From IMG/VR virus record IMGVR_UViG_3300023435_000001: a stretch of DNA of 64,000 bases. The stretch is one strand, 5' to 3'. The DNA is from an uncultured virus (IMG/VR IMGVR_UViG_3300023435_000001) (Duplodnaviria; Heunggongvirae; Uroviricota; Caudoviricetes). The position numbers were made by a program, and so were the translations under genes. Of this stretch, positions 1-64,000 are shown piece after piece. The number at the start of each line of letters is the position of its first letter. Position 1 is the stretch's first letter. The notes under the pieces were generated by a model. That model was not told where the DNA came from. It was given only the letters and a program-made list of their open reading frames with translations, and ran no database searches.

Positions 1-1861
1 TATCTATTCCAGTATTAGTATGTCGAAAATTCTGGCCAATGAAGTAGCTATCGCCTGCCGCAGGGGTTGTTTGGGCTGACAACGATGCTGTCCCACCGAT
101 CTGTATCGCCGTAAAATCTGGAGATGTACGCCAGTCTGTTTCTGGAGTAACACCGATCCCTACGTCAGCACCCTTAAGGTGCCACAGGTTATTCGTGTCA
201 TCGAAAGTTTGTAGTGGCCCTGCTGCTTGGCCTATAGTTCCACCATTTTTTACGGTTAAAACAGAGACTCCTGCTTCTAAGTTTCCGGACGTATCGGTGT
301 GTATTGTTCGGTAATCCCGTAGTGATTCAACAGTTCCGTCATAGTGAAAATCAGCCCAGGAATCAGTCCAGTTGCCTGTTATCGTAAGCTGGTTGACGTC
401 ATTAACATCAAAAGCGCCACCACCCGCCGACGCCATATCGTTAAACGACACATATAAGGTTTGTGTGCCATCACCGTAGCCAAGCATACAATTTTTTCCA
501 GCATTATGCTCGAAGTGGACATTATGGAAATTAAAAAAGCCTTTTTGTGCCCAAAGACCGGCAATTGTTGAGCGTCCACTTGCTGTCTCAATTGTGCCAC
601 CAAAAAAGTTATTCGTACCACCCTCAGTGGAGTAAATATTATATTCATAATTTGATTGATGCGTGCAATTATACCAATTAGTGATCACAGAAGCGTTATC
701 ATAAGGAAACGTGACGCCTATGTCATTGTTCCACGTATATACGTTAGTGTAATTTGCGTAAAGTCCACCGCCATGCTGAATAGCTATGTCGTAATACGCG
801 ATTTCTACGTTTGTCATGGTAACGTGTTGCACTTCGTCATCAGTAGTGTCCTCTCCGAAAGAGAAACATATACCCTGTTGGTTTAGTGCTGATTCATATG
901 AACGAAAATCTGTGAAGATGGCTGCCGATGCTTTGTCGATATCGATAAATATATCACCAACAGCTTGAGCAGTAAAGACAAAGTGCGTTTCGTGTGGCCC
1001 CTGTCCTCTAATATGTATTTTATTGCCGCCGCCTGTAATGTTCTCTACTATTGTGCCGTTGAAAAAGTACTGACCACAACCAAATTCTACAACTAATCTT
1101 TTGTTGTTTGTAAAACTGATTATAGGCGCCATTGCACTGGTGTTATTAGTTTCGATAGATGCGGTTGGTGTGGACTCTGATGTTGTGACACCAAACCACT
1201 CAGGAAAAACAGCGTCAATTTTGGGGCTACCTGTTACAGTCATCGAATCATAATTAAAAATAGTAGTCCGGCCTGCGACCAGTCCGCCATCTATATCTAT
1301 AATTGCTGTGCCATCCCCCTTGAGCCACGCACCAGGCTCAAACTTCAGCGTAACATCATTAGGCACCGATATAGACGTCGTAAAATAATAAGCTGTTAAG
1401 GATGATGGGAAATACACTGTACCATCAACAGCCTGAGCAGCGGTAATAGCTGCTTCTATAGAAACTTCATCATCTGTTACCCCGTCGCCAGTAACACCGT
1501 AATCTCTTACGTCAAAAACGTGGTCTAAATTAACATCCCCTTTCCATGTTACCCGCTCTGCATCGGATTCCGTACCTTCTATCATAGGAACCCAGTTAGC
1601 ATCTACAGATACTCCGGTTTCTGTAGTCCAGTCAGTACCATCCCCCACCATAATGATACCGTTAATAGGAATTAACGCTGCGATATCATCAAGATTATCG
1701 TCCCAAGCTTGCACATTTTTACCAATAGCGTCACCTGTTAAAGTATTGATCGTCGCTACTTTAGCTTTTAACTCATCAGCAGTTATTTTTCCGCGGTATG
1801 CTATATCAGCTACGCACACACTACAGAGCACTAAGGAAAGTATGATCGATCTTTTAAACAT
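1..1861 (-). CDS. Tailspike/tail fibre with pectate-lyase-3-like beta-helix and N-terminal signal-peptide-like leader (partial, runs off window)
   Basis: Not in the ORF track; translated by hand from the ATG at 1861: MFKRSIILSLVLCSVCVADIAY...VFDVRDYGVTGDGVTDD (tailspike beta-helix start motif), later VGIGVTPETDW fibre motif. No stop seen in the stretches read. Confidence 0.8.
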   Translation of the reverse strand, partial: MFKRSIILSLVLCSVCVADIAYRGKITADELKAKVATINTLTGDAIGKNVQAWDDNLDDIAALIPINGIIMVGDGTDWTTETGVSVDANWVPMIEGTESDAERVTWKGDVNLDHVFDVRDYGVTGDGVTDDEVSIEAAITAAQAVDGTVYFPSSLTAYYFTTSISVPNDVTLKFEPGAWLKGDGTAIIDIDGGLVAGRTTIFNYDSMTVTGSPKIDAVFPEWFGVTTSESTPTASIETNNTSAMAPIISFTNNKRLVVEFGCGQYFFNGTIVENITGGGNKIHIRGQGPHETHFVFTAQAVGDIFIDIDKASAAIFTDFRSYESALNQQGICFSFGEDTTDDEVQHVTMTNVEIAYYDIAIQHGGGLYANYTNVYTWNNDIGVTFPYDNASVITNWYNCTHQSNYEYNIYSTEGGTNNFFGGTIETASGRSTIAGLWAQKGFFNFHNVHFEHNAGKNCMLGYGDGTQTLYVSFNDMASAGGGAFDVNDVNQLTITGNWTDSWADFHYDGTVESLRDYRTIHTDTSGNLEAGVSVLTVKNGGTIGQAAGPLQTFDDTNNLWHLKGADVGIGVTPETDWRTSPDFTAIQIGGTASLSAQTTPAAGDSYFIGQNFRHTNTGID

Positions 1862-1862
1862 A

Positions 1863-2999
1863 TTACTGCCTTTCTAAAGTTAATTCAAATCCAAGTACGT
1901 ATAAGCTTTGATCATGATAATCATCTGATGCATCAGCGTTTCTCTTTAAAATACCCTTAACAATACTTCCGCTGGAAAAAGTTAATAAAAATCCGTCGGT
2001 GACCTGTGATTGTTGTAGTAAATAATTTGTAGTTGGAACTGTAAGAGCATAGACAGCAGTTGATCCTGTCCGTATATCACTACCAGAAGATAATGTAGTT
2101 AAGCCGAATAATGTTTGAAAAGATCCTGATCCCTTTTGTCCACTGTAAGATATTTTAGTTCGTATTTTATAAGTGCCAGATATAATACTAGGTGGCATTA
2201 CTACTGTAAACCCGATTTCAGAATCAACATCATTTGGTAATTTCCACATCTCAGTAGGATACAGATCAATGTACTCAATGTAGTCAACTGCTTTTGAATC
2301 AGGATCAGTGTTATCTGATAATCGTACATATATCGTAGAATATCCCAAGCTATCATTATCTGCATAATCCCACTCTTCAGCAGATAATGAACCGGCAGTT
2401 GCGGCATCTAAAGAGAACCCATCTTCGTACACTTCTTGTGGTGCGTCTGCTATTAAAGGGTCTCCACTGGCTGCAAGTGATACGTAGTACTCATTTGTAC
2501 CAGAACTAGAAGCAGTCCACTTAAACCCATCTCCAACTAACGAAAGCCGCGAGGATCGTTCAGGTGAACCAGAAATTTCGTGTATATTATGCGCTGGTAT
2601 AAACATAGAAGTGTCCTCTATAGTATCGTTTGATATCGTCACTGAACTGTACTGTTTAAAGTGTTGTGTAACATTCCAAGAATTAATGTCGTTATTAGAT
2701 GACCAATTCAAAACACTATTAAATCTAACAACGTATGTTGTGTTATCATCTGGGTTTAACCAAAAAAACTCAGTTGCTTTATTTACAGCATAAAAAGTAT
2801 CTAGTGTATCTTTATCCGTATCAGTTACATTACGTAATTCATGATTAAAATAAATCGTGTTAAGAGTTTTAGTACTAATAACAATAGGTGCGCCGCTTAT
2901 AAATTGTTTTTTATTCACACTTTGCGCATGGCCAGACTCACTCCATCGTGAGACCAGACCATAACTAGATATTGTAGGATAAGTGTTTAATATAGGCAT
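1863..2999 (-). CDS. Distal tail protein-like N-terminal domain plus C-terminal extension
   Basis: N-terminal ~120 aa is paralogous to 2999-3346 (shared SNNDINSWNV); lies downstream of the tape measure gene. Confidence 0.55.
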   Translation of the reverse strand: MPILNTYPTISSYGLVSRWSESGHAQSVNKKQFISGAPIVISTKTLNTIYFNHELRNVTDTDKDTLDTFYAVNKATEFFWLNPDDNTTYVVRFNSVLNWSSNNDINSWNVTQHFKQYSSVTISNDTIEDTSMFIPAHNIHEISGSPERSSRLSLVGDGFKWTASSSGTNEYYVSLAASGDPLIADAPQEVYEDGFSLDAATAGSLSAEEWDYADNDSLGYSTIYVRLSDNTDPDSKAVDYIEYIDLYPTEMWKLPNDVDSEIGFTVVMPPSIISGTYKIRTKISYSGQKGSGSFQTLFGLTTLSSGSDIRTGSTAVYALTVPTTNYLLQQSQVTDGFLLTFSSGSIVKGILKRNADASDDYHDQSLYVLGFELTLERQ

Positions 3000-3346
3000 T
3001 AAGCTACCAAAGATATAGTTTGAATAAACTCAATATCAACATTCCAAGAATTGATATCGTTATTAGATGTGTATGTTGGAACATTTTGAAAAGCTACGAT
3101 GTACACAGCACTTGTTCTAGGACGTGTCCAATAGAACTCTTTATCTTTATTATTATTGTAAAAAGTTCGCAGAGACTCTTTATCAGTACTAGTAAGGTTA
3201 AACAATAGAAATTCAAACGAAACCGCATTAAAAGTCACTTCAGTATCTACAAAGGCATCGCCGGTACTACGAGCACCACTTGTTTGTGTGTGCTCGTTCC
3301 AACCACGAACTGAACCGACTGTTGATAGTATAGGAAATGTATTCAT
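2999..3346 (-). CDS. Distal tail protein (lambda gpM-like)
   Basis: 115 aa, immediately after tape measure; FYNNNKDKEFYWTRP resembles gpM-type F-x-W-x-x-P. Confidence 0.6.
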   Translation of the reverse strand: MNTFPILSTVGSVRGWNEHTQTSGARSTGDAFVDTEVTFNAVSFEFLLFNLTSTDKESLRTFYNNNKDKEFYWTRPRTSAVYIVAFQNVPTYTSNNDINSWNVDIEFIQTISLVA

Positions 3347-5850
3347 TATGAGGTCGCTAACTGCCGTACTTTTGATTGTACAGACATATTTGTATCAGCG
3401 AGCCTTAACCACACTTCCATAAATCGCTGATCGTTTTCGATGTATTCTCTACGCTTTCTTTCTACAAGGGGCTGTCCCTCATAATGTAAAGTCAATGCTA
3501 CATTACCACCGGATTTTTGATCAAGCGTCTTACCTACACCAGAGAACTCTTCACCTTTATGAATCAAAGCCCAACCAGTTCGTTCTACACGACCACCGTC
3601 AGCAGCTTGAGCTGTAGCAGGTACTGCAGCGGTAGTTCCAGGTATGGCACTTATAAATCCTTTAGCAGCTGAAGTAAAAGCACCGCCAAGCCCTTGAGCT
3701 AGCGGTCTGATTAGTGCAATTCTTAAAGCTTCATAATAAACTTCTTTAAGAACGTTCTTCACTGTGTCGGCCCAGCCCTCCCAGTTCTGTGCCATTTGCA
3801 TCAAACCGTTTTCAGTGATTGAAGAAATACTTGTCTGAAATTCTTGGAACTTCTGTATTGCTGAAGCTGAAAAGGACTTAGTACTCTCAGCTACGCCCTC
3901 TTGTAAGTGCTCGATTTTAGGTGCGATCTCTTCAATTGTATTTTTAAGAGCTTCAGCTTGCGTTCTTAAACTTTCGATTACTTTAAGCGAAGGATCCGTA
4001 TCACTAAGACCTGATGACATCTCTTTTAACCAAGTAATGAATGAAGTTAGATCAGCTTTTGCTTGTTGAATATTTAAGTCTATTAACTCTTTAAAAGACT
4101 GCCCTGTGAACTTAGCGACTTGATCGAGTTCTCTTTTCATACCCTTGAACTTACTTGGCACTAATTTTACCATACGATCAAGATTAGCTGATAAACCATC
4201 CCGACCTTCTATAAAATCTTGCATCCAAGTATTCGCATCACCTTCATTAAACGAACTACCGGGTCCTAGCATTCCACGCTGCATTTGTTTATTCGTAGCG
4301 TTCCAAAAGCCCGCAATGTCTTTAGCTAACTCACCAAGGCTAGCTGTGAATGCTCCAATAACATGGTTCCAATTTTTAATAATCCATTCATACCCAGTTT
4401 TAAATACAGCTACTACATTTACCCAAAATTCACTAATCACATTTAAGAAACTCTGTAGAGTATCTCGCATACCTGCGAAGTTATTTCGCCACACTGTCGC
4501 TAAAGAATAAACGCCTACTCCAATCGCTGCAATAATCGCGATTATCGGTAAAAGCTTAAGCTGTAATGCTACTATAATTGTGATCGTAGCTTTCATGAAC
4601 AACAAAGCTTTAATCAAAAAACCCATTGCGATTAATACAGGTCCAGTCGCAGCTACTATTAAAGTCATATTTATCAGTAATTGTTGAGTCGCAGTACCAA
4701 GGCTTAAAAACCATAAAGAAACTTCTCTAACGATCTGTCCAATTTCAAGTAACTTTGGAGCAAGCTTTTTACCGATAAACCTGAACACTGCATCAACATG
4801 ATGTTTAGTTAGTTTCATCTGATTAATGAACGCTTTAAGTTGCTTATTAGCTACTTCTTCAGTGATGCCACCCATACTTTTTAATTCTTTATGATATTCT
4901 CGAATCGCATCCGCAGTTCCAAGAAGAGGCGTAATAGCTTTTTGTGACCTCGCTTCAAAACCTAAAATAGCTAAAGACGCAGCACGAGCTTCCGGCGACA
5001 TTTTACCAAATGAATCAGTTAAGTCTTGAATAATATCAGCTAATGGTCTATAACTTCCAAACTCATCAAACACATCTATGTCAAAAGATTTCCAAGCTTG
5101 ACGGTTATCAAAAAAGCTTTTAGTCATAAGTCGTAACATCCGACCAAACATGTTACCAGCTTCTTCAGCTTTGAGTCCTTGATCAGCGTACGCAGCTAAA
5201 ACAGCTACGCCTTCTTCAAGCTGAATGTTCATTGATCGCATCGCTGCGCCTGCATCGCTAGTTAGTGCTTTACTAAATTGCTCAACAGTAGCATTAGCTA
5301 AAGTGTTAGCACCAACAAGAGTGTCTGTAACTCTGATCATGTTCTCCATATTTTTAGTAGCATCAGCAGCTTTTAAACCTAAAGCACTTTGCGCATCAGT
5401 CGCTAAATCTGTAGCGGTTGCCATATCAAACGCTCCCGCTGTGGCAAAAGACATTACTTTCGGCAACGCAGCCATTGACTGCTCAACATTAAGTCCAGCA
5501 GATGCTAAGTAAAAGTAAGACGAAGCTAAATCATCTGCTGATTTATTACTTTCCAGTGATAAAGAAGTGGCAAGTTCTTTCATTGAGCTTTGCATCCCTG
5601 TAGATACGTCACCCATGATCGATAAACTTTCAGTCATCTTCAAATCAAAACTACTAAACGCTTTTTCAGCTTTCCTTAATGCTAATGTTATCGGCAAGGT
5701 TACACCAAGAGACATCTTAGTGCCCATCGATGTAAGATTTTTAGACATCACCTGCATCTTAGATTCGATAGACCGCATTCCTTTTACGAAGTGCGTGTCG
5801 TTAAGTTTAAGATGAACTAATAAATTGCCTAAGTCTAAACCAAAAGACAT
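3346..5850 (-). CDS. Tail tape measure protein (TP901-type)
   Basis: 834 aa, Ala/helical; GVTLPI, YLASAG, ATAG motifs; hydrophobic central segment; follows the chaperone pair. Confidence 0.93.
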   Translation of the reverse strand: MSFGLDLGNLLVHLKLNDTHFVKGMRSIESKMQVMSKNLTSMGTKMSLGVTLPITLALRKAEKAFSSFDLKMTESLSIMGDVSTGMQSSMKELATSLSLESNKSADDLASSYFYLASAGLNVEQSMAALPKVMSFATAGAFDMATATDLATDAQSALGLKAADATKNMENMIRVTDTLVGANTLANATVEQFSKALTSDAGAAMRSMNIQLEEGVAVLAAYADQGLKAEEAGNMFGRMLRLMTKSFFDNRQAWKSFDIDVFDEFGSYRPLADIIQDLTDSFGKMSPEARAASLAILGFEARSQKAITPLLGTADAIREYHKELKSMGGITEEVANKQLKAFINQMKLTKHHVDAVFRFIGKKLAPKLLEIGQIVREVSLWFLSLGTATQQLLINMTLIVAATGPVLIAMGFLIKALLFMKATITIIVALQLKLLPIIAIIAAIGVGVYSLATVWRNNFAGMRDTLQSFLNVISEFWVNVVAVFKTGYEWIIKNWNHVIGAFTASLGELAKDIAGFWNATNKQMQRGMLGPGSSFNEGDANTWMQDFIEGRDGLSANLDRMVKLVPSKFKGMKRELDQVAKFTGQSFKELIDLNIQQAKADLTSFITWLKEMSSGLSDTDPSLKVIESLRTQAEALKNTIEEIAPKIEHLQEGVAESTKSFSASAIQKFQEFQTSISSITENGLMQMAQNWEGWADTVKNVLKEVYYEALRIALIRPLAQGLGGAFTSAAKGFISAIPGTTAAVPATAQAADGGRVERTGWALIHKGEEFSGVGKTLDQKSGGNVALTLHYEGQPLVERKRREYIENDQRFMEVWLRLADTNMSVQSKVRQLATS

Positions 5851-5851
5851 T

Positions 5852-6202
5852 CTAATCCTTTCGAGGAGGTTGTCGTTTCACACTTGCCCATGCTAACCAT
5901 CTCTGCTTTATTCTGCTTAAAGTTTGCTTGTAAGACTTTTTAATTTTCTTCGGCTTATCTGTTTTAAATTTTAATAAAAATGGATCAAGCGTGACGCTTT
6001 TTGGATCTTTTGAGTTACTTGCTACGATCATTCTAGCAATGTTAGCTAAAAAGTAATCTTCTCTATGAAAGCTGTTAACCTTAAGTTGTAGATATTGTAA
6101 CCAATCTAAGAACTCAGTTGAGGAAGTCTCTAGTTGGCACCTTTGTTTAGACATATGAAGGTGTGAAGCTAGTTCGTGCCAAGCAAGAGTTTCCCCTTTC
6201 AT
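5852..6202 (-). CDS. Tail assembly chaperone, frameshift (GT) extension
   Basis: In the -1 frame of the upstream chaperone, behind a slippery site; precedes tape measure. Confidence 0.8.
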   Translation of the reverse strand: MKGETLAWHELASHLHMSKQRCQLETSSTEFLDWLQYLQLKVNSFHREDYFLANIARMIVASNSKDPKSVTLDPFLLKFKTDKPKKIKKSYKQTLSRIKQRWLAWASVKRQPPRKD

Positions 6203-6555
6203 TCGTTTTTTGATTCTGTATCAGTACCTTTGTCTAAAGCGCTCATGCTTTGAGCTTTTTCAAAAAGAGCATTAAGAACTTGAGAAGGCCAAGTTTGAAG
6301 AGTGTCCTCTGGTACTAATTTACCTGCTTCATCATACACGCACAGCGAAAGTAAGCCGGACTGTAAACCTTCGTAATTTGACAACCCTTTAGTCTTACCA
6401 TCTTCAGTGAACTGCATACGTCCACCCATGTTATTTAAGTATGCGTCCCGCTCACGCCCGTCAAGTTCTTTTAAAACAAACGTACGAGCGATGTCATCTA
6501 AACCAGTAACTTGAAATTGCTCTTCTTTAAGTATAAGTGAAAAATACATAGTCAT
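6199..6555 (-). CDS. Tail assembly chaperone (G)
   Basis: Between tail tube and tape measure; ends at the slippery site. Confidence 0.8.
   Translation of the reverse strand: MTMYFSLILKEEQFQVTGLDDIARTFVLKELDGRERDAYLNNMGGRMQFTEDGKTKGLSNYEGLQSGLLSLCVYDEAGKLVPEDTLQTWPSQVLNALFEKAQSMSALDKGTDTESKNE
6205..6211 (-). other. Programmed -1 frameshift heptamer A AAA AAC
   Basis: Minus strand TCA AAA AAC GAA TGA; a -1 slip reads ...KKRMKGETLAW in frame with 5852-6202. Confidence 0.85.
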
Positions 6556-6593
6556 ATTCCTTTTCTAAATCTTACTATAAATGAAGTAGTACA

Positions 6594-7052
6594 CTATGCT
6601 TCTGTTAGTACAGGAGCGATCTCTGCATCATCAGCGTCGCCATTCATGTTCGACGGTATGAGTGAAACATTCGCAGTCGGTTGAGCACCTTCAACCTGAG
6701 AGTTTGGAGTAAATGAGTCAACAAATCCCCAAAATACTAACGTTGCTCCATCTGGAAACGTTATAGTTATTTCTTGATTATCATGAACCATATTTACCAT
6801 TTCGGTATATAGTCCAGGATTCCAAGCTACAACAATCGGTGCTTCAGTTAGAGTTTTTAAGTTCTTAGGGGCTAACGTTCTCCAAGTTTCATTACGCATT
6901 GTAGACACATCATTTGCTCCACCACCAGATACACCTGGAGGCGTTACTTCTTTTTCTTTCATAACAAGAGTTATGATCGCAGCACTCGTTAACTGCGAAG
7001 AAGTAAACGTAATAGTAGTTTGATGCCCATCATTCATTACAGCCATATTCAA
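6594..7052 (-). CDS. Major tail tube protein
   Basis: 152 aa; ITITFPDGATLVFWGFV motif typical of siphovirus tube proteins; position. Confidence 0.8.
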   Translation of the reverse strand: MNMAVMNDGHQTTITFTSSQLTSAAIITLVMKEKEVTPPGVSGGGANDVSTMRNETWRTLAPKNLKTLTEAPIVVAWNPGLYTEMVNMVHDNQEITITFPDGATLVFWGFVDSFTPNSQVEGAQPTANVSLIPSNMNGDADDAEIAPVLTEA

Positions 7053-7074
7053 TTCCTTTCAATTTATTATCTGT

Positions 7075-7515
7075 TTATCTATTAGTCATTGAGACGATAA
7101 AGTTTTTTGTAAACTTATTTAATATTCTTTGACCTGTTGGTCCAAGTGTCACTATAGCGGACGTTGATGTTATAGTATTCACTGTATAAGTATAAGTATT
7201 AACTATAACAGCTTCGTTGGCTATTCCAGCAAATGCAGTATTAATACTATTTATCAATTGCCACGCTGTTAAGTAGTTTTTACTCCTAACCCTAACCCGT
7301 ATGCCGTTATGTGTTACACGATCGCCCTGCATGCCTCTGCTTTCTTCAATTCCTGGCGTATCGTATACTACAATACATGTATCTGGTTTATCAGGTTCAT
7401 GATTTATAAATACTGGATTAGCAGCGTTAGCAGACGGAAGAGTACCTGAAGCTAAATTTTCGATCAACATCTCAGCGATAACATATGATGTTGGTAGTGT
7501 ATTAGCTGTAACCAT
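7075..7515 (-). CDS. Tail terminator/completion protein, copy 1
   Basis: EPDKPDTCIVVYDTPG, IRVRVRSKNY; directly upstream of tail tube. Confidence 0.7.
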   Translation of the reverse strand: MVTANTLPTSYVIAEMLIENLASGTLPSANAANPVFINHEPDKPDTCIVVYDTPGIEESRGMQGDRVTHNGIRVRVRSKNYLTAWQLINSINTAFAGIANEAVIVNTYTYTVNTITSTSAIVTLGPTGQRILNKFTKNFIVSMTNR

Positions 7516-7528
7516 TTAGCTCCTTTCG

Positions 7529-8023
7529 TTAGTTGTTAGTCATCGATACTATAAAATTTTTAGCAAGTTTATTAAGTATTCTCTGACCTGTTGGTCCAAT
7601 AGACACTATATCAGAAGTTGATGTTACCGTATTTATTGTATAAATATGCTCACTCGCTGCAACTTCTTCATTGGCTATACTAATAAATTCACTATCAATA
7701 TTATTCAATAGTTGCCACGCTGTTAAATAACTTTTTCCCCTGGTACGTATTTGTATGCCGTGATGTATACAAAGGTCACCTTGCATCCCTCTAATTTCTT
7801 CAATACCGGCCGTATCATAAATCGTTATGCATGCATCTGGCTTATCAGGTTCGTGACTTATAAATACTGGATTCGTAGTATTGGAAGATGGTAGTGATCC
7901 TATGCTCAATTTTTCTATTAGCATTGCAGCAACAATATATGAGGCTGGTAGTTCATCGCCGCCTTTTGGATATGTGCCCATTTCAAAAGGTGGGGCTAGT
8001 GATAATAAGTCACCAAGTAACAT
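7529..8023 (-). CDS. Tail terminator/completion protein, copy 2 (tandem paralog)
   Basis: Colinear with 7075-7515 (EPDKPD, RGMQGD, YLTAWQL, GPTGQRILNK, KNFIVSMTN). Confidence 0.7.
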   Translation of the reverse strand: MLLGDLLSLAPPFEMGTYPKGGDELPASYIVAAMLIEKLSIGSLPSSNTTNPVFISHEPDKPDACITIYDTAGIEEIRGMQGDLCIHHGIQIRTRGKSYLTAWQLLNNIDSEFISIANEEVAASEHIYTINTVTSTSDIVSIGPTGQRILNKLAKNFIVSMTNN

Positions 8024-9324
8024 TAGTTAGAGGCTCCTTGAACCTGTACAGTAGTTGTTGTAGGGCTCATTGTCTGAGTTGTTACAGCGGTTGTTCCGTC
8101 ATTCCCGTACGTAGTTAACGTTGTGCCAGAAATACCAACTTTCATAAAGAATCGTCGCCACAGTTGATCCTGTCGAGCTGGCCACGTTGTAGCAACTCCA
8201 GACGGTGCAGTAGTTGGAATTAAATCAAGTCCCGTAGATGCTAAACTGTATCCGGTTTTAGTTGTTACAACCGTTGATGTATCTACAAGAGTTACGTTAT
8301 TAACGTCGTCAGATCCAAATATGAAGTAATCAGCAGTTGGCATCGTTCGTGCATTAAATTGCGATACACTTGGAGGAACTACTGTATTTGCAGAATCTGT
8401 TCCACGCATATCTGTATTTGTTGTGGTGACATCTACAAGAGTTACGTTATTAACGTCGTCAGATCCAAATATGAAGTAATCAGCGGTTGCAAGTGTTCGT
8501 GCAATCATCTCAGTATCAGTAGGAGGATCATACGCAACTAAAGCGTCATTTGATTCTGATTGTATCGCAGCTAATGCAGTCGCATTCCAGGTGCTGGTTC
8601 CGTCTGACTTAGGTATTTTACCTACTTCCGTTGATAGTGCCGTAACATCCGTATTAGTAGTAGTTGTGGCCACTAGAGTCACACCGGCAATTGTATCACC
8701 AACTACAACATAATCTGCTGACACCAGTGTTCGTGCAATCATCTCAGTGTCAGTAGGCCCATCATAGTCAGTCAATGCACTGTCGGCCTCAGTATTAACG
8801 CTTGCTTTCATCGTAACCGTTAAATCACCTGCTGTAGGAGCATTGGTCAAGTTCGTAACAGTGGTCACTCCTGCTATCGTATCACCAACAATTGTATAAT
8901 CGGCAGACGCAAGTGTTCGAGTTTCGATATAAGTCGTTGCGTCTGTTGCTTCAATCTCGACCACGTCAACTGATGGATATCCACTGGATGCCATCGAGTC
9001 AGAGCCAAGTATGATATCCGTTATCGCGGGTGTTCCGCCTGCTTGTAGGTAAACAGATGCCCCATAAGTTCCCGCAGCTATACCGGCTGGAAATGTCACA
9101 GAGTAATAGTCGCCGCTTCCATCTGCAAGTGCCACATCATAGTTGGCGATGTTGGCATTGTTCCAAGCTACAAAAGTAGACGTAGTAGTTTGCCATACGG
9201 TCGCATCAGCAGGTTTACGGATAATAGTATAAACCGTACTCCCAGATGGATACACAAATTCAACTACCGAACCAAGGGCAATGGATGCCATCAATACTAT
9301 TAATGTAAACACTTTTCTTAACAT
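8023..9324 (-). CDS. Thr-rich fibre-like protein with signal peptide and internal repeats
   Basis: Leader MLRKVFTLIVLMASIALG; repeats PTDTEMIARTL, ADYFIFGSDDVNNVTLVD. Confidence 0.6.
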   Translation of the reverse strand: MLRKVFTLIVLMASIALGSVVEFVYPSGSTVYTIIRKPADATVWQTTTSTFVAWNNANIANYDVALADGSGDYYSVTFPAGIAAGTYGASVYLQAGGTPAITDIILGSDSMASSGYPSVDVVEIEATDATTYIETRTLASADYTIVGDTIAGVTTVTNLTNAPTAGDLTVTMKASVNTEADSALTDYDGPTDTEMIARTLVSADYVVVGDTIAGVTLVATTTTNTDVTALSTEVGKIPKSDGTSTWNATALAAIQSESNDALVAYDPPTDTEMIARTLATADYFIFGSDDVNNVTLVDVTTTNTDMRGTDSANTVVPPSVSQFNARTMPTADYFIFGSDDVNNVTLVDTSTVVTTKTGYSLASTGLDLIPTTAPSGVATTWPARQDQLWRRFFMKVGISGTTLTTYGNDGTTAVTTQTMSPTTTTVQVQGASN

Positions 9325-9332
9325 GATATCCC

Positions 9333-9704
9333 TTACTCAAATAGATTAGGATCGGCAGGAGCATCTTTAACAACCGCCGCTTTGGCTGCAATAAATGCGT
9401 CAACTTTGTTTTTGTTATCAACGGTGCGATACAGACCACGAGTCAATTGTCGTATGAACCTTTCGCCGAATTCCTTAGCGGTTTCAGCTTCGCCTTTAGG
9501 CTGTATTTCAAATTCCCAATCCGCTTTATAGAATCCTTCATCGGGATCACTGGCATAAATCTCAATGCGAATAGTCTTACCTGCTGCAGTGTTAAATGCC
9601 GCCAGTAAGTCGGTGACTATGTAATTAGGCACGCCAATTTCCAGGGTTACAGCCGCTACGACAGAGGCTAACATTAGACTGATGATGATTGCTTTCTTTT
9701 TCAT
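9333..9704 (-). CDS. Hypothetical protein with signal peptide
   Basis: Leader MKKKAIIISLMLASVVAA. Confidence 0.6.
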   Translation of the reverse strand: MKKKAIIISLMLASVVAAVTLEIGVPNYIVTDLLAAFNTAAGKTIRIEIYASDPDEGFYKADWEFEIQPKGEAETAKEFGERFIRQLTRGLYRTVDNKNKVDAFIAAKAAVVKDAPADPNLFE

Positions 9705-9705
9705 T

Positions 9706-11712
9706 TTAATTCATGTCCTTAATGTAATTACTATTTAACGGTTTATTTTCATGTAAGAATTTTTTACCAGATAATCGCTCAACTTCTTTAACTAGTGCTT
9801 CCATATTTATTTCAACAACGCGGCCTGTTCTAGTATTTTTTGAATAGAAGACCCATTCTCCTTTCCCGTTGTGAGGCGATATTTTAGTTGCATTGTCTGC
9901 TTCATCCATGACATACATTTCAGATGATGCACCTTCATTGTCAGAATAAAAACCTGAAGTATCTGCGCCTAACGCTACGCTATTGACATCTACATTGCCA
10001 ATAACTAAAACACCGCCTCCATTAGCTGTTGGCCTAGTTGTCGTGTTAAATAACATATCACCATCCGGCGCAAGAATAATATCAGCCAAGGATGCATCGG
10101 CATCTACAGTAGTAATCGTTAACGATCCTGCCGATCCGACTTCCATCTTTGCGTAGTCCGTCGCTGAACCGTCGGCGTCGTTGTAACTCATGCGAAACTC
10201 TTTGTCCGTTCCCATATTCAATTCGAGAATTCCGTCCGGTGCGGCGGTGCCGATGCCGATGTTGCCATCAGGGTCAATAACCACTCTTTGGTCAGAACCA
10301 ATAGTGGCTCCATTCAAAAATTCTAAATTATCAGAAGACGAATTGTATCCTATGGAATAGTCTTTATCAGAGCCAAAAGTTAAAATATTATTATCAATAA
10401 TTCCTTGATAATCTGTCCACCAGTTAGCTTGATTGTGTATAGATAAAGAACCGATAGTGCTATCTCTGACCACATCATAGGTATCTCCGTAGACGAAAAC
10501 TTTACCTCCATCATCGCTTCCAGCATACAGTTTTCCGTTGTAGGTGGCTAAGGAGAAAATATATGTTTCGCTGCTATCATAACTTTCACTCCACGTAGTG
10601 CCGTCGTAAACGAAAACTTTACCTTCAGGATTACTTCCAGCATATAATTTTCCGTTGTAGGCGGCTAAGGAGTAAATACGTGTTTCACTACTATCGTAAC
10701 TTTCACTCCACGTAGTGCCGTCGTAAACGAAAACTTTACCTTCAGGATAACTTCCAGCATATAGTTTTCCGTTGTAGGTGGCTAATGAGAAAGTATATGT
10801 TTCGCTGCTATCATAACTTTCACTCCACGTAGTGCCGTCGTAAACGAAAACTTTACCTTCAGGATAACTTCCAGCATACAGTTTTCCGTTGTAGGCGGCT
10901 AAGGAGCGAATATATGTTTCACTGCTATCATAACTTTCACTCCACGTAGTACCGTCGTAGACGAAAACTTTACCTCCATCACCGCTTCCAGCATACAGTT
11001 TTCCGTTGTAGGCGGCTAATGAGTAAATATATGCTTCACTGCTATCATAACTTTCACTCCACGTAGTGCCGTCGTAAACGAAAACTTTACCTCCAGGAAA
11101 ACTTCCAGCATATAGTTTTCCGTTGTATACGGCTAAGGAGAAAATATATGTTTCGCTGCTATCATAACTTTCACCCCACGTAGTGCCGTCGTAAACGAAA
11201 ACTTTACCTCCAGAAGCACTTCCGGCATATAGTTTTCCGTTGTAGGTGGCTAATGAGTAAATATATGCTTCACTGCTATCATAACTTTCGCTCCATGCCT
11301 TCTGAGCTAACTGTATTTGTTCCGAACTAATAGTCCCCGCAACATCCAACAGAGCCGCAGGACTCGCAGTCCCAATCCCGACGTTGCCATCTGGCATCAA
11401 TGCGATATGACCCAGTGCTGCATCAGCATCTACAGTCGTTAAGGTAAGCAGTCCTGCACTACCAATCTCCATCTTTGCGTAGTCTGTCGCTGAACCGTCG
11501 GCGTCGTTGTAACTCATGCGGAACTCTTTGTCCGTTCCCATATTCAATTCGAGAATTCCGTCCGGTGCAGTGGTGCCGATGCCGACATTGCCAATGGAAT
11601 AATAGACATCATCTCCAAGTATAGTCCAGGGCTGATATGTGTACGGGATGACGTTCGCAGACGAAACGCTGGCCAACAATATCACAATAATCATACGTAC
11701 AATGTGTTTCAT
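9706..11712 (-). CDS. Tail-fibre-like protein with signal peptide, GNVGIGT repeats and a 7-bladed beta-propeller
   Basis: Leader MKHIVRMIIVILLASVSSA; GNVGIGT motifs; seven 39-aa near-identical repeats. Confidence 0.75.
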   Translation of the reverse strand: MKHIVRMIIVILLASVSSANVIPYTYQPWTILGDDVYYSIGNVGIGTTAPDGILELNMGTDKEFRMSYNDADGSATDYAKMEIGSAGLLTLTTVDADAALGHIALMPDGNVGIGTASPAALLDVAGTISSEQIQLAQKAWSESYDSSEAYIYSLATYNGKLYAGSASGGKVFVYDGTTWGESYDSSETYIFSLAVYNGKLYAGSFPGGKVFVYDGTTWSESYDSSEAYIYSLAAYNGKLYAGSGDGGKVFVYDGTTWSESYDSSETYIRSLAAYNGKLYAGSYPEGKVFVYDGTTWSESYDSSETYTFSLATYNGKLYAGSYPEGKVFVYDGTTWSESYDSSETRIYSLAAYNGKLYAGSNPEGKVFVYDGTTWSESYDSSETYIFSLATYNGKLYAGSDDGGKVFVYGDTYDVVRDSTIGSLSIHNQANWWTDYQGIIDNNILTFGSDKDYSIGYNSSSDNLEFLNGATIGSDQRVVIDPDGNIGIGTAAPDGILELNMGTDKEFRMSYNDADGSATDYAKMEVGSAGSLTITTVDADASLADIILAPDGDMLFNTTTRPTANGGGVLVIGNVDVNSVALGADTSGFYSDNEGASSEMYVMDEADNATKISPHNGKGEWVFYSKNTRTGRVVEINMEALVKEVERLSGKKFLHENKPLNSNYIKDMN
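10477..11295 (-). repeat. 7 x 117-bp coding tandem repeat (propeller blades)
   Basis: Unit WSESYDSSE(T/A)YIxSLAxYNGKLYAGSxxxGKVFVYDGTT, near-identical at DNA level. Confidence 0.95.
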
Positions 11713-11775
11713 TTTAGAGCCTCTATTTCATCCCTGATTTTCTTGTATAATAATAAATTTGTTATTTCATCGTTT

Positions 11776-12885
11776 TTAATTCTTTAAATTCATTTTCCTC
11801 ATGTATTCTTCGATAAGAGCAATTATGTCCGCTGCAATATCAGTGCCGGCAGCATTAGTGATTACAGCATCGATAATAGAGTCTTGTTTTGCTTCAGTGG
11901 CATCCCCACCAGGGCTATTTGCTATAGCTTCTAGAGAATCTGTGGTTGCATTGTACGCAGTTGCAACAGCGGCACCAGTAGACATAATGTGAGCCATTAC
12001 TGAACCATCAACAACGATTGCTGACATATCTCCATCGGCGGCAACTTCAGTTGTTACACCTAAAAGATGATCTAATTGGAAACTCTCTAAGGCATCAACC
12101 GCTTCAGCTTCTATGCTTGCGTTAGTAATAGCATCACTGAATTGAGTTGCGACAGAGTGCGGTGCAAGCGTCCATTCAGCAACATCAACGTTACGATTTA
12201 TTGATCCTCCAGCATATCCAGTTCCGTCATAGTCTAGTTTCATGTTATTAGCTGCTGTTGTATCTCCAGATACTGCAACAACATCACTAGACATTCGGCC
12301 ACTGACTAATGTAGCAGGGATTCTACCATCAAGAGTGGTTCCAGTGTCTGTTTCTATATCATTTATATTCGTGTTCATAGCATCCAAGTCAAGATCACCA
12401 GCATCACTAACAGGCAAGCCACCCGCAGCATCAGCTGCCGCATTAGGTAAGGCAGTTAAGCCAAGACGAACAGTGTCGTATGGATCATAGCTGACTAAAT
12501 CTATTTTCCCTCCAACTACAATCATGTCAGTAATGGTTCCACCAAATGTGCAACAAACAGAACTGCCCGTAGTATCTACAGCATCATCAGGAAGATCTAA
12601 TCTATATAGTCCATCACCGATAGGTTCTATGCCACCATCAGTATGAGCAGTTGTGAGAGCTGCTAATGAAGCTTCTGTGATATCAATAGCAACTTCCCCT
12701 GTTCTACGATACCATAAATCAATACCGGCTGTATCGTGTGCTACAGCAGTTTCGGGTGTGCCAGCAGTGGCATCCATGATAAATATTTCAACGCTCTGGT
12801 CTGTTGATCCTGCTTTAATCGTATACGTTTCCGCAACAACATTCGTAACCATTGCCATCAATAGTAATACAAGTAGCTTTTTCAT
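11776..12885 (-). CDS. Acidic fibre/virion-type protein with signal peptide
   Basis: Leader MKKLLVLLLMAMVTNVVA, then IKAGSTDQSV... and LPNAAADAAGGLP motifs recalled from phage structural proteins. Confidence 0.6.
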   Translation of the reverse strand: MKKLLVLLLMAMVTNVVAETYTIKAGSTDQSVEIFIMDATAGTPETAVAHDTAGIDLWYRRTGEVAIDITEASLAALTTAHTDGGIEPIGDGLYRLDLPDDAVDTTGSSVCCTFGGTITDMIVVGGKIDLVSYDPYDTVRLGLTALPNAAADAAGGLPVSDAGDLDLDAMNTNINDIETDTGTTLDGRIPATLVSGRMSSDVVAVSGDTTAANNMKLDYDGTGYAGGSINRNVDVAEWTLAPHSVATQFSDAITNASIEAEAVDALESFQLDHLLGVTTEVAADGDMSAIVVDGSVMAHIMSTGAAVATAYNATTDSLEAIANSPGGDATEAKQDSIIDAVITNAAGTDIAADIIALIEEYMRKMNLKN

Positions 12886-13047
12886 AGTTGCCTCTACCAG
12901 TTTCTGTGTCTGCGTTGTTGATATTGGATTATTGGGATAACAATACTCTGATCAGTGTCGCCACCTTTAATTACCTGTTGACTTGCACCGGCAAAGTTAG
13001 CCAAGATAATAAAGAAGCAAAATATACTTTACCTCATGATAAAACTC

Positions 13048-13767
13048 CTAATGTCTTCTACGGTAATATTGCATGATCTTTGGAACAATTGGAGAAGAGG
13101 ACGCTACAGCAAGATCCATGTCTTTAACAGTATAGGATACCGTTGACCCAGAACCTGTATCCCATGAGGTTACACCCCAGCACATTCTATAACTGGTGGT
13201 ATAAGATGTTTCTGTGGCAACTAGTGTGTCAAATACTGTACCTGTGTGGCTGCCTGTACGGATTGTCAGTGTATGTGTCTGTCCTGATCGAACGTAATCG
13301 CAATAGTAATCTGTACTCAATGACACTGTTGACGAAGTGTCCTCTGTCCCCGAGCCATCCTCAACAATAAGAAGTCGTATAGTTCGTGTGCCTGAGGCAT
13401 CATACATATAGACTTTAACAAACTCATCATTGGCACCAAAGAGGTCATAAACTTCTTGAGTTCCAGTAGGGAGAGTTGGCCCCGACAAAACCATAGCAGT
13501 TGCATGACCGATATTGTTCATTACGGTTGCATTTAGCACAAATTGAATATGCAACGACGTACCAAAATACGAGGCTCCAAAGTCTTTATAAAATGCCCAG
13601 TAATTGCCCCTACTATTTGCACTGGTTACAGTAATCGTCCCTGTAGAGGCAGAAATATCAGCAGCCTCATCCTTTTCAGTATAGTCGGTTTCAAAATCCT
13701 CATTGGCCGCATTTGCTTTACTAAAAAAGATTAATAACACTAATAAATAAAGTAACTTTGTTTTCAT
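13048..13767 (-). CDS. Beta-sandwich/lectin-like protein with signal peptide
   Basis: Leader MKTKLLYLLVLLIFFSKANA; Thr/Ser/Tyr beta-rich; basic C-terminus IMQYYRRRH. Confidence 0.5.
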   Translation of the reverse strand: MKTKLLYLLVLLIFFSKANAANEDFETDYTEKDEAADISASTGTITVTSANSRGNYWAFYKDFGASYFGTSLHIQFVLNATVMNNIGHATAMVLSGPTLPTGTQEVYDLFGANDEFVKVYMYDASGTRTIRLLIVEDGSGTEDTSSTVSLSTDYYCDYVRSGQTHTLTIRTGSHTGTVFDTLVATETSYTTSYRMCWGVTSWDTGSGSTVSYTVKDMDLAVASSSPIVPKIMQYYRRRH

Positions 13768-15203
13768 TATTGTATCCCAATCAAATATTTTAAACCGGAA
13801 ACATATTCAATGGCTCCGCGATCCCATGTACCGTCTTCACCTCTAGTGTTGCCAAACATATCAACGTTATAGGGTGACCCTAGGGATGTCCCTGCTGTTA
13901 GTATACTACCACTAATTAATGTAAAATCATACGTAAGATAGGCTGTAAATGGACTACTTTGTTCCAGTATTATTTCATCTGATGTACCTAATAACCAATC
14001 ATTACCTTCACCATATCCATATAGTATTTCAATAGTTGTGTCTTCTGGCGACACGAATGAATTGTACGAATGTGGTGATAAAGCATCAGAATTGAAATAC
14101 ACAGATCCCTCTGTCAAACTACTCCTAACACAATCGTACCAAACATTATTAATAGAGGTTGTACTTCCAAAATAATTCTCACAGCCTGTCCGAGTGCCTC
14201 TTACACGGATTATGCTATTATTGTAAAATCGTATATTATCTGCTGACGACGTCCCGTTAACCTGTGAATCTGTCATAATTACTCCGTTCGCAATACCCTC
14301 GATACCTACAGGAGCATTGTTGAAGTAACTTTGGCTATACATCATGACATTCCCATAAATATCCCACTCATCATCATCATACGCGCTATCTGTTTTAAAA
14401 CCAAATATCCCTGAGCCCTCGATGTCTTCAAACAAATTGTATCGAGCAACCCCATTTCCAGAGCAATTGATTTGCAGACCTTCACCGTGATTAGTAGCAG
14501 TAGACGTATTTGTTGATAGGCACGAATACTGTAGTATGAAATTATTACTCGCATCCATGTGTATCATCTGTCCTGACACAGAATGCAGATAACAATACTC
14601 AACAGTTACATTCTGATGACCATCAAATGAACCATCAGTTCCAACATATTTTATATTAAGTATTCTATCTACTGCGTCAATTCCAGATCCACGACCTTCA
14701 AATTCTATGTGGCTAAAAGTTATATTATTACATGAAGTAGCATTCCAAGTACCGGGACCTCTAAAATCCACAGCATATCCCGCCATTGTTCTAGTCATTT
14801 TAAACCCATGGCCAGTTTTCCAGTTATCTGGCCCGCCACCTACTTGACCATCAATATTATAGAATCCATAGCTAAACGTAATTCCCTCTCCTAGATCCGC
14901 TTGCCCATCACCATATGAGCTTTCCCACCCAGTTTCTGTACCATGATCAGTTGAAATGGCTTTCTTAATATGTATTATAGTAGTACCTGACTCGGCATCA
15001 TCCCCATAAATTCCACCATATGTACCATCAGCAATAAAATACGTATCGCCCCTAGTTAAAGAGGCTGGTATCTCATCCCATGCGTTTGTCCAATCACTGC
15101 CATCAGCGGATCCAGATGCACCATCACGGACATAGTGGTCGGCCGCGTTGCTGACTACTACATAACTGATTATCAGAATCAATAGCATATTTTTATTAAT
15201 CAT
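13767..15203 (-). CDS. Right-handed beta-helix (pectin-lyase-like) protein with signal peptide
   Basis: Leader ...YVVVSNA; YVRDGASGSADGSDWTNAW; Asn-ladder repeats; C-terminal DMFGNTR...WDRGAIEY motif. Confidence 0.7.
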   Translation of the reverse strand: MINKNMLLILIISYVVVSNAADHYVRDGASGSADGSDWTNAWDEIPASLTRGDTYFIADGTYGGIYGDDAESGTTIIHIKKAISTDHGTETGWESSYGDGQADLGEGITFSYGFYNIDGQVGGGPDNWKTGHGFKMTRTMAGYAVDFRGPGTWNATSCNNITFSHIEFEGRGSGIDAVDRILNIKYVGTDGSFDGHQNVTVEYCYLHSVSGQMIHMDASNNFILQYSCLSTNTSTATNHGEGLQINCSGNGVARYNLFEDIEGSGIFGFKTDSAYDDDEWDIYGNVMMYSQSYFNNAPVGIEGIANGVIMTDSQVNGTSSADNIRFYNNSIIRVRGTRTGCENYFGSTTSINNVWYDCVRSSLTEGSVYFNSDALSPHSYNSFVSPEDTTIEILYGYGEGNDWLLGTSDEIILEQSSPFTAYLTYDFTLISGSILTAGTSLGSPYNVDMFGNTRGEDGTWDRGAIEYVSGLKYLIGIQ

Positions 15204-15217
15204 TATTTTGTTTCTTC

Positions 15218-15643
15218 TTAATATTTTCTTAAAAGAGTCTTGATATCTTTCATATCTGCTTTAAATTCCTTCACGTCTGCTTGATAAGCTTCAATCTTTG
15301 CTTCTGAGACTGATATCCTTTGTCTTGCTTCCATTGAAGGAATACATCCTTGAAGATCAACTCTGTGTATCTCATCTTTCAAATCACTATTAGATGTAGC
15401 TAACTTTTCTGACAAGTCCTTTATGATACGAGAGTTCTCTGTAGCCATTTTTTCGACAATACTTTTCATGTCCTCACAAAGTTTATTGTATCGTTCATCT
15501 GCTAGCTGTTTTTGATTTTCATGATTTGTTTTTAACTGATTAAAGGATGCAACTCCTCCCAATGCTAATGGGACTGCAAGTGCCATAAAAGCTAACGTGA
15601 TTCTAATCCAAGTCACACTTGAATCTTTTGCTATCTTTGTCAT
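15218..15643 (-). CDS. Single-TM coiled-coil protein
   Basis: N-terminal hydrophobic helix followed by a heptad-rich region. Confidence 0.5.
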   Translation of the reverse strand: MTKIAKDSSVTWIRITLAFMALAVPLALGGVASFNQLKTNHENQKQLADERYNKLCEDMKSIVEKMATENSRIIKDLSEKLATSNSDLKDEIHRVDLQGCIPSMEARQRISVSEAKIEAYQADVKEFKADMKDIKTLLRKY

Positions 15644-15659
15644 CTCGTCTTTTCCTCAT

Positions 15660-16118
15660 CTATTTAAATTTCGCTTCAAAATAAACAATCTGCAGTATCT
15701 TATCCCTATGCTCTCTAGCTGGTCGCTCTAAGAATTTAGCTTGTTGATTTTTTCCACGACTAAACATCCCACCTTTAGCAGTACCTCGTGGTGTACCTTT
15801 AGCTGCAGAAATGTCTTCTGCGTGCTTTATATTAAACTTCGTCCCATGCGTTGCTCTTTCTAAGTCTTCATGCACCCATACAGCATATTCAGCAGTGTAT
15901 CCAACGATTACATCGGGCCTTAATAGCCCAATGTCTCGCGTAAATGCTGAATTTTTTAAGTTTCCTAATTGCACCGGAACTGTTTCTTGGCTCTTACGCT
16001 GTAAAAATATTCCGCCTTTACGGAAGCCTCTAGCTAAATCTCGATTTAGATTTTTACTAACGCTTTTGAGTTTGTCTACTATTTGCTTCATTCCAGTTAT
16101 TTGCGTTAACTGTGACAT
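15660..16118 (-). CDS. HK97 gp10-like neck/tail completion protein
   Basis: VPVQLGNLKNS, YAVWVHE, QAKFLERP motifs. Confidence 0.8.
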   Translation of the reverse strand: MSQLTQITGMKQIVDKLKSVSKNLNRDLARGFRKGGIFLQRKSQETVPVQLGNLKNSAFTRDIGLLRPDVIVGYTAEYAVWVHEDLERATHGTKFNIKHAEDISAAKGTPRGTAKGGMFSRGKNQQAKFLERPAREHRDKILQIVYFEAKFK

Positions 16119-16465
16119 TACACATAGACCGTTCTTAAATATTTAGTGTGTCTGATATTTGGCAATTTATCTACTTGAATAATTTGGTAAGCATCATCAT
16201 CGTCACTTGGATCGTCTGGAGTAGTACTATCTAATTCGCCATGTTTAAGTTTACCTAATATACTGAGATCTCTATCGACGTAAGCTTTAGCAGTTGCGTT
16301 TACTTCATTACCATTTTGGTCCATTACTTTTTTATCAGACGTTGACCATCTTGCCTCTATTTCGATAGGTTCTTCATACGTAACTCTACCAAACGAATTA
16401 GCACAAGTCTCCGGTGCCCAATACACTGCTGTATCATACGTAAATAAAGTATCAAGTAAGCCCAT
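16118..16465 (-). CDS. Head-tail adaptor/stopper
   Basis: AVYWAP...FGRVTYEEPIEIEARW; position in the neck module. Confidence 0.65.
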   Translation of the reverse strand: MGLLDTLFTYDTAVYWAPETCANSFGRVTYEEPIEIEARWSTSDKKVMDQNGNEVNATAKAYVDRDLSILGKLKHGELDSTTPDDPSDDDDAYQIIQVDKLPNIRHTKYLRTVYV

Positions 16466-16672
16466 TTAGTCACCGTTATTAATCAGTGTAGGTTTTACGC
16501 TTGTATCCCAAGCAGACACTACTTTATCAATTTCAGCGCGAGCTTTACTAATATCTTCTTGCGTAATGTTTTCGCCGCGTTCTACTCGTTTAGCAAGCTC
16601 TTTAATTTCTTTCGCAACTCCAATACCTTGAGCAACAAGTTGCACTATCAATAACATTGAGGCTGGATCCAT
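16466..16672 (-). CDS. Hypothetical small helical protein
   Basis: ORF with RBS, tightly packed. Confidence 0.5.
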   Translation of the reverse strand: MDPASMLLIVQLVAQGIGVAKEIKELAKRVERGENITQEDISKARAEIDKVVSAWDTSVKPTLINNGD

Positions 16673-16686
16673 AGTTCTATCTCCAC

Positions 16687-17274
16687 TTACGGGGTTAAAG
16701 TATTTACATTAACTAGTGGCTTCACACCGGCCTTTTTCTGCAACTCAATTAAAAGCGGTCCGATATACTTAATAATGTCTGGGCGATCAACTCCCACTTT
16801 ATTAGATGTTTCCCACTCTTTTAAGTAAGTATCAACCGAATGAATAACATCAGTTAATCGTTGTTGTTCTTTTCCGTCAATAAGACCTGCTTCGTTTAAC
16901 ACTACTAAAGAATTAACAGCGCTAGAAAAAGATTTCTGAACTAGCAAGAGTTTTCCATTTTCAGCTTCTATAATCGGATCTACAGTTTTACACCCAGTAA
17001 CGCAAAGCATCATGATACAACTGACGATTAAAACCGTCGCTTTCGGTGCTAATTTCTTATCGCTAGAAATGCCTTGTGTCGTATCAAGTCCTGCGACCTT
17101 AGATATAAATCCAAGAGCTGTTTGAAACTTAGTATTAGCTTTCTTTAAAAGTTGATCGTCTTTAGGTGTTGGAGTTAATGCAACTAACATCCTAAGAAAA
17201 ACAAACATAGATCCGATAACTGCTAAAACTTCATCTGCGTGTTCACTTATCCAACTCATTATATTTCCTTTCAA
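16687..17274 (-). CDS. Holin-like membrane protein with an internal lipobox-like segment
   Basis: TM then LTPTPKDD (small-holin motif); second hydrophobic stretch ends in LCVTGC. Confidence 0.45.
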   Translation of the reverse strand: MKGNIMSWISEHADEVLAVIGSMFVFLRMLVALTPTPKDDQLLKKANTKFQTALGFISKVAGLDTTQGISSDKKLAPKATVLIVSCIMMLCVTGCKTVDPIIEAENGKLLLVQKSFSSAVNSLVVLNEAGLIDGKEQQRLTDVIHSVDTYLKEWETSNKVGVDRPDIIKYIGPLLIELQKKAGVKPLVNVNTLTP

Positions 17275-17708
17275 TCTTCAACACTTAAATCTTCATCTCC
17301 AAGCCAACTAACACCTACTGCTTGAATACCACCTGACTTGGCTTCTTCATTCAGTTTAGCTAGTCCACCTGCTGTATCAATTCGCATTGCAATTTGACCG
17401 TAGTGTGAAGTATCAAAACCTAAATCGACTTTCGACTGTTTCTTTTCAGAGACGTCACTTGCTTTTTCAGACTCAGCTCTCATATCTCTGATCGTGTAAC
17501 AATGAGCTGACAACCAGCGTTCAATTAATTCTAATCGTGCGGCATCGTATGTCGTGACAGAAGAACAACACTCAGTGACAAAAGCATTAGCGATCTCAAT
17601 AAACGGAGTTAATGAGATACTTGCATTGACTTCAATTATTAATGCTACTGCTGTAGATGTTGTTCTAGCCATTTTTAACCTTTCGTGTATTCCAAAATTC
17701 TGATACAC
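17271..17708 (-). CDS. Head-tail connector (DUF4054-like); likely start MARTT near 17672
   Basis: ERWLSAH, TSHYGQ motifs; position after capsid genes. Confidence 0.7.
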   Translation of the reverse strand: MYQNFGIHERLKMARTTSTAVALIIEVNASISLTPFIEIANAFVTECCSSVTTYDAARLELIERWLSAHCYTIRDMRAESEKASDVSEKKQSKVDLGFDTSHYGQIAMRIDTAGGLAKLNEEAKSGGIQAVGVSWLGDEDLSVED

Positions 17709-18297
17709 CTATTTTTGGAAATACAGTTAAGTTACTATTATCAGTGACATTTATAATCGATGATTCTGGAAATACTACTGGCAAATCCTTAGCTACAAGA
17801 TCGAAGCCTTTAACGAACTTAACATATGATTTAGCCTCAGGTGGAGAAATAATATCGTCGTGCCAATTAGGCTTATTACTACTTGAAAGTTTCATATCAA
17901 AACCAAGTAAATAAACATTCTTAGCTCCAAGTATTAATGCTAAGTTAATCGCGTTAGACCCAGTATTTTTATTCCAGCCAAGTTTAGTTTTACTGAGACC
18001 TTTCGGTTGGCGGTCCAAAAACCAGATCCACGAATGTTTACTTCGAGCAAAGTCTCGTTGACTTGTAAAGACTAATCCGTCATACTTTGCAAGCTGTGTA
18101 TGAAACGTTCTAAACCATTTTGCATCGCCAAACATACAGATATCACAAATCTCTTTACCTAAGCTAAATGCATTGTTGCATCCGATAGTAGATTCACGTT
18201 TTAACAGGTTCCAATCAAAGTTACGCAACGAATCACCACCGCCTATAACAAAAACATCACGGCCTTTCCAAGTATCTGTAAGTCTCCAACGCGGCAT
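17665..18297 (-). CDS. DUF115/Maf-like (MptE-like) putative glycosyltransferase
   Basis: VFVIGGGDSL, TIGCN, NTGSNAINLALILGAKNVYLLGFDM; paralog of 59470-60120. Confidence 0.7.
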   Translation of the reverse strand: MPRWRLTDTWKGRDVFVIGGGDSLRNFDWNLLKRESTIGCNNAFSLGKEICDICMFGDAKWFRTFHTQLAKYDGLVFTSQRDFARSKHSWIWFLDRQPKGLSKTKLGWNKNTGSNAINLALILGAKNVYLLGFDMKLSSSNKPNWHDDIISPPEAKSYVKFVKGFDLVAKDLPVVFPESSIINVTDNSNLTVFPKIGVSEFWNTRKVKNG

Positions 18298-18299
18298 CG

Positions 18300-18623
18300 T
18301 TATTTAGCTTTCTTAGCAACTTTCGCTGAATTAAGGTCTTGTTGCTGAATTGATTCAACTGTCACCATATTAATAGCAGCTTTTGTTACATCGTCTAGAT
18401 CTTCAACTTCAGAAACAAACTTCGATGGAACCGGAATTACTGGTTGATCAGCACCCGGTTCTATCGAAGTCGGAGCAGACAGCCTAAGAAACTTACCCAG
18501 AAACATTTTGTCAAGCTCACGCTCAGTTTTGATAATATCTCCAGATTTATACTCTTGTGTTTCACCGTTTGACAAGGCTTCGGTATGAACCCCTGCTTTC
18601 GGATGTAATTTAAAAGTGTTCAT
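18300..18623 (-). CDS. Hypothetical protein following the major capsid gene
   Basis: YKSGDII motif; position. Confidence 0.55.
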   Translation of the reverse strand: MNTFKLHPKAGVHTEALSNGETQEYKSGDIIKTERELDKMFLGKFLRLSAPTSIEPGADQPVIPVPSKFVSEVEDLDDVTKAAINMVTVESIQQQDLNSAKVAKKAK

Positions 18624-18683
18624 ATGACAGTCCTTTCCAATTATACATAATTTATCGAATTAAATTAAGTGCTTTAACCTTGT

Positions 18684-19757
18684 TTAAACCGATCCGTGAA
18701 CGATGCCCGTGCGGCTATTGAAATCAGCTCTAACCTGAGGAACAACAATAGTCATAATCTTGAAATTCTTCTTCATGCCACCATTCGTATCCCACTGCAC
18801 AACAGTTATGTCCATTCCAATTACAAGGCGAATCACATTTGATTGTAACTCAACCAGAATCATATCATAATTCTGCATGTAATCAAGGGTGGTGATTTCG
18901 GCGATACCGTTTATAGATTCAAGACGCTCACGCAAAGTGCGGTCACTCTGAGTCTTAAAATCAGCATCAAGATATGTATCCCAATTGGGTGCTACAAACA
19001 GTGCCCAAGGCCCATAATGATAGCCAGTGTTGACACTGTCTTGTCGTAATGCGATAACATCGTTAAGCAACGTAGTTCCGGTCCAACCAACAGCAGCAGG
19101 CGAAGTGATAGTGCGTGTTATACGACTTGGAAAATTCAATAGCCCATAAGCGCTAGCTCCACCAAATGTATAAGTTGCATTTCTACCAAGGACGAACTTC
19201 TCAACAGACTCAGCGACTTTACGAGCACTTACGTCAACGGTAGTAGTATCTAACGGACTTCCACCATTTCGTGATACTAGAATCTGACGCGCGCTGTATT
19301 GAAAATCTTTGTACGTAATTGGCAAAGGCAGACTTCCAGTGTTGTATTCTGGCCGGTCATTCTCGCTTTCACGAAGACCATCCATACTAACAGCAGCATC
19401 ATTTACTTCACTTTGCGTTTCGGTCTCAAGAATCGTTTTGCCCATTCCCTGAGGAATAGTAAACGTAAGACCTTTGCTCTTAAGATAGTTTGCAAGTTTC
19501 AGCCGTTGAGTTGATGCAGCAACGACTGCGCCATCAAGAAGAAGCCAGTCATCTTTACGCATTGTTGCAGTCGCGTTAGAAAGACACTGGTTTTCAACTA
19601 GGCCCATCGGTGACACATGTGTAACATACGATCGGCCATCATTACCAATATATGGGCGAAGAACATTTACGTCGCCGTTAGCAGCAAGCAAGCGATCAGC
19701 TGGTTCACCCGATAGCCCACCATTTGCGATCATTTTTTGTAAATCTGTTCTATTCAT
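18684..19757 (-). CDS. Major capsid protein (HK97 fold, encapsulin/Linocin-M18-like)
   Basis: LPITYKDFQYSARQI, PLDTT, YGLLNFP, YGPWALFV; follows protease and decoration genes. Confidence 0.85.
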   Translation of the reverse strand: MNRTDLQKMIANGGLSGEPADRLLAANGDVNVLRPYIGNDGRSYVTHVSPMGLVENQCLSNATATMRKDDWLLLDGAVVAASTQRLKLANYLKSKGLTFTIPQGMGKTILETETQSEVNDAAVSMDGLRESENDRPEYNTGSLPLPITYKDFQYSARQILVSRNGGSPLDTTTVDVSARKVAESVEKFVLGRNATYTFGGASAYGLLNFPSRITRTITSPAAVGWTGTTLLNDVIALRQDSVNTGYHYGPWALFVAPNWDTYLDADFKTQSDRTLRERLESINGIAEITTLDYMQNYDMILVELQSNVIRLVIGMDITVVQWDTNGGMKKNFKIMTIVVPQVRADFNSRTGIVHGSV

Positions 19758-19815
19758 CTGGCTTACCTTTCGTTGTAATTAGTTAAGTCTTGTGCTCAAA
19801 ATATCTTTTAATCAA

Positions 19816-20262
19816 TTAATGACAGCCTATACGAACATCAATTAATTGTGCAGTTGATAATGAATCTGCTGATAAATCTTTTGCTTCCATTGCTACACCT
19901 ACAGCGAAGTCATCAGTATCAGCACTATCCTCATCAAACTTTTGAAGAGTACCATCACCAGCACTGCCAAGCCAGTCACCAATTACTACAACTTCACCAT
20001 CAGCTAACAACGCTCGAACACGAGATCCGATATTTGGGATAATCACTGGAGTGGTCTCACCAGAATCTATCGTCTGTGAGTCAGTTTGCCCTTCTAGCGC
20101 ATTTTCTTCAACGAACATTCGTTCGTTGCGTCCCCAAGCAGTCGAGTGCTTACCAATCGTACCGCTAGAGTCAAGTTCTACTAAGTGCCCTGGTAGCAAG
20201 TCTTCAGTCGAGACGTATTCCTCGAACTGATAAGGGCCTTTTACATGAATTCTATTTGACAT
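19816..20262 (-). CDS. Capsid decoration/cement protein
   Basis: PGHLV, IGDWLGSAGDGTL, VGVAMEA; immediately upstream of the capsid gene. Confidence 0.7.
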   Translation of the reverse strand: MSNRIHVKGPYQFEEYVSTEDLLPGHLVELDSSGTIGKHSTAWGRNERMFVEENALEGQTDSQTIDSGETTPVIIPNIGSRVRALLADGEVVVIGDWLGSAGDGTLQKFDEDSADTDDFAVGVAMEAKDLSADSLSTAQLIDVRIGCH

Positions 20263-20334
20263 ACAATGTTCCTTTCAACTTATTAAGTTTATGTTAGTTA
20301 AATACTGCAATGTACTATAGTACTGTAGTGGTAT

Positions 20335-21783
20335 TTAACTGCTCATAACTTTTGGAGGAAGCAGAGGTTTTTCATCAGAGTTACTTACACTGCTAACTTC
20401 TGGTAAAGAATTCCCAATTGCTTGACCGGCAAAATTCGCTTCAGTAATGCCTGACAACTTAGCGATAGCTTTTAGTTCTTCGATGTTCTTCGCTAGCAGT
20501 GCTTCTTTAGTAAAGGTGTTACGCTCATTTTTCAAGATACTTGCTACAAGATCTTCTTGCACTGCTTTCATTTGGGCAAGAGCTGAATTGAGAACGCCTT
20601 GAACTTCAGTAGGAGCTTTAGCAATATAGCTCTCGGTAGTTTCGGGTACGTCCTTATCAGTGTTGTCAGTGATTTCTTCTTTATTCGACTCAGAATCTTT
20701 AATCGAGTCTTCAAGAATTTTCTTTTCACTCTTCAATGCAGCGTTTTCCACTGCCATTTCAGCAGCAGTATCCTGATCAGTAAGCATTTTATTAAGAACA
20801 GATTCGTCTAATGACGCAAGAGTGTCGTGGTCGTCCTTAATCCAACTGTTCGACTTGCTTTCGATCAGTTTATTAATAACTTGTTCTTTGTTCATGTTTT
20901 GCTCCTTTACATTAATATTTTTATCATTTCCAACGTACGTGCCATCTTTAGTGCGATACTCTGTTACTCTAATTACTTCCTCTGTTTGACCTGAGATAAC
21001 GATCGTGTTATCTTCAAGCGTATAATTTAACTTGTAGTACTTTCCGCTATCCTCAAATACGAAAAACGTATCATACACATTCTCTGTCCATGCATCGCTA
21101 TATTTTTCGGTTAACCAACTGTTAATCAATGAACGGATATTGCTATGACTCATCGCGTTATTTACAAGTTGGAGCACTTCTAAATTCGCTTTAATAGTTA
21201 CTGACTCATTACGCAGAAAGCCGGCACCGTCTTCAATTGAACACGCTCCTTTCATATCTGGTAATACAGCTAAATGATCAGGTCGATAATTACGCGCTAT
21301 TGCGATATACTTTTCTCCGTTCCATTCGCCTGCTTCTTTATCAGAGTCTACATAAAGTCCTGTTGAAAGCTCCATCATAGAGTTTGTTTCGATGGCGGTA
21401 GCGATCCGTTCATCAACGTTTTTAATGCGGTCTTCTTCCAACCACGCTTCAGCTTTTAAAGCTTTAAGCGTAGTCTTTTTATCGATGCTGACGTCACCGA
21501 CATGTGCATTCATTATAGTTCCGATTCTTCGATTACTCAAAACGATAGGATCACACGCACTAACACTTTGACCGTTTCGTGTTGGATGATATACTACAAC
21601 GGGTTTACAGTTCCATGCTTGCGGACATAAAGACAATTCTTCCACTGGGTAATACAACGGTCCGCCACTTCCCTCATGCACACCTTCAGTCATCATAACC
21701 ATAGGAGCAACGAGATATGTTTTTCCTTCCATTGTGTCGTACCTGACTTTACCGTCAAGATTAGCGATCATTTTTAATATCAT
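20335..21783 (-). CDS. Prohead protease/scaffold (DUF2213-like)
   Basis: PVVVYHP, ELSTG, PDHLAVLP..GACS; coiled C-terminal scaffold. Confidence 0.8.
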   Translation of the reverse strand: MILKMIANLDGKVRYDTMEGKTYLVAPMVMMTEGVHEGSGGPLYYPVEELSLCPQAWNCKPVVVYHPTRNGQSVSACDPIVLSNRRIGTIMNAHVGDVSIDKKTTLKALKAEAWLEEDRIKNVDERIATAIETNSMMELSTGLYVDSDKEAGEWNGEKYIAIARNYRPDHLAVLPDMKGACSIEDGAGFLRNESVTIKANLEVLQLVNNAMSHSNIRSLINSWLTEKYSDAWTENVYDTFFVFEDSGKYYKLNYTLEDNTIVISGQTEEVIRVTEYRTKDGTYVGNDKNINVKEQNMNKEQVINKLIESKSNSWIKDDHDTLASLDESVLNKMLTDQDTAAEMAVENAALKSEKKILEDSIKDSESNKEEITDNTDKDVPETTESYIAKAPTEVQGVLNSALAQMKAVQEDLVASILKNERNTFTKEALLAKNIEELKAIAKLSGITEANFAGQAIGNSLPEVSSVSNSDEKPLLPPKVMSS

Positions 21784-22622
21784 TTGATGCTCCTATTTCG
21801 TTTAGTTATATTAATAACAGGCATCCATGCGCATCTACAATTGGGGTGAATAGGAATGATTCCACGAGCGGCGTCTATTGTATACTCTTCACCTTGGAGA
21901 TTTTGACATTGCTCGCAAACCCGATCGTCACCTGCTGTACTGAACTCAACTTGTGCAGATACCTTTTCAATTTTAAGAAGCTTTAAGCTATCTAACTGCC
22001 CTTCAGCGTGTGCATGAATCGTTTCTGTACGAGCAATAACTAAAGCTCTTGTCTTAGTTAATTTAGTAAGATTCTTACGAAGGTCTCTAGCAATCGTAAC
22101 GGGACCTTTACCTTGCGATAGCCCATCTGCAAGGATACGCCCCATTTGTTGTCCCATAGTGTCCGTGACGCCCTTTAATTCATTAAAGGTGCGGGTATAT
22201 AATAACTGAACTTTGCTTTGCAGTTCAGGTTGTGTAAAAGCAGTACGGATAAATTCACCCTTAGTTCCTTCGTAGAAACCACCTTCTATTTTACTGACAT
22301 CAGCTACAGCTCTTTCAAACCCTTTTTTATGTGCTGATCCAATATACACAGAAGTCCATGGCTGACCATTTATTTGACTTGAAGTTAAAATCTTTTCGTC
22401 GACTTGCTTTTTTAACCAAGCCTGATACGAAGTTACCTTTTCAGAATCAGTTAAGAATCGGTACTCTTGTCGTAGCGTTTGCAATCTTAATCCAAACACA
22501 TCGTTCACTGCCACCTGTTCATAGACTTCACGAGACAAGCTCTTAAAGCGTCTCGTCATGTCAGCGACGAATTTTCGCCTGAGTAGTGTAGTTCGTGTTG
22601 GATCAAGTTGCAAAACAGTCAT
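21780..22622 (-). CDS. Head morphogenesis protein (Mu gpF/SPP1 gp7 family)
   Basis: IARTET, GDDRVCEQC, PIHPNCRC. Confidence 0.92.
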   Translation of the reverse strand: MTVLQLDPTRTTLLRRKFVADMTRRFKSLSREVYEQVAVNDVFGLRLQTLRQEYRFLTDSEKVTSYQAWLKKQVDEKILTSSQINGQPWTSVYIGSAHKKGFERAVADVSKIEGGFYEGTKGEFIRTAFTQPELQSKVQLLYTRTFNELKGVTDTMGQQMGRILADGLSQGKGPVTIARDLRKNLTKLTKTRALVIARTETIHAHAEGQLDSLKLLKIEKVSAQVEFSTAGDDRVCEQCQNLQGEEYTIDAARGIIPIHPNCRCAWMPVINITKRNRSIK

Positions 22623-22637
22623 GAGTATTCGAGTCCC

Positions 22638-23273
22638 TTAGTTAAATTTAATTACGCCGCCCGCACGGAAAGCAAACCCTGTGAGATCATGTTTAAACAA
22701 TCTATTGCCGTTTATAGCTACGTAATTTTCTGATAGGTCGTATTGATATTCTGCACCGATGAATGCTGAAACAGTTTTCGTAAGTTTTTGTTCTAAAGCA
22801 AGCCCAAAATTCAAAGTAGTAGAATCATCGATCGTCGGGTTAGCTTTAAGAGGACCTAGTTTATAAGTAAGGTGATCAGTCATTATATGATACTTTGCAC
22901 CGGCTTGCGCTACTATGTCCATTTTAGGACCGAGTGGTACTTTAGTGATTGCGGAGATACCAATAGGAATATCGATAATAGAACCATCCATACTCCAGGG
23001 TATTCTCCACCACAGAAATCTTTCGAAGCCTGCATGATTATCTCGCACTTCGCTATCGATCATTCCCAAAGAGAATCCAACAGCGATAGGCACTTCTTTA
23101 ATTTTCCCGATGTTGTGACGATACTGCACTTCACCGCCAAACGGATCATCCATTGGCGAATCATTGCTAATGTTAATAATACTACCAGTGATTACGATCT
23201 CATCTGCGTAGCTCATCGTAGCAAGAAACAACAACACACTACACACAATAAATTCTCTAAACTTCATCTTCAC
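22638..23273 (-). CDS. Outer-membrane beta-barrel protein
   Basis: Signal peptide ending ATMSYA; amphipathic strands; C-terminal beta-signal-like RAGGVIKF. Confidence 0.7.
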   Translation of the reverse strand: MKMKFREFIVCSVLLFLATMSYADEIVITGSIINISNDSPMDDPFGGEVQYRHNIGKIKEVPIAVGFSLGMIDSEVRDNHAGFERFLWWRIPWSMDGSIIDIPIGISAITKVPLGPKMDIVAQAGAKYHIMTDHLTYKLGPLKANPTIDDSTTLNFGLALEQKLTKTVSAFIGAEYQYDLSENYVAINGNRLFKHDLTGFAFRAGGVIKFN

Positions 23274-23289
23274 GCCCTTTCATTAAACA

Positions 23290-24753
23290 TTAATTTTCGT
23301 GTGCTTTCTTAATTACATCTAGTTCTGCTTGAGCTCTTTCATCTTCAACTCGAGCTTGCTCAATTGCGCGTTCATCAACGTGATCGTCTGCCCACATTTC
23401 AGCTTCTTTAGTAATTGCTTCAGCTTCTTCACCGGTGAATCCAAGAATCATAGTTAAATATAATTCAGGCGGCATAAGTACATCAAGCCCAGATGAAACA
23501 TACTTAGACATAGCCTCAGTTCGGTCTTTAGCTATTGTAGCATTGTCTTTCTGATCAAGTTCTTCAAGTGAAGGCCACACGACTTCATAGTCTTGTGGCT
23601 CAGGCAACACACCATATTGTATAAGACGGTCAATAAATGGTCTAACCATTGAATCAGTTAAATAATCATTTTGGCGTTTTGTAACTCGACGATTCCAAGT
23701 CTTATTATCATCAGCGCCAGCAAGCTTTGATTCTTCAGTTCCAAGCAATTTGCGATACGGAATGCCTAATGTTAAAGCGATTGATTTTAATTGCGTTAAG
23801 AAGTGCGCGCTTGGATCAGCTACCTGTGGACTTAATGATTTAGCTGTCACCCCTACTAGAGCTATATACCTCTGAAGCTTATTACTATAATTCGTGAACT
23901 CATCACGAAGTGTTGTTTTCTCTGCGGTAGTTAACGCTTTGCTTCGCTCTTTATCTACTTCGAATGCATATCCAGGAAAGCCACCTTTCCAAAACATTTC
24001 AGCACTACTACCAATAACCTTCTTGATATCAAGAACATAATTATAAACTGGTTTTAATCGAGGTTCACCAAACACCTCACTTGTAGTTTTGTTATCAATA
24101 ACATGAAGCACTCTAGTCCAATGAATCGATTCTTCGGTAGATGTAGACTGCCCATCAATGTTCGTTGAAGAAAATGCGTATTTAGTTGGCATCCTATACC
24201 GGGGTGATTGAGTACTACTTTCATACTCTTTAACAGTTATGATACTTTCACTCAAAGGTTTAAGATACATTAACTCATAACTACCGGGTGATTTTACTTC
24301 ACCTGTTACTTCATCAAACCCTTCTATCGGTTCGTGCAGCGGTTTGTTATCATTAATTCCGAATAACATCGCACCAAACCGACCGATGCCCGTTAACATA
24401 TCAAGTAGTGCTAAATTGTTATAGAATTTAAACTTCTTATTTAACTCACTCCACACTTTTTCAAATTTTGTATCATCACTTGTGCTGTCCTCATTAATCT
24501 CTGGTAATACGTTCCAACACTCTTCAGGCCATAATCTGATAACACGTTGGCCAACACCATTACGTTCAAACATCTTTTGATAATCAGTAATATCAATATT
24601 AGTAGGATAACCACATTCAAGATCGATGTCTCGACTGTCATCAAGAAGTTTGTTGATGATTTCACGCCGCATTGTGTATGCATTTTCAATGTGCATCTGT
24701 TCAGCGTTAAATACTTCGCGTTGCGTTAATCGTTGAACTTTTGCTTGTGCCAT
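23290..24753 (-). CDS. Portal protein (DUF1073 family)
   Basis: IHWTRVLH, GEPRLKPVYN, GSSAEMFWKG, GIPYRKLLG; directly after terminase. Confidence 0.88.
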   Translation of the reverse strand: MAQAKVQRLTQREVFNAEQMHIENAYTMRREIINKLLDDSRDIDLECGYPTNIDITDYQKMFERNGVGQRVIRLWPEECWNVLPEINEDSTSDDTKFEKVWSELNKKFKFYNNLALLDMLTGIGRFGAMLFGINDNKPLHEPIEGFDEVTGEVKSPGSYELMYLKPLSESIITVKEYESSTQSPRYRMPTKYAFSSTNIDGQSTSTEESIHWTRVLHVIDNKTTSEVFGEPRLKPVYNYVLDIKKVIGSSAEMFWKGGFPGYAFEVDKERSKALTTAEKTTLRDEFTNYSNKLQRYIALVGVTAKSLSPQVADPSAHFLTQLKSIALTLGIPYRKLLGTEESKLAGADDNKTWNRRVTKRQNDYLTDSMVRPFIDRLIQYGVLPEPQDYEVVWPSLEELDQKDNATIAKDRTEAMSKYVSSGLDVLMPPELYLTMILGFTGEEAEAITKEAEMWADDHVDERAIEQARVEDERAQAELDVIKKAHEN

Positions 24754-26600
24754 TACAACGCTCCAACTTCAATTTCGCCAACAGTTAATTTGTTAAACGC
24801 ACCTGATGCAGCATCCACTTGATCTTTGTACTTACTTGCAGGAAAATAAGTATGTTCATCAATGAATGATTTGTTCCATTCAGCTTTAACCATAAACACA
24901 TTTCCGATATTTACTTGGTCTGCAAAAGGACCGGCCCGCATTACTTTGTTTCCATCACTGCTTCCAACTTTGTCAGCTTGAACATGATACCCCCTTAGAT
25001 TTTTAATCGTATAAAACGCTGAATCTTTTCCGCCACTACCAGGTTCTTGCTCGACCCATACGTTACATTCACGACCATCAAGCTTTGCAGCAGCTTTTAT
25101 CGCAGCTTCACGCTCATCCATTCCCCACTGCCCGCGTATAACATCAAGTATCCATATGCTATCATTATTATGTATACCCATTTCGACACCTGCGGTATAA
25201 CACCCGCCACCTTGTGTACCGGCCTTATCCCAATACCTAACTCGTTGCTGGAAGTATCTATTTAGTGGGCGTGCATCGACCACAATCCGAAGAGGTTTAA
25301 ACATTGCACCACCGCGAGGCACTGGCCGTTGACTAAATTGACCGGCGTAACTAAAGGTGCCTAATGCCTTTTCATTTGACTTAAGAACACTCTCATTTAA
25401 TCTAATAGGGTCAAGCAAACCACCGACATAAAACTGCTTTACGCGCTCAGGTTGAACGTTATCATCAAGACGATCAGGTAAACATATAACTTTTACTTTT
25501 TCGTAAGTATCTAACATATGCTGCGTGCAGTCATTTTGATGAAGTCGCTGCATGATAAGTGATGTCACTGTGATCTCTTTATCGACCTTACGGGTAAACA
25601 ACGTTTCAGACATTACACGGTTGGCTTTATTTAGTTCGACTTCACTAATAGCTCTTTCGGGATTAAGGGGATCATCAATGTTTATAAAGTGTGCATGCAT
25701 ACCTGTTACAGTGCCTTGTATACCGAAGCTGTAACGGCTACCATCTTGAGTGTTTTCGAAGTGTGATTTAGCTTGCATATCCTTTTTAAGTTTAATACTA
25801 GGAAATGCACGCAGGTATTTATCTGAAACTACAAGATCTTTAGCTTTACGAGATAGGTTCGCTGCTAATGCTCCAGAGTACGCTCCACCAAGAATCTTAG
25901 CTGATGGCATATTGGTCCATATCCAGGGTGAAAACATTCTTGAACACATCGTAGATTTTGTAGTTCCTGGTGGGATGTTAATGATCAAGTCATACTCACG
26001 CTTTTGGCCGTTGAATACCCGTTTAGCCACCTTTTGTAGTTCGCCTGCGATAAACGGAATATGCCAATTCCATACGGGCGTTTCTTGAATGATCTCTCCC
26101 CAAAATTCTTTGATGAATTGGAAGTAGCTTTCCCTCGTAATACTCGCTATTAATTCATACTCATCATACTGTACAGTACTCCCAAGGCGTAATTCTGTAA
26201 GCAATTGAATACGCTCATCTAGCGGTAACCCAAGAGTATCGATCGCGGTATGTGAATTAGTCTGTTTTATAACGCGTATCTGCTTAGAGTGTAGTTTTCT
26301 TACATCGAAATCACTACACTCAATGACACTCTTCTGGAAAACTGTGCTAGTTAATTCACTAGGCTTTGTGAAAGTGATATGATTAAAACTAATTCGTGGG
26401 TAGATTTGAAAACGTTCAGCTAATGCTTCACGTGCGTCGTTGGGATGTTCGCTTAACCATAAAGCGCTTTTCGAAGATGCTGCCCATAAAAGTAGTGTAT
26501 CACGAGTCACATTGCGCTCATCGCTATCTACTTCTAAAAACGGCCTCTCATCGAAGACTGTTTTTAAATGGTCAGGGCATTGTATATCTAATGTTATCAA
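24753..26600 (-). CDS. terL: Terminase large subunit (with ~145-aa N-terminal extension)
   Basis: IINIPPGTTKS Walker A, IDDP, MQRLH, WDKAG, EQEPGSGGK, DQVDA nuclease motifs. Confidence 0.95.
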   Translation of the reverse strand: MITLDIQCPDHLKTVFDERPFLEVDSDERNVTRDTLLLWAASSKSALWLSEHPNDAREALAERFQIYPRISFNHITFTKPSELTSTVFQKSVIECSDFDVRKLHSKQIRVIKQTNSHTAIDTLGLPLDERIQLLTELRLGSTVQYDEYELIASITRESYFQFIKEFWGEIIQETPVWNWHIPFIAGELQKVAKRVFNGQKREYDLIINIPPGTTKSTMCSRMFSPWIWTNMPSAKILGGAYSGALAANLSRKAKDLVVSDKYLRAFPSIKLKKDMQAKSHFENTQDGSRYSFGIQGTVTGMHAHFINIDDPLNPERAISEVELNKANRVMSETLFTRKVDKEITVTSLIMQRLHQNDCTQHMLDTYEKVKVICLPDRLDDNVQPERVKQFYVGGLLDPIRLNESVLKSNEKALGTFSYAGQFSQRPVPRGGAMFKPLRIVVDARPLNRYFQQRVRYWDKAGTQGGGCYTAGVEMGIHNNDSIWILDVIRGQWGMDEREAAIKAAAKLDGRECNVWVEQEPGSGGKDSAFYTIKNLRGYHVQADKVGSSDGNKVMRAGPFADQVNIGNVFMVKAEWNKSFIDEHTYFPASKYKDQVDAASGAFNKLTVGEIEVGAL

Positions 26601-26673
26601 GCGTCTTACCTAATATACTAATGATTAATTTCATTATAGTATACTATGTTAGGGTAAAGTGCTTTAAGGTGCT

Positions 26674-27312
26674 TTAATCAGCCGCTGGTAATAAGTTTAC
26701 TTTGATCGTTGGGTTAAGCTTATCATTTAATGGTAGCCGAACTCTTTCATCAATTGCTCTTGCTATTGCTTCAGCGATTACCACGTTCTCTGTACCGCAT
26801 ACATCATTAATAGCCATTATGATTTGCATAACTATCAAATTGATAACCTTTATACTTACTTTGTCGCCTGCTTCTTTTTCAAGTTTCGATGCTGCAAGTA
26901 CCAAATCTTTTACATTGCTCATTGCGTCTCGAAGCGTGCTTATCATTAAGCTCCTTAACTCAGGAGTCAATTTACTAGTAGCATCGTCATTGTATAATGG
27001 CTGTGCAAGTTTTAAAGCTTCGCAAGCATTGGCACGAGCAATCGCAAGTTCTTGATATAGACTAACTTGTTCATCATGCGGTACATCTAAAAGCTCTTTA
27101 ACTTTGTCTGAAAGTTTAGGTCCTAAATATTTTGAATAAAAGCTTGGCAATTTTCTCCTTCCTGTTTTACAGTACAATGCCGCAGCTCTACGACCGCCAT
27201 GGAATTGACAATTATTAGCTCCACGTAACGCCCATCTTTTACATCGTACTCTAGTTCGTTGTGACTTCGCTTGGCATTGATTTTTATGCCCATCGGGTGG
27301 AGCACCTGACAT
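26674..27312 (-). CDS. Terminase small subunit candidate (HGG zinc-finger type)
   Basis: CQAKSQRTRVRC...CQFHGG; directly upstream of terL. Confidence 0.7.
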   Translation of the reverse strand: MSGAPPDGHKNQCQAKSQRTRVRCKRWALRGANNCQFHGGRRAAALYCKTGRRKLPSFYSKYLGPKLSDKVKELLDVPHDEQVSLYQELAIARANACEALKLAQPLYNDDATSKLTPELRSLMISTLRDAMSNVKDLVLAASKLEKEAGDKVSIKVINLIVMQIIMAINDVCGTENVVIAEAIARAIDERVRLPLNDKLNPTIKVNLLPAAD

Positions 27313-27338
27313 TATATCTACTCCTTATTCTGATATGA

Positions 27339-27367
27339 ATTATACACTAATTTAACCGAAATGTACA
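27339..27367 (-). promoter_or_regulatory. Promoter TGTACA-N17-TATAAT upstream of terminase genes
   Basis: Exact 17-nt spacer; same architecture at 53234-53262. Confidence 0.6.
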
Positions 27368-27564
27368 TTGTTATTTTTTAACTAGTCGGTTAAAGCTTTA
27401 TTCTTGACTAGTCGCTTGGTTACATTCACCTTCATTAGAGATTTCGATATACTTTAATTTGCAGCAGTTATACCCTTCTCTATCTAAGTGATAGATACAC
27501 GAAGTGTTATTACACTGAACTTTTACAATAGACTCAATATCAAACTCAAGACTTAATGATGTTT

Positions 27565-27774
27565 TCATCTTACTAACTCCCTATCTCTATTCCAAATGCG
27601 AATAGCACTCAACATACATCTTTCTCCTGTAATGTCGTAGTCCTCAAAATGTGTAGTGCGCATACCGCATTCACACTCAACCCAATACACCTTACACATC
27701 GATCCATTACCTATTGTAACTTTACTACAACGGCCTTGAGGCACATTGCCGCATAAACATTCAAATACTTTCAT
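27565..27774 (-). CDS. Lar-family (restriction alleviation) zinc-ribbon protein
   Basis: CLCG...YWVECECG...AIRIWNR. Confidence 0.6.
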   Translation of the reverse strand: MKVFECLCGNVPQGRCSKVTIGNGSMCKVYWVECECGMRTTHFEDYDITGERCMLSAIRIWNRDRELVR

Positions 27775-27909
27775 TTCGCTGGTCTCCTTTTACCGTCAGG
27801 CGCATACGGCCAATCTTGATGAGCTTTGCATATGACCTTATTAGGCTTACTTATATAATCATTGTTTAATGCACATGTGTTAGTTGCATGATCGAAACAC
27901 TTACAATTT

Positions 27910-28119
27910 TTACATACGATTTTCATTTAACGTACCCTCTATAACATTTTTAGTAGCTTCACTTATTGTTTCATACTTACCTGATTCAAGCCTCCATTGA
28001 TATTGGTAACTCCAATTACATTTAAATGCGAATTGACTACGAGATACTTTCAACTCTTCTCGAGATTTAACTAAAGCGAACTCATTTAATTGGTAACGTT
28101 TGTCAACTAACTTAAACAT
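27910..28119 (-). CDS. XRE/Cro-like HTH regulator
   Basis: REELKVSRSQFAFKCNWSYQYQWRLESG. Confidence 0.75.
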   Translation of the reverse strand: MFKLVDKRYQLNEFALVKSREELKVSRSQFAFKCNWSYQYQWRLESGKYETISEATKNVIEGTLNENRM

Positions 28120-28130
28120 AGTTTGTTCCT

Positions 28131-28526
28131 TTACTTTACTTGCTTCGGAAGTAACTTATTTTGTATCTCATTATACAGATTTGGATCTATGCTAAGATTA
28201 ATGTTTTTAAGTAAATAAAGTAAAGCGAAGTTCACCGTTTCTTTTTCAGTGAAACTTTTTATATGTTCTGATATAACGACGACCTTGGCTCCGTTAACAC
28301 AAAATGTTTTGTTTTCTCTTACACCGATTTCATGAAAACTCCTATCAAGTGCATAAAGGTCTTTACGGTGTTGTAAATCATTGACTACTTGAGTTTGAAT
28401 AGATTCTTGATACGCTTTAGTCCTTTCTCTACTTTTTCTTTGATTATGTGTTTTTACCGCAGCTGAAAGACATACCACAGCTACTACACCTAGTACAAGA
28501 ACAATTGCTTGGTAAATTGAGTTCAT
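28131..28526 (-). CDS. Hypothetical membrane-anchored protein
   Basis: N-terminal TM; RBS. Confidence 0.5.
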   Translation of the reverse strand: MNSIYQAIVLVLGVVAVVCLSAAVKTHNQRKSRERTKAYQESIQTQVVNDLQHRKDLYALDRSFHEIGVRENKTFCVNGAKVVVISEHIKSFTEKETVNFALLYLLKNINLSIDPNLYNEIQNKLLPKQVK

Positions 28527-28837
28527 CGTTCTATCTCCTTATTTCTAATAACCATCCAACAACTTTTACAGATACATTTATGCTTCGTGAACTTTTTGCG
28601 TTGTTTCACAATCAATATCCATTGCTTCGATTTCACTTTAACTTTTTCACAAATTGGACACTTTCTATGCGGCACATAGTAGTCTAGTAAAGCTTGTCGC
28701 CTATACACTCGACCTCTCTTAGTGTACTCAACCCACGTCTCATTCCAATCTTTTTTGAGCGTTACGCTTGATGAGTTTTTCATCTCCAGTGTTTTTCTTG
28801 CATCTCTAAAAAGCTTGCTCATTTTATCTTTACGCAT
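28523..28837 (-). CDS. Basic Cys-rich hypothetical protein
   Basis: CPIC and CKSC pairs. Confidence 0.5.
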   Translation of the reverse strand: MRKDKMSKLFRDARKTLEMKNSSSVTLKKDWNETWVEYTKRGRVYRRQALLDYYVPHRKCPICEKVKVKSKQWILIVKQRKKFTKHKCICKSCWMVIRNKEIER

Positions 28838-28843
28838 TGCTCT

Positions 28844-29143
28844 TTACCTATTTTAACATCTCATTTTTAAACCAAGTAGTTTAACTCGTTTTCTGAAAAA
28901 CGGTTGGTAACTGATAATGTAATGTTGGACCAGCTACCCATACAACTCAAAAAGCTATCTCTATCTCTGTTACAAATTTGTAACTTATTACTATATATAC
29001 ACTTATATCCTAAAAAACCCGTTGTATATATATATATATATAATAAAGGGTATTAGTAGGGTATACAGGCAGATAGGACTATATATTTGGGGTTGTATAA
29101 TCAGTTGGTTGGACATTACATTATCAGTTACCAAAAGTGTGCA
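28844..29143. repeat. 300-bp dispersed repeat, copy 1 (22-bp inverted repeats 28904-28925/29113-29134 around (TA)9)
   Basis: TTGGTAACTGATAATGTAATGT ... ACATTACATTATCAGTTACCAA; homologous to 53894-54193. Confidence 0.95.
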
Positions 29144-29220
29144 CAGACCGTTAACTAAGTGGTTAAAGGTTTATTTTTGATTTCAAACAATAATCTGCGC
29201 CCATTTATTGAGATAAACCT

Positions 29221-29404
29221 CTTGTAGATTTAAAAAGTATCGGTATAACTTCCTTGTAGATTTAAAAAGTAGCGGTATAACTTCCTTGTAGATTTAAAAA
29301 GTAGCGGTATAACTTCCTTGTAGATTTAAAAAGTAGCGGTATAACTTCCTTGTAGATTTAAAAAGTGGCGGTATAACTTCCTTGTAGATTTAAAAAGTGG
29401 CGGT
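29221..29404. repeat. ~5.75 x 32-bp tandem repeat (iteron-like)
   Basis: Unit CTTGTAGATTTAAAAAGTAGCGGTATAACTTC, contiguous with no spacers. Confidence 0.95.
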
Positions 29405-29491
29405 TAATCGAAACGCGGGCTAGTGCAACAGAGACAATTAACCGCCTATCCTAAGGAGTATTAAGATCATTTTACATGTATTTATGAACAC

Positions 29492-29950
29492 TCAATGTTT
29501 ACTGCTATAGTGTTGCCAAAACGTTTTAGTGCGTCTTTGCTCATGTGCAGTGTGCATCCTTCTACGGTTCCATTTAGTATTTGGGCATCGATGCAGCGAA
29601 ACTATCTCAGGTAGATCTATTACCCTGTGATACTTACTCCAGAATTCTAGCACGATCCTAGCGCATTCTTTCTGTGCTTCAGGTGATCGTTTAATGTCTT
29701 CAAAGCTAAACAGATAATATCCTTTAATCCGATTAGCTTCACGGCGATAAATGTTCTGCTCTTGTAGTAATCCATGCGAGCGTCCACCATCACCGGGCTT
29801 CACGTTATGATTATTACTACTTTCAACCCAGGCAAGTCCGTACAAAAATTGATCAGTGATCTCTGCCGAGCTGCAGCTATCAACTAAGACTGTAAAAAAC
29901 AATATAACAATTATGAATAACAGAACAGTTTTCATACAACATCCTTTCAT
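29492..29950 (-). CDS. Lysozyme-fold (lytic transglycosylase-like) endolysin with N-terminal signal/anchor
   Basis: LAWVESS (catalytic Glu), GDGGRSHGLLQ; hydrophobic leader. Confidence 0.7.
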   Translation of the reverse strand: MKGCCMKTVLLFIIVILFFTVLVDSCSSAEITDQFLYGLAWVESSNNHNVKPGDGGRSHGLLQEQNIYRREANRIKGYYLFSFEDIKRSPEAQKECARIVLEFWSKYHRVIDLPEIVSLHRCPNTKWNRRRMHTAHEQRRTKTFWQHYSSKH

Positions 29951-29963
29951 TACTTTAATTGTA

Positions 29964-30173
29964 CTAGCCCCATACTAAATCGTACGGGCTGGTGGCTTGT
30001 ACTGCTCTTGTTTTACAATACAACACGAAAACATGATACTTATTCCACCGAATAATCACACCTAATTCACAATCTTCATGCGAAAGATCTCCATGCGCAT
30101 GTACCGGCACATATGTAACTGGTGCAAGATAGTGTTCATCTTCAGTTAATTCTACACCTTGAATCATCAACAT
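29964..30173 (-). CDS. Hypothetical protein
   Basis: VTYVP..GVI..V.VLY; AAGGAG RBS. Confidence 0.55.
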   Translation of the reverse strand: MLMIQGVELTEDEHYLAPVTYVPVHAHGDLSHEDCELGVIIRWNKYHVFVLYCKTRAVQATSPYDLVWG

Positions 30174-30224
30174 TTTATTTCTCCTTGTACATCAACACTT
30201 TATTTCTCCTTGTACATCAGACGT

Positions 30225-30998
30225 TTATCTTTTAGCCCACCGTAAATTAGCATTTCGTAAATCAGCGTCTAGTAAACCAGCCTGCCGTAAATCAGCCCAC
30301 TGTAAATCAGCATCACGTAAATCAGCATCGCGTAAATCAGCATCGCGTAAATCGGTCCACCGTAAATCAGCCTTTCGTAAATCAGCGTCTCGTAAATCGG
30401 TCCGCCGTAAATTAGCATTTCGTAAATTAGCGTCCCGTAAATTAGCGCTCCGTAAATTAGCGTCCCGTAAATTAGCGTCCCGTAAATTAGCGCTCCATAA
30501 ATTATCGTCCCGTAAATCAGCGCCCTGTAAATTAGCGCTCCATAAATTAGCTCTCCGTAAATTAGCACCCCGTAAATTAGCATATCGCAAATCAGCATAC
30601 TGCAAGTCAGCCTTTCGTAAATCAGCGTCTCGTAAATCGGTCCACCGTAAATCAGCACCTCGCAAATTCACCCACCGCAAACCAGCTCCCCGTAAATCAG
30701 CTCCCCGTAAATTAGCCCACCGTAAACTATTAGCCCACCGTAAATCAGCACTTCGTAAATCAACGTCCCGTAAATCAGCGCTCCATAAATCAGCATCCCG
30801 TAAATCGGCTCTCTGTAAATTAGCCTCTCGTAAATTAGCCTCACGTAAATTAGCCTCACGTAAATTAGCCTCACATAAATCAGCATACTGTAAAGTATAC
30901 CCTCTAAGGCTCAAATCACAAATTGCATCTTTAATATTTTCTTTAGCAGAAATGCCGATCACAAATCTCTTATCATCTTTTTTTCCGTATATATACAT
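30225..30998 (-). CDS. Pentapeptide repeat protein (true start MYIYGKK at 30998)
   Basis: About 40 A(N/D)L(R/W/Q)x repeats; AAGGAG RBS before 30998. Confidence 0.92.
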   Translation of the reverse strand: MYIYGKKDDKRFVIGISAKENIKDAICDLSLRGYTLQYADLCEANLREANLREANLREANLQRADLRDADLWSADLRDVDLRSADLRWANSLRWANLRGADLRGAGLRWVNLRGADLRWTDLRDADLRKADLQYADLRYANLRGANLRRANLWSANLQGADLRDDNLWSANLRDANLRDANLRSANLRDANLRNANLRRTDLRDADLRKADLRWTDLRDADLRDADLRDADLQWADLRQAGLLDADLRNANLRWAKR

Positions 30999-31011
30999 TG
31001 TTTCATTCTCC

Positions 31012-31485
31012 TTATTCAATCGTATATCCGTATTGGCCAGCGATCTCACGAACCTTATCCATCGTAATGACCTCACTACCTCCATGTGCGAGCTGGTCAC
31101 TAGCCATTGAACCCATCCCACTAAGTGGTAGTAATCCACCTTCAAAAGATTCAGCCGCTCCTAGACCCTTACCGAAGTTCAGCATCATTTCACCGAGGTC
31201 AGTTGCTAACGCGGCTCCGCCTTTCTTACTATACGTCAAAGTTTCACGCGTGAAACGACCGCACCCACTGAGATTAATTACAATCAACCCAAGCACGACT
31301 CCAACGAAAAATCCAACTAGTACTTTGTACCAATTAATGTGCCAGCTAAATTCTCCATGATTCAGCTCTCTCCAACTCATTTTCTGATTCAGCTCTCTCC
31401 AATTATTTACTTTCCTCATTTGATTCTTCATCTGGCTTTGATTCTTCATTTGGCTTTGATTCTTCATCTGGCTTTGATTCTTCAT
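31012..31485 (-). CDS. Putative lipoprotein/membrane protein with N-terminal repeats
   Basis: MKNQSQ x3 then MKNQ; hydrophobic stretch ending LSGC. Confidence 0.5.
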   Translation of the reverse strand: MKNQSQMKNQSQMKNQSQMKNQMRKVNNWRELNQKMSWRELNHGEFSWHINWYKVLVGFFVGVVLGLIVINLSGCGRFTRETLTYSKKGGAALATDLGEMMLNFGKGLGAAESFEGGLLPLSGMGSMASDQLAHGGSEVITMDKVREIAGQYGYTIE

Positions 31486-31954
31486 TTCCTACGCCCTTTA
31501 AAAATACTATAAATTTCTGCTGCAATGAGGCCACATAGAACTCAACTTTAATTCGTAATTCATCTATTGTCACTGCTTTAAATTCTTTTCGTGTTATTAG
31601 TTCATTACTAATACACACGCATACACTTCCTCCTAAAGAAGTACTTAACATTTGATCACCTTTATCAAAATAGAATCTCGAAGATACACGACACACTGGT
31701 CCATCGAAATCAAGTTTAAAACCGCAATCCCAAGACCATGTTGGGTCAATGAGTTCATGTTTTTCATAATTTGCTACTTTTGCCCACTCATTAGCCTCAC
31801 GTAAATTAGCCTCACGTAAATTAGCCTCACATAAATCAGCATACTGTAAAGTATACCCTCTAAGTCTCAAATCACAAATTGCATCTTTAATATTTTCTTT
31901 AGCAGAAATGCCGATCACAAATCTCTTATCATCTTTTTTTCCGTATATATACAT
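31403..31954 (-). CDS. Chimeric protein: pentapeptide-gene N-terminus fused to an unrelated domain
   Basis: First ~55 aa nearly identical to the 30998 gene. Confidence 0.65.
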   Translation of the reverse strand: MYIYGKKDDKRFVIGISAKENIKDAICDLRLRGYTLQYADLCEANLREANLREANEWAKVANYEKHELIDPTWSWDCGFKLDFDGPVCRVSSRFYFDKGDQMLSTSLGGSVCVCISNELITRKEFKAVTIDELRIKVEFYVASLQQKFIVFLKGVGNEESKPDEESKPNEESKPDEESNEESK

Positions 31955-31977
31955 TGTTCTATTTCTCCTTAAAATTA

Positions 31978-32166
31978 TAAACTAGTGAGCAACAGAAGTA
32001 TTGCGACTACTTCACAGAGGTTCAGTCAGCGTTGCGCCGAACCGAGGTTAGAAAGAGGATTCAACCAAATACCTTGTTATTAACTTATAAAAGATCTACC
32101 TTCGGTGTATCATACATTTGCTAATCAATAAAATTTTATAGTTAATATTATTTGCTCACTAGTTTA
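31978..32166 (-). ncRNA. Candidate structured intergenic RNA
   Basis: Perfect 15-bp closing inverted repeat TAAACTAGTGAGCAA/TTGCTCACTAGTTTA enclosing several internal stems. Confidence 0.4.
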
Positions 32167-32167
32167 G

Positions 32168-32566
32168 TTAGTGTTGCATTGCTCTCCAACCGTTAGCTAA
32201 GAACCCTAGCAGTTCTCTTCCAGCTTCTGTTTTAGACATCAAAATTACAGGTTTTAAATCAAGATACGCATACACTGTTTGATGAGTATCTTCAACAGTC
32301 GTATGATAATCTTTCAATAATCGTACAACTAACGCGGTATCTCCCACACGTAATGCATCCTTAATAAAGATTCGTTGGTTCGTTTTACACTGCACATTAT
32401 GTCTTTTGAACTCTATCCATCCTCTAAATATAGGATGCGAAATGTACCTATCGGGTATCCCAGATTTTTGGTAAGAGTTCCCAACAAACGCAACAACTTT
32501 GGAGCCCATCTTTTCGACTCTTTCACAGAACCATCGAGTGTATGCACTTTCATTTGCAAAGTTCAC
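32168..32566 (-). CDS. VRR-NUC/PD-(D/E)XK nuclease (probable GTG start 32566)
   Basis: SGIPDRY...WIEFKR...NQ; GGAGG RBS before the GTG. Confidence 0.75.
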   Translation of the reverse strand: MNFANESAYTRWFCERVEKMGSKVVAFVGNSYQKSGIPDRYISHPIFRGWIEFKRHNVQCKTNQRIFIKDALRVGDTALVVRLLKDYHTTVEDTHQTVYAYLDLKPVILMSKTEAGRELLGFLANGWRAMQH

Positions 32567-33785
32567 GGTAGCCTCCGTACTTTTTCCACCAAGAGTCACT
32601 TGTAGTATCAGCACCATTAAGTACATCGCTAACACAGCTGTCAAACAAACTCCAGTCAGGTAATGTTAATTTTTTCAAGCGCTTAATTTCTTGCTTACGA
32701 GCAGTAGCGTCATTTTTCCAAAACTCAACAAGTCGTTTCATATCACCAGGTTCTTTAATTCGAAGCGGCGAATCTAGCGGGTAATATAACTCGAGTGGAT
32801 CAAATGTGTATTCTTCACCGCTTCCATAGAAAATGGGCAAACAATTTTGCTCTAAGCAAAAACGGATCTTATATGTATAAAATCTGTTATTTGTAGCAAG
32901 CACTGTGGTCTTAGCGTTACCGTATGCTCTAAGCATCTGATCTAAGGTTGTAGGAGGCCTCATAAAGGACGCGTCATACTTACTGTAGTATTCCCACCCT
33001 TTACCATATAACCTCAATCCAGAGGCCACCATCTTTCTTAGATCATCATCTGGAGCTAATACGGTTCTCCATACGTCATCAAACCCTTTTAGATGCTTAT
33101 CCGTCATGATATGAGCATGCTGAAAAATTGTGCAATCGTACGGCTTATTTCGTGAACTGAACTTACTCACATCAATCAAGTATCTTGCTCCGTAGACTTC
33201 ACGAATCAAAGTCTTAACACCCATTATAACACGCTTACTTTCATGCTCACGGAGTGATAACACTGCAGCCGGTTTAATATGTGGGAACCCGTAATACATT
33301 TCAGCTTCCTTTGGGATGTTTCTTGTATCACATAACACCACCAACCGTTTAAGCTTAAATCGTTCAATGATACTCAAGGCCGGTCCAACATACCTCATTG
33401 AGCACAACTGCACAGCCTCCTCGTGCTTATTACCGATATCGAATCTAGTAGGGGTATATCCTGACACGGTGACAAAAAGTTTAGGATCGAATTTTGCTAC
33501 AACTTGTGCATCACTTTCCCATCTTTCGCGTTGTTCTCTTGCAGTGCAGAAAGTTTCTATGCCTTGCACATTCGGCTTTATCACAGTGAGGCCTTCAGGA
33601 ATTTTGCCGTTCCACTTGCCGAAGTAAACCGTATTAATGTCGTCGCGCTCAATGAGATGACGAACAATACTTGATGCTTCTCCTTGGTCACCAGCGCTAC
33701 TAAATTTTGCACTCCTTTTATTCCGTTCTTCATCCGTCCAAAATGCAACACCTAATTTACAAACTAACACTGTGGGCTTTTTCAT
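32550..33785 (-). CDS. GT-B fold glycosyltransferase resembling T4 DNA beta-glucosyltransferase
   Basis: VVLCDTRNIP, LYGKGW, YTYKIRFCL...PIF, LRIKEPGDMKRLVEFWKND parallel recalled T4 BGT segments; sits among DNA-metabolism genes. Confidence 0.55.
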   Translation of the reverse strand: MKKPTVLVCKLGVAFWTDEERNKRSAKFSSAGDQGEASSIVRHLIERDDINTVYFGKWNGKIPEGLTVIKPNVQGIETFCTAREQRERWESDAQVVAKFDPKLFVTVSGYTPTRFDIGNKHEEAVQLCSMRYVGPALSIIERFKLKRLVVLCDTRNIPKEAEMYYGFPHIKPAAVLSLREHESKRVIMGVKTLIREVYGARYLIDVSKFSSRNKPYDCTIFQHAHIMTDKHLKGFDDVWRTVLAPDDDLRKMVASGLRLYGKGWEYYSKYDASFMRPPTTLDQMLRAYGNAKTTVLATNNRFYTYKIRFCLEQNCLPIFYGSGEEYTFDPLELYYPLDSPLRIKEPGDMKRLVEFWKNDATARKQEIKRLKKLTLPDWSLFDSCVSDVLNGADTTSDSWWKKYGGYRELCK

Positions 33786-33796
33786 ACCAGCCGTCC

Positions 33797-34033
33797 TTAT
33801 TCTCCGTATTTTTCTACAAACATTTTATGAATCAGCATTTGTTGTTTAAGAGCAAGCTCATATACCGACTCTTTACCGTACATCAACTCATATACTTCTT
33901 TCTCGGTGTAGAGTTTCTCAGTAGTGATCGGCACAACAGTAGGCGTAATAATCGATTGCTCTTCAGGTGTTCGACACCCAGTGATACCTGACACGACTAC
34001 TAGTACAACAATTAACCATAGAGTTTTCATCAC
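33797..34033 (-). CDS. Putative lipoprotein
   Basis: Leader ending ITGC lipobox. Confidence 0.6.
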   Translation of the reverse strand: MMKTLWLIVVLVVVSGITGCRTPEEQSIITPTVVPITTEKLYTEKEVYELMYGKESVYELALKQQMLIHKMFVEKYGE

Positions 34034-34058
34034 AAACCTCCTTAAGCGTAGTTAATAT

Positions 34059-34892
34059 TTACAAGTCGCTCCTAACTACAACGCACTCCTCAACGGGTTT
34101 ATCGTCCCGCCATCGCTGAAAGTGTGCATGTATTAATCTTCCACCGTTACCGACTTCTTGGTACTCGATCTCACATACACGGCCGAGATCTTTTTCTTCA
34201 TCAATATTAATTCGTACCTCGTCGTCCATGCCGCTGACCTTAGCAATCTCTTCGAGTTCACCATTGATATAAACTGAACACTTCAATGAACCTACCAACC
34301 CGAGGTACTTACCATTGCCATCAACAAACCCTGTGACTATTGCATCAACTTCACGCTGCGGTTTAACTTTCCACCACTCGTCATAGTTATAATTTTTCAG
34401 CACCCATCCTTCGATGTCCAACTGCTCAGCATCATAGCACATTGATTCGTACGTATCATGTTCATACACGCCAAACACCTCAGCGGTTTTCAGCCCAAGA
34501 GGCTTCAATTCTTTTTCGCAAAAGAACACGCCTTGGCTGTACATCTGGAATCCTTCCCAGTACGGCACCGCGAACGGCATGAAATCAAGATCCTTAGAGC
34601 ATTCAGCAATAGCGTGCGCAGCGTCACCTGCATTACCGAAATCAACGTAAAGCTCACCGTCGACTGAAGACATGGGCGGAATCTTATCTAGTATCTTCCA
34701 CCACCGGTACTCTTTAATCTTTGGTCGTAGCAACCTAATTTCGCGGTCAGCTCTAATCGTTCGTTCGAATCCTACAAGTTGGCCGTCTCCTTGTTTAAAA
34801 AACGTGCATCGATGGCCGTTGTACTTCATTTGTTTGTACTTCGCTGGCTGCTCAGCCCACTTCTTTGGTTTCAACCGCTCGTGCGTCCACAT
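34059..34892 (-). CDS. Minimal ATP-dependent DNA ligase
   Basis: KYNGHR (motif I), DGELY, EGWVLK, WWKVK, OB-fold with RDDK. Confidence 0.9.
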   Translation of the reverse strand: MWTHERLKPKKWAEQPAKYKQMKYNGHRCTFFKQGDGQLVGFERTIRADREIRLLRPKIKEYRWWKILDKIPPMSSVDGELYVDFGNAGDAAHAIAECSKDLDFMPFAVPYWEGFQMYSQGVFFCEKELKPLGLKTAEVFGVYEHDTYESMCYDAEQLDIEGWVLKNYNYDEWWKVKPQREVDAIVTGFVDGNGKYLGLVGSLKCSVYINGELEEIAKVSGMDDEVRINIDEEKDLGRVCEIEYQEVGNGGRLIHAHFQRWRDDKPVEECVVVRSDL

Positions 34893-34904
34893 TGTGCTTT
34901 CTCC

Positions 34905-35777
34905 TTAGAACTCTTCAGTGCCTACAACTTGATACTTTTTACTGAGACTCAACGAGTAAATGTTCCATTGCTGCAAGCACTCTTTAACAAAACCAACATC
35001 ACCACGAGGTTCGTTACACCACTTGACGTTATCAAACTCTGCAACTTTGTTTAAATCACAAAGCTTAATGAGCTCATAAGATTTTGCGTACTCACCACTA
35101 TTCACATAATCATGAATTTTCATTTTCATATTTATAGGCCAGTCAGCAGTGCAAACTTCATCAACGCCGTTACGATTCACAGCATCAGCCCATACCAGTA
35201 ATTCAGCAAGATGCTTTTTACTGATCCGTGGCACACCGGCAACTGCATCTATACGGTCACCTGTAAATGCAAAATACTTTGTCAATAATTTCGGCGGAAC
35301 ACCATAAGTTTCTACCACCTTGTCGATGTCCCAGTGGTACAGAACTGACTTAAAAGATTTAAGCACTGTACAGCGGTCAGTCACCGCTTGTAGCAGGTCA
35401 TGATCATTTGAATAAATGTAATGAATCCCTGGTAGTAATGATAAAGAATACATTACATCGTCTGCTTCGTACCCTTCAGCTTCAGCAGTATTATACTCTT
35501 CACGTAGAAATTTTAAAAGTGTATTTATTCGACTTCTGTAACTACGATCGCTCGGTGTTACACGATCTGCTTTGTACGTTTTATACTTTTCTTTCCTCCA
35601 ACTTTTTCGGCTATCAAGACACAACACAATTTTTTGATCTGGGAACTTAGTCTTTAAACTTTGAATAATGCGTAGACTACCAAATTCCATTCCAGTTGGA
35701 TCACCTTCAGAGTTCTTGAGAAAATCCATTTTAGCATAACAACGATGCATAACCATCGACATATCTATGAGCATCAT
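34905..35777 (-). CDS. 5'-3' exonuclease/flap endonuclease
   Basis: LID, YKADR, EADD, SNDHDLLQ, TGDRIDAVAGVPRI. Confidence 0.92.
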   Translation of the reverse strand: MMLIDMSMVMHRCYAKMDFLKNSEGDPTGMEFGSLRIIQSLKTKFPDQKIVLCLDSRKSWRKEKYKTYKADRVTPSDRSYRSRINTLLKFLREEYNTAEAEGYEADDVMYSLSLLPGIHYIYSNDHDLLQAVTDRCTVLKSFKSVLYHWDIDKVVETYGVPPKLLTKYFAFTGDRIDAVAGVPRISKKHLAELLVWADAVNRNGVDEVCTADWPINMKMKIHDYVNSGEYAKSYELIKLCDLNKVAEFDNVKWCNEPRGDVGFVKECLQQWNIYSLSLSKKYQVVGTEEF

Positions 35778-35971
35778 TTTTAGTCCCCTTCAGGGTGATC
35801 TTCGATGTATTTACGAAATTCATCGTACAACGACTCAAGATAGCAACGTTCATCAGAATACACATTTAAATTAATGATAAAAGCTTTCAAAGCCGCTGCA
35901 GCATTTGGTCTGTCTGCGGATAAAATGAACTTCGGTATTCCGTCGTCTTTACACATTTGAAGCTCCCGTGT

Positions 35972-36139
35972 TTATTTAACACTTACTCTATTAATCTTGA
36001 CTTTTGAAGGCGACTCTATACTGAGATTCACAGATGAAGTCCTAGAGGACTTAGCAATAACAATATTAGCGATAACCTCATTATGTAATTTTAATTCAAT
36101 TACGTCTTGGTATTTACGGATACAGATTACTTTAGCCAT
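35972..36139 (-). CDS. csrA: CsrA/RsmA-like small RNA-binding protein (start MAKVICIRK)
   Basis: 55 aa; VNLSIESPSKVKINR matches the CsrA VRIGI.AP..V.V.R pattern; GGAG RBS. Confidence 0.5.
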   Translation of the reverse strand: MAKVICIRKYQDVIELKLHNEVIANIVIAKSSRTSSVNLSIESPSKVKINRVSVK

Positions 36140-36521
36140 CTGCGGTCTCCTTTCTAATCTTAGCAATGAGCTCTTTGAATTGCATAATTTTCTTAATGTT
36201 TTGTAGATACACTAATCTTTTTCTACGATGCTTATCGTATTGCTCAATTCTTCCTATATCAAAAATAATGTTATTACGTTTTTCTGTTATAGTATCTATT
36301 TTTGCTTGAGCTTCATCAATTACTTCTTGTTGCTCTCTAACGCGACGTTCGAAGTAGTCTTTTTCTAAATATTTAGCGTACTCTTTAGTAAGCACTTTAT
36401 TAAGTTTTAAAGACTCTTTGAGTTGCTTAATTTTTAGTCTTACATCAGCTGGTTTCATTTTATCTCCTATAAATGAAACCGACGGCAGTGAGTGATCCTG
36501 CCGTCGGATTACATAACTCAC
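36132..36521 (-). CDS. Coiled-coil hypothetical protein (probable start MKPADV)
   Basis: AGGAG RBS near 36465. Confidence 0.55.
   Translation of the reverse strand: MSYVIRRQDHSLPSVSFIGDKMKPADVRLKIKQLKESLKLNKVLTKEYAKYLEKDYFERRVREQQEVIDEAQAKIDTITEKRNNIIFDIGRIEQYDKHRRKRLVYLQNIKKIMQFKELIAKIRKETADG
36479..36507 (-). terminator. Intrinsic terminator-like hairpin
   Basis: CCGACGGCAG-N9-CTGCCGTCGG followed by TTTCATTT on the minus strand. Confidence 0.6.
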
Positions 36522-36549
36522 GTCTTAGTGTCTATTCCAGTATGATGCG

Positions 36550-36972
36550 TTAGCTGCCATCTTCCTCTTCTTTTTCGTCTTCCAAAAGTGTATCAGTATC
36601 AAAACCAGCTTCTTCAAGTTGTTTACGCAGCTCTTCCATTTTCTCGCTCATCTTGAGATAACGTTTGGCCTTGTTACGGTCAGCAGAAGAACCAAGCTTC
36701 TTAACGCGTGCTGCTTCAGCATGAAGCAACTCAGCTTTAAACTCAGCCTCTAAAGCGCGATGTTCGATGTACATCCATATCTGTGCAAAGTCAGATCTCC
36801 GAAGTGGTTTATACTTACCGAATTCGAAATCTTCTGGCATTGCTTCTGTGAACAAATCTTCAGGTACTTCGAATTCAGGCTTCTGTTCACGAACTTTCTT
36901 AGGTGTGGGCTTAACGTTAACGATTCCTTTTTTCTGGGTTTGCTGCGGTGCTTTTACTTTTGCTTTTGCCAT
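36550..36972 (-). CDS. Hypothetical protein, paralog of 37040-37363
   Basis: Shared MPEDF.F..., DF, H(R/K)A, K.GS.A, EKM..L..QL pattern. Confidence 0.6.
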   Translation of the reverse strand: MAKAKVKAPQQTQKKGIVNVKPTPKKVREQKPEFEVPEDLFTEAMPEDFEFGKYKPLRRSDFAQIWMYIEHRALEAEFKAELLHAEAARVKKLGSSADRNKAKRYLKMSEKMEELRKQLEEAGFDTDTLLEDEKEEEDGS

Positions 36973-37039
36973 TTTTGGATCCTTTAATACTAGTCGATCT
37001 GTTCATCAAATTAAAACTATTTGAGCGTCTTAAACACTG

Positions 37040-37363
37040 CTACTTTGTGCTACCCTCTATGATCCCGTCAATAGGCACTCCTTTCTGAACAAGCTCCTTT
37101 TTAAGAGCTTTCATTTTTTCGAGTAAAGCTACTAGCTTCGCGGCTTTGCGAACAGTTGCTTTCGAACCGTATTTAAAAAAGAAATCTGCTCTTTCATCTA
37201 ACATTAAAGCACGGTATCTGTATTGCTTCGCTTTATGTTGTAAGAACAAACCATCATTTTCAAAATCTTCACGATTCAACGCGGCATGCTCATCAAAATT
37301 AAAATCTTCAGGCATTGAAACAGCATATAATGCTTTCGATTTCTTAAACTCTTTTTTTGCCAT
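37040..37363 (-). CDS. Hypothetical protein, paralog of 36550-36972
   Basis: Same shared motifs as 36550-36972. Confidence 0.6.
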   Translation of the reverse strand: MAKKEFKKSKALYAVSMPEDFNFDEHAALNREDFENDGLFLQHKAKQYRYRALMLDERADFFFKYGSKATVRKAAKLVALLEKMKALKKELVQKGVPIDGIIEGSTK

Positions 37364-37579
37364 TACAAACCCCTTGTGCTTTATACTACATTAGTGCTAT
37401 GATTGCCCAAAACGTTATAATCCGAATTTCTCTCCACATACTAACTCCTCAAAATTAATTCTACAATCACAGTGGTTAACATCACACCATATATTGTGCA
37501 CGCTACTCCAACAATTAATACAACTTCACTAACCTTTTTAAACATTGTTCTATCTCCTATAAAGTAATACTACAAATTC

Positions 37580-37640
37580 TTAGCAGTCTCATCGGTACTA
37601 GTATGCTAATCTGGTAGACACTCTTTCGAGTGTTTCGACT
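37580..37640 (-). ncRNA. Type II hammerhead ribozyme HH1 (core CCGAUGAG)
   Basis: AGUCGAAAC-ACUC-GAAA-GAGU-GUC^UACCAG-AUUAGCAUA-CUAGUA-CCGAUGA-GACU-GCUAA; loop UUAGC pairs with 3' GCUAA; predicted cleavage 37617/37616. Confidence 0.8.
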
Positions 37641-38298
37641 TAAATCATTTTACGTTTTTTCACCCACCCGGCGATCCCAACTCCAACACTACAAAGAATC
37701 ATAGCTGAAGGAGTAGGCACTGGAGTAAGTGCGTTCATTGTTCCGTAGATGCAAGCAGTATCAACACATGAATTTTCTAATCTGATCAAAAAGTAGTTTG
37801 ATTCAAACTCATTTAAATCGGGCGGAGACAAAGGAAGATCAAGCGAATCAAAAACTGATCCGCCCTTATCTTCTAAGCCCCAAACAAAATCAACTTTTAT
37901 AAATGTGCTTATGCCGTTAACGAAAGTGTTATTGGCACTTGAACTTAGGCCGTACCCGTCAAGCTCTAAGCTTCCAAAATCATTACAGATATAGATTTCG
38001 GTCGGTCCATTAATCATCGTATAGTTACCGACAGTTCCTACGACTGAACTTCCAGGGCTTGAATACTTCGCGAATGAAGTATCAAAAGGGGCGTTGCTAA
38101 AATAGCTGGAGCTCCAGGATCAAATGAATAAGAACCACTAAATGTAGATCCGTTTATTACTGATCCATCAAGCAACCCTCCAGCATCTTCAATTCCTAAG
38201 ACAGTTCCAGAAAAGTCATACACCGCGGCTGAACTCACCCCTAACATACAATCTAGAAGAACTAATACTACCATCGTCATTTTGGTTGTGCGTTTCAT
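37640..38298 (-). pseudogene. PEP-CTERM surface protein split by one -1 frameshift near 38105
   Basis: Signal peptide in 38038-38298; the alternate frame continues YFSNAPFDTSFAKYSSPGSSVVGTVGNYTMINGPT into 37640-38017, ending VPTPSAMILCSVGVGIAGWVKKRKMI. Confidence 0.75.
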
Positions 38299-38325
38299 GA
38301 TGCAAATCTCCTTAAATAGAATTAG

Positions 38326-38424
38326 TGGCTTATCTCATCAGTTAACTGGTAGCCGTCCAGTTAAGACGCTCATCACTTAGTTATTGATTGTCAAATGGAG
38401 AGGATTGGTGATGAGCGTTTCGAT
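38326..38424 (-). ncRNA. Type II hammerhead ribozyme HH2
   Basis: AUCGAAAC-GCUCAUCAC...GUGAUGAGC-GUC^UUAACUGG-ACGGCUA-CCAGUUAA-CUGAUGA-GAU-AAGCC; pseudoknot GGCU/AGCC; predicted cleavage 38365/38364. Confidence 0.92.
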
Positions 38425-38605
38425 TTCGATTTATTTGTGGTTTCTTCCCATTTTATGATGCTTTCCAGCTTCATGATTCATACCACGGATCTTGTAACCG
38501 CAGCTGCAACGTTTCGTTGATTTACAGTAATTCTCAGTGAATTTCGGTTTGCTCTTTGCTGATCCCATGTTATTCTCCTTAAGAATAAAAGTTAACCTCT
38601 AAATA

Positions 38606-38632
38606 AAACCCCGAGGCCGAAGCCTCGAGGTT
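38606..38632 (-). terminator. Intrinsic terminator with UUCG tetraloop
   Basis: AACCUCGAGGC-UUCG-GCCUCGGGGUU followed by UUAUUU. Confidence 0.75.
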
Positions 38633-38648
38633 CGGAGGGGTGATGCGC

Positions 38649-39086
38649 TTACTCAGCTTCAAGTTCATCGATTTGAGCTTGAAGTGATGCTAGTTGTTCT
38701 CTTTTCTTTTTAACGATTCTTCGCCGACGAGTTGTCTTCAAAGCTTCACGCTCTATTTTAACCGCTTCACGCGCTACTTTTGTTTCATCGTAACAGATTG
38801 CTTTACTTATCCGTTTAGCAAGTGACTCAAGTCGACTCATACTAACGTTAATCGGCTGACCTAACTTTTCTAATGAACCGGTTAATTCATCATGATTAAT
38901 CGACTGAAGCCAGGATATAGCGTTGAGAACACTTTTAACTGTAACATCTTCAGCATTGATTTCAGCACCAATTGCTACCATTTCAGCACCTCGCAAATCA
39001 GCGCCTCGCAAATTAGCATCCCGAAAATCAACGGTGACTTTTTTCGTAGTCTTTTTTGATGCAACTTTTTTCGATTTCTTTGCCAT
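38649..39086 (-). CDS. Basic hypothetical protein with a short pentapeptide-repeat remnant
   Basis: MAKKSKK..., DFRDANLRGADLRGAEM; AAGGAG RBS. Confidence 0.6.
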   Translation of the reverse strand: MAKKSKKVASKKTTKKVTVDFRDANLRGADLRGAEMVAIGAEINAEDVTVKSVLNAISWLQSINHDELTGSLEKLGQPINVSMSRLESLAKRISKAICYDETKVAREAVKIEREALKTTRRRRIVKKKREQLASLQAQIDELEAE

Positions 39087-39113
39087 AGTACTATCTCCTT
39101 AGAAAGATGTTAG

Positions 39114-39221
39114 TGGCTTATCTCATCAGTTAATAGGTAGCCATCCTATTAAGACGCCCAGCAGCATGAAATGTGAGGCGGATCAGCACGTCATGTGAAG
39201 GAGAGTGCTGGGCGTTTCGAT
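39114..39221 (-). ncRNA. Type II hammerhead ribozyme HH3
   Basis: AUCGAAAC-GCCCAGCA...UGCUGGGC-GUC^UUAAUAGG-AUGGCUA-CCUAUUAA-CUGAUGA-GAU-AAGCCA; pseudoknot UGGCU/AGCCA; predicted cleavage 39153/39152. Confidence 0.92.
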
Positions 39222-39372
39222 TAAAGTGTAAAGCTTAATAAAACTCGTTTCAACCAACTGCAGCGATTCATTTGAATTTTAATTGAAGCTCTACGATACA
39301 TTTCGTTGATACCTTGCTTTCGTCTCATGTTTTCTCCTTTTACTACGTTCTATAAAATACTTTAAACTACGC

Positions 39373-39585
39373 TCAATCAACAATATACTTGAACAAACCA
39401 TCATCATCCCACCACTCAAGGATTAATGCTTCAAGCTTCACTCGTTCAGCGTAATAAGAACAAACTAGAAAACCACCACCAGGACCGTGCGGATCAACCA
39501 CAGTCATTTTAATATGATTGCTTTTTAAGAACCTAACAAAGTCTTCATCACTCGGACCAACTGTATCTAATTCTACTATAGACAT
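39373..39585 (-). CDS. Small hypothetical protein
   Basis: HGPGGG motif; AGGAG RBS. Confidence 0.55.
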   Translation of the reverse strand: MSIVELDTVGPSDEDFVRFLKSNHIKMTVVDPHGPGGGFLVCSYYAERVKLEALILEWWDDDGLFKYIVD

Positions 39586-39846
39586 TTCAATCTCCTATGA
39601 AAAAGTTAACAAAGTAAAATGACCCGCCGTCGCGTTGACCGTCGGGTTTTGAGAAGGAGGAGGCCATTTACGATGCAAAACTAAGCATCAAACGTTTAAA
39701 CAAATTACAATGATTCATACGAATTTTGATATTCGCCCGACGTTCCATTTCTACAAGTCCTGATTTAAGTCCTGATTTAAGTCCTGATTTAAGTCCTGAT
39801 TTAAGTCCGCGTCTCATTTTCGATTCCTGTTCTATAAGTGCTTTAA
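39585..39846. repeat. Direct duplication with 40093-40312; this copy carries a 4 x 12-bp expansion (AAGTCCTGATTT, 39755-39802)
   Basis: Near-identical RBS, hairpin and short ORF in both copies. Confidence 0.9.
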
Positions 39847-39854
39847 TGTTCACT

Positions 39855-40091
39855 CTAATTATTCCACCAGCACGATTCTTGCCAGTGCTTTTCCATAGTT
39901 GACAAAATCCGTTTCAATGCTTTGGCTTTTCCCATTCCTTTATTGCATCGTACACCGTTCGGGAAATACCCGATTGGATAAATAACCTGGTAAGCATCGC
40001 TCGTTGATTCAAACCAAGCACACATGCAGTGATCATTTACTTCTTTCAGCAATCTTTCAAGTGTTTCGATGTTCTCTGCAATCGTTTTCAT
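39855..40091 (-). CDS. Small hypothetical protein
   Basis: AGGAG RBS; 78 aa. Confidence 0.55.
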   Translation of the reverse strand: MKTIAENIETLERLLKEVNDHCMCAWFESTSDAYQVIYPIGYFPNGVRCNKGMGKAKALKRILSTMEKHWQESCWWNN

Positions 40092-40319
40092 TTTTCAATC
40101 TCCTATGAAAAAGTTAACAAAGTAAAATGACCCTCCGTCGCGTTGACCGGCGGGTTTTGAGAAGGAGGAGGCCATTTACGATGCAAAACTAAGCATTAAA
40201 CGTTTAAACAAATTACAGTGGTTCACGCGAATTTTGATATTCGCCCGACGTTCCATTTCTACAAGTCCGCGTCTCATTTTCGATTCCTTAATTCGTTCTA
40301 TAAGTACTTTAACTATCAG

Positions 40320-40577
40320 CTATCTTAGCTGATTCCAAAGAGTGATATATCTACCTTTTCCGTATGATCGTTTCCTGTCGTACCCTTCGGTACGTGATAC
40401 AAATTTTCCCATTCCAATTCTTTGGACGACAATTCGTGTCGCTGGCGCTGCATATCTGTATGCGTTTGCAACAAATCCTTGAGGGTAAACTATAGCTGTG
40501 TTTTTTCTTCCGTTGCTCAGCAGCGCCTCTGTTGCGTCGTTGATGCTTTCGTTGATTTGTTCTTGAGTCAGTTTCAT
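40320..40577 (-). CDS. Small hypothetical protein (first early gene)
   Basis: AGGAG RBS directly after HH4; GFVANAYRY motif. Confidence 0.6.
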   Translation of the reverse strand: MKLTQEQINESINDATEALLSNGRKNTAIVYPQGFVANAYRYAAPATRIVVQRIGMGKFVSRTEGYDRKRSYGKGRYITLWNQLR

Positions 40578-40599
40578 TTTTCAATCTCCTATGAAAAGT

Positions 40600-40670
40600 T
40601 CAACCTGTCTTATTCAAGCGTTGGCGGTTAACCCAATCACGACGCTGAAACAATGTTTCAGCGTTTCGAC
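40600..40670 (-). ncRNA. Type II hammerhead ribozyme HH4 (variant core UUGAAUAAG)
   Basis: GUCGAAAC-GCUGAAAC-AUU-GUUUCAGC-GUC^GUGAUUGG-GUUAACCG-CCAACGC-UUGAAUAA-GAC-AGGUUGA; pseudoknot UAACC/GGUUG; predicted cleavage 40641/40640. Confidence 0.7.
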
Positions 40671-40770
40671 TTTATTTTTACTCCGACGTTAATTTTGTGT
40701 TCTGGTCGATCAGAATCAGCACCAGTTTCCAATTTTGTTTCGAGCTTCGTCCTAGCTCCATATTATTAAC

Positions 40771-40783
40771 TTTTCAAAGATGC
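40771..40783 (-). promoter_or_regulatory. boxA-like antitermination element GCATCTTTGAAAA
   Basis: Resembles rrn boxA; follows a small GCC-N6-GGC hairpin about 40 nt after the promoter. Confidence 0.45.
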
Positions 40784-40842
40784 TCCAAAAATTTGCCCGT
40801 CCAGGCGTCCTACATTGTTTATTCAGTTTTCAATCTAATGAA

Positions 40843-40871
40843 ACTATAATCACTTATCGGTTAATGGTCAA
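40843..40871 (-). promoter_or_regulatory. Sigma70-type early promoter TTGACC-N17-TATAGT
   Basis: Near-consensus boxes with exact 17-nt spacing and an AT-rich upstream region. Confidence 0.7.
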
Positions 40872-40917
40872 CATAAATCCAGTAAACTTTTGAAAGTTTT
40901 TGCTTAACGTTAACGTT

Positions 40918-40956
40918 TTTAACCCAAGTGGTTTAATATAAACCACTTGGGTTAAA
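40918..40956. repeat. Perfect palindrome, 18-bp arms (TTTAACCCAAGTGGTTTA-ATA-TAAACCACTTGGGTTAAA)
   Basis: Read directly from the sequence. Confidence 0.9.
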
Positions 40957-41395
40957 CACAAATGTTGAAACTTTTTTAACAAAGGCTGTTACGCTTTAAC
41001 GCATTTGAAACGAAACACTCGCGTTGTAAATGTTTTCAACGAACACCTGCGCACGTTTCAAAACCAATTACAAAACACGCGCACCCAGAAAAAACACGTC
41101 AATTTTTGCAAAATTTTTTCAACCGTCACGTTTTACACGTAAATTCCCACCAAACATCACACAAACCTTATTAAATCTCACGCAAACCTAAAACACGCCA
41201 CAAGCACCTAAATATGAGCCCACACGTTCAACTGTGTGACCATTTCACCCTACAGCCTATATTCAATACGCCCTTGACCCTTAGAGCGTCTTAAATCACC
41301 TCACAGGCCCTTACACAGTGTACGTCTATAAGTACTGCATACACAATGACTTACAATCAATCTTTCATAAGTCGTTTGTATACAATGATTTACAA

Positions 41396-43321
41396 TCACA
41401 TATTCTTCAAGTCCACTGTACCATCGTCTCCTGATGCAATCGCCCAGTTTTTAGACGACACTCCGTAGGACATTCGCATCGGCACTCTAAAGTTCACAGG
41501 TACGTCTTCAAAAGACGCTTTAATCTTTTTAAGCGAGGTGAAATCATTAGATAACCCTTTCGGCTGGTGCATTGCGACTTCATCATGTACACTCGCGAAA
41601 AACTTAATACCGTACTCTCGCATCGTTTTGTTATATCGTGGAGCTAATGCAACCGTACGCTCTTTGATGACATCAGCAGCGCAAGACTGCACGATTGAGT
41701 TGAACGCTCGATAAGAAGCTTTCTCTGGTAAATGCCTACGCCTACCGTAAATGTTAAACACGTACCCACGACTTTTTAGATTGTTACTTGCATCATATGT
41801 TACGCGCTTAATTCCAGGCATCTTACTATGGTATTCGTTATAGACTTTTTCACCCTTTTTATAACTCAGTGTAGAAAAGAGCTGATCTTTTAACGACTCT
41901 TCGATTTTTCCACTCACTACTAATTGATCGATTTTATCAGCGAGTGTACTCATCAATGACATATCTAAAGCTAACATTGATACAACACGAGCTTTACCGC
42001 CGCCGAATGCGATAGCAAAATTCACACTTTTAGCTGGTTTCCTTGAGATATTACACAGCTTGCTTACCCAGCTATGAAAATCTGTATCCGGGTCTTCTTT
42101 ATAAGACTGTATCGCGTCAGGGTCCTTTATATAGTGAACAATGATTCTGAATTCGATCTGTGCGTAGTCCCAACTTGAAATGTCATATCCTTTAATGGGT
42201 AGAATCAATTCTTTCGCTTCATAAGATAATTGTTGCGCATTAGGCCGTCGACATGACATCCTACCAGTCCTGACTATTTGATTATAATCAGAGTGCATTA
42301 AACCATCGACCTGATGTTCAAGGTATGGCTTAACGAAGAAGTTATTAAGAGTATTTAATTTTCGATAAGACTGAATTTTTTTAACGATAAGCATAAGTTC
42401 CTGTGACTCACGCACTGCTGGATATGACATATAAGAAATTAACGCCGCTTTATCGAATGAAGGTTCGTTCTTTTCAGTACGACCTAACACCGGTAATCCG
42501 TATTTACTACAAAGAACATCATAACAGTCAGAGTTAGTATGTGGACGAATTGATTCGCCTGTTAGTTTATGTAGCTCCTCTTCAAGCTTAAGTAATCTGT
42601 TAAGAGTTTGAAATTGGAGTATAGTAAGTTGTGTAGGATCAACTCGCATCCCTTCTACTTCCATGTCGAAAAGAACTGGAGTTAATTTTATCTCTGTTTC
42701 CCACACGTTGTTAACTTGTTCTGGTTTCCGCCTAAGCATATAGTTGTATAGCTTACGATTAGTTAAAACGTCTTGACATCCATACTCACCGATTATATCA
42801 CCAGGAATGTCACCGTAATCCTTACTTTTAAAGCTAGCAAGATAATTTTTTAATTCAAGCTCGTAGTTTGAGATGTCTTCTTCTAACCAATCAAGAGATA
42901 GTGCAGATAATGCGTGCGAATATCTATCTGAATTAACGATCTTTGCTAAAGTATTAGTATCTACCAGACGACAGTTAAAATCAATGTTATCTTGTCTTAA
43001 AAAATGTGCATCAAACTTCACATTGTGATTAACCCAATCATCGCAAGAATTAATAGTTTGATCAAGGTATTTAAGTGCAGGCTCTAATTCTAAGTTCCAT
43101 TTTTCATACGCACATCGAATCGGTATATACCATGCATTTTTAGCATCGTCCGCTGTAACTCCAAACCCAGCGATGCGATGACCATGATACGGCTTAAGCG
43201 CTTTCTCTTTAGGATCAAAAGATCGAGTTTCAGTATCAAGAAAGAGTGACTTTGCATTACTAAGGTTCGGTAGTTCACTTAATTTCTCAACAAGTATTCC
43301 ACCGTTGTCGTACTTTATCAT
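41396..43321 (-). CDS. polA: Family A DNA polymerase with 3'-5' exonuclease
   Basis: LDTET, HNVKFD, TGRMS, DYAQIEFR (motif A), K...FAIAFG (motif B), VHDE (motif C). Confidence 0.96.
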   Translation of the reverse strand: MIKYDNGGILVEKLSELPNLSNAKSLFLDTETRSFDPKEKALKPYHGHRIAGFGVTADDAKNAWYIPIRCAYEKWNLELEPALKYLDQTINSCDDWVNHNVKFDAHFLRQDNIDFNCRLVDTNTLAKIVNSDRYSHALSALSLDWLEEDISNYELELKNYLASFKSKDYGDIPGDIIGEYGCQDVLTNRKLYNYMLRRKPEQVNNVWETEIKLTPVLFDMEVEGMRVDPTQLTILQFQTLNRLLKLEEELHKLTGESIRPHTNSDCYDVLCSKYGLPVLGRTEKNEPSFDKAALISYMSYPAVRESQELMLIVKKIQSYRKLNTLNNFFVKPYLEHQVDGLMHSDYNQIVRTGRMSCRRPNAQQLSYEAKELILPIKGYDISSWDYAQIEFRIIVHYIKDPDAIQSYKEDPDTDFHSWVSKLCNISRKPAKSVNFAIAFGGGKARVVSMLALDMSLMSTLADKIDQLVVSGKIEESLKDQLFSTLSYKKGEKVYNEYHSKMPGIKRVTYDASNNLKSRGYVFNIYGRRRHLPEKASYRAFNSIVQSCAADVIKERTVALAPRYNKTMREYGIKFFASVHDEVAMHQPKGLSNDFTSLKKIKASFEDVPVNFRVPMRMSYGVSSKNWAIASGDDGTVDLKNM

Positions 43322-43653
43322 TTTACATTCCTGTCATCAATATATTCAATTTCAATACATAATTCCTGCGCAATTGCAATTTCAGCGTTTACTCCAATTG
43401 AATTTTCCCATCCTTCTAATTTTAAAACTAACACCTTGTTACACATTGATATAAATTCATAATCATATTCATGCCAAAAAGCCCATCCTAAAGGTAGCGC
43501 ACCTGCTAGTGCTATTGGGTGAGTATGACTTATTGGGCTAAATATTATTAAGCCTTGTGACATCAAGCTAGCTGCTGCCTTATTCACTTTGTTAAATCTT
43601 TCTTCTCTGATTTTTGGATCGTCGTGGCTATATGGAGATGCTAAGTATATCAT
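43318..43653 (-). CDS. DUF1937/nucleoside deoxyribosyltransferase-like protein
   Basis: IYLASPYS, FSPISHTH, GWENSIGVNAEI. Confidence 0.8.
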   Translation of the reverse strand: MIYLASPYSHDDPKIREERFNKVNKAAASLMSQGLIIFSPISHTHPIALAGALPLGWAFWHEYDYEFISMCNKVLVLKLEGWENSIGVNAEIAIAQELCIEIEYIDDRNVK

Positions 43654-43835
43654 TTTACATTCCTGTCATCTGTTACTATATCACGTGGCCTTATGCTTAA
43701 GCATTCGTTTAACCATAACCAATAACAATCGCGGCATCAATTCTCTGCTTGTTCTTGACAACTAGTAACAGTGCCAAAACAATCTGGAATTGTTGGAATG
43801 TCACGGTACATCGGTTTATCTCTCATTTTACATTC

Positions 43836-44327
43836 CTACATAGATGCATTACAAGGCTTACTCATTGAAATCCAATCGTTAATCACTCCGCTACATATAT
43901 TCAAAGCAATAATATTAATAACATGAATGCGCAGAGTCTTACGCAGCAGATCTTCGCCTAGCTTATTACGATACGGATCTTTCCACAGTACTCCAATAAC
44001 TTTATCACAGTTTAAAATTGCGCTTGCGCATCGGACGCACGGCATTGTGTCACAATACAGCAAACTAGGTTTAGCACCCATCGGACTGAACTTAATAAGT
44101 GCATTTATTTCAGCGTGCACACAACCACAGTGATCTTTTATATTCGTGCAGCTTTCATTCGACAATCCAGCAGACGGTCCATTGTAGCCAATTGAATAGA
44201 CTTGTGAACAATCAATTGGAAATATAATTGCACTAACTGAAGTGCGCTTGCACGTCGACAAATCGTTGAGTGAGTGACTCATTGCAGCAAACGTCTTCAA
44301 CTTTTTGATATATCTTGAAGTACTCAT
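43836..44327 (-). CDS. dCMP deaminase
   Basis: GYNG, HAEINA, PCVRC. Confidence 0.92.
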   Translation of the reverse strand: MSTSRYIKKLKTFAAMSHSLNDLSTCKRTSVSAIIFPIDCSQVYSIGYNGPSAGLSNESCTNIKDHCGCVHAEINALIKFSPMGAKPSLLYCDTMPCVRCASAILNCDKVIGVLWKDPYRNKLGEDLLRKTLRIHVINIIALNICSGVINDWISMSKPCNASM

Positions 44328-44335
44328 GTCACCTC

Positions 44336-45199
44336 CTAAAAATTACACCATAAAGATTCGACTGCTACGGGTTTGATATATTGCCCACTAGAAGCTTTAG
44401 CAATTTTATGGTCGTGCCTGTTCCAATCTTTTAATTTAGTATCATACAAATCATTGGAGTATCCAGATAACATAACTGATCCGCTGCACTTTGAAATAAC
44501 CTTTAGCATCTTCTCATGGTCTTCATAAGTCATTTCGTAACAATATACATCTTTCTCAACGCGAGTGCTGTGAACATATGGAGGGTCAAGATAAAACAAT
44601 GTGCGTTTGCAGTCTTCGCGCTTGATGATTTTTAGTGCATCATCGCACAGAACTACAACAGTCTTTAAGCGCTCATGCACATCGTCAAGTCCATCAATAC
44701 TATGCAGCCAGTGGGAAGAGTTAACACTCATTCCCCTTGCTGTGCCAGTGCGTCCCAAAGGGCTAAAACTGCCAAAATTTCCAGCACGTGACTGCCTGCA
44801 CCTTACAAAAAATGCAACTGCTGCTTTAACATCCAATTCACGTGTAGGAACTATATTTGCCTTTTCATATTGATCTTGTGAAATTGGTATCGCTTCAGCT
44901 ATTCGTTGAAACTTCTTAAACGCTCTTACATCCTGCATCACATACCAAAAATTCATCAGATCTTTATTAAGATCATTAACAACTTCGCTGCATCCTTTTT
45001 CAGACGAATCAGAAAACCATTTTTTGCTCCATTCATGTCTAGGGTCAAACGGGTCTTTAGCCATTAGTACCTGTAACCCACCGGCATATGCTTCAACGTA
45101 GTGCAAGTGCGGAGGCATTAAACTGAGAATCCATTTCGCCAAATAGTATTTACCACCGTGCCACTTTAAAGGACCTGTCAATCTTGTTGATTTACTCAC
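44336..45199 (-). CDS. D12-class (Dam-like) N6-adenine DNA methyltransferase
   Basis: WHGGK, EAYAGG, VVNDLN, YLDPPY. Confidence 0.92.
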   Translation of the reverse strand: MSKSTRLTGPLKWHGGKYYLAKWILSLMPPHLHYVEAYAGGLQVLMAKDPFDPRHEWSKKWFSDSSEKGCSEVVNDLNKDLMNFWYVMQDVRAFKKFQRIAEAIPISQDQYEKANIVPTRELDVKAAVAFFVRCRQSRAGNFGSFSPLGRTGTARGMSVNSSHWLHSIDGLDDVHERLKTVVVLCDDALKIIKREDCKRTLFYLDPPYVHSTRVEKDVYCYEMTYEDHEKMLKVISKCSGSVMLSGYSNDLYDTKLKDWNRHDHKIAKASSGQYIKPVAVESLWCNF

Positions 45200-45360
45200 G
45201 CTATGTCACCTCCTTGGCTAATTTTTGTACATCCTTTAGCACATCTGTAAGCTTATTGATAACATATTGATTGTGCAAACAGCTTATACACAAAATCGGG
45301 GTTCCCGATTTAGCCTTGCACGATTGGCACTCTTTAAATTCGAAATTTATATTTGCCATT

Positions 45361-45605
45361 TTAAAACTCCTCTTCGCAGTAAAATTTCGGTGCATCGTTT
45401 GGTAATTCCTCATTGGTACTAACGATCTTTTTGCTGGTATACCAATGATCAAACATAGGCGAACGTCGCGCCCTTACATATTCATACTCTGACATAAATC
45501 CTATAGCGAAATCCAAGCTGGCATATCGAGCTTTGTTACATGTTTCAGCATACACAAGCAGACATCCATCGGAAACGCATCCACTGTCGACAACCCATGC
45601 TTTCA
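45361..45605 (-). CDS. Small hypothetical protein (probable start MKAWVV)
   Basis: AGGA RBS; LVYAETCNKAR motif. Confidence 0.5.
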
Positions 45606-45619
45606 TTTTATCGTCCTTT

Positions 45620-46384
45620 CTACTTTCCAAAATATTTATCGAGCTTATCATCGATACGTTTATCTTTAGGGTTTTTATAATTCGGATCGATACGTAATGC
45701 CGCATCGTCGAAATAAAATGTATCAAGTTCAATCCCTATAAAGTTCCTCTTTAAATTCACACACGCTACGCCGGTAGTCCCTGACCCCATAAACGGATCT
45801 AAAACTGTGTCACCTTCATTTGTTAATATTTCAACTATCTCTGACATCAATTTAATAGGTTTTTGATTTGGATGGTTTCCGTAAATCTTTTCTTTTCCTG
45901 GAGTCAAACCCATCACAAAATCTCCGTGATGAATACTGTTTAAATTAAAAGTATATCTTCCCTTCTTTACGGCATGTATAAAATACTCTCTACCTGGAAC
46001 AAATCTCCTCTTCCATTCAGCAGGTTGTGGGTTTGTTTTCTGCCAGTGATTCAAAGATTTTACTACAGCTCTATGCTTTCTTAGTTCACCTGAAATAGCC
46101 CCCATGTTTTCCCAGTCGTTAAAGATGATAATATGCCCGCCTTTTTTCAGTGTACTTAGTGCCACACTGAGCCATTTAAGCTGATCAAAACCTGTATCGT
46201 ATCCCATTGTATCAGCATCATAAGTACCGTCGCCGCTTTTTTCGGATTGTCTAAATAAATGTATGCTTCCACCCATCTTCTCTACAAGATTGAAAGGGGG
46301 ATCGGCCATCACTAAATCCACACTGCCGGGTTCGATATTTTTCATCTCTTCAAGGCAGTCGCCGTTGATTAATTGGAGTGACAT
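45620..46384 (-). CDS. N4/N6 (beta-class) DNA methyltransferase
   Basis: [26 protein letters not shown]. Confidence 0.93.
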
Positions 46385-49255
46385 TTAAAATTCCTCTTCT
46401 ATAAACTCTGGTCGTTTACATATTTCCAATTCCTTGGATACGAGCAACCCCTTTAGAAACTGAATAAAACTTGGCGTTTTTCTGTAACCTCTTCCATCTC
46501 TACGCAGCGCATTTTTACGAACAAACAACGACAGTAGTTGTGCGGTCGGTCCTTTCTCCCAGCCGCACCAATCACATATATCTCTAAATTCAATTTCGTT
46601 ATTATACAACAGCTGTTGGATGAAATCACTGGGAAATGGTGACTGTAGTATATGAGTCTTTAAAATCTCAGGGTTTAATAACTTGCTATTAGCACTGATC
46701 GCATCACTAAAATCTTTATACCCAAACATACTTTCTGAATAAGTCTCCTCTAAAAATTTAGTGATGTATTCAACGTGGCACTTTCTGACTTTAACTGAAC
46801 GTAGATTATGATTTGAAAATGTTCTACAAGCTAGAGATATAGCTAATCGGCATATTTTAAACCGCATTGACCCGCGATCTACAATAGGGATTAATTCGGT
46901 GAAGATCGAGCATAGTCTAGTAGCTTCAACTAAAGCAAAATCGGTTGCTTCAGATGTAAATATTACTTGCTCTGGTTTTCTAGTCCAAGCCCACAAAATA
47001 AGTTCTTTACATTCTTTGTCCTTATACTTATGTTTAATCTTAGGCCGATACCGTTGTAGCTGATTAAGAGTATCAACGTCAATTTCATCAGCGGAAGTTA
47101 AAATCGAAAAATCAAACCTACGAATGTCTTCTAACCCACCAATCAATTCTTTAATAGCTTCGATTCCAAAATTATACGCAGATAAGGGCATGTCACTTCG
47201 TGGATTACTAACTGCAATCAGGCGTGTTCGAGCGTGTGTTCTTCTTTTTTCGATTTTCGGTAATTCTGCGACGCCCGACGACCTCATATCTGTTAACTTA
47301 CCAATAACGTCTGTACTTGTTCCTTTGATCTCTTCGAGTATTACAAGACGTTTGTCATGAGTAGGTATTATACCCCAAGTTACGAACCATCTATTACTTG
47401 AGTTCATTTGTTGTAACCCACCAAGTAAACCTGCGACAGTAGCGTTCTTACACTCTACACGTTCGCCTAGTCCGTAATGCTCCATCAATCTAAGAATGGT
47501 TTCTGACTTACCTTGAGAACTATCGCCTGCAATTAATAGCTCAACCCATCCTTTAATCAATTTTTGATCAAACTTAAATAGCAGCACACTATGATAAGTA
47601 AGATCGATAGCTAAGTGCAAGCGCTTTCGTTGAAAAATATGAGTAACATTAGCTGATAAGTCACCGTAGATATCATTGAGCTTTTCCTCTATACTTTCCA
47701 CAGTCCATTTCTTTGGTTGAAAAAGTTTTAAATTTTCAAGCTCAGCAACAGAAGGTTCATAACTTGATAACGCGTCAGAGGTTGTTTCATAGCTACTAGC
47801 AAGAATCACTGACTGCTGCGATTTTGGGTGCGGGTACATTCTACCAGTGAATGTATACGACTCGTTAGTTTCTAACTCATGCCCAACACATAAAGCGGGT
47901 TGTAGGATATCATCGACTGCTCTCGAACTAATTTCTAACTGAGGAGATAAACGAACATCTTCAACGTTATAAAACTGATCTGGTATTAACTCTACGACTT
48001 TACACATTGGTAGTTGTAAACCAAGCATAATCGAATCTCGTTGTGTTGCTTTTGAAGTTGCTACCATTTCAAGAATAGCAGGCGACTCCGCTGGGATCTC
48101 CATTAATACTTCGTTTAACTCATTAGACTGCTTAGCAAACACCGGGCATGCCCCGCACAACGGTTGATTTCTCTGACAACTAACACGGATTCTTTTCGGA
48201 ATAACATAAGGTGCAGTGTCCATAGCAGTCACTGTAGCGTTTAGTTTAATTCTTTCGCCAGTGTACTTCGCGTGAGAGGCCTGATTTAAGTGTAGATCAA
48301 TCGGTTCTTCAGACATATTTATAGACTGCTTAAGTTTGACAGTCCATTCTTTAACGTCTTTGAGTAACTTAAGAAAGTCGTTTGCGGTTTTCTTTTCAAC
48401 GCCGAAATAGTCATTTATGTCACCATTTGGATATTGATCAACATCAAGTGTCAACTCTACTATACCGATCCATTTTGCACTAGCTTTAAGTTGAGTACTA
48501 ACATTATTTGCTCCGACTGTTCCTGCTGAATCTATGTCAAAACACACGTACACTTTTTTATCTTTAAGTTGAGCGCTGAGATCTTTGTGCCAGTTACCTT
48601 CACCAGCAGTTGCAGTAATCGCACCTATTTTATGTTTATTTAGAAGTGAAGCAGCTACGATGGCCTTAATCTCTCCACCACATAGAATTATCGTATCATA
48701 CTTAAGTTGCTCAACTGGATAAAGCCTGATTTTACCATGGCCGCGTTTGTTTTTCATTTTCTCCGGACCAGGTGCTCCTGGAGAATATCGTCTAACATTT
48801 ACTACAAGATTATTCTCGTTATAAACTGGGATCGAAATTCGACCGTCATCAAACCCTAACCGGTGCTTACGAATCATTTCGTCTGTGACACCTCTATTAT
48901 ACAGCTCTTTTAATAACGGTTTAGCTTTCCAAATTGCTTCGTGATATTTTTCTATCACTGAAGCATTAATCGTTTTAGATGCTGATAATTCATATCTTGT
49001 AGATAGGTCTTCCCAAATTACTCTTCTTGTTGTTTTAAGTGCTTTAGCTAAGAAAGTAACTATGTCACCTTTAGCATTACACACAGCGGTATGACACTTG
49101 AATAGATTTTTTTCAGTATTGATACTGCAACTTGGAGTTTTGTCTTTATGAAACGGGCAGCAAGTCTTTACTTCATTATCAGTAGCAAACTCATACTTTA
49201 TTCCGCAACGATCTAACTCATTGATTACGTTGATTATATGGATTTGATCATTCAT
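46385..49255 (-). CDS. Primase-helicase: CHC2 zinc finger, TOPRIM and MCM-like AAA+
   Basis: CPFHKDKTPS..C..C; GGE/CFDID; LLIAGDSSQGKS, TVAGLLGG, LVILEE, AVSNPR, IRRFDF. Confidence 0.85.
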   Translation of the reverse strand: MNDQIHIINVINELDRCGIKYEFATDNEVKTCCPFHKDKTPSCSINTEKNLFKCHTAVCNAKGDIVTFLAKALKTTRRVIWEDLSTRYELSASKTINASVIEKYHEAIWKAKPLLKELYNRGVTDEMIRKHRLGFDDGRISIPVYNENNLVVNVRRYSPGAPGPEKMKNKRGHGKIRLYPVEQLKYDTIILCGGEIKAIVAASLLNKHKIGAITATAGEGNWHKDLSAQLKDKKVYVCFDIDSAGTVGANNVSTQLKASAKWIGIVELTLDVDQYPNGDINDYFGVEKKTANDFLKLLKDVKEWTVKLKQSINMSEEPIDLHLNQASHAKYTGERIKLNATVTAMDTAPYVIPKRIRVSCQRNQPLCGACPVFAKQSNELNEVLMEIPAESPAILEMVATSKATQRDSIMLGLQLPMCKVVELIPDQFYNVEDVRLSPQLEISSRAVDDILQPALCVGHELETNESYTFTGRMYPHPKSQQSVILASSYETTSDALSSYEPSVAELENLKLFQPKKWTVESIEEKLNDIYGDLSANVTHIFQRKRLHLAIDLTYHSVLLFKFDQKLIKGWVELLIAGDSSQGKSETILRLMEHYGLGERVECKNATVAGLLGGLQQMNSSNRWFVTWGIIPTHDKRLVILEEIKGTSTDVIGKLTDMRSSGVAELPKIEKRRTHARTRLIAVSNPRSDMPLSAYNFGIEAIKELIGGLEDIRRFDFSILTSADEIDVDTLNQLQRYRPKIKHKYKDKECKELILWAWTRKPEQVIFTSEATDFALVEATRLCSIFTELIPIVDRGSMRFKICRLAISLACRTFSNHNLRSVKVRKCHVEYITKFLEETYSESMFGYKDFSDAISANSKLLNPEILKTHILQSPFPSDFIQQLLYNNEIEFRDICDWCGWEKGPTAQLLSLFVRKNALRRDGRGYRKTPSFIQFLKGLLVSKELEICKRPEFIEEEF

Positions 49256-49287
49256 TATTTCCGCCGTTTTAGAAAGCGTTTAAAGGT

Positions 49288-49314
49288 AGCAGCAGCTATA
49301 AGATAGCTGCTGCT
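49288..49314. terminator. Hairpin AGCAGCAGCTA-N5-TAGCTGCTGCT
   Basis: Perfect 11-bp stem in the intergenic gap. Confidence 0.5.
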
Positions 49315-49334
49315 TATAGTACTATAACTTTTAA

Positions 49335-50213
49335 TTAAAAATCTTCAGTAGCTGGTCTTTCAGACGGGTCTTGGTCGGGCTCATACGAAGCACGAATCAA
49401 TGCTTTGTCATGAAACCTCTTTAACTCAAGATGCTTCTCTTTAAACACTTCATACTCTTCTTCACTTACCCATGAGTTCCCGTCATCAGGATTACTTATA
49501 TCAAGTCCATAATAATCACCAGAAGGATTAGGCCGAAGAGCAAGGGTTGCTTGAAAGACACACCCATACAACGCAGCTTTTCGCATGCTAATAAGCGACG
49601 CAAATCGGCTACCAGCGAACCAGTTACCTTTTGAAAAACTTAAAATAATAGGATCAGAACCTAACGGATGATCTCTTAGTGATATGAGAAAGTTCAAATG
49701 CTCAACATTGTGACGATCATACTTACGATCATCCGGGTAATTAGGGTGAGGCTCTGCTCGCAACTTAGGGTTTCGAGCTTTCGCCACGATAGGATCATTC
49801 TCGTCGATTGTACGATACACGATCGTAGGCTCAGTTCCTTTAAGCTTAATCGAATTCCATGTCGCCCATTCAACATAGAATAACAGAGGAGTAAACATAA
49901 ACGAAGGCATCTCTCCTTCAATTTGGCGGCCTTTCTTATCTAAAGGCATTTCAGCTATAATAGCTTTTGACGGGGAAAGAACGATGTCGCCTTTTGAAAA
50001 CTCTTTTAATAGTTCGTCAGAAGCTTGTTTCTGTATAAGCTTAATGAACGGCGGAGTTATATACTGCTTTAAATCCTCAACTCCGGTGACTTCTTCATCT
50101 TGCATAAAAGACGGAACTTCATTCACTGTTTGCGGTACGACCAAGGTGGTCTCTTTACTTAAATCTTTTTTTCTTGCCATGATTTTGTCCTTTATAAGTT
50201 CATCATTCATCAT
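49335..50213 (-). CDS. Putative ssDNA-binding/replication protein (probable start MARKK 50180)
   Basis: PFIKLIQ motif; acidic tail ending EDF; upstream of primase. Confidence 0.5.
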   Translation of the reverse strand: MMNDELIKDKIMARKKDLSKETTLVVPQTVNEVPSFMQDEEVTGVEDLKQYITPPFIKLIQKQASDELLKEFSKGDIVLSPSKAIIAEMPLDKKGRQIEGEMPSFMFTPLLFYVEWATWNSIKLKGTEPTIVYRTIDENDPIVAKARNPKLRAEPHPNYPDDRKYDRHNVEHLNFLISLRDHPLGSDPIILSFSKGNWFAGSRFASLISMRKAALYGCVFQATLALRPNPSGDYYGLDISNPDDGNSWVSEEEYEVFKEKHLELKRFHDKALIRASYEPDQDPSERPATEDF

Positions 50214-50223
50214 TCATCATTCA

Positions 50224-50829
50224 TCATTCATTTACTTCATTGTCGCCCCCGTTCTGAGCTGACTCTACAGCGTTAATAATATCAACCTTGTTTCTAATCT
50301 GCATTTTGTATACCGGGTATTGTGAATCTTTTTGTATACCTGGCGGTAACGGTTTACCTTCTGTGGCACATTTTGAAATATGTTCACATAAACCAGGCCA
50401 ATACGGCTTGAGAATTCCTTCTTTAATCGGACTAGCTGGGATACCAAAGTATTCCATTAACTTTATGAAGTTGTCCGGATCTTTTTTAAGTGATGGAATC
50501 TTAGCTGACATAGTAACATTAGGTGTACCAGTAGCTAAGTCTCCTCGGATAGGTCCATCTTTACCACGACTCAAGTACAACAAGCAAGCAACATTAATCA
50601 TAGAAACTTCAACTCCGCTTGCTTCTTTTCTTAAGTCATTAAACATCTCTGAAGTTGTACGTATAACATATATAAAATCAATCAATTCTTTTAAAGGGTA
50701 TTTATTCTTTTTAATGTTATCACGAATAGCAGATAACTCACCATAGTACTTAAGAAAAAAGTCATTAAACTCTTCAAACTTTTTCATCATTCCTAACAAA
50801 TCATCACAAATCATCATGTGCCCTTTCAT
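50224..50829 (-). CDS. Hypothetical replication-module protein
   Basis: GKPLPPGI motif; position. Confidence 0.55.
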   Translation of the reverse strand: MKGHMMICDDLLGMMKKFEEFNDFFLKYYGELSAIRDNIKKNKYPLKELIDFIYVIRTTSEMFNDLRKEASGVEVSMINVACLLYLSRGKDGPIRGDLATGTPNVTMSAKIPSLKKDPDNFIKLMEYFGIPASPIKEGILKPYWPGLCEHISKCATEGKPLPPGIQKDSQYPVYKMQIRNKVDIINAVESAQNGGDNEVNE

Positions 50830-50833
50830 ACTT

Positions 50834-51172
50834 TTAAATTTCTTTACTAAATCGTCTAGCTACATATGAGTCTTCAACGCTGTTAAAGAGTAACACGTTA
50901 AAATTTTCATAGAGTTGAGCGACTGCGATCACTGCTGTAGTTACAGAAATCATAGAGCCTACCGCACAGATATAGTCATTATCTTTATGAAATTCACACT
51001 CAGCTAATCTGTTAATAACCGCTTTACAATATGCAGAGCTGTTAAACACACTACACCGCCTTTTGTTTGCAGGAAAAATGTAGATGAGATCTCCAAAAGT
51101 TAAGGCACTTGTAAGGTCAATGTTAGCTTTAGTTGGTTCAAGTAAAAATACTCTACTGTTCATTGGTCTCAC
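50834..51172 (-). CDS. Hypothetical protein
   Basis: DLTSALTFG, DYICAVG. Confidence 0.55.
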   Translation of the reverse strand: MRPMNSRVFLLEPTKANIDLTSALTFGDLIYIFPANKRRCSVFNSSAYCKAVINRLAECEFHKDNDYICAVGSMISVTTAVIAVAQLYENFNVLLFNSVEDSYVARRFSKEI

Positions 51173-53180
51173 CTAAAATTGAAATGTTATTAATGATTCG
51201 TTGAAAAATTGATCTAACGTCTTGTAATTGCATAGCTGTCATTTTTTTATCAAGTACTCTACAAGCTATTTCTTCGTCAATTGTTTTTGGTATAATCAAA
51301 TCTGTTATCTGTACTGATACTCGTGTGCCTCTACGTACCGCACGGTCTTCACTCTGTGTACGTTTAATCATTGACCAATCTTGAGAATAATAAATTTCTT
51401 GGGTAGTGTTACAGCCATGATCTTTTGAAGTTCCTACCCATTCGGGAATATGACCCCATAAATCAAGTCCAACTCCACCAGCCGTAGGATTAGAAAGCCA
51501 AACTCTACAAGATGCTTCTTGATTATACCGGCGTTCAGCTTCAATTCGATCTTTTTCAGATGTGCCTCCATAATACACGACGTGTTCAATTTTTTCTTCA
51601 AGCAGTCTTTGACTTATAAATTTGATCGCTGGCACCCAGTTAGTCCAAACAATAGTTTTTTCTTCAGGCCTTTTGTTTTTAAGAATTTCGATAAGAGCTT
51701 CAAGTTTTGGATTAACTTTGATATATTCGATTTTACCTACTTCTATTTCCCCTTCAGTGGTTACTTGATCATCCCATTTTAGGTATCCTGATGTAATTTG
51801 TGATAAGCGCAAAAGCTTGGTTAAAATGTGATTCGCTGTAAGTTGCTTGTTAGTGTCACTTTTCAATTCAGCTTCGATCTCAATAGCTAGCTGCGTTTGT
51901 AACTGAGTGTAGAATTCTCGTTGTTGTTTAGACATTTCAACTTCATAAATGTCATATGTTTTTTTAGGCAGTTCAGGCATTGCTTCTGCTCGCGTAATCA
52001 TAAAACACAAGCGGGTGAATCGCTCTTGTAAAATCGGCAAATTGTTATACCCATTAAGGATGTCACGTTGCCCGTCTTGAGACTTAACGAACTTACCATA
52101 GTACGACTTAAATCCTTTAAAAGTCATGAACCCACTAAGACCTTCACCTAACCATTCTAGCTGCGTCCATGCATCGAACAAATTATTCGCAATTGGAGTT
52201 CCGGTTAAGCCTGCTCGATTTTTAGAAAGATCTCTAAGTTCTTTAAGAATTTTCCATCGTTTTGTGGTCGGGCTTTTAATCATATGGGCTTCATCTATAC
52301 CACAGAAATCCCATTCAATCATTCGGATAGCAGCCCAAGAATTTATGATTGTATCGTATGAACCGATTACAACAGTATACTCACAGTTCTCTTCAGTCTT
52401 AAACGCTTCAACTAAAAGTTTAATACGTGTTAGTTGACACCCGCGTAGCACTGTTAATTTTCCAGAGTGTACAGCGAAATCAATGAATTTATTATGCCAA
52501 TTCATACGTACACAATTAGGGACGATAATAAGTGCACTGTACATTCGCTTTTCTTTTTTGTACACACGATGCGCTTCGTAGCAAATCCTTGATATGATAA
52601 TAGGAGTTTTCCCAGTTCCCTGTTCCATCCAAAGATTGTCATCATTACTAACAGAAGCGGCGACTGCAACTTTTTGAAAAGACATTAAAGGTCTTATTGG
52701 GTGATCAATAAAGTCTTCAGGCATTTCTGGAAGTTCTTTATTAATTTTATATGAGGCTTTTATTTTAGCTTTTTCTGTCTGACTAAAAAACCGTGTAAGT
52801 AGAAACTCAAAGAAAAACTTAGCTTCATCTGTTCTAAATTCTAATCGGTCTTTTGGCCACAAACTATGAATTATAATAGCTGAAAAATCAGTTCCTCCTA
52901 CAACGTAGGTTTCGCACAGGTGTTCACTTTGAACTTGCTTGCGTTCTGGAATTCGTTTTACAAAGTGCCGTACACTCCAAGACGGCCCTCTACGTTTTAG
53001 CTCTGTAGGATTTGACCAATCCTTGATCAGTGCGTAGAAGTTTAAAATGAAACGCTTACCTTCTTTATCAATATCGATTTCAAGATAGTCGTTTAACTGA
53101 AGTGATACAGGTCTTAATAACTTACGAGTTGAATCGCATAGAGGTTCAAGAAATGCTTGAGTAATTACGTCGTGATCCAT
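51153..53180 (-). CDS. SNF2-family helicase
   Basis: MEQGTGKT, DEAH, LTGTP, GGVGLDL, QSEDRAVRRG. Confidence 0.93.
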   Translation of the reverse strand: MDHDVITQAFLEPLCDSTRKLLRPVSLQLNDYLEIDIDKEGKRFILNFYALIKDWSNPTELKRRGPSWSVRHFVKRIPERKQVQSEHLCETYVVGGTDFSAIIIHSLWPKDRLEFRTDEAKFFFEFLLTRFFSQTEKAKIKASYKINKELPEMPEDFIDHPIRPLMSFQKVAVAASVSNDDNLWMEQGTGKTPIIISRICYEAHRVYKKEKRMYSALIIVPNCVRMNWHNKFIDFAVHSGKLTVLRGCQLTRIKLLVEAFKTEENCEYTVVIGSYDTIINSWAAIRMIEWDFCGIDEAHMIKSPTTKRWKILKELRDLSKNRAGLTGTPIANNLFDAWTQLEWLGEGLSGFMTFKGFKSYYGKFVKSQDGQRDILNGYNNLPILQERFTRLCFMITRAEAMPELPKKTYDIYEVEMSKQQREFYTQLQTQLAIEIEAELKSDTNKQLTANHILTKLLRLSQITSGYLKWDDQVTTEGEIEVGKIEYIKVNPKLEALIEILKNKRPEEKTIVWTNWVPAIKFISQRLLEEKIEHVVYYGGTSEKDRIEAERRYNQEASCRVWLSNPTAGGVGLDLWGHIPEWVGTSKDHGCNTTQEIYYSQDWSMIKRTQSEDRAVRRGTRVSVQITDLIIPKTIDEEIACRVLDKKMTAMQLQDVRSIFQRIINNISILGETNEQ

Positions 53181-53233
53181 TACTGTGTCCTTTAATACAC
53201 GTTGTACGTCGTTCTATCTTATTCAATATACGT

Positions 53234-53262
53234 ATTATACAACAAATAAACTTACTTGTACA
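53234..53262 (-). promoter_or_regulatory. Promoter TGTACA-N17-TATAAT upstream of the replication module
   Basis: Same architecture as 27339-27367. Confidence 0.6.
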
Positions 53263-53301
53263 CTGTTAATTTCATAAAGTTTGCATTTATATTGAGCATC
53301 T

Positions 53302-53910
53302 TCATCTCAATAGCTGTTTATTTTTTCTGACTTTTCGAGACGCTTGAAAATGCTCAATGATAGGGTGTTTAATGTCTCGCATTCTACCAGAAATAGTGCA
53401 ATACTCACCAGGTAGTTTGTAGTAATTTTCTCCAACTACTGTTTGCAATGATTTTTGATCCCATTGCTTTGGCTTTCTTTTACATTCTTCAGTCCATCGC
53501 TGAACTACACTAAGTGCTTCATCATTATTACGAAGAAAAACTGTGCCACTTAAAAGCTCTTTTAAAACGTGATGCTTACCATAGTACTTTCTTTGGTCAA
53601 ATTCGTGCGCTGCGATTGTACACTCTAAATCATCAAACAATTTCGGATACGCGTTAAACTTAGCGTCGATATCTACCCATATAATATCAAGTCCTTTAAG
53701 CTCTTTTAACGCTTGCAGAAGAAACGTTGGTTTGTAGTTAGTATTTTTACTCCAGTCTTTTAAATTAGGCACACCAGCAACAAGGTGCGGAATTTTGTGC
53801 TGTATAGCAGATTTTTTAAACTCAACGCTAAGATCTTTGTAAAAAGTACCATTAGTATAATAAGATACTACTATCCACGGTTTCATTAGTGTATTACCTA
53901 TTTTTAACAT
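53302..53910 (-). CDS. GT-A glycosyltransferase (probable start MKPWIV 53886)
   Basis: YKPTFL, IIWVDIDA (DXD), LSGTVFL, DQ. Confidence 0.8.
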   Translation of the reverse strand: MLKIGNTLMKPWIVVSYYTNGTFYKDLSVEFKKSAIQHKIPHLVAGVPNLKDWSKNTNYKPTFLLQALKELKGLDIIWVDIDAKFNAYPKLFDDLECTIAAHEFDQRKYYGKHHVLKELLSGTVFLRNNDEALSVVQRWTEECKRKPKQWDQKSLQTVVGENYYKLPGEYCTISGRMRDIKHPIIEHFQASRKVRKNKQLLR

Positions 53911-54193
53911 CTCGTTTTAAACCAAGTAGTTTAGCCCATTCTCTGAAAAGCTGTTGGTAACTGATAATGTAATGTTCTATCAACTGCCTATACAACTCAA
54001 AAAGCTATCTCTATCTGAATTACAAAATTGTAACTTATTGTTATATATACACTTATATCCTAAAAAACCCGTTGTATATATATATATATATAATAAAGGG
54101 TATACTAGTTAAGTATACAGAGATAAGAGACTAATTTCAAAGATATATAATCAGTTGGTTGGACATTACATTATCAGTTACCAAAAGTGTGCA
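53894..54193. repeat. 300-bp dispersed repeat, copy 2 (inverted repeats 53954-53975/54163-54184)
   Basis: Same 22-bp arms, same 231-bp span and (TA)9 at the same offset as copy 1. Confidence 0.95.
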
Positions 54194-54221
54194 TGAAAAC
54201 TCACCGATAAATTTTCATGAA

Positions 54222-54845
54222 TCATAAAAGCTTAGTTAAAACAAGCAAAGAATCCCAATAGTTTGGAGTAGAAATACAGTGTCTTGTAGATTTTTCGTGT
54301 TGTATGAGCGTGTACCATTGTGATAAGTGTTTTATAATATTATCATACACGTATTCACCATCTGTATTTGCGTTAGTATGTTCATGGAATTCAACAGTGA
54401 TCTGATCAGAAATAGGACCAGGCCATTCTAAAAGTACACAGTATTCTGATCCTTCACAGTCGAGTTTAATAACACTCCAATGCTCAACTTCAAAAATGTT
54501 ACTTAGGTTTGTAAGTGATCTACCAGTTACTTTTTGGACTTGTTTGTTTTTTGGGTTCGCACCTCTTACATCCGCAAGATGATTCGCAGTACCATTACCG
54601 AAGGTATACAACGTTTTTAATTGAAGATTTTCAGATTCAGGAACTAACGCCGCATGAATAAACTTAACGCGATCAAAGAATGGAGTCTGATCCACGTTTT
54701 TATCAGCTTCAACACAACATACTTCATAGTCGTTATTACACATTTCAAGTGCAAAATCAAAGTGCCTGCATCCGACATCAAGTACTTTTCTATTATCGTC
54801 TGATAGTACTGCAATAGTATGTTCTTCAACTAATTGGAGTTCCAT
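54222..54845 (-). CDS. FkbM-family methyltransferase
   Basis: LDVGC, IKLDCEGSEY, QITVEFH. Confidence 0.88.
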   Translation of the reverse strand: MELQLVEEHTIAVLSDDNRKVLDVGCRHFDFALEMCNNDYEVCCVEADKNVDQTPFFDRVKFIHAALVPESENLQLKTLYTFGNGTANHLADVRGANPKNKQVQKVTGRSLTNLSNIFEVEHWSVIKLDCEGSEYCVLLEWPGPISDQITVEFHEHTNANTDGEYVYDNIIKHLSQWYTLIQHEKSTRHCISTPNYWDSLLVLTKLL

Positions 54846-55486
54846 TATACATCCTTTCCCGCTTTAAACATAACGTCCTTACCGTCCCCTTGAAAATATT
54901 GATAAGCGTTACGTGCATAGATATTATATTTGTATAACATTAAACTTATAATCGCTTCATCATGTCTATGCGTTTTAAATAAATCATCCGGTTTTTGGTT
55001 ATCTTCAACAAAGTAATTATGCTTTTCATACGAAAGTAACTCATCAAAAAACTCAATTACTTTCGGGCTATTAAAGTTAAAACCGAATAGTGAACCACTT
55101 ACTAAAGGCTGCCCGTTAATCTGTTGCCTTGTTATACCTAAGCTGTTTAAACTTCTGTCATTCACGTAATGAGCCAAATTATCAGTTCCGCTAAGAAACA
55201 AAATGTCGAGTTCTTCTACGAGTTCAAACAACTTAGTTGGGTTTTTTATTGCATAACACGCAGAATCTGCCCATATAATTGTTTTAAACCCTCGTTTAAT
55301 TGCATCTTGGATGCAGTGCAACTTAAAGCCATATGGTGATTCGCTGTGTGATCTTGAACTCTCTGGTAATTTTTTCCAAAATATATGAGGAACATTATAT
55401 TCAACACAACTATCCCTTAACCGCCTTAAGAGTTTAAGATAGATACCTCTATCGCCTAGACTAACAAGTACTCTTTCATAGTTCAT
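54845..55486 (-). CDS. GT-A glycosyltransferase-like protein
   Basis: YGFK, IIWADSA, HRHDEAIISL. Confidence 0.7.
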   Translation of the reverse strand: MNYERVLVSLGDRGIYLKLLRRLRDSCVEYNVPHIFWKKLPESSRSHSESPYGFKLHCIQDAIKRGFKTIIWADSACYAIKNPTKLFELVEELDILFLSGTDNLAHYVNDRSLNSLGITRQQINGQPLVSGSLFGFNFNSPKVIEFFDELLSYEKHNYFVEDNQKPDDLFKTHRHDEAIISLMLYKYNIYARNAYQYFQGDGKDVMFKAGKDV

Positions 55487-56007
55487 TTTAAAAACTCCAA
55501 GGAATATTTATTACTTACTACAGTAGTCCACGGTCGCACTACTTTGTAATCAAATCGGTACTTAAATAGACTTAGTACGGGTTCATACTCATAGCCTGCT
55601 TCTTCGGTATCATGAACTACTAAATAATCCGCTCGATCAGCTAAGCGTTTAATATCAAATTTTCTTCGCTCACCCGGTGCATGATCTACCAAGACTAAGC
55701 TCCAATAATACTCATCAATTAAAGCGCACTCTTCCCACTTATCAACCCATTGAAACGAATGAGACTGTGTTTCTAAATGCTTAAACTGATTAATCCAATC
55801 TTGTTTTTCATCAAGAGTAAACACTTTACAGCTAGCTACTCCGCTGTATAATCCTAATGTGTAGCTTGAGTAATTTCCACAACCCATTTCAAGAATTGGG
55901 TTATTCATTCCGTGATCTCTATTGCATAACATTGTAGTTAGCACAGGTATATGAGTTGCGTAACAGTCCATTATTTCTCCTTGTTTACTAATGTACAAAA
56001 ATTCCAA
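55483..56007 (-). CDS. SAM-dependent methyltransferase-like (polysaccharide-modifying type)
   Basis: ILEMGCGNYSS, VLVDHAPG, VVHDTE. Confidence 0.65.
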   Translation of the reverse strand: MEFLYISKQGEIMDCYATHIPVLTTMLCNRDHGMNNPILEMGCGNYSSYTLGLYSGVASCKVFTLDEKQDWINQFKHLETQSHSFQWVDKWEECALIDEYYWSLVLVDHAPGERRKFDIKRLADRADYLVVHDTEEAGYEYEPVLSLFKYRFDYKVVRPWTTVVSNKYSLEFLK

Positions 56008-57638
56008 CGGTATCCACGAATCAATTGTAGGTCTTGTTCACTAAGTATTTGAATTAATACAGACTCAATCCTCTCCCAATTAGGTGAAATATGCCCTGGA
56101 CGAACTGAGTGGCAATCAGACATATTTTTAATACTAACCCTTTTAGGCCAACACGAACGATCAATACGATCTACTGGAGGTCCACCGCGACGATCAAACA
56201 TTTGACATTTATCAGGGTATCCACTCCAAGCTTTTATTTTTTTACCGAACATTTCTTCATCATAACACCAAAGCCTCATACCGTCCTGCTGCTTATCCAA
56301 ACCATCAGTGTAGAATATAGCTTTTAAACTCTTCTCTATATTAGTAGCATCAGCTGGCTGCATGATCTCGCGCCAAGTCTTAACTTTTGCTCCAACATAG
56401 CAAAGCGGAAAATGTGAACCACCGTACGCGTTAGCATAATCCAAGTGAACTTCTTTATCCATGTTCTGCTTATTGAAAAACGCTTTACTAAGTGGTAGCA
56501 TATCCATGTCACTCGTCATCATGTACATTTCATCATGATACATTGGTAGACACGATGCATACATGCGTGCATTTTGTGCAATGGTAGAAGACTTAAATTT
56601 ATCAATTGGTTTAATGAAATGAATTTCAGCCCCATATGCTCTAGCAAAGTTAAGCGCATACTTCTTTACAGGATCATTCAACCAGTTGGTGATACTGTCG
56701 GCTATAAGAATCACTGGGCAGAACCCCATGTACTTCTGCCATAGCATTGTTACAATGCCCATAAAGAAAAAGTAAGTAATGCTAGCATCAACCGCGAGTA
56801 TTACCCGTCTCCTATTTATGCAAGCGTTTTCAAGATTCAAGTGTGAAAAATCTTGAACAACATACGCGCCCTTTTCCGCGTAATCAATTTTGTCTATGGC
56901 ACATCTGAGCCCTACTTTATTTAGTTCAGTGTACCAAGCATCCCAGTCGCATCTTGCAGTACCCATAAAAGGAATACACTTATCAATCACCGTAGTAGGT
57001 TTAACAATCGGTAAGTCAACTGCACCTTGTCGCTGATGTCTAACTGAATGAAATGCTGAATGCTTTTTTAATACAGGCCATACATGCGCATTTAATAACT
57101 GTTGATCTGTTCCGTGTTCATTAAGCTTATTGTCATATCCGTGACGACGTATTAATTCATTAACTGAATTACATTTTAACGCGGCCTTTGCATCCTTAGC
57201 TTTGAACCCTATCAACCCTCCAAGCATTGGGCATGAGTGCGATGTGTTATCTTGTATACAGTGCAGTGTTTTACCTGAACCAATAAACTGTTCATGCATT
57301 GCACGTTCACGATGCGTCGGCGAATGATCAACGTCCCTACAAAATAAGTAATCAACTGTAGGATCAAACATCGGTTCCAAGCGCCACATCATAGCTTTGC
57401 ATATGTCTGGATTAGTTCCCATGAATTTAAGATTAACTAACCCAGCACTTTCCAAGCGTAAAAGTACGCCACCATAATAGTTGTTATAAAGACTTTCATC
57501 ATGATAAATCCAAAGTTCATAGTCTGGAAACAAACAGAGATAACCCCACACAGAATGCTTCAAGTGCTGCCAATAATACCCAGGACGTCCGACGTGCTTT
57601 TTGTGATCGAATACAGCTAAGCTAATCACTTTCTTCAT
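55971..57638 (-). CDS. Two-domain glycosyltransferase-like protein
   Basis: MMWR..FCRDVD..DQ..L, plus a second domain with TSDMDMLP, PLCY, DCHS.R. Confidence 0.65.
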   Translation of the reverse strand: MKKVISLAVFDHKKHVGRPGYYWQHLKHSVWGYLCLFPDYELWIYHDESLYNNYYGGVLLRLESAGLVNLKFMGTNPDICKAMMWRLEPMFDPTVDYLFCRDVDHSPTHRERAMHEQFIGSGKTLHCIQDNTSHSCPMLGGLIGFKAKDAKAALKCNSVNELIRRHGYDNKLNEHGTDQQLLNAHVWPVLKKHSAFHSVRHQRQGAVDLPIVKPTTVIDKCIPFMGTARCDWDAWYTELNKVGLRCAIDKIDYAEKGAYVVQDFSHLNLENACINRRRVILAVDASITYFFFMGIVTMLWQKYMGFCPVILIADSITNWLNDPVKKYALNFARAYGAEIHFIKPIDKFKSSTIAQNARMYASCLPMYHDEMYMMTSDMDMLPLSKAFFNKQNMDKEVHLDYANAYGGSHFPLCYVGAKVKTWREIMQPADATNIEKSLKAIFYTDGLDKQQDGMRLWCYDEEMFGKKIKAWSGYPDKCQMFDRRGGPPVDRIDRSCWPKRVSIKNMSDCHSVRPGHISPNWERIESVLIQILSEQDLQLIRGYRWNFCTLVNKEK

Positions 57639-58252
57639 AGGTTAAACTCCGCACCATCAAAATAACCAGACTTAATTTTCTTGTTATAATCTTCTGGATA
57701 ATCGATGTCATCTGTTTTATCTTGAATTAACGTCCTGAACCATTGATCGGTCCAAGTCTTGTCTATTGGAATTCCTACCAGTGATCGGTAAAGCTCCCAT
57801 GCAGATCCAATTGCACTTTGTGCTAAAATATTATCAATACTTTCAATTACTTTATCATACATCATTTCAGTAAATCGAAAACAAAACTGTTCATCAAACG
57901 AACCGTAGAATTGAAATGATTTATTTATGTTTTGCTTCACACAAGTCTGAAAGCATTTCTTCGTAAAGATGACATCGCCCAGTAAAAATATTACTTCTGT
58001 GTGTGTCTTCCATAGATTCGCTGAACTCTTAACTGTATTCAAAAGTGTGTCGTGATTTTCTGGTACTACCCACTGGTTGATGCACATACTTCTAATCTTC
58101 GGCTGATGTGACAATACAGTATATCGATATCCATACTTTTTCACCATATCAATCTGGCGCTGCAGCACTGTAGTACCTCGCACTTGCTGAAGCTGTTTTA
58201 CAGTGCCACCCCATCGCGTAGCGTCTCCACTTGCTAGAATAAAAATCTTCAT
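57635..58252 (-). CDS. Nucleotidyltransferase-like protein
   Basis: ILASGDATRWGG..KQL, FLLGDV, DDIDYPEDY. Confidence 0.75.
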   Translation of the reverse strand: MKIFILASGDATRWGGTVKQLQQVRGTTVLQRQIDMVKKYGYRYTVLSHQPKIRSMCINQWVVPENHDTLLNTVKSSANLWKTHTEVIFLLGDVIFTKKCFQTCVKQNINKSFQFYGSFDEQFCFRFTEMMYDKVIESIDNILAQSAIGSAWELYRSLVGIPIDKTWTDQWFRTLIQDKTDDIDYPEDYNKKIKSGYFDGAEFNL

Positions 58253-58938
58253 ATCATTATCTCCATTGGAAATCCAGCTGCTTTTCTGGTCAAGTACGTT
58301 TGTTTATCAGGATCACCCATTGCTGAATTACGACGGTACAGCGCGTCTTTTGAGTTAGGGCCTCCGCACCAATCATGATGTATAAGCACACGGTTATCAT
58401 AATAGCATTTTCCTAAAGCTTTAACTACATCAGTGAATTCATTATCACAGTAAAAGCTTCTATAACTTGGATGATAAACATAATTGAATCGCTCATACAA
58501 CTTTCGACCGATTATAGACAAAGTTATAGTTCGGTTTTTTCCAAACTTACCATCATTAAGATGAATAGCCCCGTCAGTGTCTGGAAAGTGATCTTGCATT
58601 AGTTTAACTATATCTAAATCAAAATCTTGCTTGTTTGGGATCATATCGTCAGACACTAGAATCAAAATGTCCCAGTCTTTACACTTATCAACATCAGCGT
58701 TACACGCATCGATTTTATCTTGATGATCTCCGTAGTAAAAGTTTAAATTAGTTATTGATTTCATTAACGAAACAACACGCATCTGTTTCATAGATTCATC
58801 ATCGTCATTTAAAGTAACTACAAACTCGAAGTTACATTTATCACTAACACGCGCGTAGTATAGTCCGAGCGTTTTTATAAACCATTCTGGTCTTGATCTT
58901 GTAGGATACTTAAATAGAATCTTCATATCAGCTCGCAA
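58249..58938 (-). CDS. GT2-like glycosyltransferase
   Basis: PTRSRP, VSDDM, YCDNEF. Confidence 0.8.
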   Translation of the reverse strand: MRADMKILFKYPTRSRPEWFIKTLGLYYARVSDKCNFEFVVTLNDDDESMKQMRVVSLMKSITNLNFYYGDHQDKIDACNADVDKCKDWDILILVSDDMIPNKQDFDLDIVKLMQDHFPDTDGAIHLNDGKFGKNRTITLSIIGRKLYERFNYVYHPSYRSFYCDNEFTDVVKALGKCYYDNRVLIHHDWCGGPNSKDALYRRNSAMGDPDKQTYLTRKAAGFPMEIMI

Positions 58939-59485
58939 AGTAATAGTATATTATTCCTTGAATCAACGCTTCACTTTTAATCAATGGTAAAACACGCTCA
59001 GAAAAATCCTTGTCCTCACCTATAGTTATATTTTTATAAGGTACTTGCTCAACGATAGACTTCTTAATAGCATTAAGATGATTCGGTGAACGGTAGTATA
59101 CTCGTTCCTTCTCATACCATTCTTTAAACATTAATGAGTGTTTAAACACTCGCTTTAGTTTTTTTGTACCCCGTGTCATTGTGATCTCACCTTGTAAGCT
59201 ACAGCAGTCTTTGTTTAGTTCGATAGCACTCAAAACTTTTTCAACATAATCATCAGAGACTAAATCATCATCATCTATAAAAGCTACATACTCACCTATA
59301 GCTCTTACTATTAAATTATTCCTTTTGTGTCCGGTAGTTATTTTATGGTTATCGATCTCTGTAATGATTTCAACTTCATCAGTTACCTGTTTCTCTAAGC
59401 ATTTAAGCAACCTAGTTAGCAGTTCTTTACGCTCTACAAGAGAACAAATCAAAATTGATAGCTTTTTATTCATAATGTAACCCAT
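58928..59485 (-). CDS. GT2 glycosyltransferase
   Basis: LSILICS, GHKRN, GEYVAFIDDDD, GED. Confidence 0.88.
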   Translation of the reverse strand: MGYIMNKKLSILICSLVERKELLTRLLKCLEKQVTDEVEIITEIDNHKITTGHKRNNLIVRAIGEYVAFIDDDDLVSDDYVEKVLSAIELNKDCCSLQGEITMTRGTKKLKRVFKHSLMFKEWYEKERVYYRSPNHLNAIKKSIVEQVPYKNITIGEDKDFSERVLPLIKSEALIQGIIYYYFAS

Positions 59486-60120
59486 GGTTGATATTCGATA
59501 TGGTTATTTAATACACTTATTTTAGAGTGTGATATTACTTTAATGTGTGTATGATTTTTTAAAACATTAATTGCTTCAATGAAACACATTAAGTACTTAT
59601 TAAAATTCTGTTCGCTAATCCCATGCTTATATCTGTTATGATAGTGGCACTTTTTGTCAGTGCGTGTAAAATCATAACCAAGCAGGTGGATAACATCATA
59701 CTTTAAAAGTATTGCTAACTGCATCGCACAGTAACCACTGTTGTATCCAGTTCTAAAATCACTAAACGAAAATCCTAAGCCTTCAACGCCTGCATTTCTT
59801 ATAATCATATTAACTACAAAGGGATTGTACACGTATCCGTTGTGAATATTTTTAAACACACCATCACGAAACTTCATTGTACAATGATCAGGATTAGTAA
59901 CTAATACCCATGTAGTTTTTATCCCGGTAAATTCTCCTTCTTGTATGCGCTTAAGAATTGTAGAATCAGCGGTGATTGAAAACGTAGGGGAAGGAACGTC
60001 AAGCGCCGCCATGTTTACCGCGATTGTAGTCTTGTGCTGAAGCGTAGAAAAATCGAATCCACGAAGACTTGCTCCCCCACCTATCAGATAAATCTCGTTG
60101 TACATGATGCGAATCTCCAA
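59470..60120 (-). CDS. DUF115/Maf-like putative glycosyltransferase
   Basis: YLIGGGASL, TIAVN, NSGYCAMQLA, HLLGYDF. Confidence 0.7.
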   Translation of the reverse strand: MEIRIMYNEIYLIGGGASLRGFDFSTLQHKTTIAVNMAALDVPSPTFSITADSTILKRIQEGEFTGIKTTWVLVTNPDHCTMKFRDGVFKNIHNGYVYNPFVVNMIIRNAGVEGLGFSFSDFRTGYNSGYCAMQLAILLKYDVIHLLGYDFTRTDKKCHYHNRYKHGISEQNFNKYLMCFIEAINVLKNHTHIKVISHSKISVLNNHIEYQPWVTL

Positions 60121-60457
60121 TCGTTATTTAAATACTACTCTAATACCTTACCACAGGCCACTACTTATACTCTAAGGCACTTTATACTGTTATTTGATTG
60201 ATTATACACTAGAAGGCTTAAGAGCCTTAGAATCGATCCTGTGTCCTATCATAAGTCCTTTGTTTATAACGACTTATGCTCAGGCACTACTTCATTGATT
60301 ATAAGTACTTTACCTGTAACGACTTAGAGTTATATTATAGAAGATGTAATGATTTGAAAATTAAATCAGAAACACTCCAAATAGGTATTTCTAAAAAATT
60401 GTAATATGACGCTAAAGCGCCCTCAGTTAATAGATAAATTAAAACATCCATAGTACC

Positions 60458-63400
60458 CTACGCTGTAATATCTACTTTAACTTCAACAATTGCGGTAATA
60501 CGACAGAGGTCATCAACCGTAAACCGTACTGACTTCCATCCGGTGCCAGAAATTAAACTTGTAATATCAATATCAATTTGATCGCCTGTATAATCTCCAG
60601 ACGATGAACCGTATCCACTGCCGTCATCAACGTTATAATGCAACGTTATGGAGTTTGATTCTTCGTAAATTCCAAACACTAAGCCATGTGTATGCGCCAG
60701 CATTATGTGTGTGTGTCCAAGGTCAGTAGTTGGATGCGTATGTGAACTTGCGATACTGTGATTATGTGGATTATTTGGTGCAGCATAACTGGTTAAACCA
60801 GATATGTTTGTACTAACAGTTAATACGGGTCCTGCAAACGACTGCATAGTTAAAGAAGCTTCTTCTGCATCAGAAGTAGAATACGCCCTAAAGTCCCTTA
60901 TTTTAAATGATAACTTTACAGAAATTATATCTGTAGTTTCTGATGGAATTTTAAAATCTAAAGTTACTGGGTGTGCAGCATCTCCCGAATCGTTACCATT
61001 CCAAGCCATTGTTTGTCGCAACTCTGCATACGCACTAGCGCGTATCGTACCTGCTAATAAAACACCAGCATGAATTAGTTGCATTCCATTCGCTGGATGA
61101 ACAACACCATTATCATTATCATTAACTGCCATCAACCAGTTACCGGATGCTATTGCTTCGTTAATATCATCCGTTGTTCTGAAAATAGTTGTAAAGTCTG
61201 GGTCCCAATAAATAAATTCCTTATCTGTTGAATCAGCTGTGATGTTATAAGTTGTATCTTTAAACCTAAAATAAATAGGGTTAGTTCCATCAGTAGCTTC
61301 CCAGGTCGCTGTTCCACTACTACCCGTATGGTCCCAAGTTAAATTGCTAGTCCATGGGATGTCACTTGATGGCTGTTGAGGTAACGCGTTAGCGATCATT
61401 GTTTGAACATTAAATAATGATGAAGGCTCAGCGAGCTTATTTTCAGTGTGTGCAGGAGTGTACTCCGGGTAGTCAACTGTTGGTGCTACGCTATCGATAT
61501 CGAATAAATCAGGAGCGTAATTCTCAACAGCAATAGTATAAGTATGATCTGAATTCCATTGTTTATTAATAATCCTACGTATTACGAAGTCGGTCTCAGC
61601 CCCGATAGTTACGATGTCTCGGTAGCTCACATCATAACTTAAGCTTGCAGGTGCAATGCTAATTAAAGGGCCAGTGATGCCTGTGATAGTGTAATCATGA
61701 GTTAATACTTGACCAGAACTTGGAACATAAGATCGAATATAAATTTTATTTCCAATATCATCAGTACTAGCATCTCGATCTAACGTAAGTTCACTACCGG
61801 ATGAATCATCTGATTCTAACACAAGGTAACTTTTGCCCCAGTTAGGCTTTGTCCGTTGTATTTTATAAACACCTCCTAACTCGTAGAGTAAAGCATCTTT
61901 ATACATCGCAAAAGTATTAAACTCATTAATAAGCTGATTACGACCTAAAGCGAAAGCTGCTACTCTGGTAGCTAAAGCCCGCTTCTTAATTCCTAATCCC
62001 ATTATATCAATTTTGTTTGTGTAGTTACCTGCACTAGAATTACTGATAGGCCACTTGATACGCTTATACCCACGATCAGCGTCTTCATAATCTATGACGC
62101 ATGTACCAGCTCTATTTATTGGCTGAGTCCATTCTTGAAGCCAAGAGTCTGCTAATATGTTTTGGTCGGTTATAATTTCATAATCACCGTCCCAAGCTTG
62201 ATCAAGCCAACCAGTAAGTTCTAGCCCATCCCAATATAATCTTGCACGCCCAATTGACGCTATTTGAAAACAAGTTTTCCATAGTTCAGAACTTTGATTA
62301 ATCATGATATTACAAGGTAATATCTCTGTCGTTCCTCCGTCACCATCATCTACTAGAGTAGCACATAACTGTGCCCATTCATAAAAGAATGCGGTGTTCA
62401 TAGATGAAGGCTGGAACAACTCATAAAACTCAACATCGTACGCTATTGAACTACCATTACCAGTTACGCTTGGTTGAGTTAGCATGTTGTATACTACCCA
62501 TGCTCTTAGATTACTGTATTCCCAATTCCAAGAAGTTCCATTATATACTCTGAGAATCTTTCCTTCTCTTACACACTTAACTTGTACGGCGCCCTGTAAC
62601 CTATCTGAAGCTTTAGCGATAATGCCAATCATCGCGATACCAGGATGATTAAACGCTACGTCAATTACGCCACGATAAGATCTAAGTCTTACCTCGTCAC
62701 CGTATCTTGATTTATTTCGATCAGTGCTAGTCTTCGTTACTCGTAACTGATAGTGTGAAGATCTATTTATAGTAAAGGATATCGAAGAATCTTCAGTGGA
62801 ATATTCTTTATAATACGGAGCGAGTTGGTTTCGTATTACATTTTCATTAACTAACGTGGTCCAAGACCCACTGCCTACAACAGCGATCTCAACCTTAGCA
62901 CCGACGTAACTAGATTCTTGATCACCGGTTTTATCGTAGTGATAAATTCCACGATCAAAACCTAATGTGAATTCTATCTCATCAAACCCACTTCGTGGTA
63001 AGTTAAAAGTCTGAGCGCCATCAGCACTCGTAATCTCTGCGTTATCTCGTATCTCAACTTTATCAACTTCAAACCCCGCCATTGCGGTTTGATCATCTGT
63101 ACCTAAATTCTGTGTAACAGTTACATCAGCAAAATTACCTACAGGTTGGTTATTTATATAAACTTTCTGTAAGTCTACACCACTTGTAGGTCCTTCACAA
63201 TGAACAATCTTTAAGTACAGTTGCTCGTCACCATTCTCATCGATATTAGTCCATCTTGAAGCAATGTTACCATATCGAATATTTTCGCCGTACTCTTCAG
63301 CTATCGGTATACCTTCAACCTGAGTATTCGCAGTATCAAATCCAAAAGACTGCTCGCCTGTTCCTTGTTTCCCGTCACTTTCTGGTAAGTTCTGCTGGAA

Positions 63401-63748
63401 TAGCATACCTCCAAGATAACTAAAAGCCATAGATAGCAGAAGTGAGGGCGCTGATGCCCAAATGGTTGATGCTATCCACCCAATAGCTTGAAATATGAAT
63501 CCAGGTCTTGGAGTTATTTCAATCTTATCGCCTGGAATAACATTAGTACTAAGTAATAGGTCATGGGCAACTACCTCACGATTTACTAGAATCTCTTTTG
63601 AACCTAAATTCTCCGCGTAATTACTACAGACAGCGTGTAGCGTTTCACGCCGATAAGGTCGCACGAAATAATCAGCGAATAAAGGCTTATCGGCTGTGTC
63701 CTTATACACAATTATTTCAACTCTTTTTGGTTTTGTACTAACAGACAT
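60458..63748 (-). CDS. Tail tip/central fibre protein (lambda gpJ-like) with fused gpI-like N-terminus
   Basis: EGIPIAEEYG, CEGP, YINNQP, HPGIA, AWVVYNML; N-terminal PGDKIEITPRPG. Confidence 0.88.
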   Translation of the reverse strand: MSVSTKPKRVEIIVYKDTADKPLFADYFVRPYRRETLHAVCSNYAENLGSKEILVNREVVAHDLLLSTNVIPGDKIEITPRPGFIFQAIGWIASTIWASAPSLLLSMAFSYLGGMLFQQNLPESDGKQGTGEQSFGFDTANTQVEGIPIAEEYGENIRYGNIASRWTNIDENGDEQLYLKIVHCEGPTSGVDLQKVYINNQPVGNFADVTVTQNLGTDDQTAMAGFEVDKVEIRDNAEITSADGAQTFNLPRSGFDEIEFTLGFDRGIYHYDKTGDQESSYVGAKVEIAVVGSGSWTTLVNENVIRNQLAPYYKEYSTEDSSISFTINRSSHYQLRVTKTSTDRNKSRYGDEVRLRSYRGVIDVAFNHPGIAMIGIIAKASDRLQGAVQVKCVREGKILRVYNGTSWNWEYSNLRAWVVYNMLTQPSVTGNGSSIAYDVEFYELFQPSSMNTAFFYEWAQLCATLVDDGDGGTTEILPCNIMINQSSELWKTCFQIASIGRARLYWDGLELTGWLDQAWDGDYEIITDQNILADSWLQEWTQPINRAGTCVIDYEDADRGYKRIKWPISNSSAGNYTNKIDIMGLGIKKRALATRVAAFALGRNQLINEFNTFAMYKDALLYELGGVYKIQRTKPNWGKSYLVLESDDSSGSELTLDRDASTDDIGNKIYIRSYVPSSGQVLTHDYTITGITGPLISIAPASLSYDVSYRDIVTIGAETDFVIRRIINKQWNSDHTYTIAVENYAPDLFDIDSVAPTVDYPEYTPAHTENKLAEPSSLFNVQTMIANALPQQPSSDIPWTSNLTWDHTGSSGTATWEATDGTNPIYFRFKDTTYNITADSTDKEFIYWDPDFTTIFRTTDDINEAIASGNWLMAVNDNDNGVVHPANGMQLIHAGVLLAGTIRASAYAELRQTMAWNGNDSGDAAHPVTLDFKIPSETTDIISVKLSFKIRDFRAYSTSDAEEASLTMQSFAGPVLTVSTNISGLTSYAAPNNPHNHSIASSHTHPTTDLGHTHIMLAHTHGLVFGIYEESNSITLHYNVDDGSGYGSSSGDYTGDQIDIDITSLISGTGWKSVRFTVDDLCRITAIVEVKVDITA

Positions 63749-64000
63749 AATAGCCTTTTACGTATTTTAAAATGCGCTTATCTAATCTACTTTTTATAAC
63801 GTAAACTCCTGAAGGTCGTTCAATAGCGTGTAAGATGTGTAAGCAATCCGGCCAGATAAGAGCAGTATGCCAAATATTACCTTCAAATTGAAATAGAACT
63901 ATTGAATGTAATGAACATTTTTCAAATCTAGTCATTTGCCAAACTGAGTCTGGTAAACTAATTCCGAGGGTTTTACAGCTAAATCTACAAAATGACCAGC
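63738..64000 (-). CDS. NlpC/P60 tail tip protein (gpK-like), partial
   Basis: Frame is open to the window edge, reading (C)WSFCR...; WHTAL...ILHA histidines; directly upstream of J. Confidence 0.75.
   Translation of the reverse strand, partial: WSFCRFSCKTLGISLPDSVWQMTRFEKCSLHSIVLFQFEGNIWHTALIWPDCLHILHAIERPSGVYVIKSRLDKRILKYVKGYYVC

What the first reader, a model, noticed from the sequence alone, without database searches (positions are those of the whole stretch)
37580..40670. Array of four type II hammerhead ribozymes punctuating the early operon
Seen: four intergenic elements on the coding strand (37580-37640, 38326-38424, 39114-39221, 40600-40670) read CGAAAC-stem III-GUC-stem I-(C/U)(U/C)GA..A-short stem II. 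Stems covary between copies (stem I UUAACUGG/CCAGUUAA vs UUAAUAGG/CCUAUUAA). The loop I/3'-tail pseudoknot is kept with different sequences (GGCU/AGCC, UGGCU/AGCCA, UUAGC/GCUAA, UAACC/GGUUG). Each ends about 10-25 nt before an AGGAG RBS. Known: this is the type II hammerhead topology, and such ribozymes occur in phages. Inferred: the transcript from the 40843-40871 promoter cuts itself without host RNases into roughly 195, 1490, 790 and 750 nt pieces, each with a 5'-OH structured leader, a self-processing mRNA system.
Basis: partly seen in the sequence, partly recalled or inferred. Interest (0 to 1): 0.92.

Follow-up and report, generated by a model that had tools for sequence, protein, structure and literature searches.

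The report
Four phage hammerhead ribozymes between genes
Four small self-cutting RNA motifs (type II hammerhead ribozymes) sit between short genes of an uncultured phage, an arrangement already described for phages and prophages in 2011, so this is a good but ordinary example.

Summary
All four elements on the minus (coding) strand have type II hammerhead anatomy: GAAA, closed stem III, GUC, closed stem I, core, a 3-4 bp open stem II, and a loop I/3'-tail pseudoknot. My descriptor finds exactly these four, against 0.16 expected per shuffled window. A covariance model built only from 54 unrelated phage hammerheads also finds exactly these four (24-52 bits; next best 8.8 bits). Rfam's own model detects none at its gathering score, and only the shortest one below it.

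Two copies have canonical cores. One has U4C. One has U3/A8 plus an inserted base, a variant reported to be slow.

- Self-cleavage is untested.
- No RNA data exist.
- A strong terminator-like hairpin lies between copies 2 and 3.
- The "early operon" label has no support.

Clustered hammerheads flanking phage genes, the pseudoknot and U3-A8 covariation were all published in 2011 (PMC3088659). IMG/VR contigs carry arrays of 7 and 9.

Verdict: a new member of a known kind, of modest interest. As a side result, in 81 of 110 phage type II hammerheads the upstream gene's stop codon abuts stem II.

The parts
40597..40670 (-). E1: type II hammerhead motif with a variant core (U3, an extra A after A6, A8). 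It lies in the leader of the first small gene. Predicted cut is between 40641 and 40640.
   Evidence: Descriptor. Own covariance model, 24.4 bits, the lowest of 170 matches. The minimum-free-energy fold has stems I, II and III. No Rfam hammerhead hit.
39110..39221 (-). E2: type II hammerhead with a canonical core and a 58-nt stem III domain. Its first base is the last A of the upstream stop codon. Predicted cut is between 39153 and 39152.
   Evidence: Own model, 52.0 bits and 26.8 bits as a local match. Stems III and I are in the minimum-free-energy fold, z -2.96.
38322..38424 (-). E3: type II hammerhead with a canonical core and a 49-nt stem III domain. Its 3' half is nearly identical to that of E2. 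Predicted cut is between 38365 and 38364.
   Evidence: Own model, 34.1 bits and 47.3 bits. Fold.
37576..37640 (-). E4: compact type II hammerhead with U4C in the core. Predicted cut is between 37617 and 37616.
   Evidence: Rfam RF02276, 28.2 bits, below the gathering score of 37. Own model, 47.9 bits. Descriptor.
40843..40871 (-). Sigma-70-like promoter candidate, TTGACC-17-TATAGT.
   Evidence: Best match in 35500-41500 (10 of 12). The count of such sites is not above shuffles.
38601..38634 (-). Intrinsic-terminator-like hairpin (UUCG loop) followed by UUUUAUUU. It lies between E2 and E3, after the 145-aa gene.
   Evidence: Sequence. Fold -24.2 kcal/mol, z -3.41, 0 of 200 shuffles as stable.
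40320..40577 (-). First gene after E1 (85 aa, no family).
39221..39328 (-). 35-aa basic peptide gene whose stop codon overlaps stem II of E2. It is one of three paralogues; the others are at 40176-40277 and 39668-39817.
   Evidence: It matches a peptide ORF in L002 that sits directly before a hammerhead.
38649..39086 (-). 145-aa gene between E2 and the terminator-like hairpin.
   Evidence: weak pentapeptide match, below the cut-off.
38431..38568 (-). 45-aa Cys/His-rich gene ending 9 nt before G12 of E3.
   Evidence: Homologue in L002.
37640..38298 (-). Gene in two overlapping frames (86 aa, then 125/159 aa) between E3 and E4. Its stop codon ends 3 nt before G12 of E4.

Best explanation
The four elements are type II hammerhead self-cleaving ribozymes encoded in the spacers between small accessory genes of an uncultured tailed phage of about 65 kb. 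The region lies between the DNA polymerase gene and the exonuclease and ligase genes.

**Inferred from the known chemistry of the family, not shown here.** As the minus-strand transcript is made, each motif folds. Stems I and II are held parallel by the loop I/3'-tail pseudoknot. The RNA then cuts itself after C17 of GUC.

**Inferred consequence of the type II topology.**
- The upstream piece ends in the stem III hairpin with a 2',3'-cyclic phosphate, a few nucleotides after the upstream stop codon.
- The downstream piece begins with a 5'-OH flush with the stem I hairpin, 10-21 nt before the Shine-Dalgarno sequence.
- Each gene or gene pair thus becomes its own mRNA, with structured ends that do not depend on neighbouring sequence. 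This should uncouple stability and translation between neighbours.

E2 and E3 are expected to be fast. E4 (U4C) is probably active. E1 (U3-A8 plus an insertion) is probably slow or weak.
For: **Anatomy and chance.** Four of four elements fit a hammerhead descriptor, against 0.16 expected per shuffled window.

**Independent model.** A covariance model built from 54 IMG/VR hammerheads, none from this phage, finds exactly these four in the window with filters off. Scores were 47.9, 34.1, 26.8 and 24.4 bits; the next hit scored 8.8 bits at E 2.5.

**Family structure.** On 144 distinct aligned phage hammerheads, 97.7% of cells are paired. Fourteen of 15 pairs show double changes, and 0 of 500 shuffles reach the observed values (the alignment is fitted to the model).

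**Relatives.**
- The phage with a 67%-identical polymerase (L002) has two hammerheads in the same region. One is in the same leader slot as E1, and one follows a homologous peptide gene as E2 does.
- A third relative (L262, 64%) also has two.
- Stems and pseudoknots differ in sequence between these phages, but the pairing is kept.

**Core variants.** U4C occurs in 11 of 150 aligned phage hammerheads, one of them E4. U3-A8 is a known natural compensatory pair.

**Literature.**
- PMC3088659 (passages and section 8): tandem hammerheads in about 2 kb polycistronic constructs from three bacteria all cleaved in vitro.
- PMC8782182 (passages): three type II hammerheads near phage-like genes cleave in vivo in Desulfovibrio vulgaris.
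Against: - No cleavage or RNA data exist for this phage. No RNA run is listed and the DNA contigs show no informative variants.
- Rfam's curated model gives no hit at its threshold for any of the four, and no hit at all for E1-E3.
- E1 scores lowest of 170 matches. It carries an insertion of a kind reported as low in activity. The two relatives have canonical cores at that slot, so E1 may be decaying.
- For E4, the minimum-free-energy fold shows the pseudoknot pairing instead of stem I.
- A terminator-like hairpin between E2 and E3 means that not all four need lie on one transcript.
- The biological role of bacterial and phage hammerheads is still called largely elusive in the 2019 review PMC6765202 (passages).
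Confidence: 0.78

Rival explanations
1. Only part of the array works. E2 and E3 are active ribozymes. E1, and perhaps E4, are decaying or inactive copies that now serve only as leader hairpins, so the transcript is cut at two sites rather than four.
For: E1 has three core differences, including an insertion after A6 that PMC3088659 reports as low in activity. It is the weakest of 170 model matches. Relatives have canonical cores in the same slot. E4 deviates at U4 and has a 5-bp stem I with a mismatch.
Against: E1 keeps a 10-bp stem III, a 7-bp stem I, stem II and a 5-6 bp pseudoknot. All of these differ in sequence from the L002 orthologue, and its minimum-free-energy fold is the hammerhead fold. 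C3U and G8A compensate each other. U4C recurs in 10 other phage hammerheads out of 150 aligned.
Confidence: 0.3
2. Cleavage is gated by translation. Because the upstream stop codon overlaps or abuts stem II, a terminating ribosome would unfold the 5' half of the ribozyme. Cutting, and with it the fate of the downstream mRNA, would then depend on how heavily the upstream gene is translated.
For: In 81 of 110 phage type II hammerheads (68 of 96 after clustering), a stop codon closing an open frame of at least 60 codons ends 0-8 nt before G12. The figure is 81 of 2200 for random positions and 27 of 599 for other CGAAA sites. In the window the distances are 2, 9 and 3 nt for E2, E3 and E4.
Against: The distances spread over 2-8 nt without one fixed register. 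This fits simple compaction of phage intergenic spacers. No experiment or covariation bears on it. E1 has no upstream gene.
Confidence: 0.12
3. The pieces released between two ribozymes are re-joined. Their 5'-OH and cyclic-phosphate ends can re-form a composite hammerhead, or be sealed by a host RtcB-type ligase, giving circular or spliced RNAs.
For: The stem II strands are compatible across neighbours: GAU of E2 with AUC of E3, and GAU of E3 with GUC of E4 through a G-U pair (read). PMC3088659 raises this possibility.
Against: The same paper reports that neither circular nor spliced products were detected. A terminator-like hairpin lies inside the E2-E3 piece. No RNA data exist here.
Confidence: 0.05
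4. The motifs are chance look-alikes or plain hairpins with no catalytic role.
For: There is no Rfam hit at the gathering score.
Against: Four were observed against 0.16 expected. All are on the coding strand, in spacers. An independent model separates them from everything else in 64 kb by more than 15 bits. Relatives have hammerheads in the same slots.
Confidence: 0.02

Closest known systems
Clustered hammerhead ribozymes flanking genes in prophages (Perreault et al. 2011, PMC3088659; e.g. the triple arrangement around ardA in Agrobacterium tumefaciens)
   Same: Several hammerheads within a few kb, each in a spacer, flanking single genes or short blocks of unrelated small genes. Type II topology with a short stem II and a loop I/3'-tail pseudoknot. 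The proposed role is cutting long phage transcripts into gene-length mRNAs.
   Different: This is an uncultured lytic-looking phage genome rather than a prophage in a sequenced bacterium. E2 and E3 carry unusually large stem III domains (49-58 nt), which take them below Rfam's reach. One copy combines U3-A8 with an insertion.
Rfam RF02276 Hammerhead_II (clan CL00010)
   Same: Same order of elements and the same core. E4 aligns end to end with the model.
   Different: No copy reaches the gathering score of 37 bits. E1-E3 are not reported at all.
Type II hammerheads of Desulfovibrio vulgaris, shown active in vivo by cyPhyRNA-seq (Olzog et al. 2021, PMC8782182)
   Same: Type II motifs near hypothetical and phage-like genes, two of them close together. 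They cleave in cells and during in vitro transcription.
   Different: Those are chromosomal and experimentally validated. These are untested.
HHphage variant of haloviruses HF1/HF2 (described in PMC3088659)
   Same: A hammerhead a few nucleotides (13) upstream of the start codon of the first gene of a polycistronic phage transcript. A mapped 5' end lies near the cut site. This parallels E1 in the leader of the first gene.
   Different: A different host domain and a different hammerhead variant. E1 has its own core changes.
Arrays in other IMG/VR phage contigs (L067, L070)
   Same: Seven and nine type II hammerheads within about 2.9 kb, with the same GUC/GAC stem II and pseudoknot.
   Different: These contigs are GC-rich and unrelated, with compact stem III. 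The window's array is shorter and more heterogeneous.

Membership tests
Type II hammerhead ribozyme | Conserved core: C3 U4 G5 A6 N7 G8 A9, G12 A13 A14, the A15.1-U16.1 pair, and H17 at the cut site | tested here: inconclusive
   E2 and E3 have every position canonical. E4 has U4C. E1 has C3U, G8A and one inserted base after A6. All four have GAAA, A15.1-U16.1 and C17. So the feature is met for two copies and nearly met for two.
Type II hammerhead ribozyme | Three-way junction in the type II permutation: stems I and III closed by loops, stem II open | tested here: met
   All four: stem III 6-11 bp, stem I 5-8 bp, stem II 3-4 bp formed by the two ends. Stems III and I are in the minimum-free-energy fold for E1-E3, and stem III for E4.
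Type II hammerhead ribozyme | [quoted passage not shown] | tested here: met
   6, 5, 4 and 6 bp in E1-E4. The sequences differ between copies.
Type II hammerhead ribozyme | Score at or above the gathering threshold of Rfam RF02276 | tested here: not met
   0 of 4 at the gathering score. E4 scores 28.2 bits against 37. E1-E3 give no hit in tight windows at E up to 10. The canonical hammerheads of L002 were also missed at E up to 1, so the model is insensitive for this group.
Type II hammerhead ribozyme | Match to a covariance model of independent phage type II hammerheads | tested here: met
   Model R1, built from 54 IMG/VR sequences: 47.9, 34.1, 26.8 and 24.4 bits with filters off, next best 8.8 bits. 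With default filters: 52.0, 48.0, 47.3 and 24.4 bits. The E-values are rough.
Type II hammerhead ribozyme | Site-specific, Mg2+-dependent self-cleavage giving 2',3'-cyclic phosphate and 5'-OH ends | not testable with these tools
   No RNA run holds the stretch. This needs in vitro transcription or end-specific RNA-seq.
Clustered phage/prophage hammerheads (Perreault 2011) | Several hammerheads close together on the coding strand, flanking single genes or short gene blocks of a phage | tested here: met
   Four lie in 3.1 kb on the strand of all genes of a tailed-phage genome. Each is in a spacer.

The most novel reading that the evidence does not exclude
The ribozymes may be more than passive cutters. 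Across phages, the upstream gene's stop codon is pressed against stem II (81 of 110) and the Shine-Dalgarno sequence follows the pseudoknot tail within about 10-20 nt. Ribosomes terminating upstream could therefore gate folding and cleavage. The released pieces E2-E3 and E3-E4 have ends that can re-form a composite hammerhead, so they could be re-ligated into circular mRNAs. Other repeated structured elements occupy the same stop-to-RBS slots: 40175-40092 and 39667-39586 in the window, and the GCCUAGG-hairpin motif in L002. These could be further, undescribed processing elements.
Probability: 0.1. Interest if true: 0.7.

Novelty: new member of a known kind. Interest (0 to 1): 0.3.

Why it matters
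What phage hammerheads do in vivo is still unsettled (PMC6765202). This array is a compact natural test set. It has two canonical copies, one U4C copy and one U3-A8 copy with an insertion. It also has a terminator inside the array, and two related phages with ribozymes in matching slots. It could therefore be used to ask whether cleavage sets mRNA stability or translation of the downstream gene.

There is also a practical point. Routine Rfam annotation misses all four, so hammerheads with large stem III domains or AT-rich stems are probably under-counted in phage genomes.

Tried and rejected
- **RNA evidence.** The look-up of sequencing runs listed no RNA holder.
- **Population variants.** Laying contigs of four DNA runs gave no variants inside the ribozymes. 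It only picked up a co-occurring relative's hammerhead.
- **Named phage relatives.** blastn of the region against named phages gave no match. The large terminase is at best 39% identical to a cultured phage.
- **Host.** The scan of bacterial genomes returned no locus. No whole genome is held for the window.
- **Anti-Shine-Dalgarno idea.** CU-rich words (CUCUCC) in the stem III loops of E2 and E3 and in the repeated hairpin elements could pair with the downstream AAGGAGA. The minimum-free-energy folds do not use that pairing, and a shared 6-mer between two roughly 40-nt loops is not beyond chance, so I dropped it.
- **Repeated hairpin element.** A 15-mer from it, scanned in IMG/VR, gave 120 or more scattered hits in unrelated contigs, as expected by chance for a word that short. 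This was uninformative.
- **Other RNA families.** No other ribozyme class or RNA family appears in the window at E up to 1, and there are no tRNAs.
- **Conserved leader word.** A search for further copies of TTGAAAAGTTAATAATATG as a phage promoter found only the original and one 3-mismatch site, within chance.
Full report
**What the window is.** All ORFs of 100 aa or more that look like genes lie on the minus strand. PHROGs names a tape measure protein, portal, large terminase, head morphogenesis protein, DNA ligase, exonuclease and DNA polymerase. So the window is most of a tailed-phage genome. An identical metagenome contig is 65,403 bases long. The large terminase is at best 39% identical to any cultured phage. 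The DNA recurs in runs labelled salt lake metagenome.

The finding lies in a stretch of small genes of unknown family. This stretch sits between the polymerase gene (ending at 41396) and the exonuclease gene (starting at 35777).

**The observation.** Read on the minus strand, each of the four elements has the order of a type II hammerhead:
- a short 5' strand of stem II,
- GAAA,
- a closed stem III,
- GUC,
- a closed stem I,
- the CUGAUGA-type core,
- the 3' strand of stem II,
- a tail complementary to loop I.

A strict descriptor with perfect stems finds E2 (39221) and E3 (38424) only. Allowing one interruption in stem I finds all four and nothing else on either strand of the 64 kb. In 300 dinucleotide shuffles the mean was 0.16 hits and the maximum was 2.

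**Covariance models.** Rfam gives no hit at gathering scores in the whole window and none at E up to 1. In a 5-kb scan, only E4 matched Hammerhead_II, at 28.2 bits against a threshold of 37. Tight windows around E2/E3 and around E1 gave no hammerhead hit at all. Rfam also missed the canonical hammerheads of the related phage L002, so the curated model is insensitive here.

I therefore collected type II hammerheads from IMG/VR with a degenerate pattern. That gave more than 128 stretches before the scan stopped at its limit. I aligned 54 of them, none from this phage, and built model R1.
- With filters off, R1 finds exactly the four elements, at 47.9, 34.1, 26.8 and 24.4 bits. The next hit is 8.8 bits at E 2.5.
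- In a search of 100 sources with default filters, the window's copies score 52.0 (E2), 48.0 (E4), 47.3 (E3) and 24.4 bits (E1) among 170 matches. E1 is the lowest.
- On the 144 distinct best matches, 97.7% of cells pair. Fourteen of 15 pairs show double changes, and no shuffle or slid structure comes near. That alignment is fitted to the model.

**Cores.** E2 and E3 are canonical.

E4 has C at position 4. This occurs in 11 of 150 aligned phage hammerheads, E4 included. My retrieval pattern allowed it.

E1 reads UUGAAUAA, that is U3, A8 and one extra base after A6. PMC3088659 (section 8, read in full) reports three relevant points:
- U3-A8 is a natural compensatory pair.
- Such pairs are active.
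- An insertion after A6 gave low activity.

Among 153 descriptor hits from other contigs, none had an 8-nt core and one had U3-A8.

**Relatives.**
- L002 (polymerase 67% identical) has two hammerheads. One lies in the leader of the first gene after the polymerase, the same slot as E1, in front of the same ribosome-binding sequence. The other lies directly after a homologue of the small basic peptide gene, just as E2 does.
- L262 (64%) also has two downstream of its polymerase.
- L003 (47%) has none in the stretch held.

All relatives' cores are canonical. Stems and pseudoknots differ in sequence from the window's while keeping the pairing. This argues for selection on the fold. It also makes E1's core a lineage-specific change.

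The genes between the ribozymes are mostly not shared between the two phages. They are variable cargo.

**Transcript architecture.** TTGACC-17-TATAGT at 40871-40843 is the best sigma-70-like site in the region, but such sites are not enriched over shuffles. A block of leader sequence between it and E1 is conserved with L002, so the true start is uncertain.

After the 145-aa gene, between E2 and E3, there is a long GC-rich hairpin with a UUCG loop followed by UUUUAUUU. Its fold is -24.2 kcal/mol, and 0 of 200 shuffles are as stable. The consensus scan did not list it. If it terminates transcription, E3 and E4 are reached only by read-through. The predicted fragment sizes are therefore arithmetic, not evidence.

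**How it most likely works.** The chemistry is inferred from the family. From the type II topology it follows that:
- the upstream product ends with stem III and a cyclic phosphate just after the stop codon;
- the downstream product starts with a 5'-OH at the base of stem I, followed by the pseudoknot and then the Shine-Dalgarno sequence.

This would give each small gene its own defined, structured mRNA ends. That such ends alter decay and translation is my inference from general knowledge of bacterial mRNA decay. It is not tested here.

**What is known.**
- PMC3088659 (passages) already describes natural type II hammerheads and the pseudoknot. [quoted passage not shown] It proposes processing into operon-length or single-gene-length mRNAs, and shows cleavage of three tandem arrangements in vitro.
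- PMC8782182 (passages) shows three type II copies active in vivo.
- PMC6765202 (passages) says the role in bacteria remains largely elusive.
- IMG/VR contigs hold arrays of seven (L067) and nine (L070) within about 2.9 kb.

The finding is therefore a new member of a known kind.

**Side result.** In 81 of 110 phage type II hammerheads with enough upstream sequence, a stop codon closing an open frame of at least 60 codons ends 0-8 nt before G12. The figure is 81 of 2200 for random positions and 27 of 599 for other CGAAA sites. After clustering at 85% similarity it is 68 of 96. In 65 of 106, a same-strand ORF starts within 60 nt after stem II (ORFs were called mechanically).

The window's E2, E3 and E4 follow this pattern, at 2, 9 and 3 nt. 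The main text of PMC3088659 does not contain the words 'stop codon'. One full-text search for hammerhead ribozyme, stop codon, phage and intergenic listed nothing on this point in its titles and abstracts. I did not see the supplements of these papers. Compaction of phage spacers is the simplest reading, and ribosome gating is the bolder one.

Noticed in passing
IMG/VR loci L006-L133; window E2-E4: The stop codon of the upstream gene abuts or overlaps stem II in most phage type II hammerheads: 81 of 110, or 68 of 96 clusters, against about 4% for controls. The next gene usually starts within 60 nt. The ribozyme fills a minimal stop-to-RBS slot.
   Followed up: partly
window 40176-40277, 39668-39817, 39221-39328 (minus); L002 13034-13136: Three paralogous small basic peptide genes (33-49 aa, starting MRRGL.EMERRA...). 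Each follows a 70-85 aa gene. The third is followed directly by E2, and the L002 homologue directly by a hammerhead. The second copy holds a 12-nt unit repeated four times (about 39808-39761).
   Followed up: partly
window 40175-40092 and 39667-39586 (minus): A repeated structured spacer (CCUCCUCCUU, then an imperfect GC hairpin, then UCAUUUUACUUU and the same RBS) occupies the slot that hammerheads occupy elsewhere in the array. The folds are not better than shuffles and there is no Rfam match.
   Followed up: partly
window 40777-40690 (minus); L002 about 12285-12375: A leader block upstream of E1 is conserved with the related phage. It includes two small hairpins with one or more compensatory changes. 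With only two sequences, it could be a promoter or a leader RNA.
   Followed up: partly
L002 13452-13500 and 14852-14900: Two copies of another spacer motif (UGUUUUGCCUAGGRCA, a covarying hairpin, GUCACNGGUUAA) lie directly after stop codons and before an RBS, in hammerhead-type slots. It is absent from the window and has no Rfam match.
   Followed up: partly
window 38334-37640 (minus): One gene appears split over two overlapping frames (86 aa with a signal-peptide-like start, then a frame open from 38119). An independent contig of another run is identical here (record 9). The C-terminal end (PVPTPS, a hydrophobic stretch, then KKRK) recalls a PEP-CTERM anchor. That resemblance is from memory; no family hit was found.
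   Followed up: partly
window 41395-40880 (minus): About 500 nt of non-coding DNA lie after the polymerase gene. It has near-repeats (tgattgtaa.tcattgt.ta, twice, near 41400-41340) and a perfect hairpin of about 15 bp at about 40955-40920. This could be an origin or a regulatory region.
   Followed up: no
window E1-E3; L002 hammerheads: Rfam's Hammerhead_II model misses canonical-core phage hammerheads with long stem III domains or AT-rich stems. Routine annotation would report this array as empty.
   Followed up: yes
L067 4000-6925; L070 2638-5565: Unrelated phage contigs carry seven and nine type II hammerheads within about 2.9 kb.
   Followed up: partly
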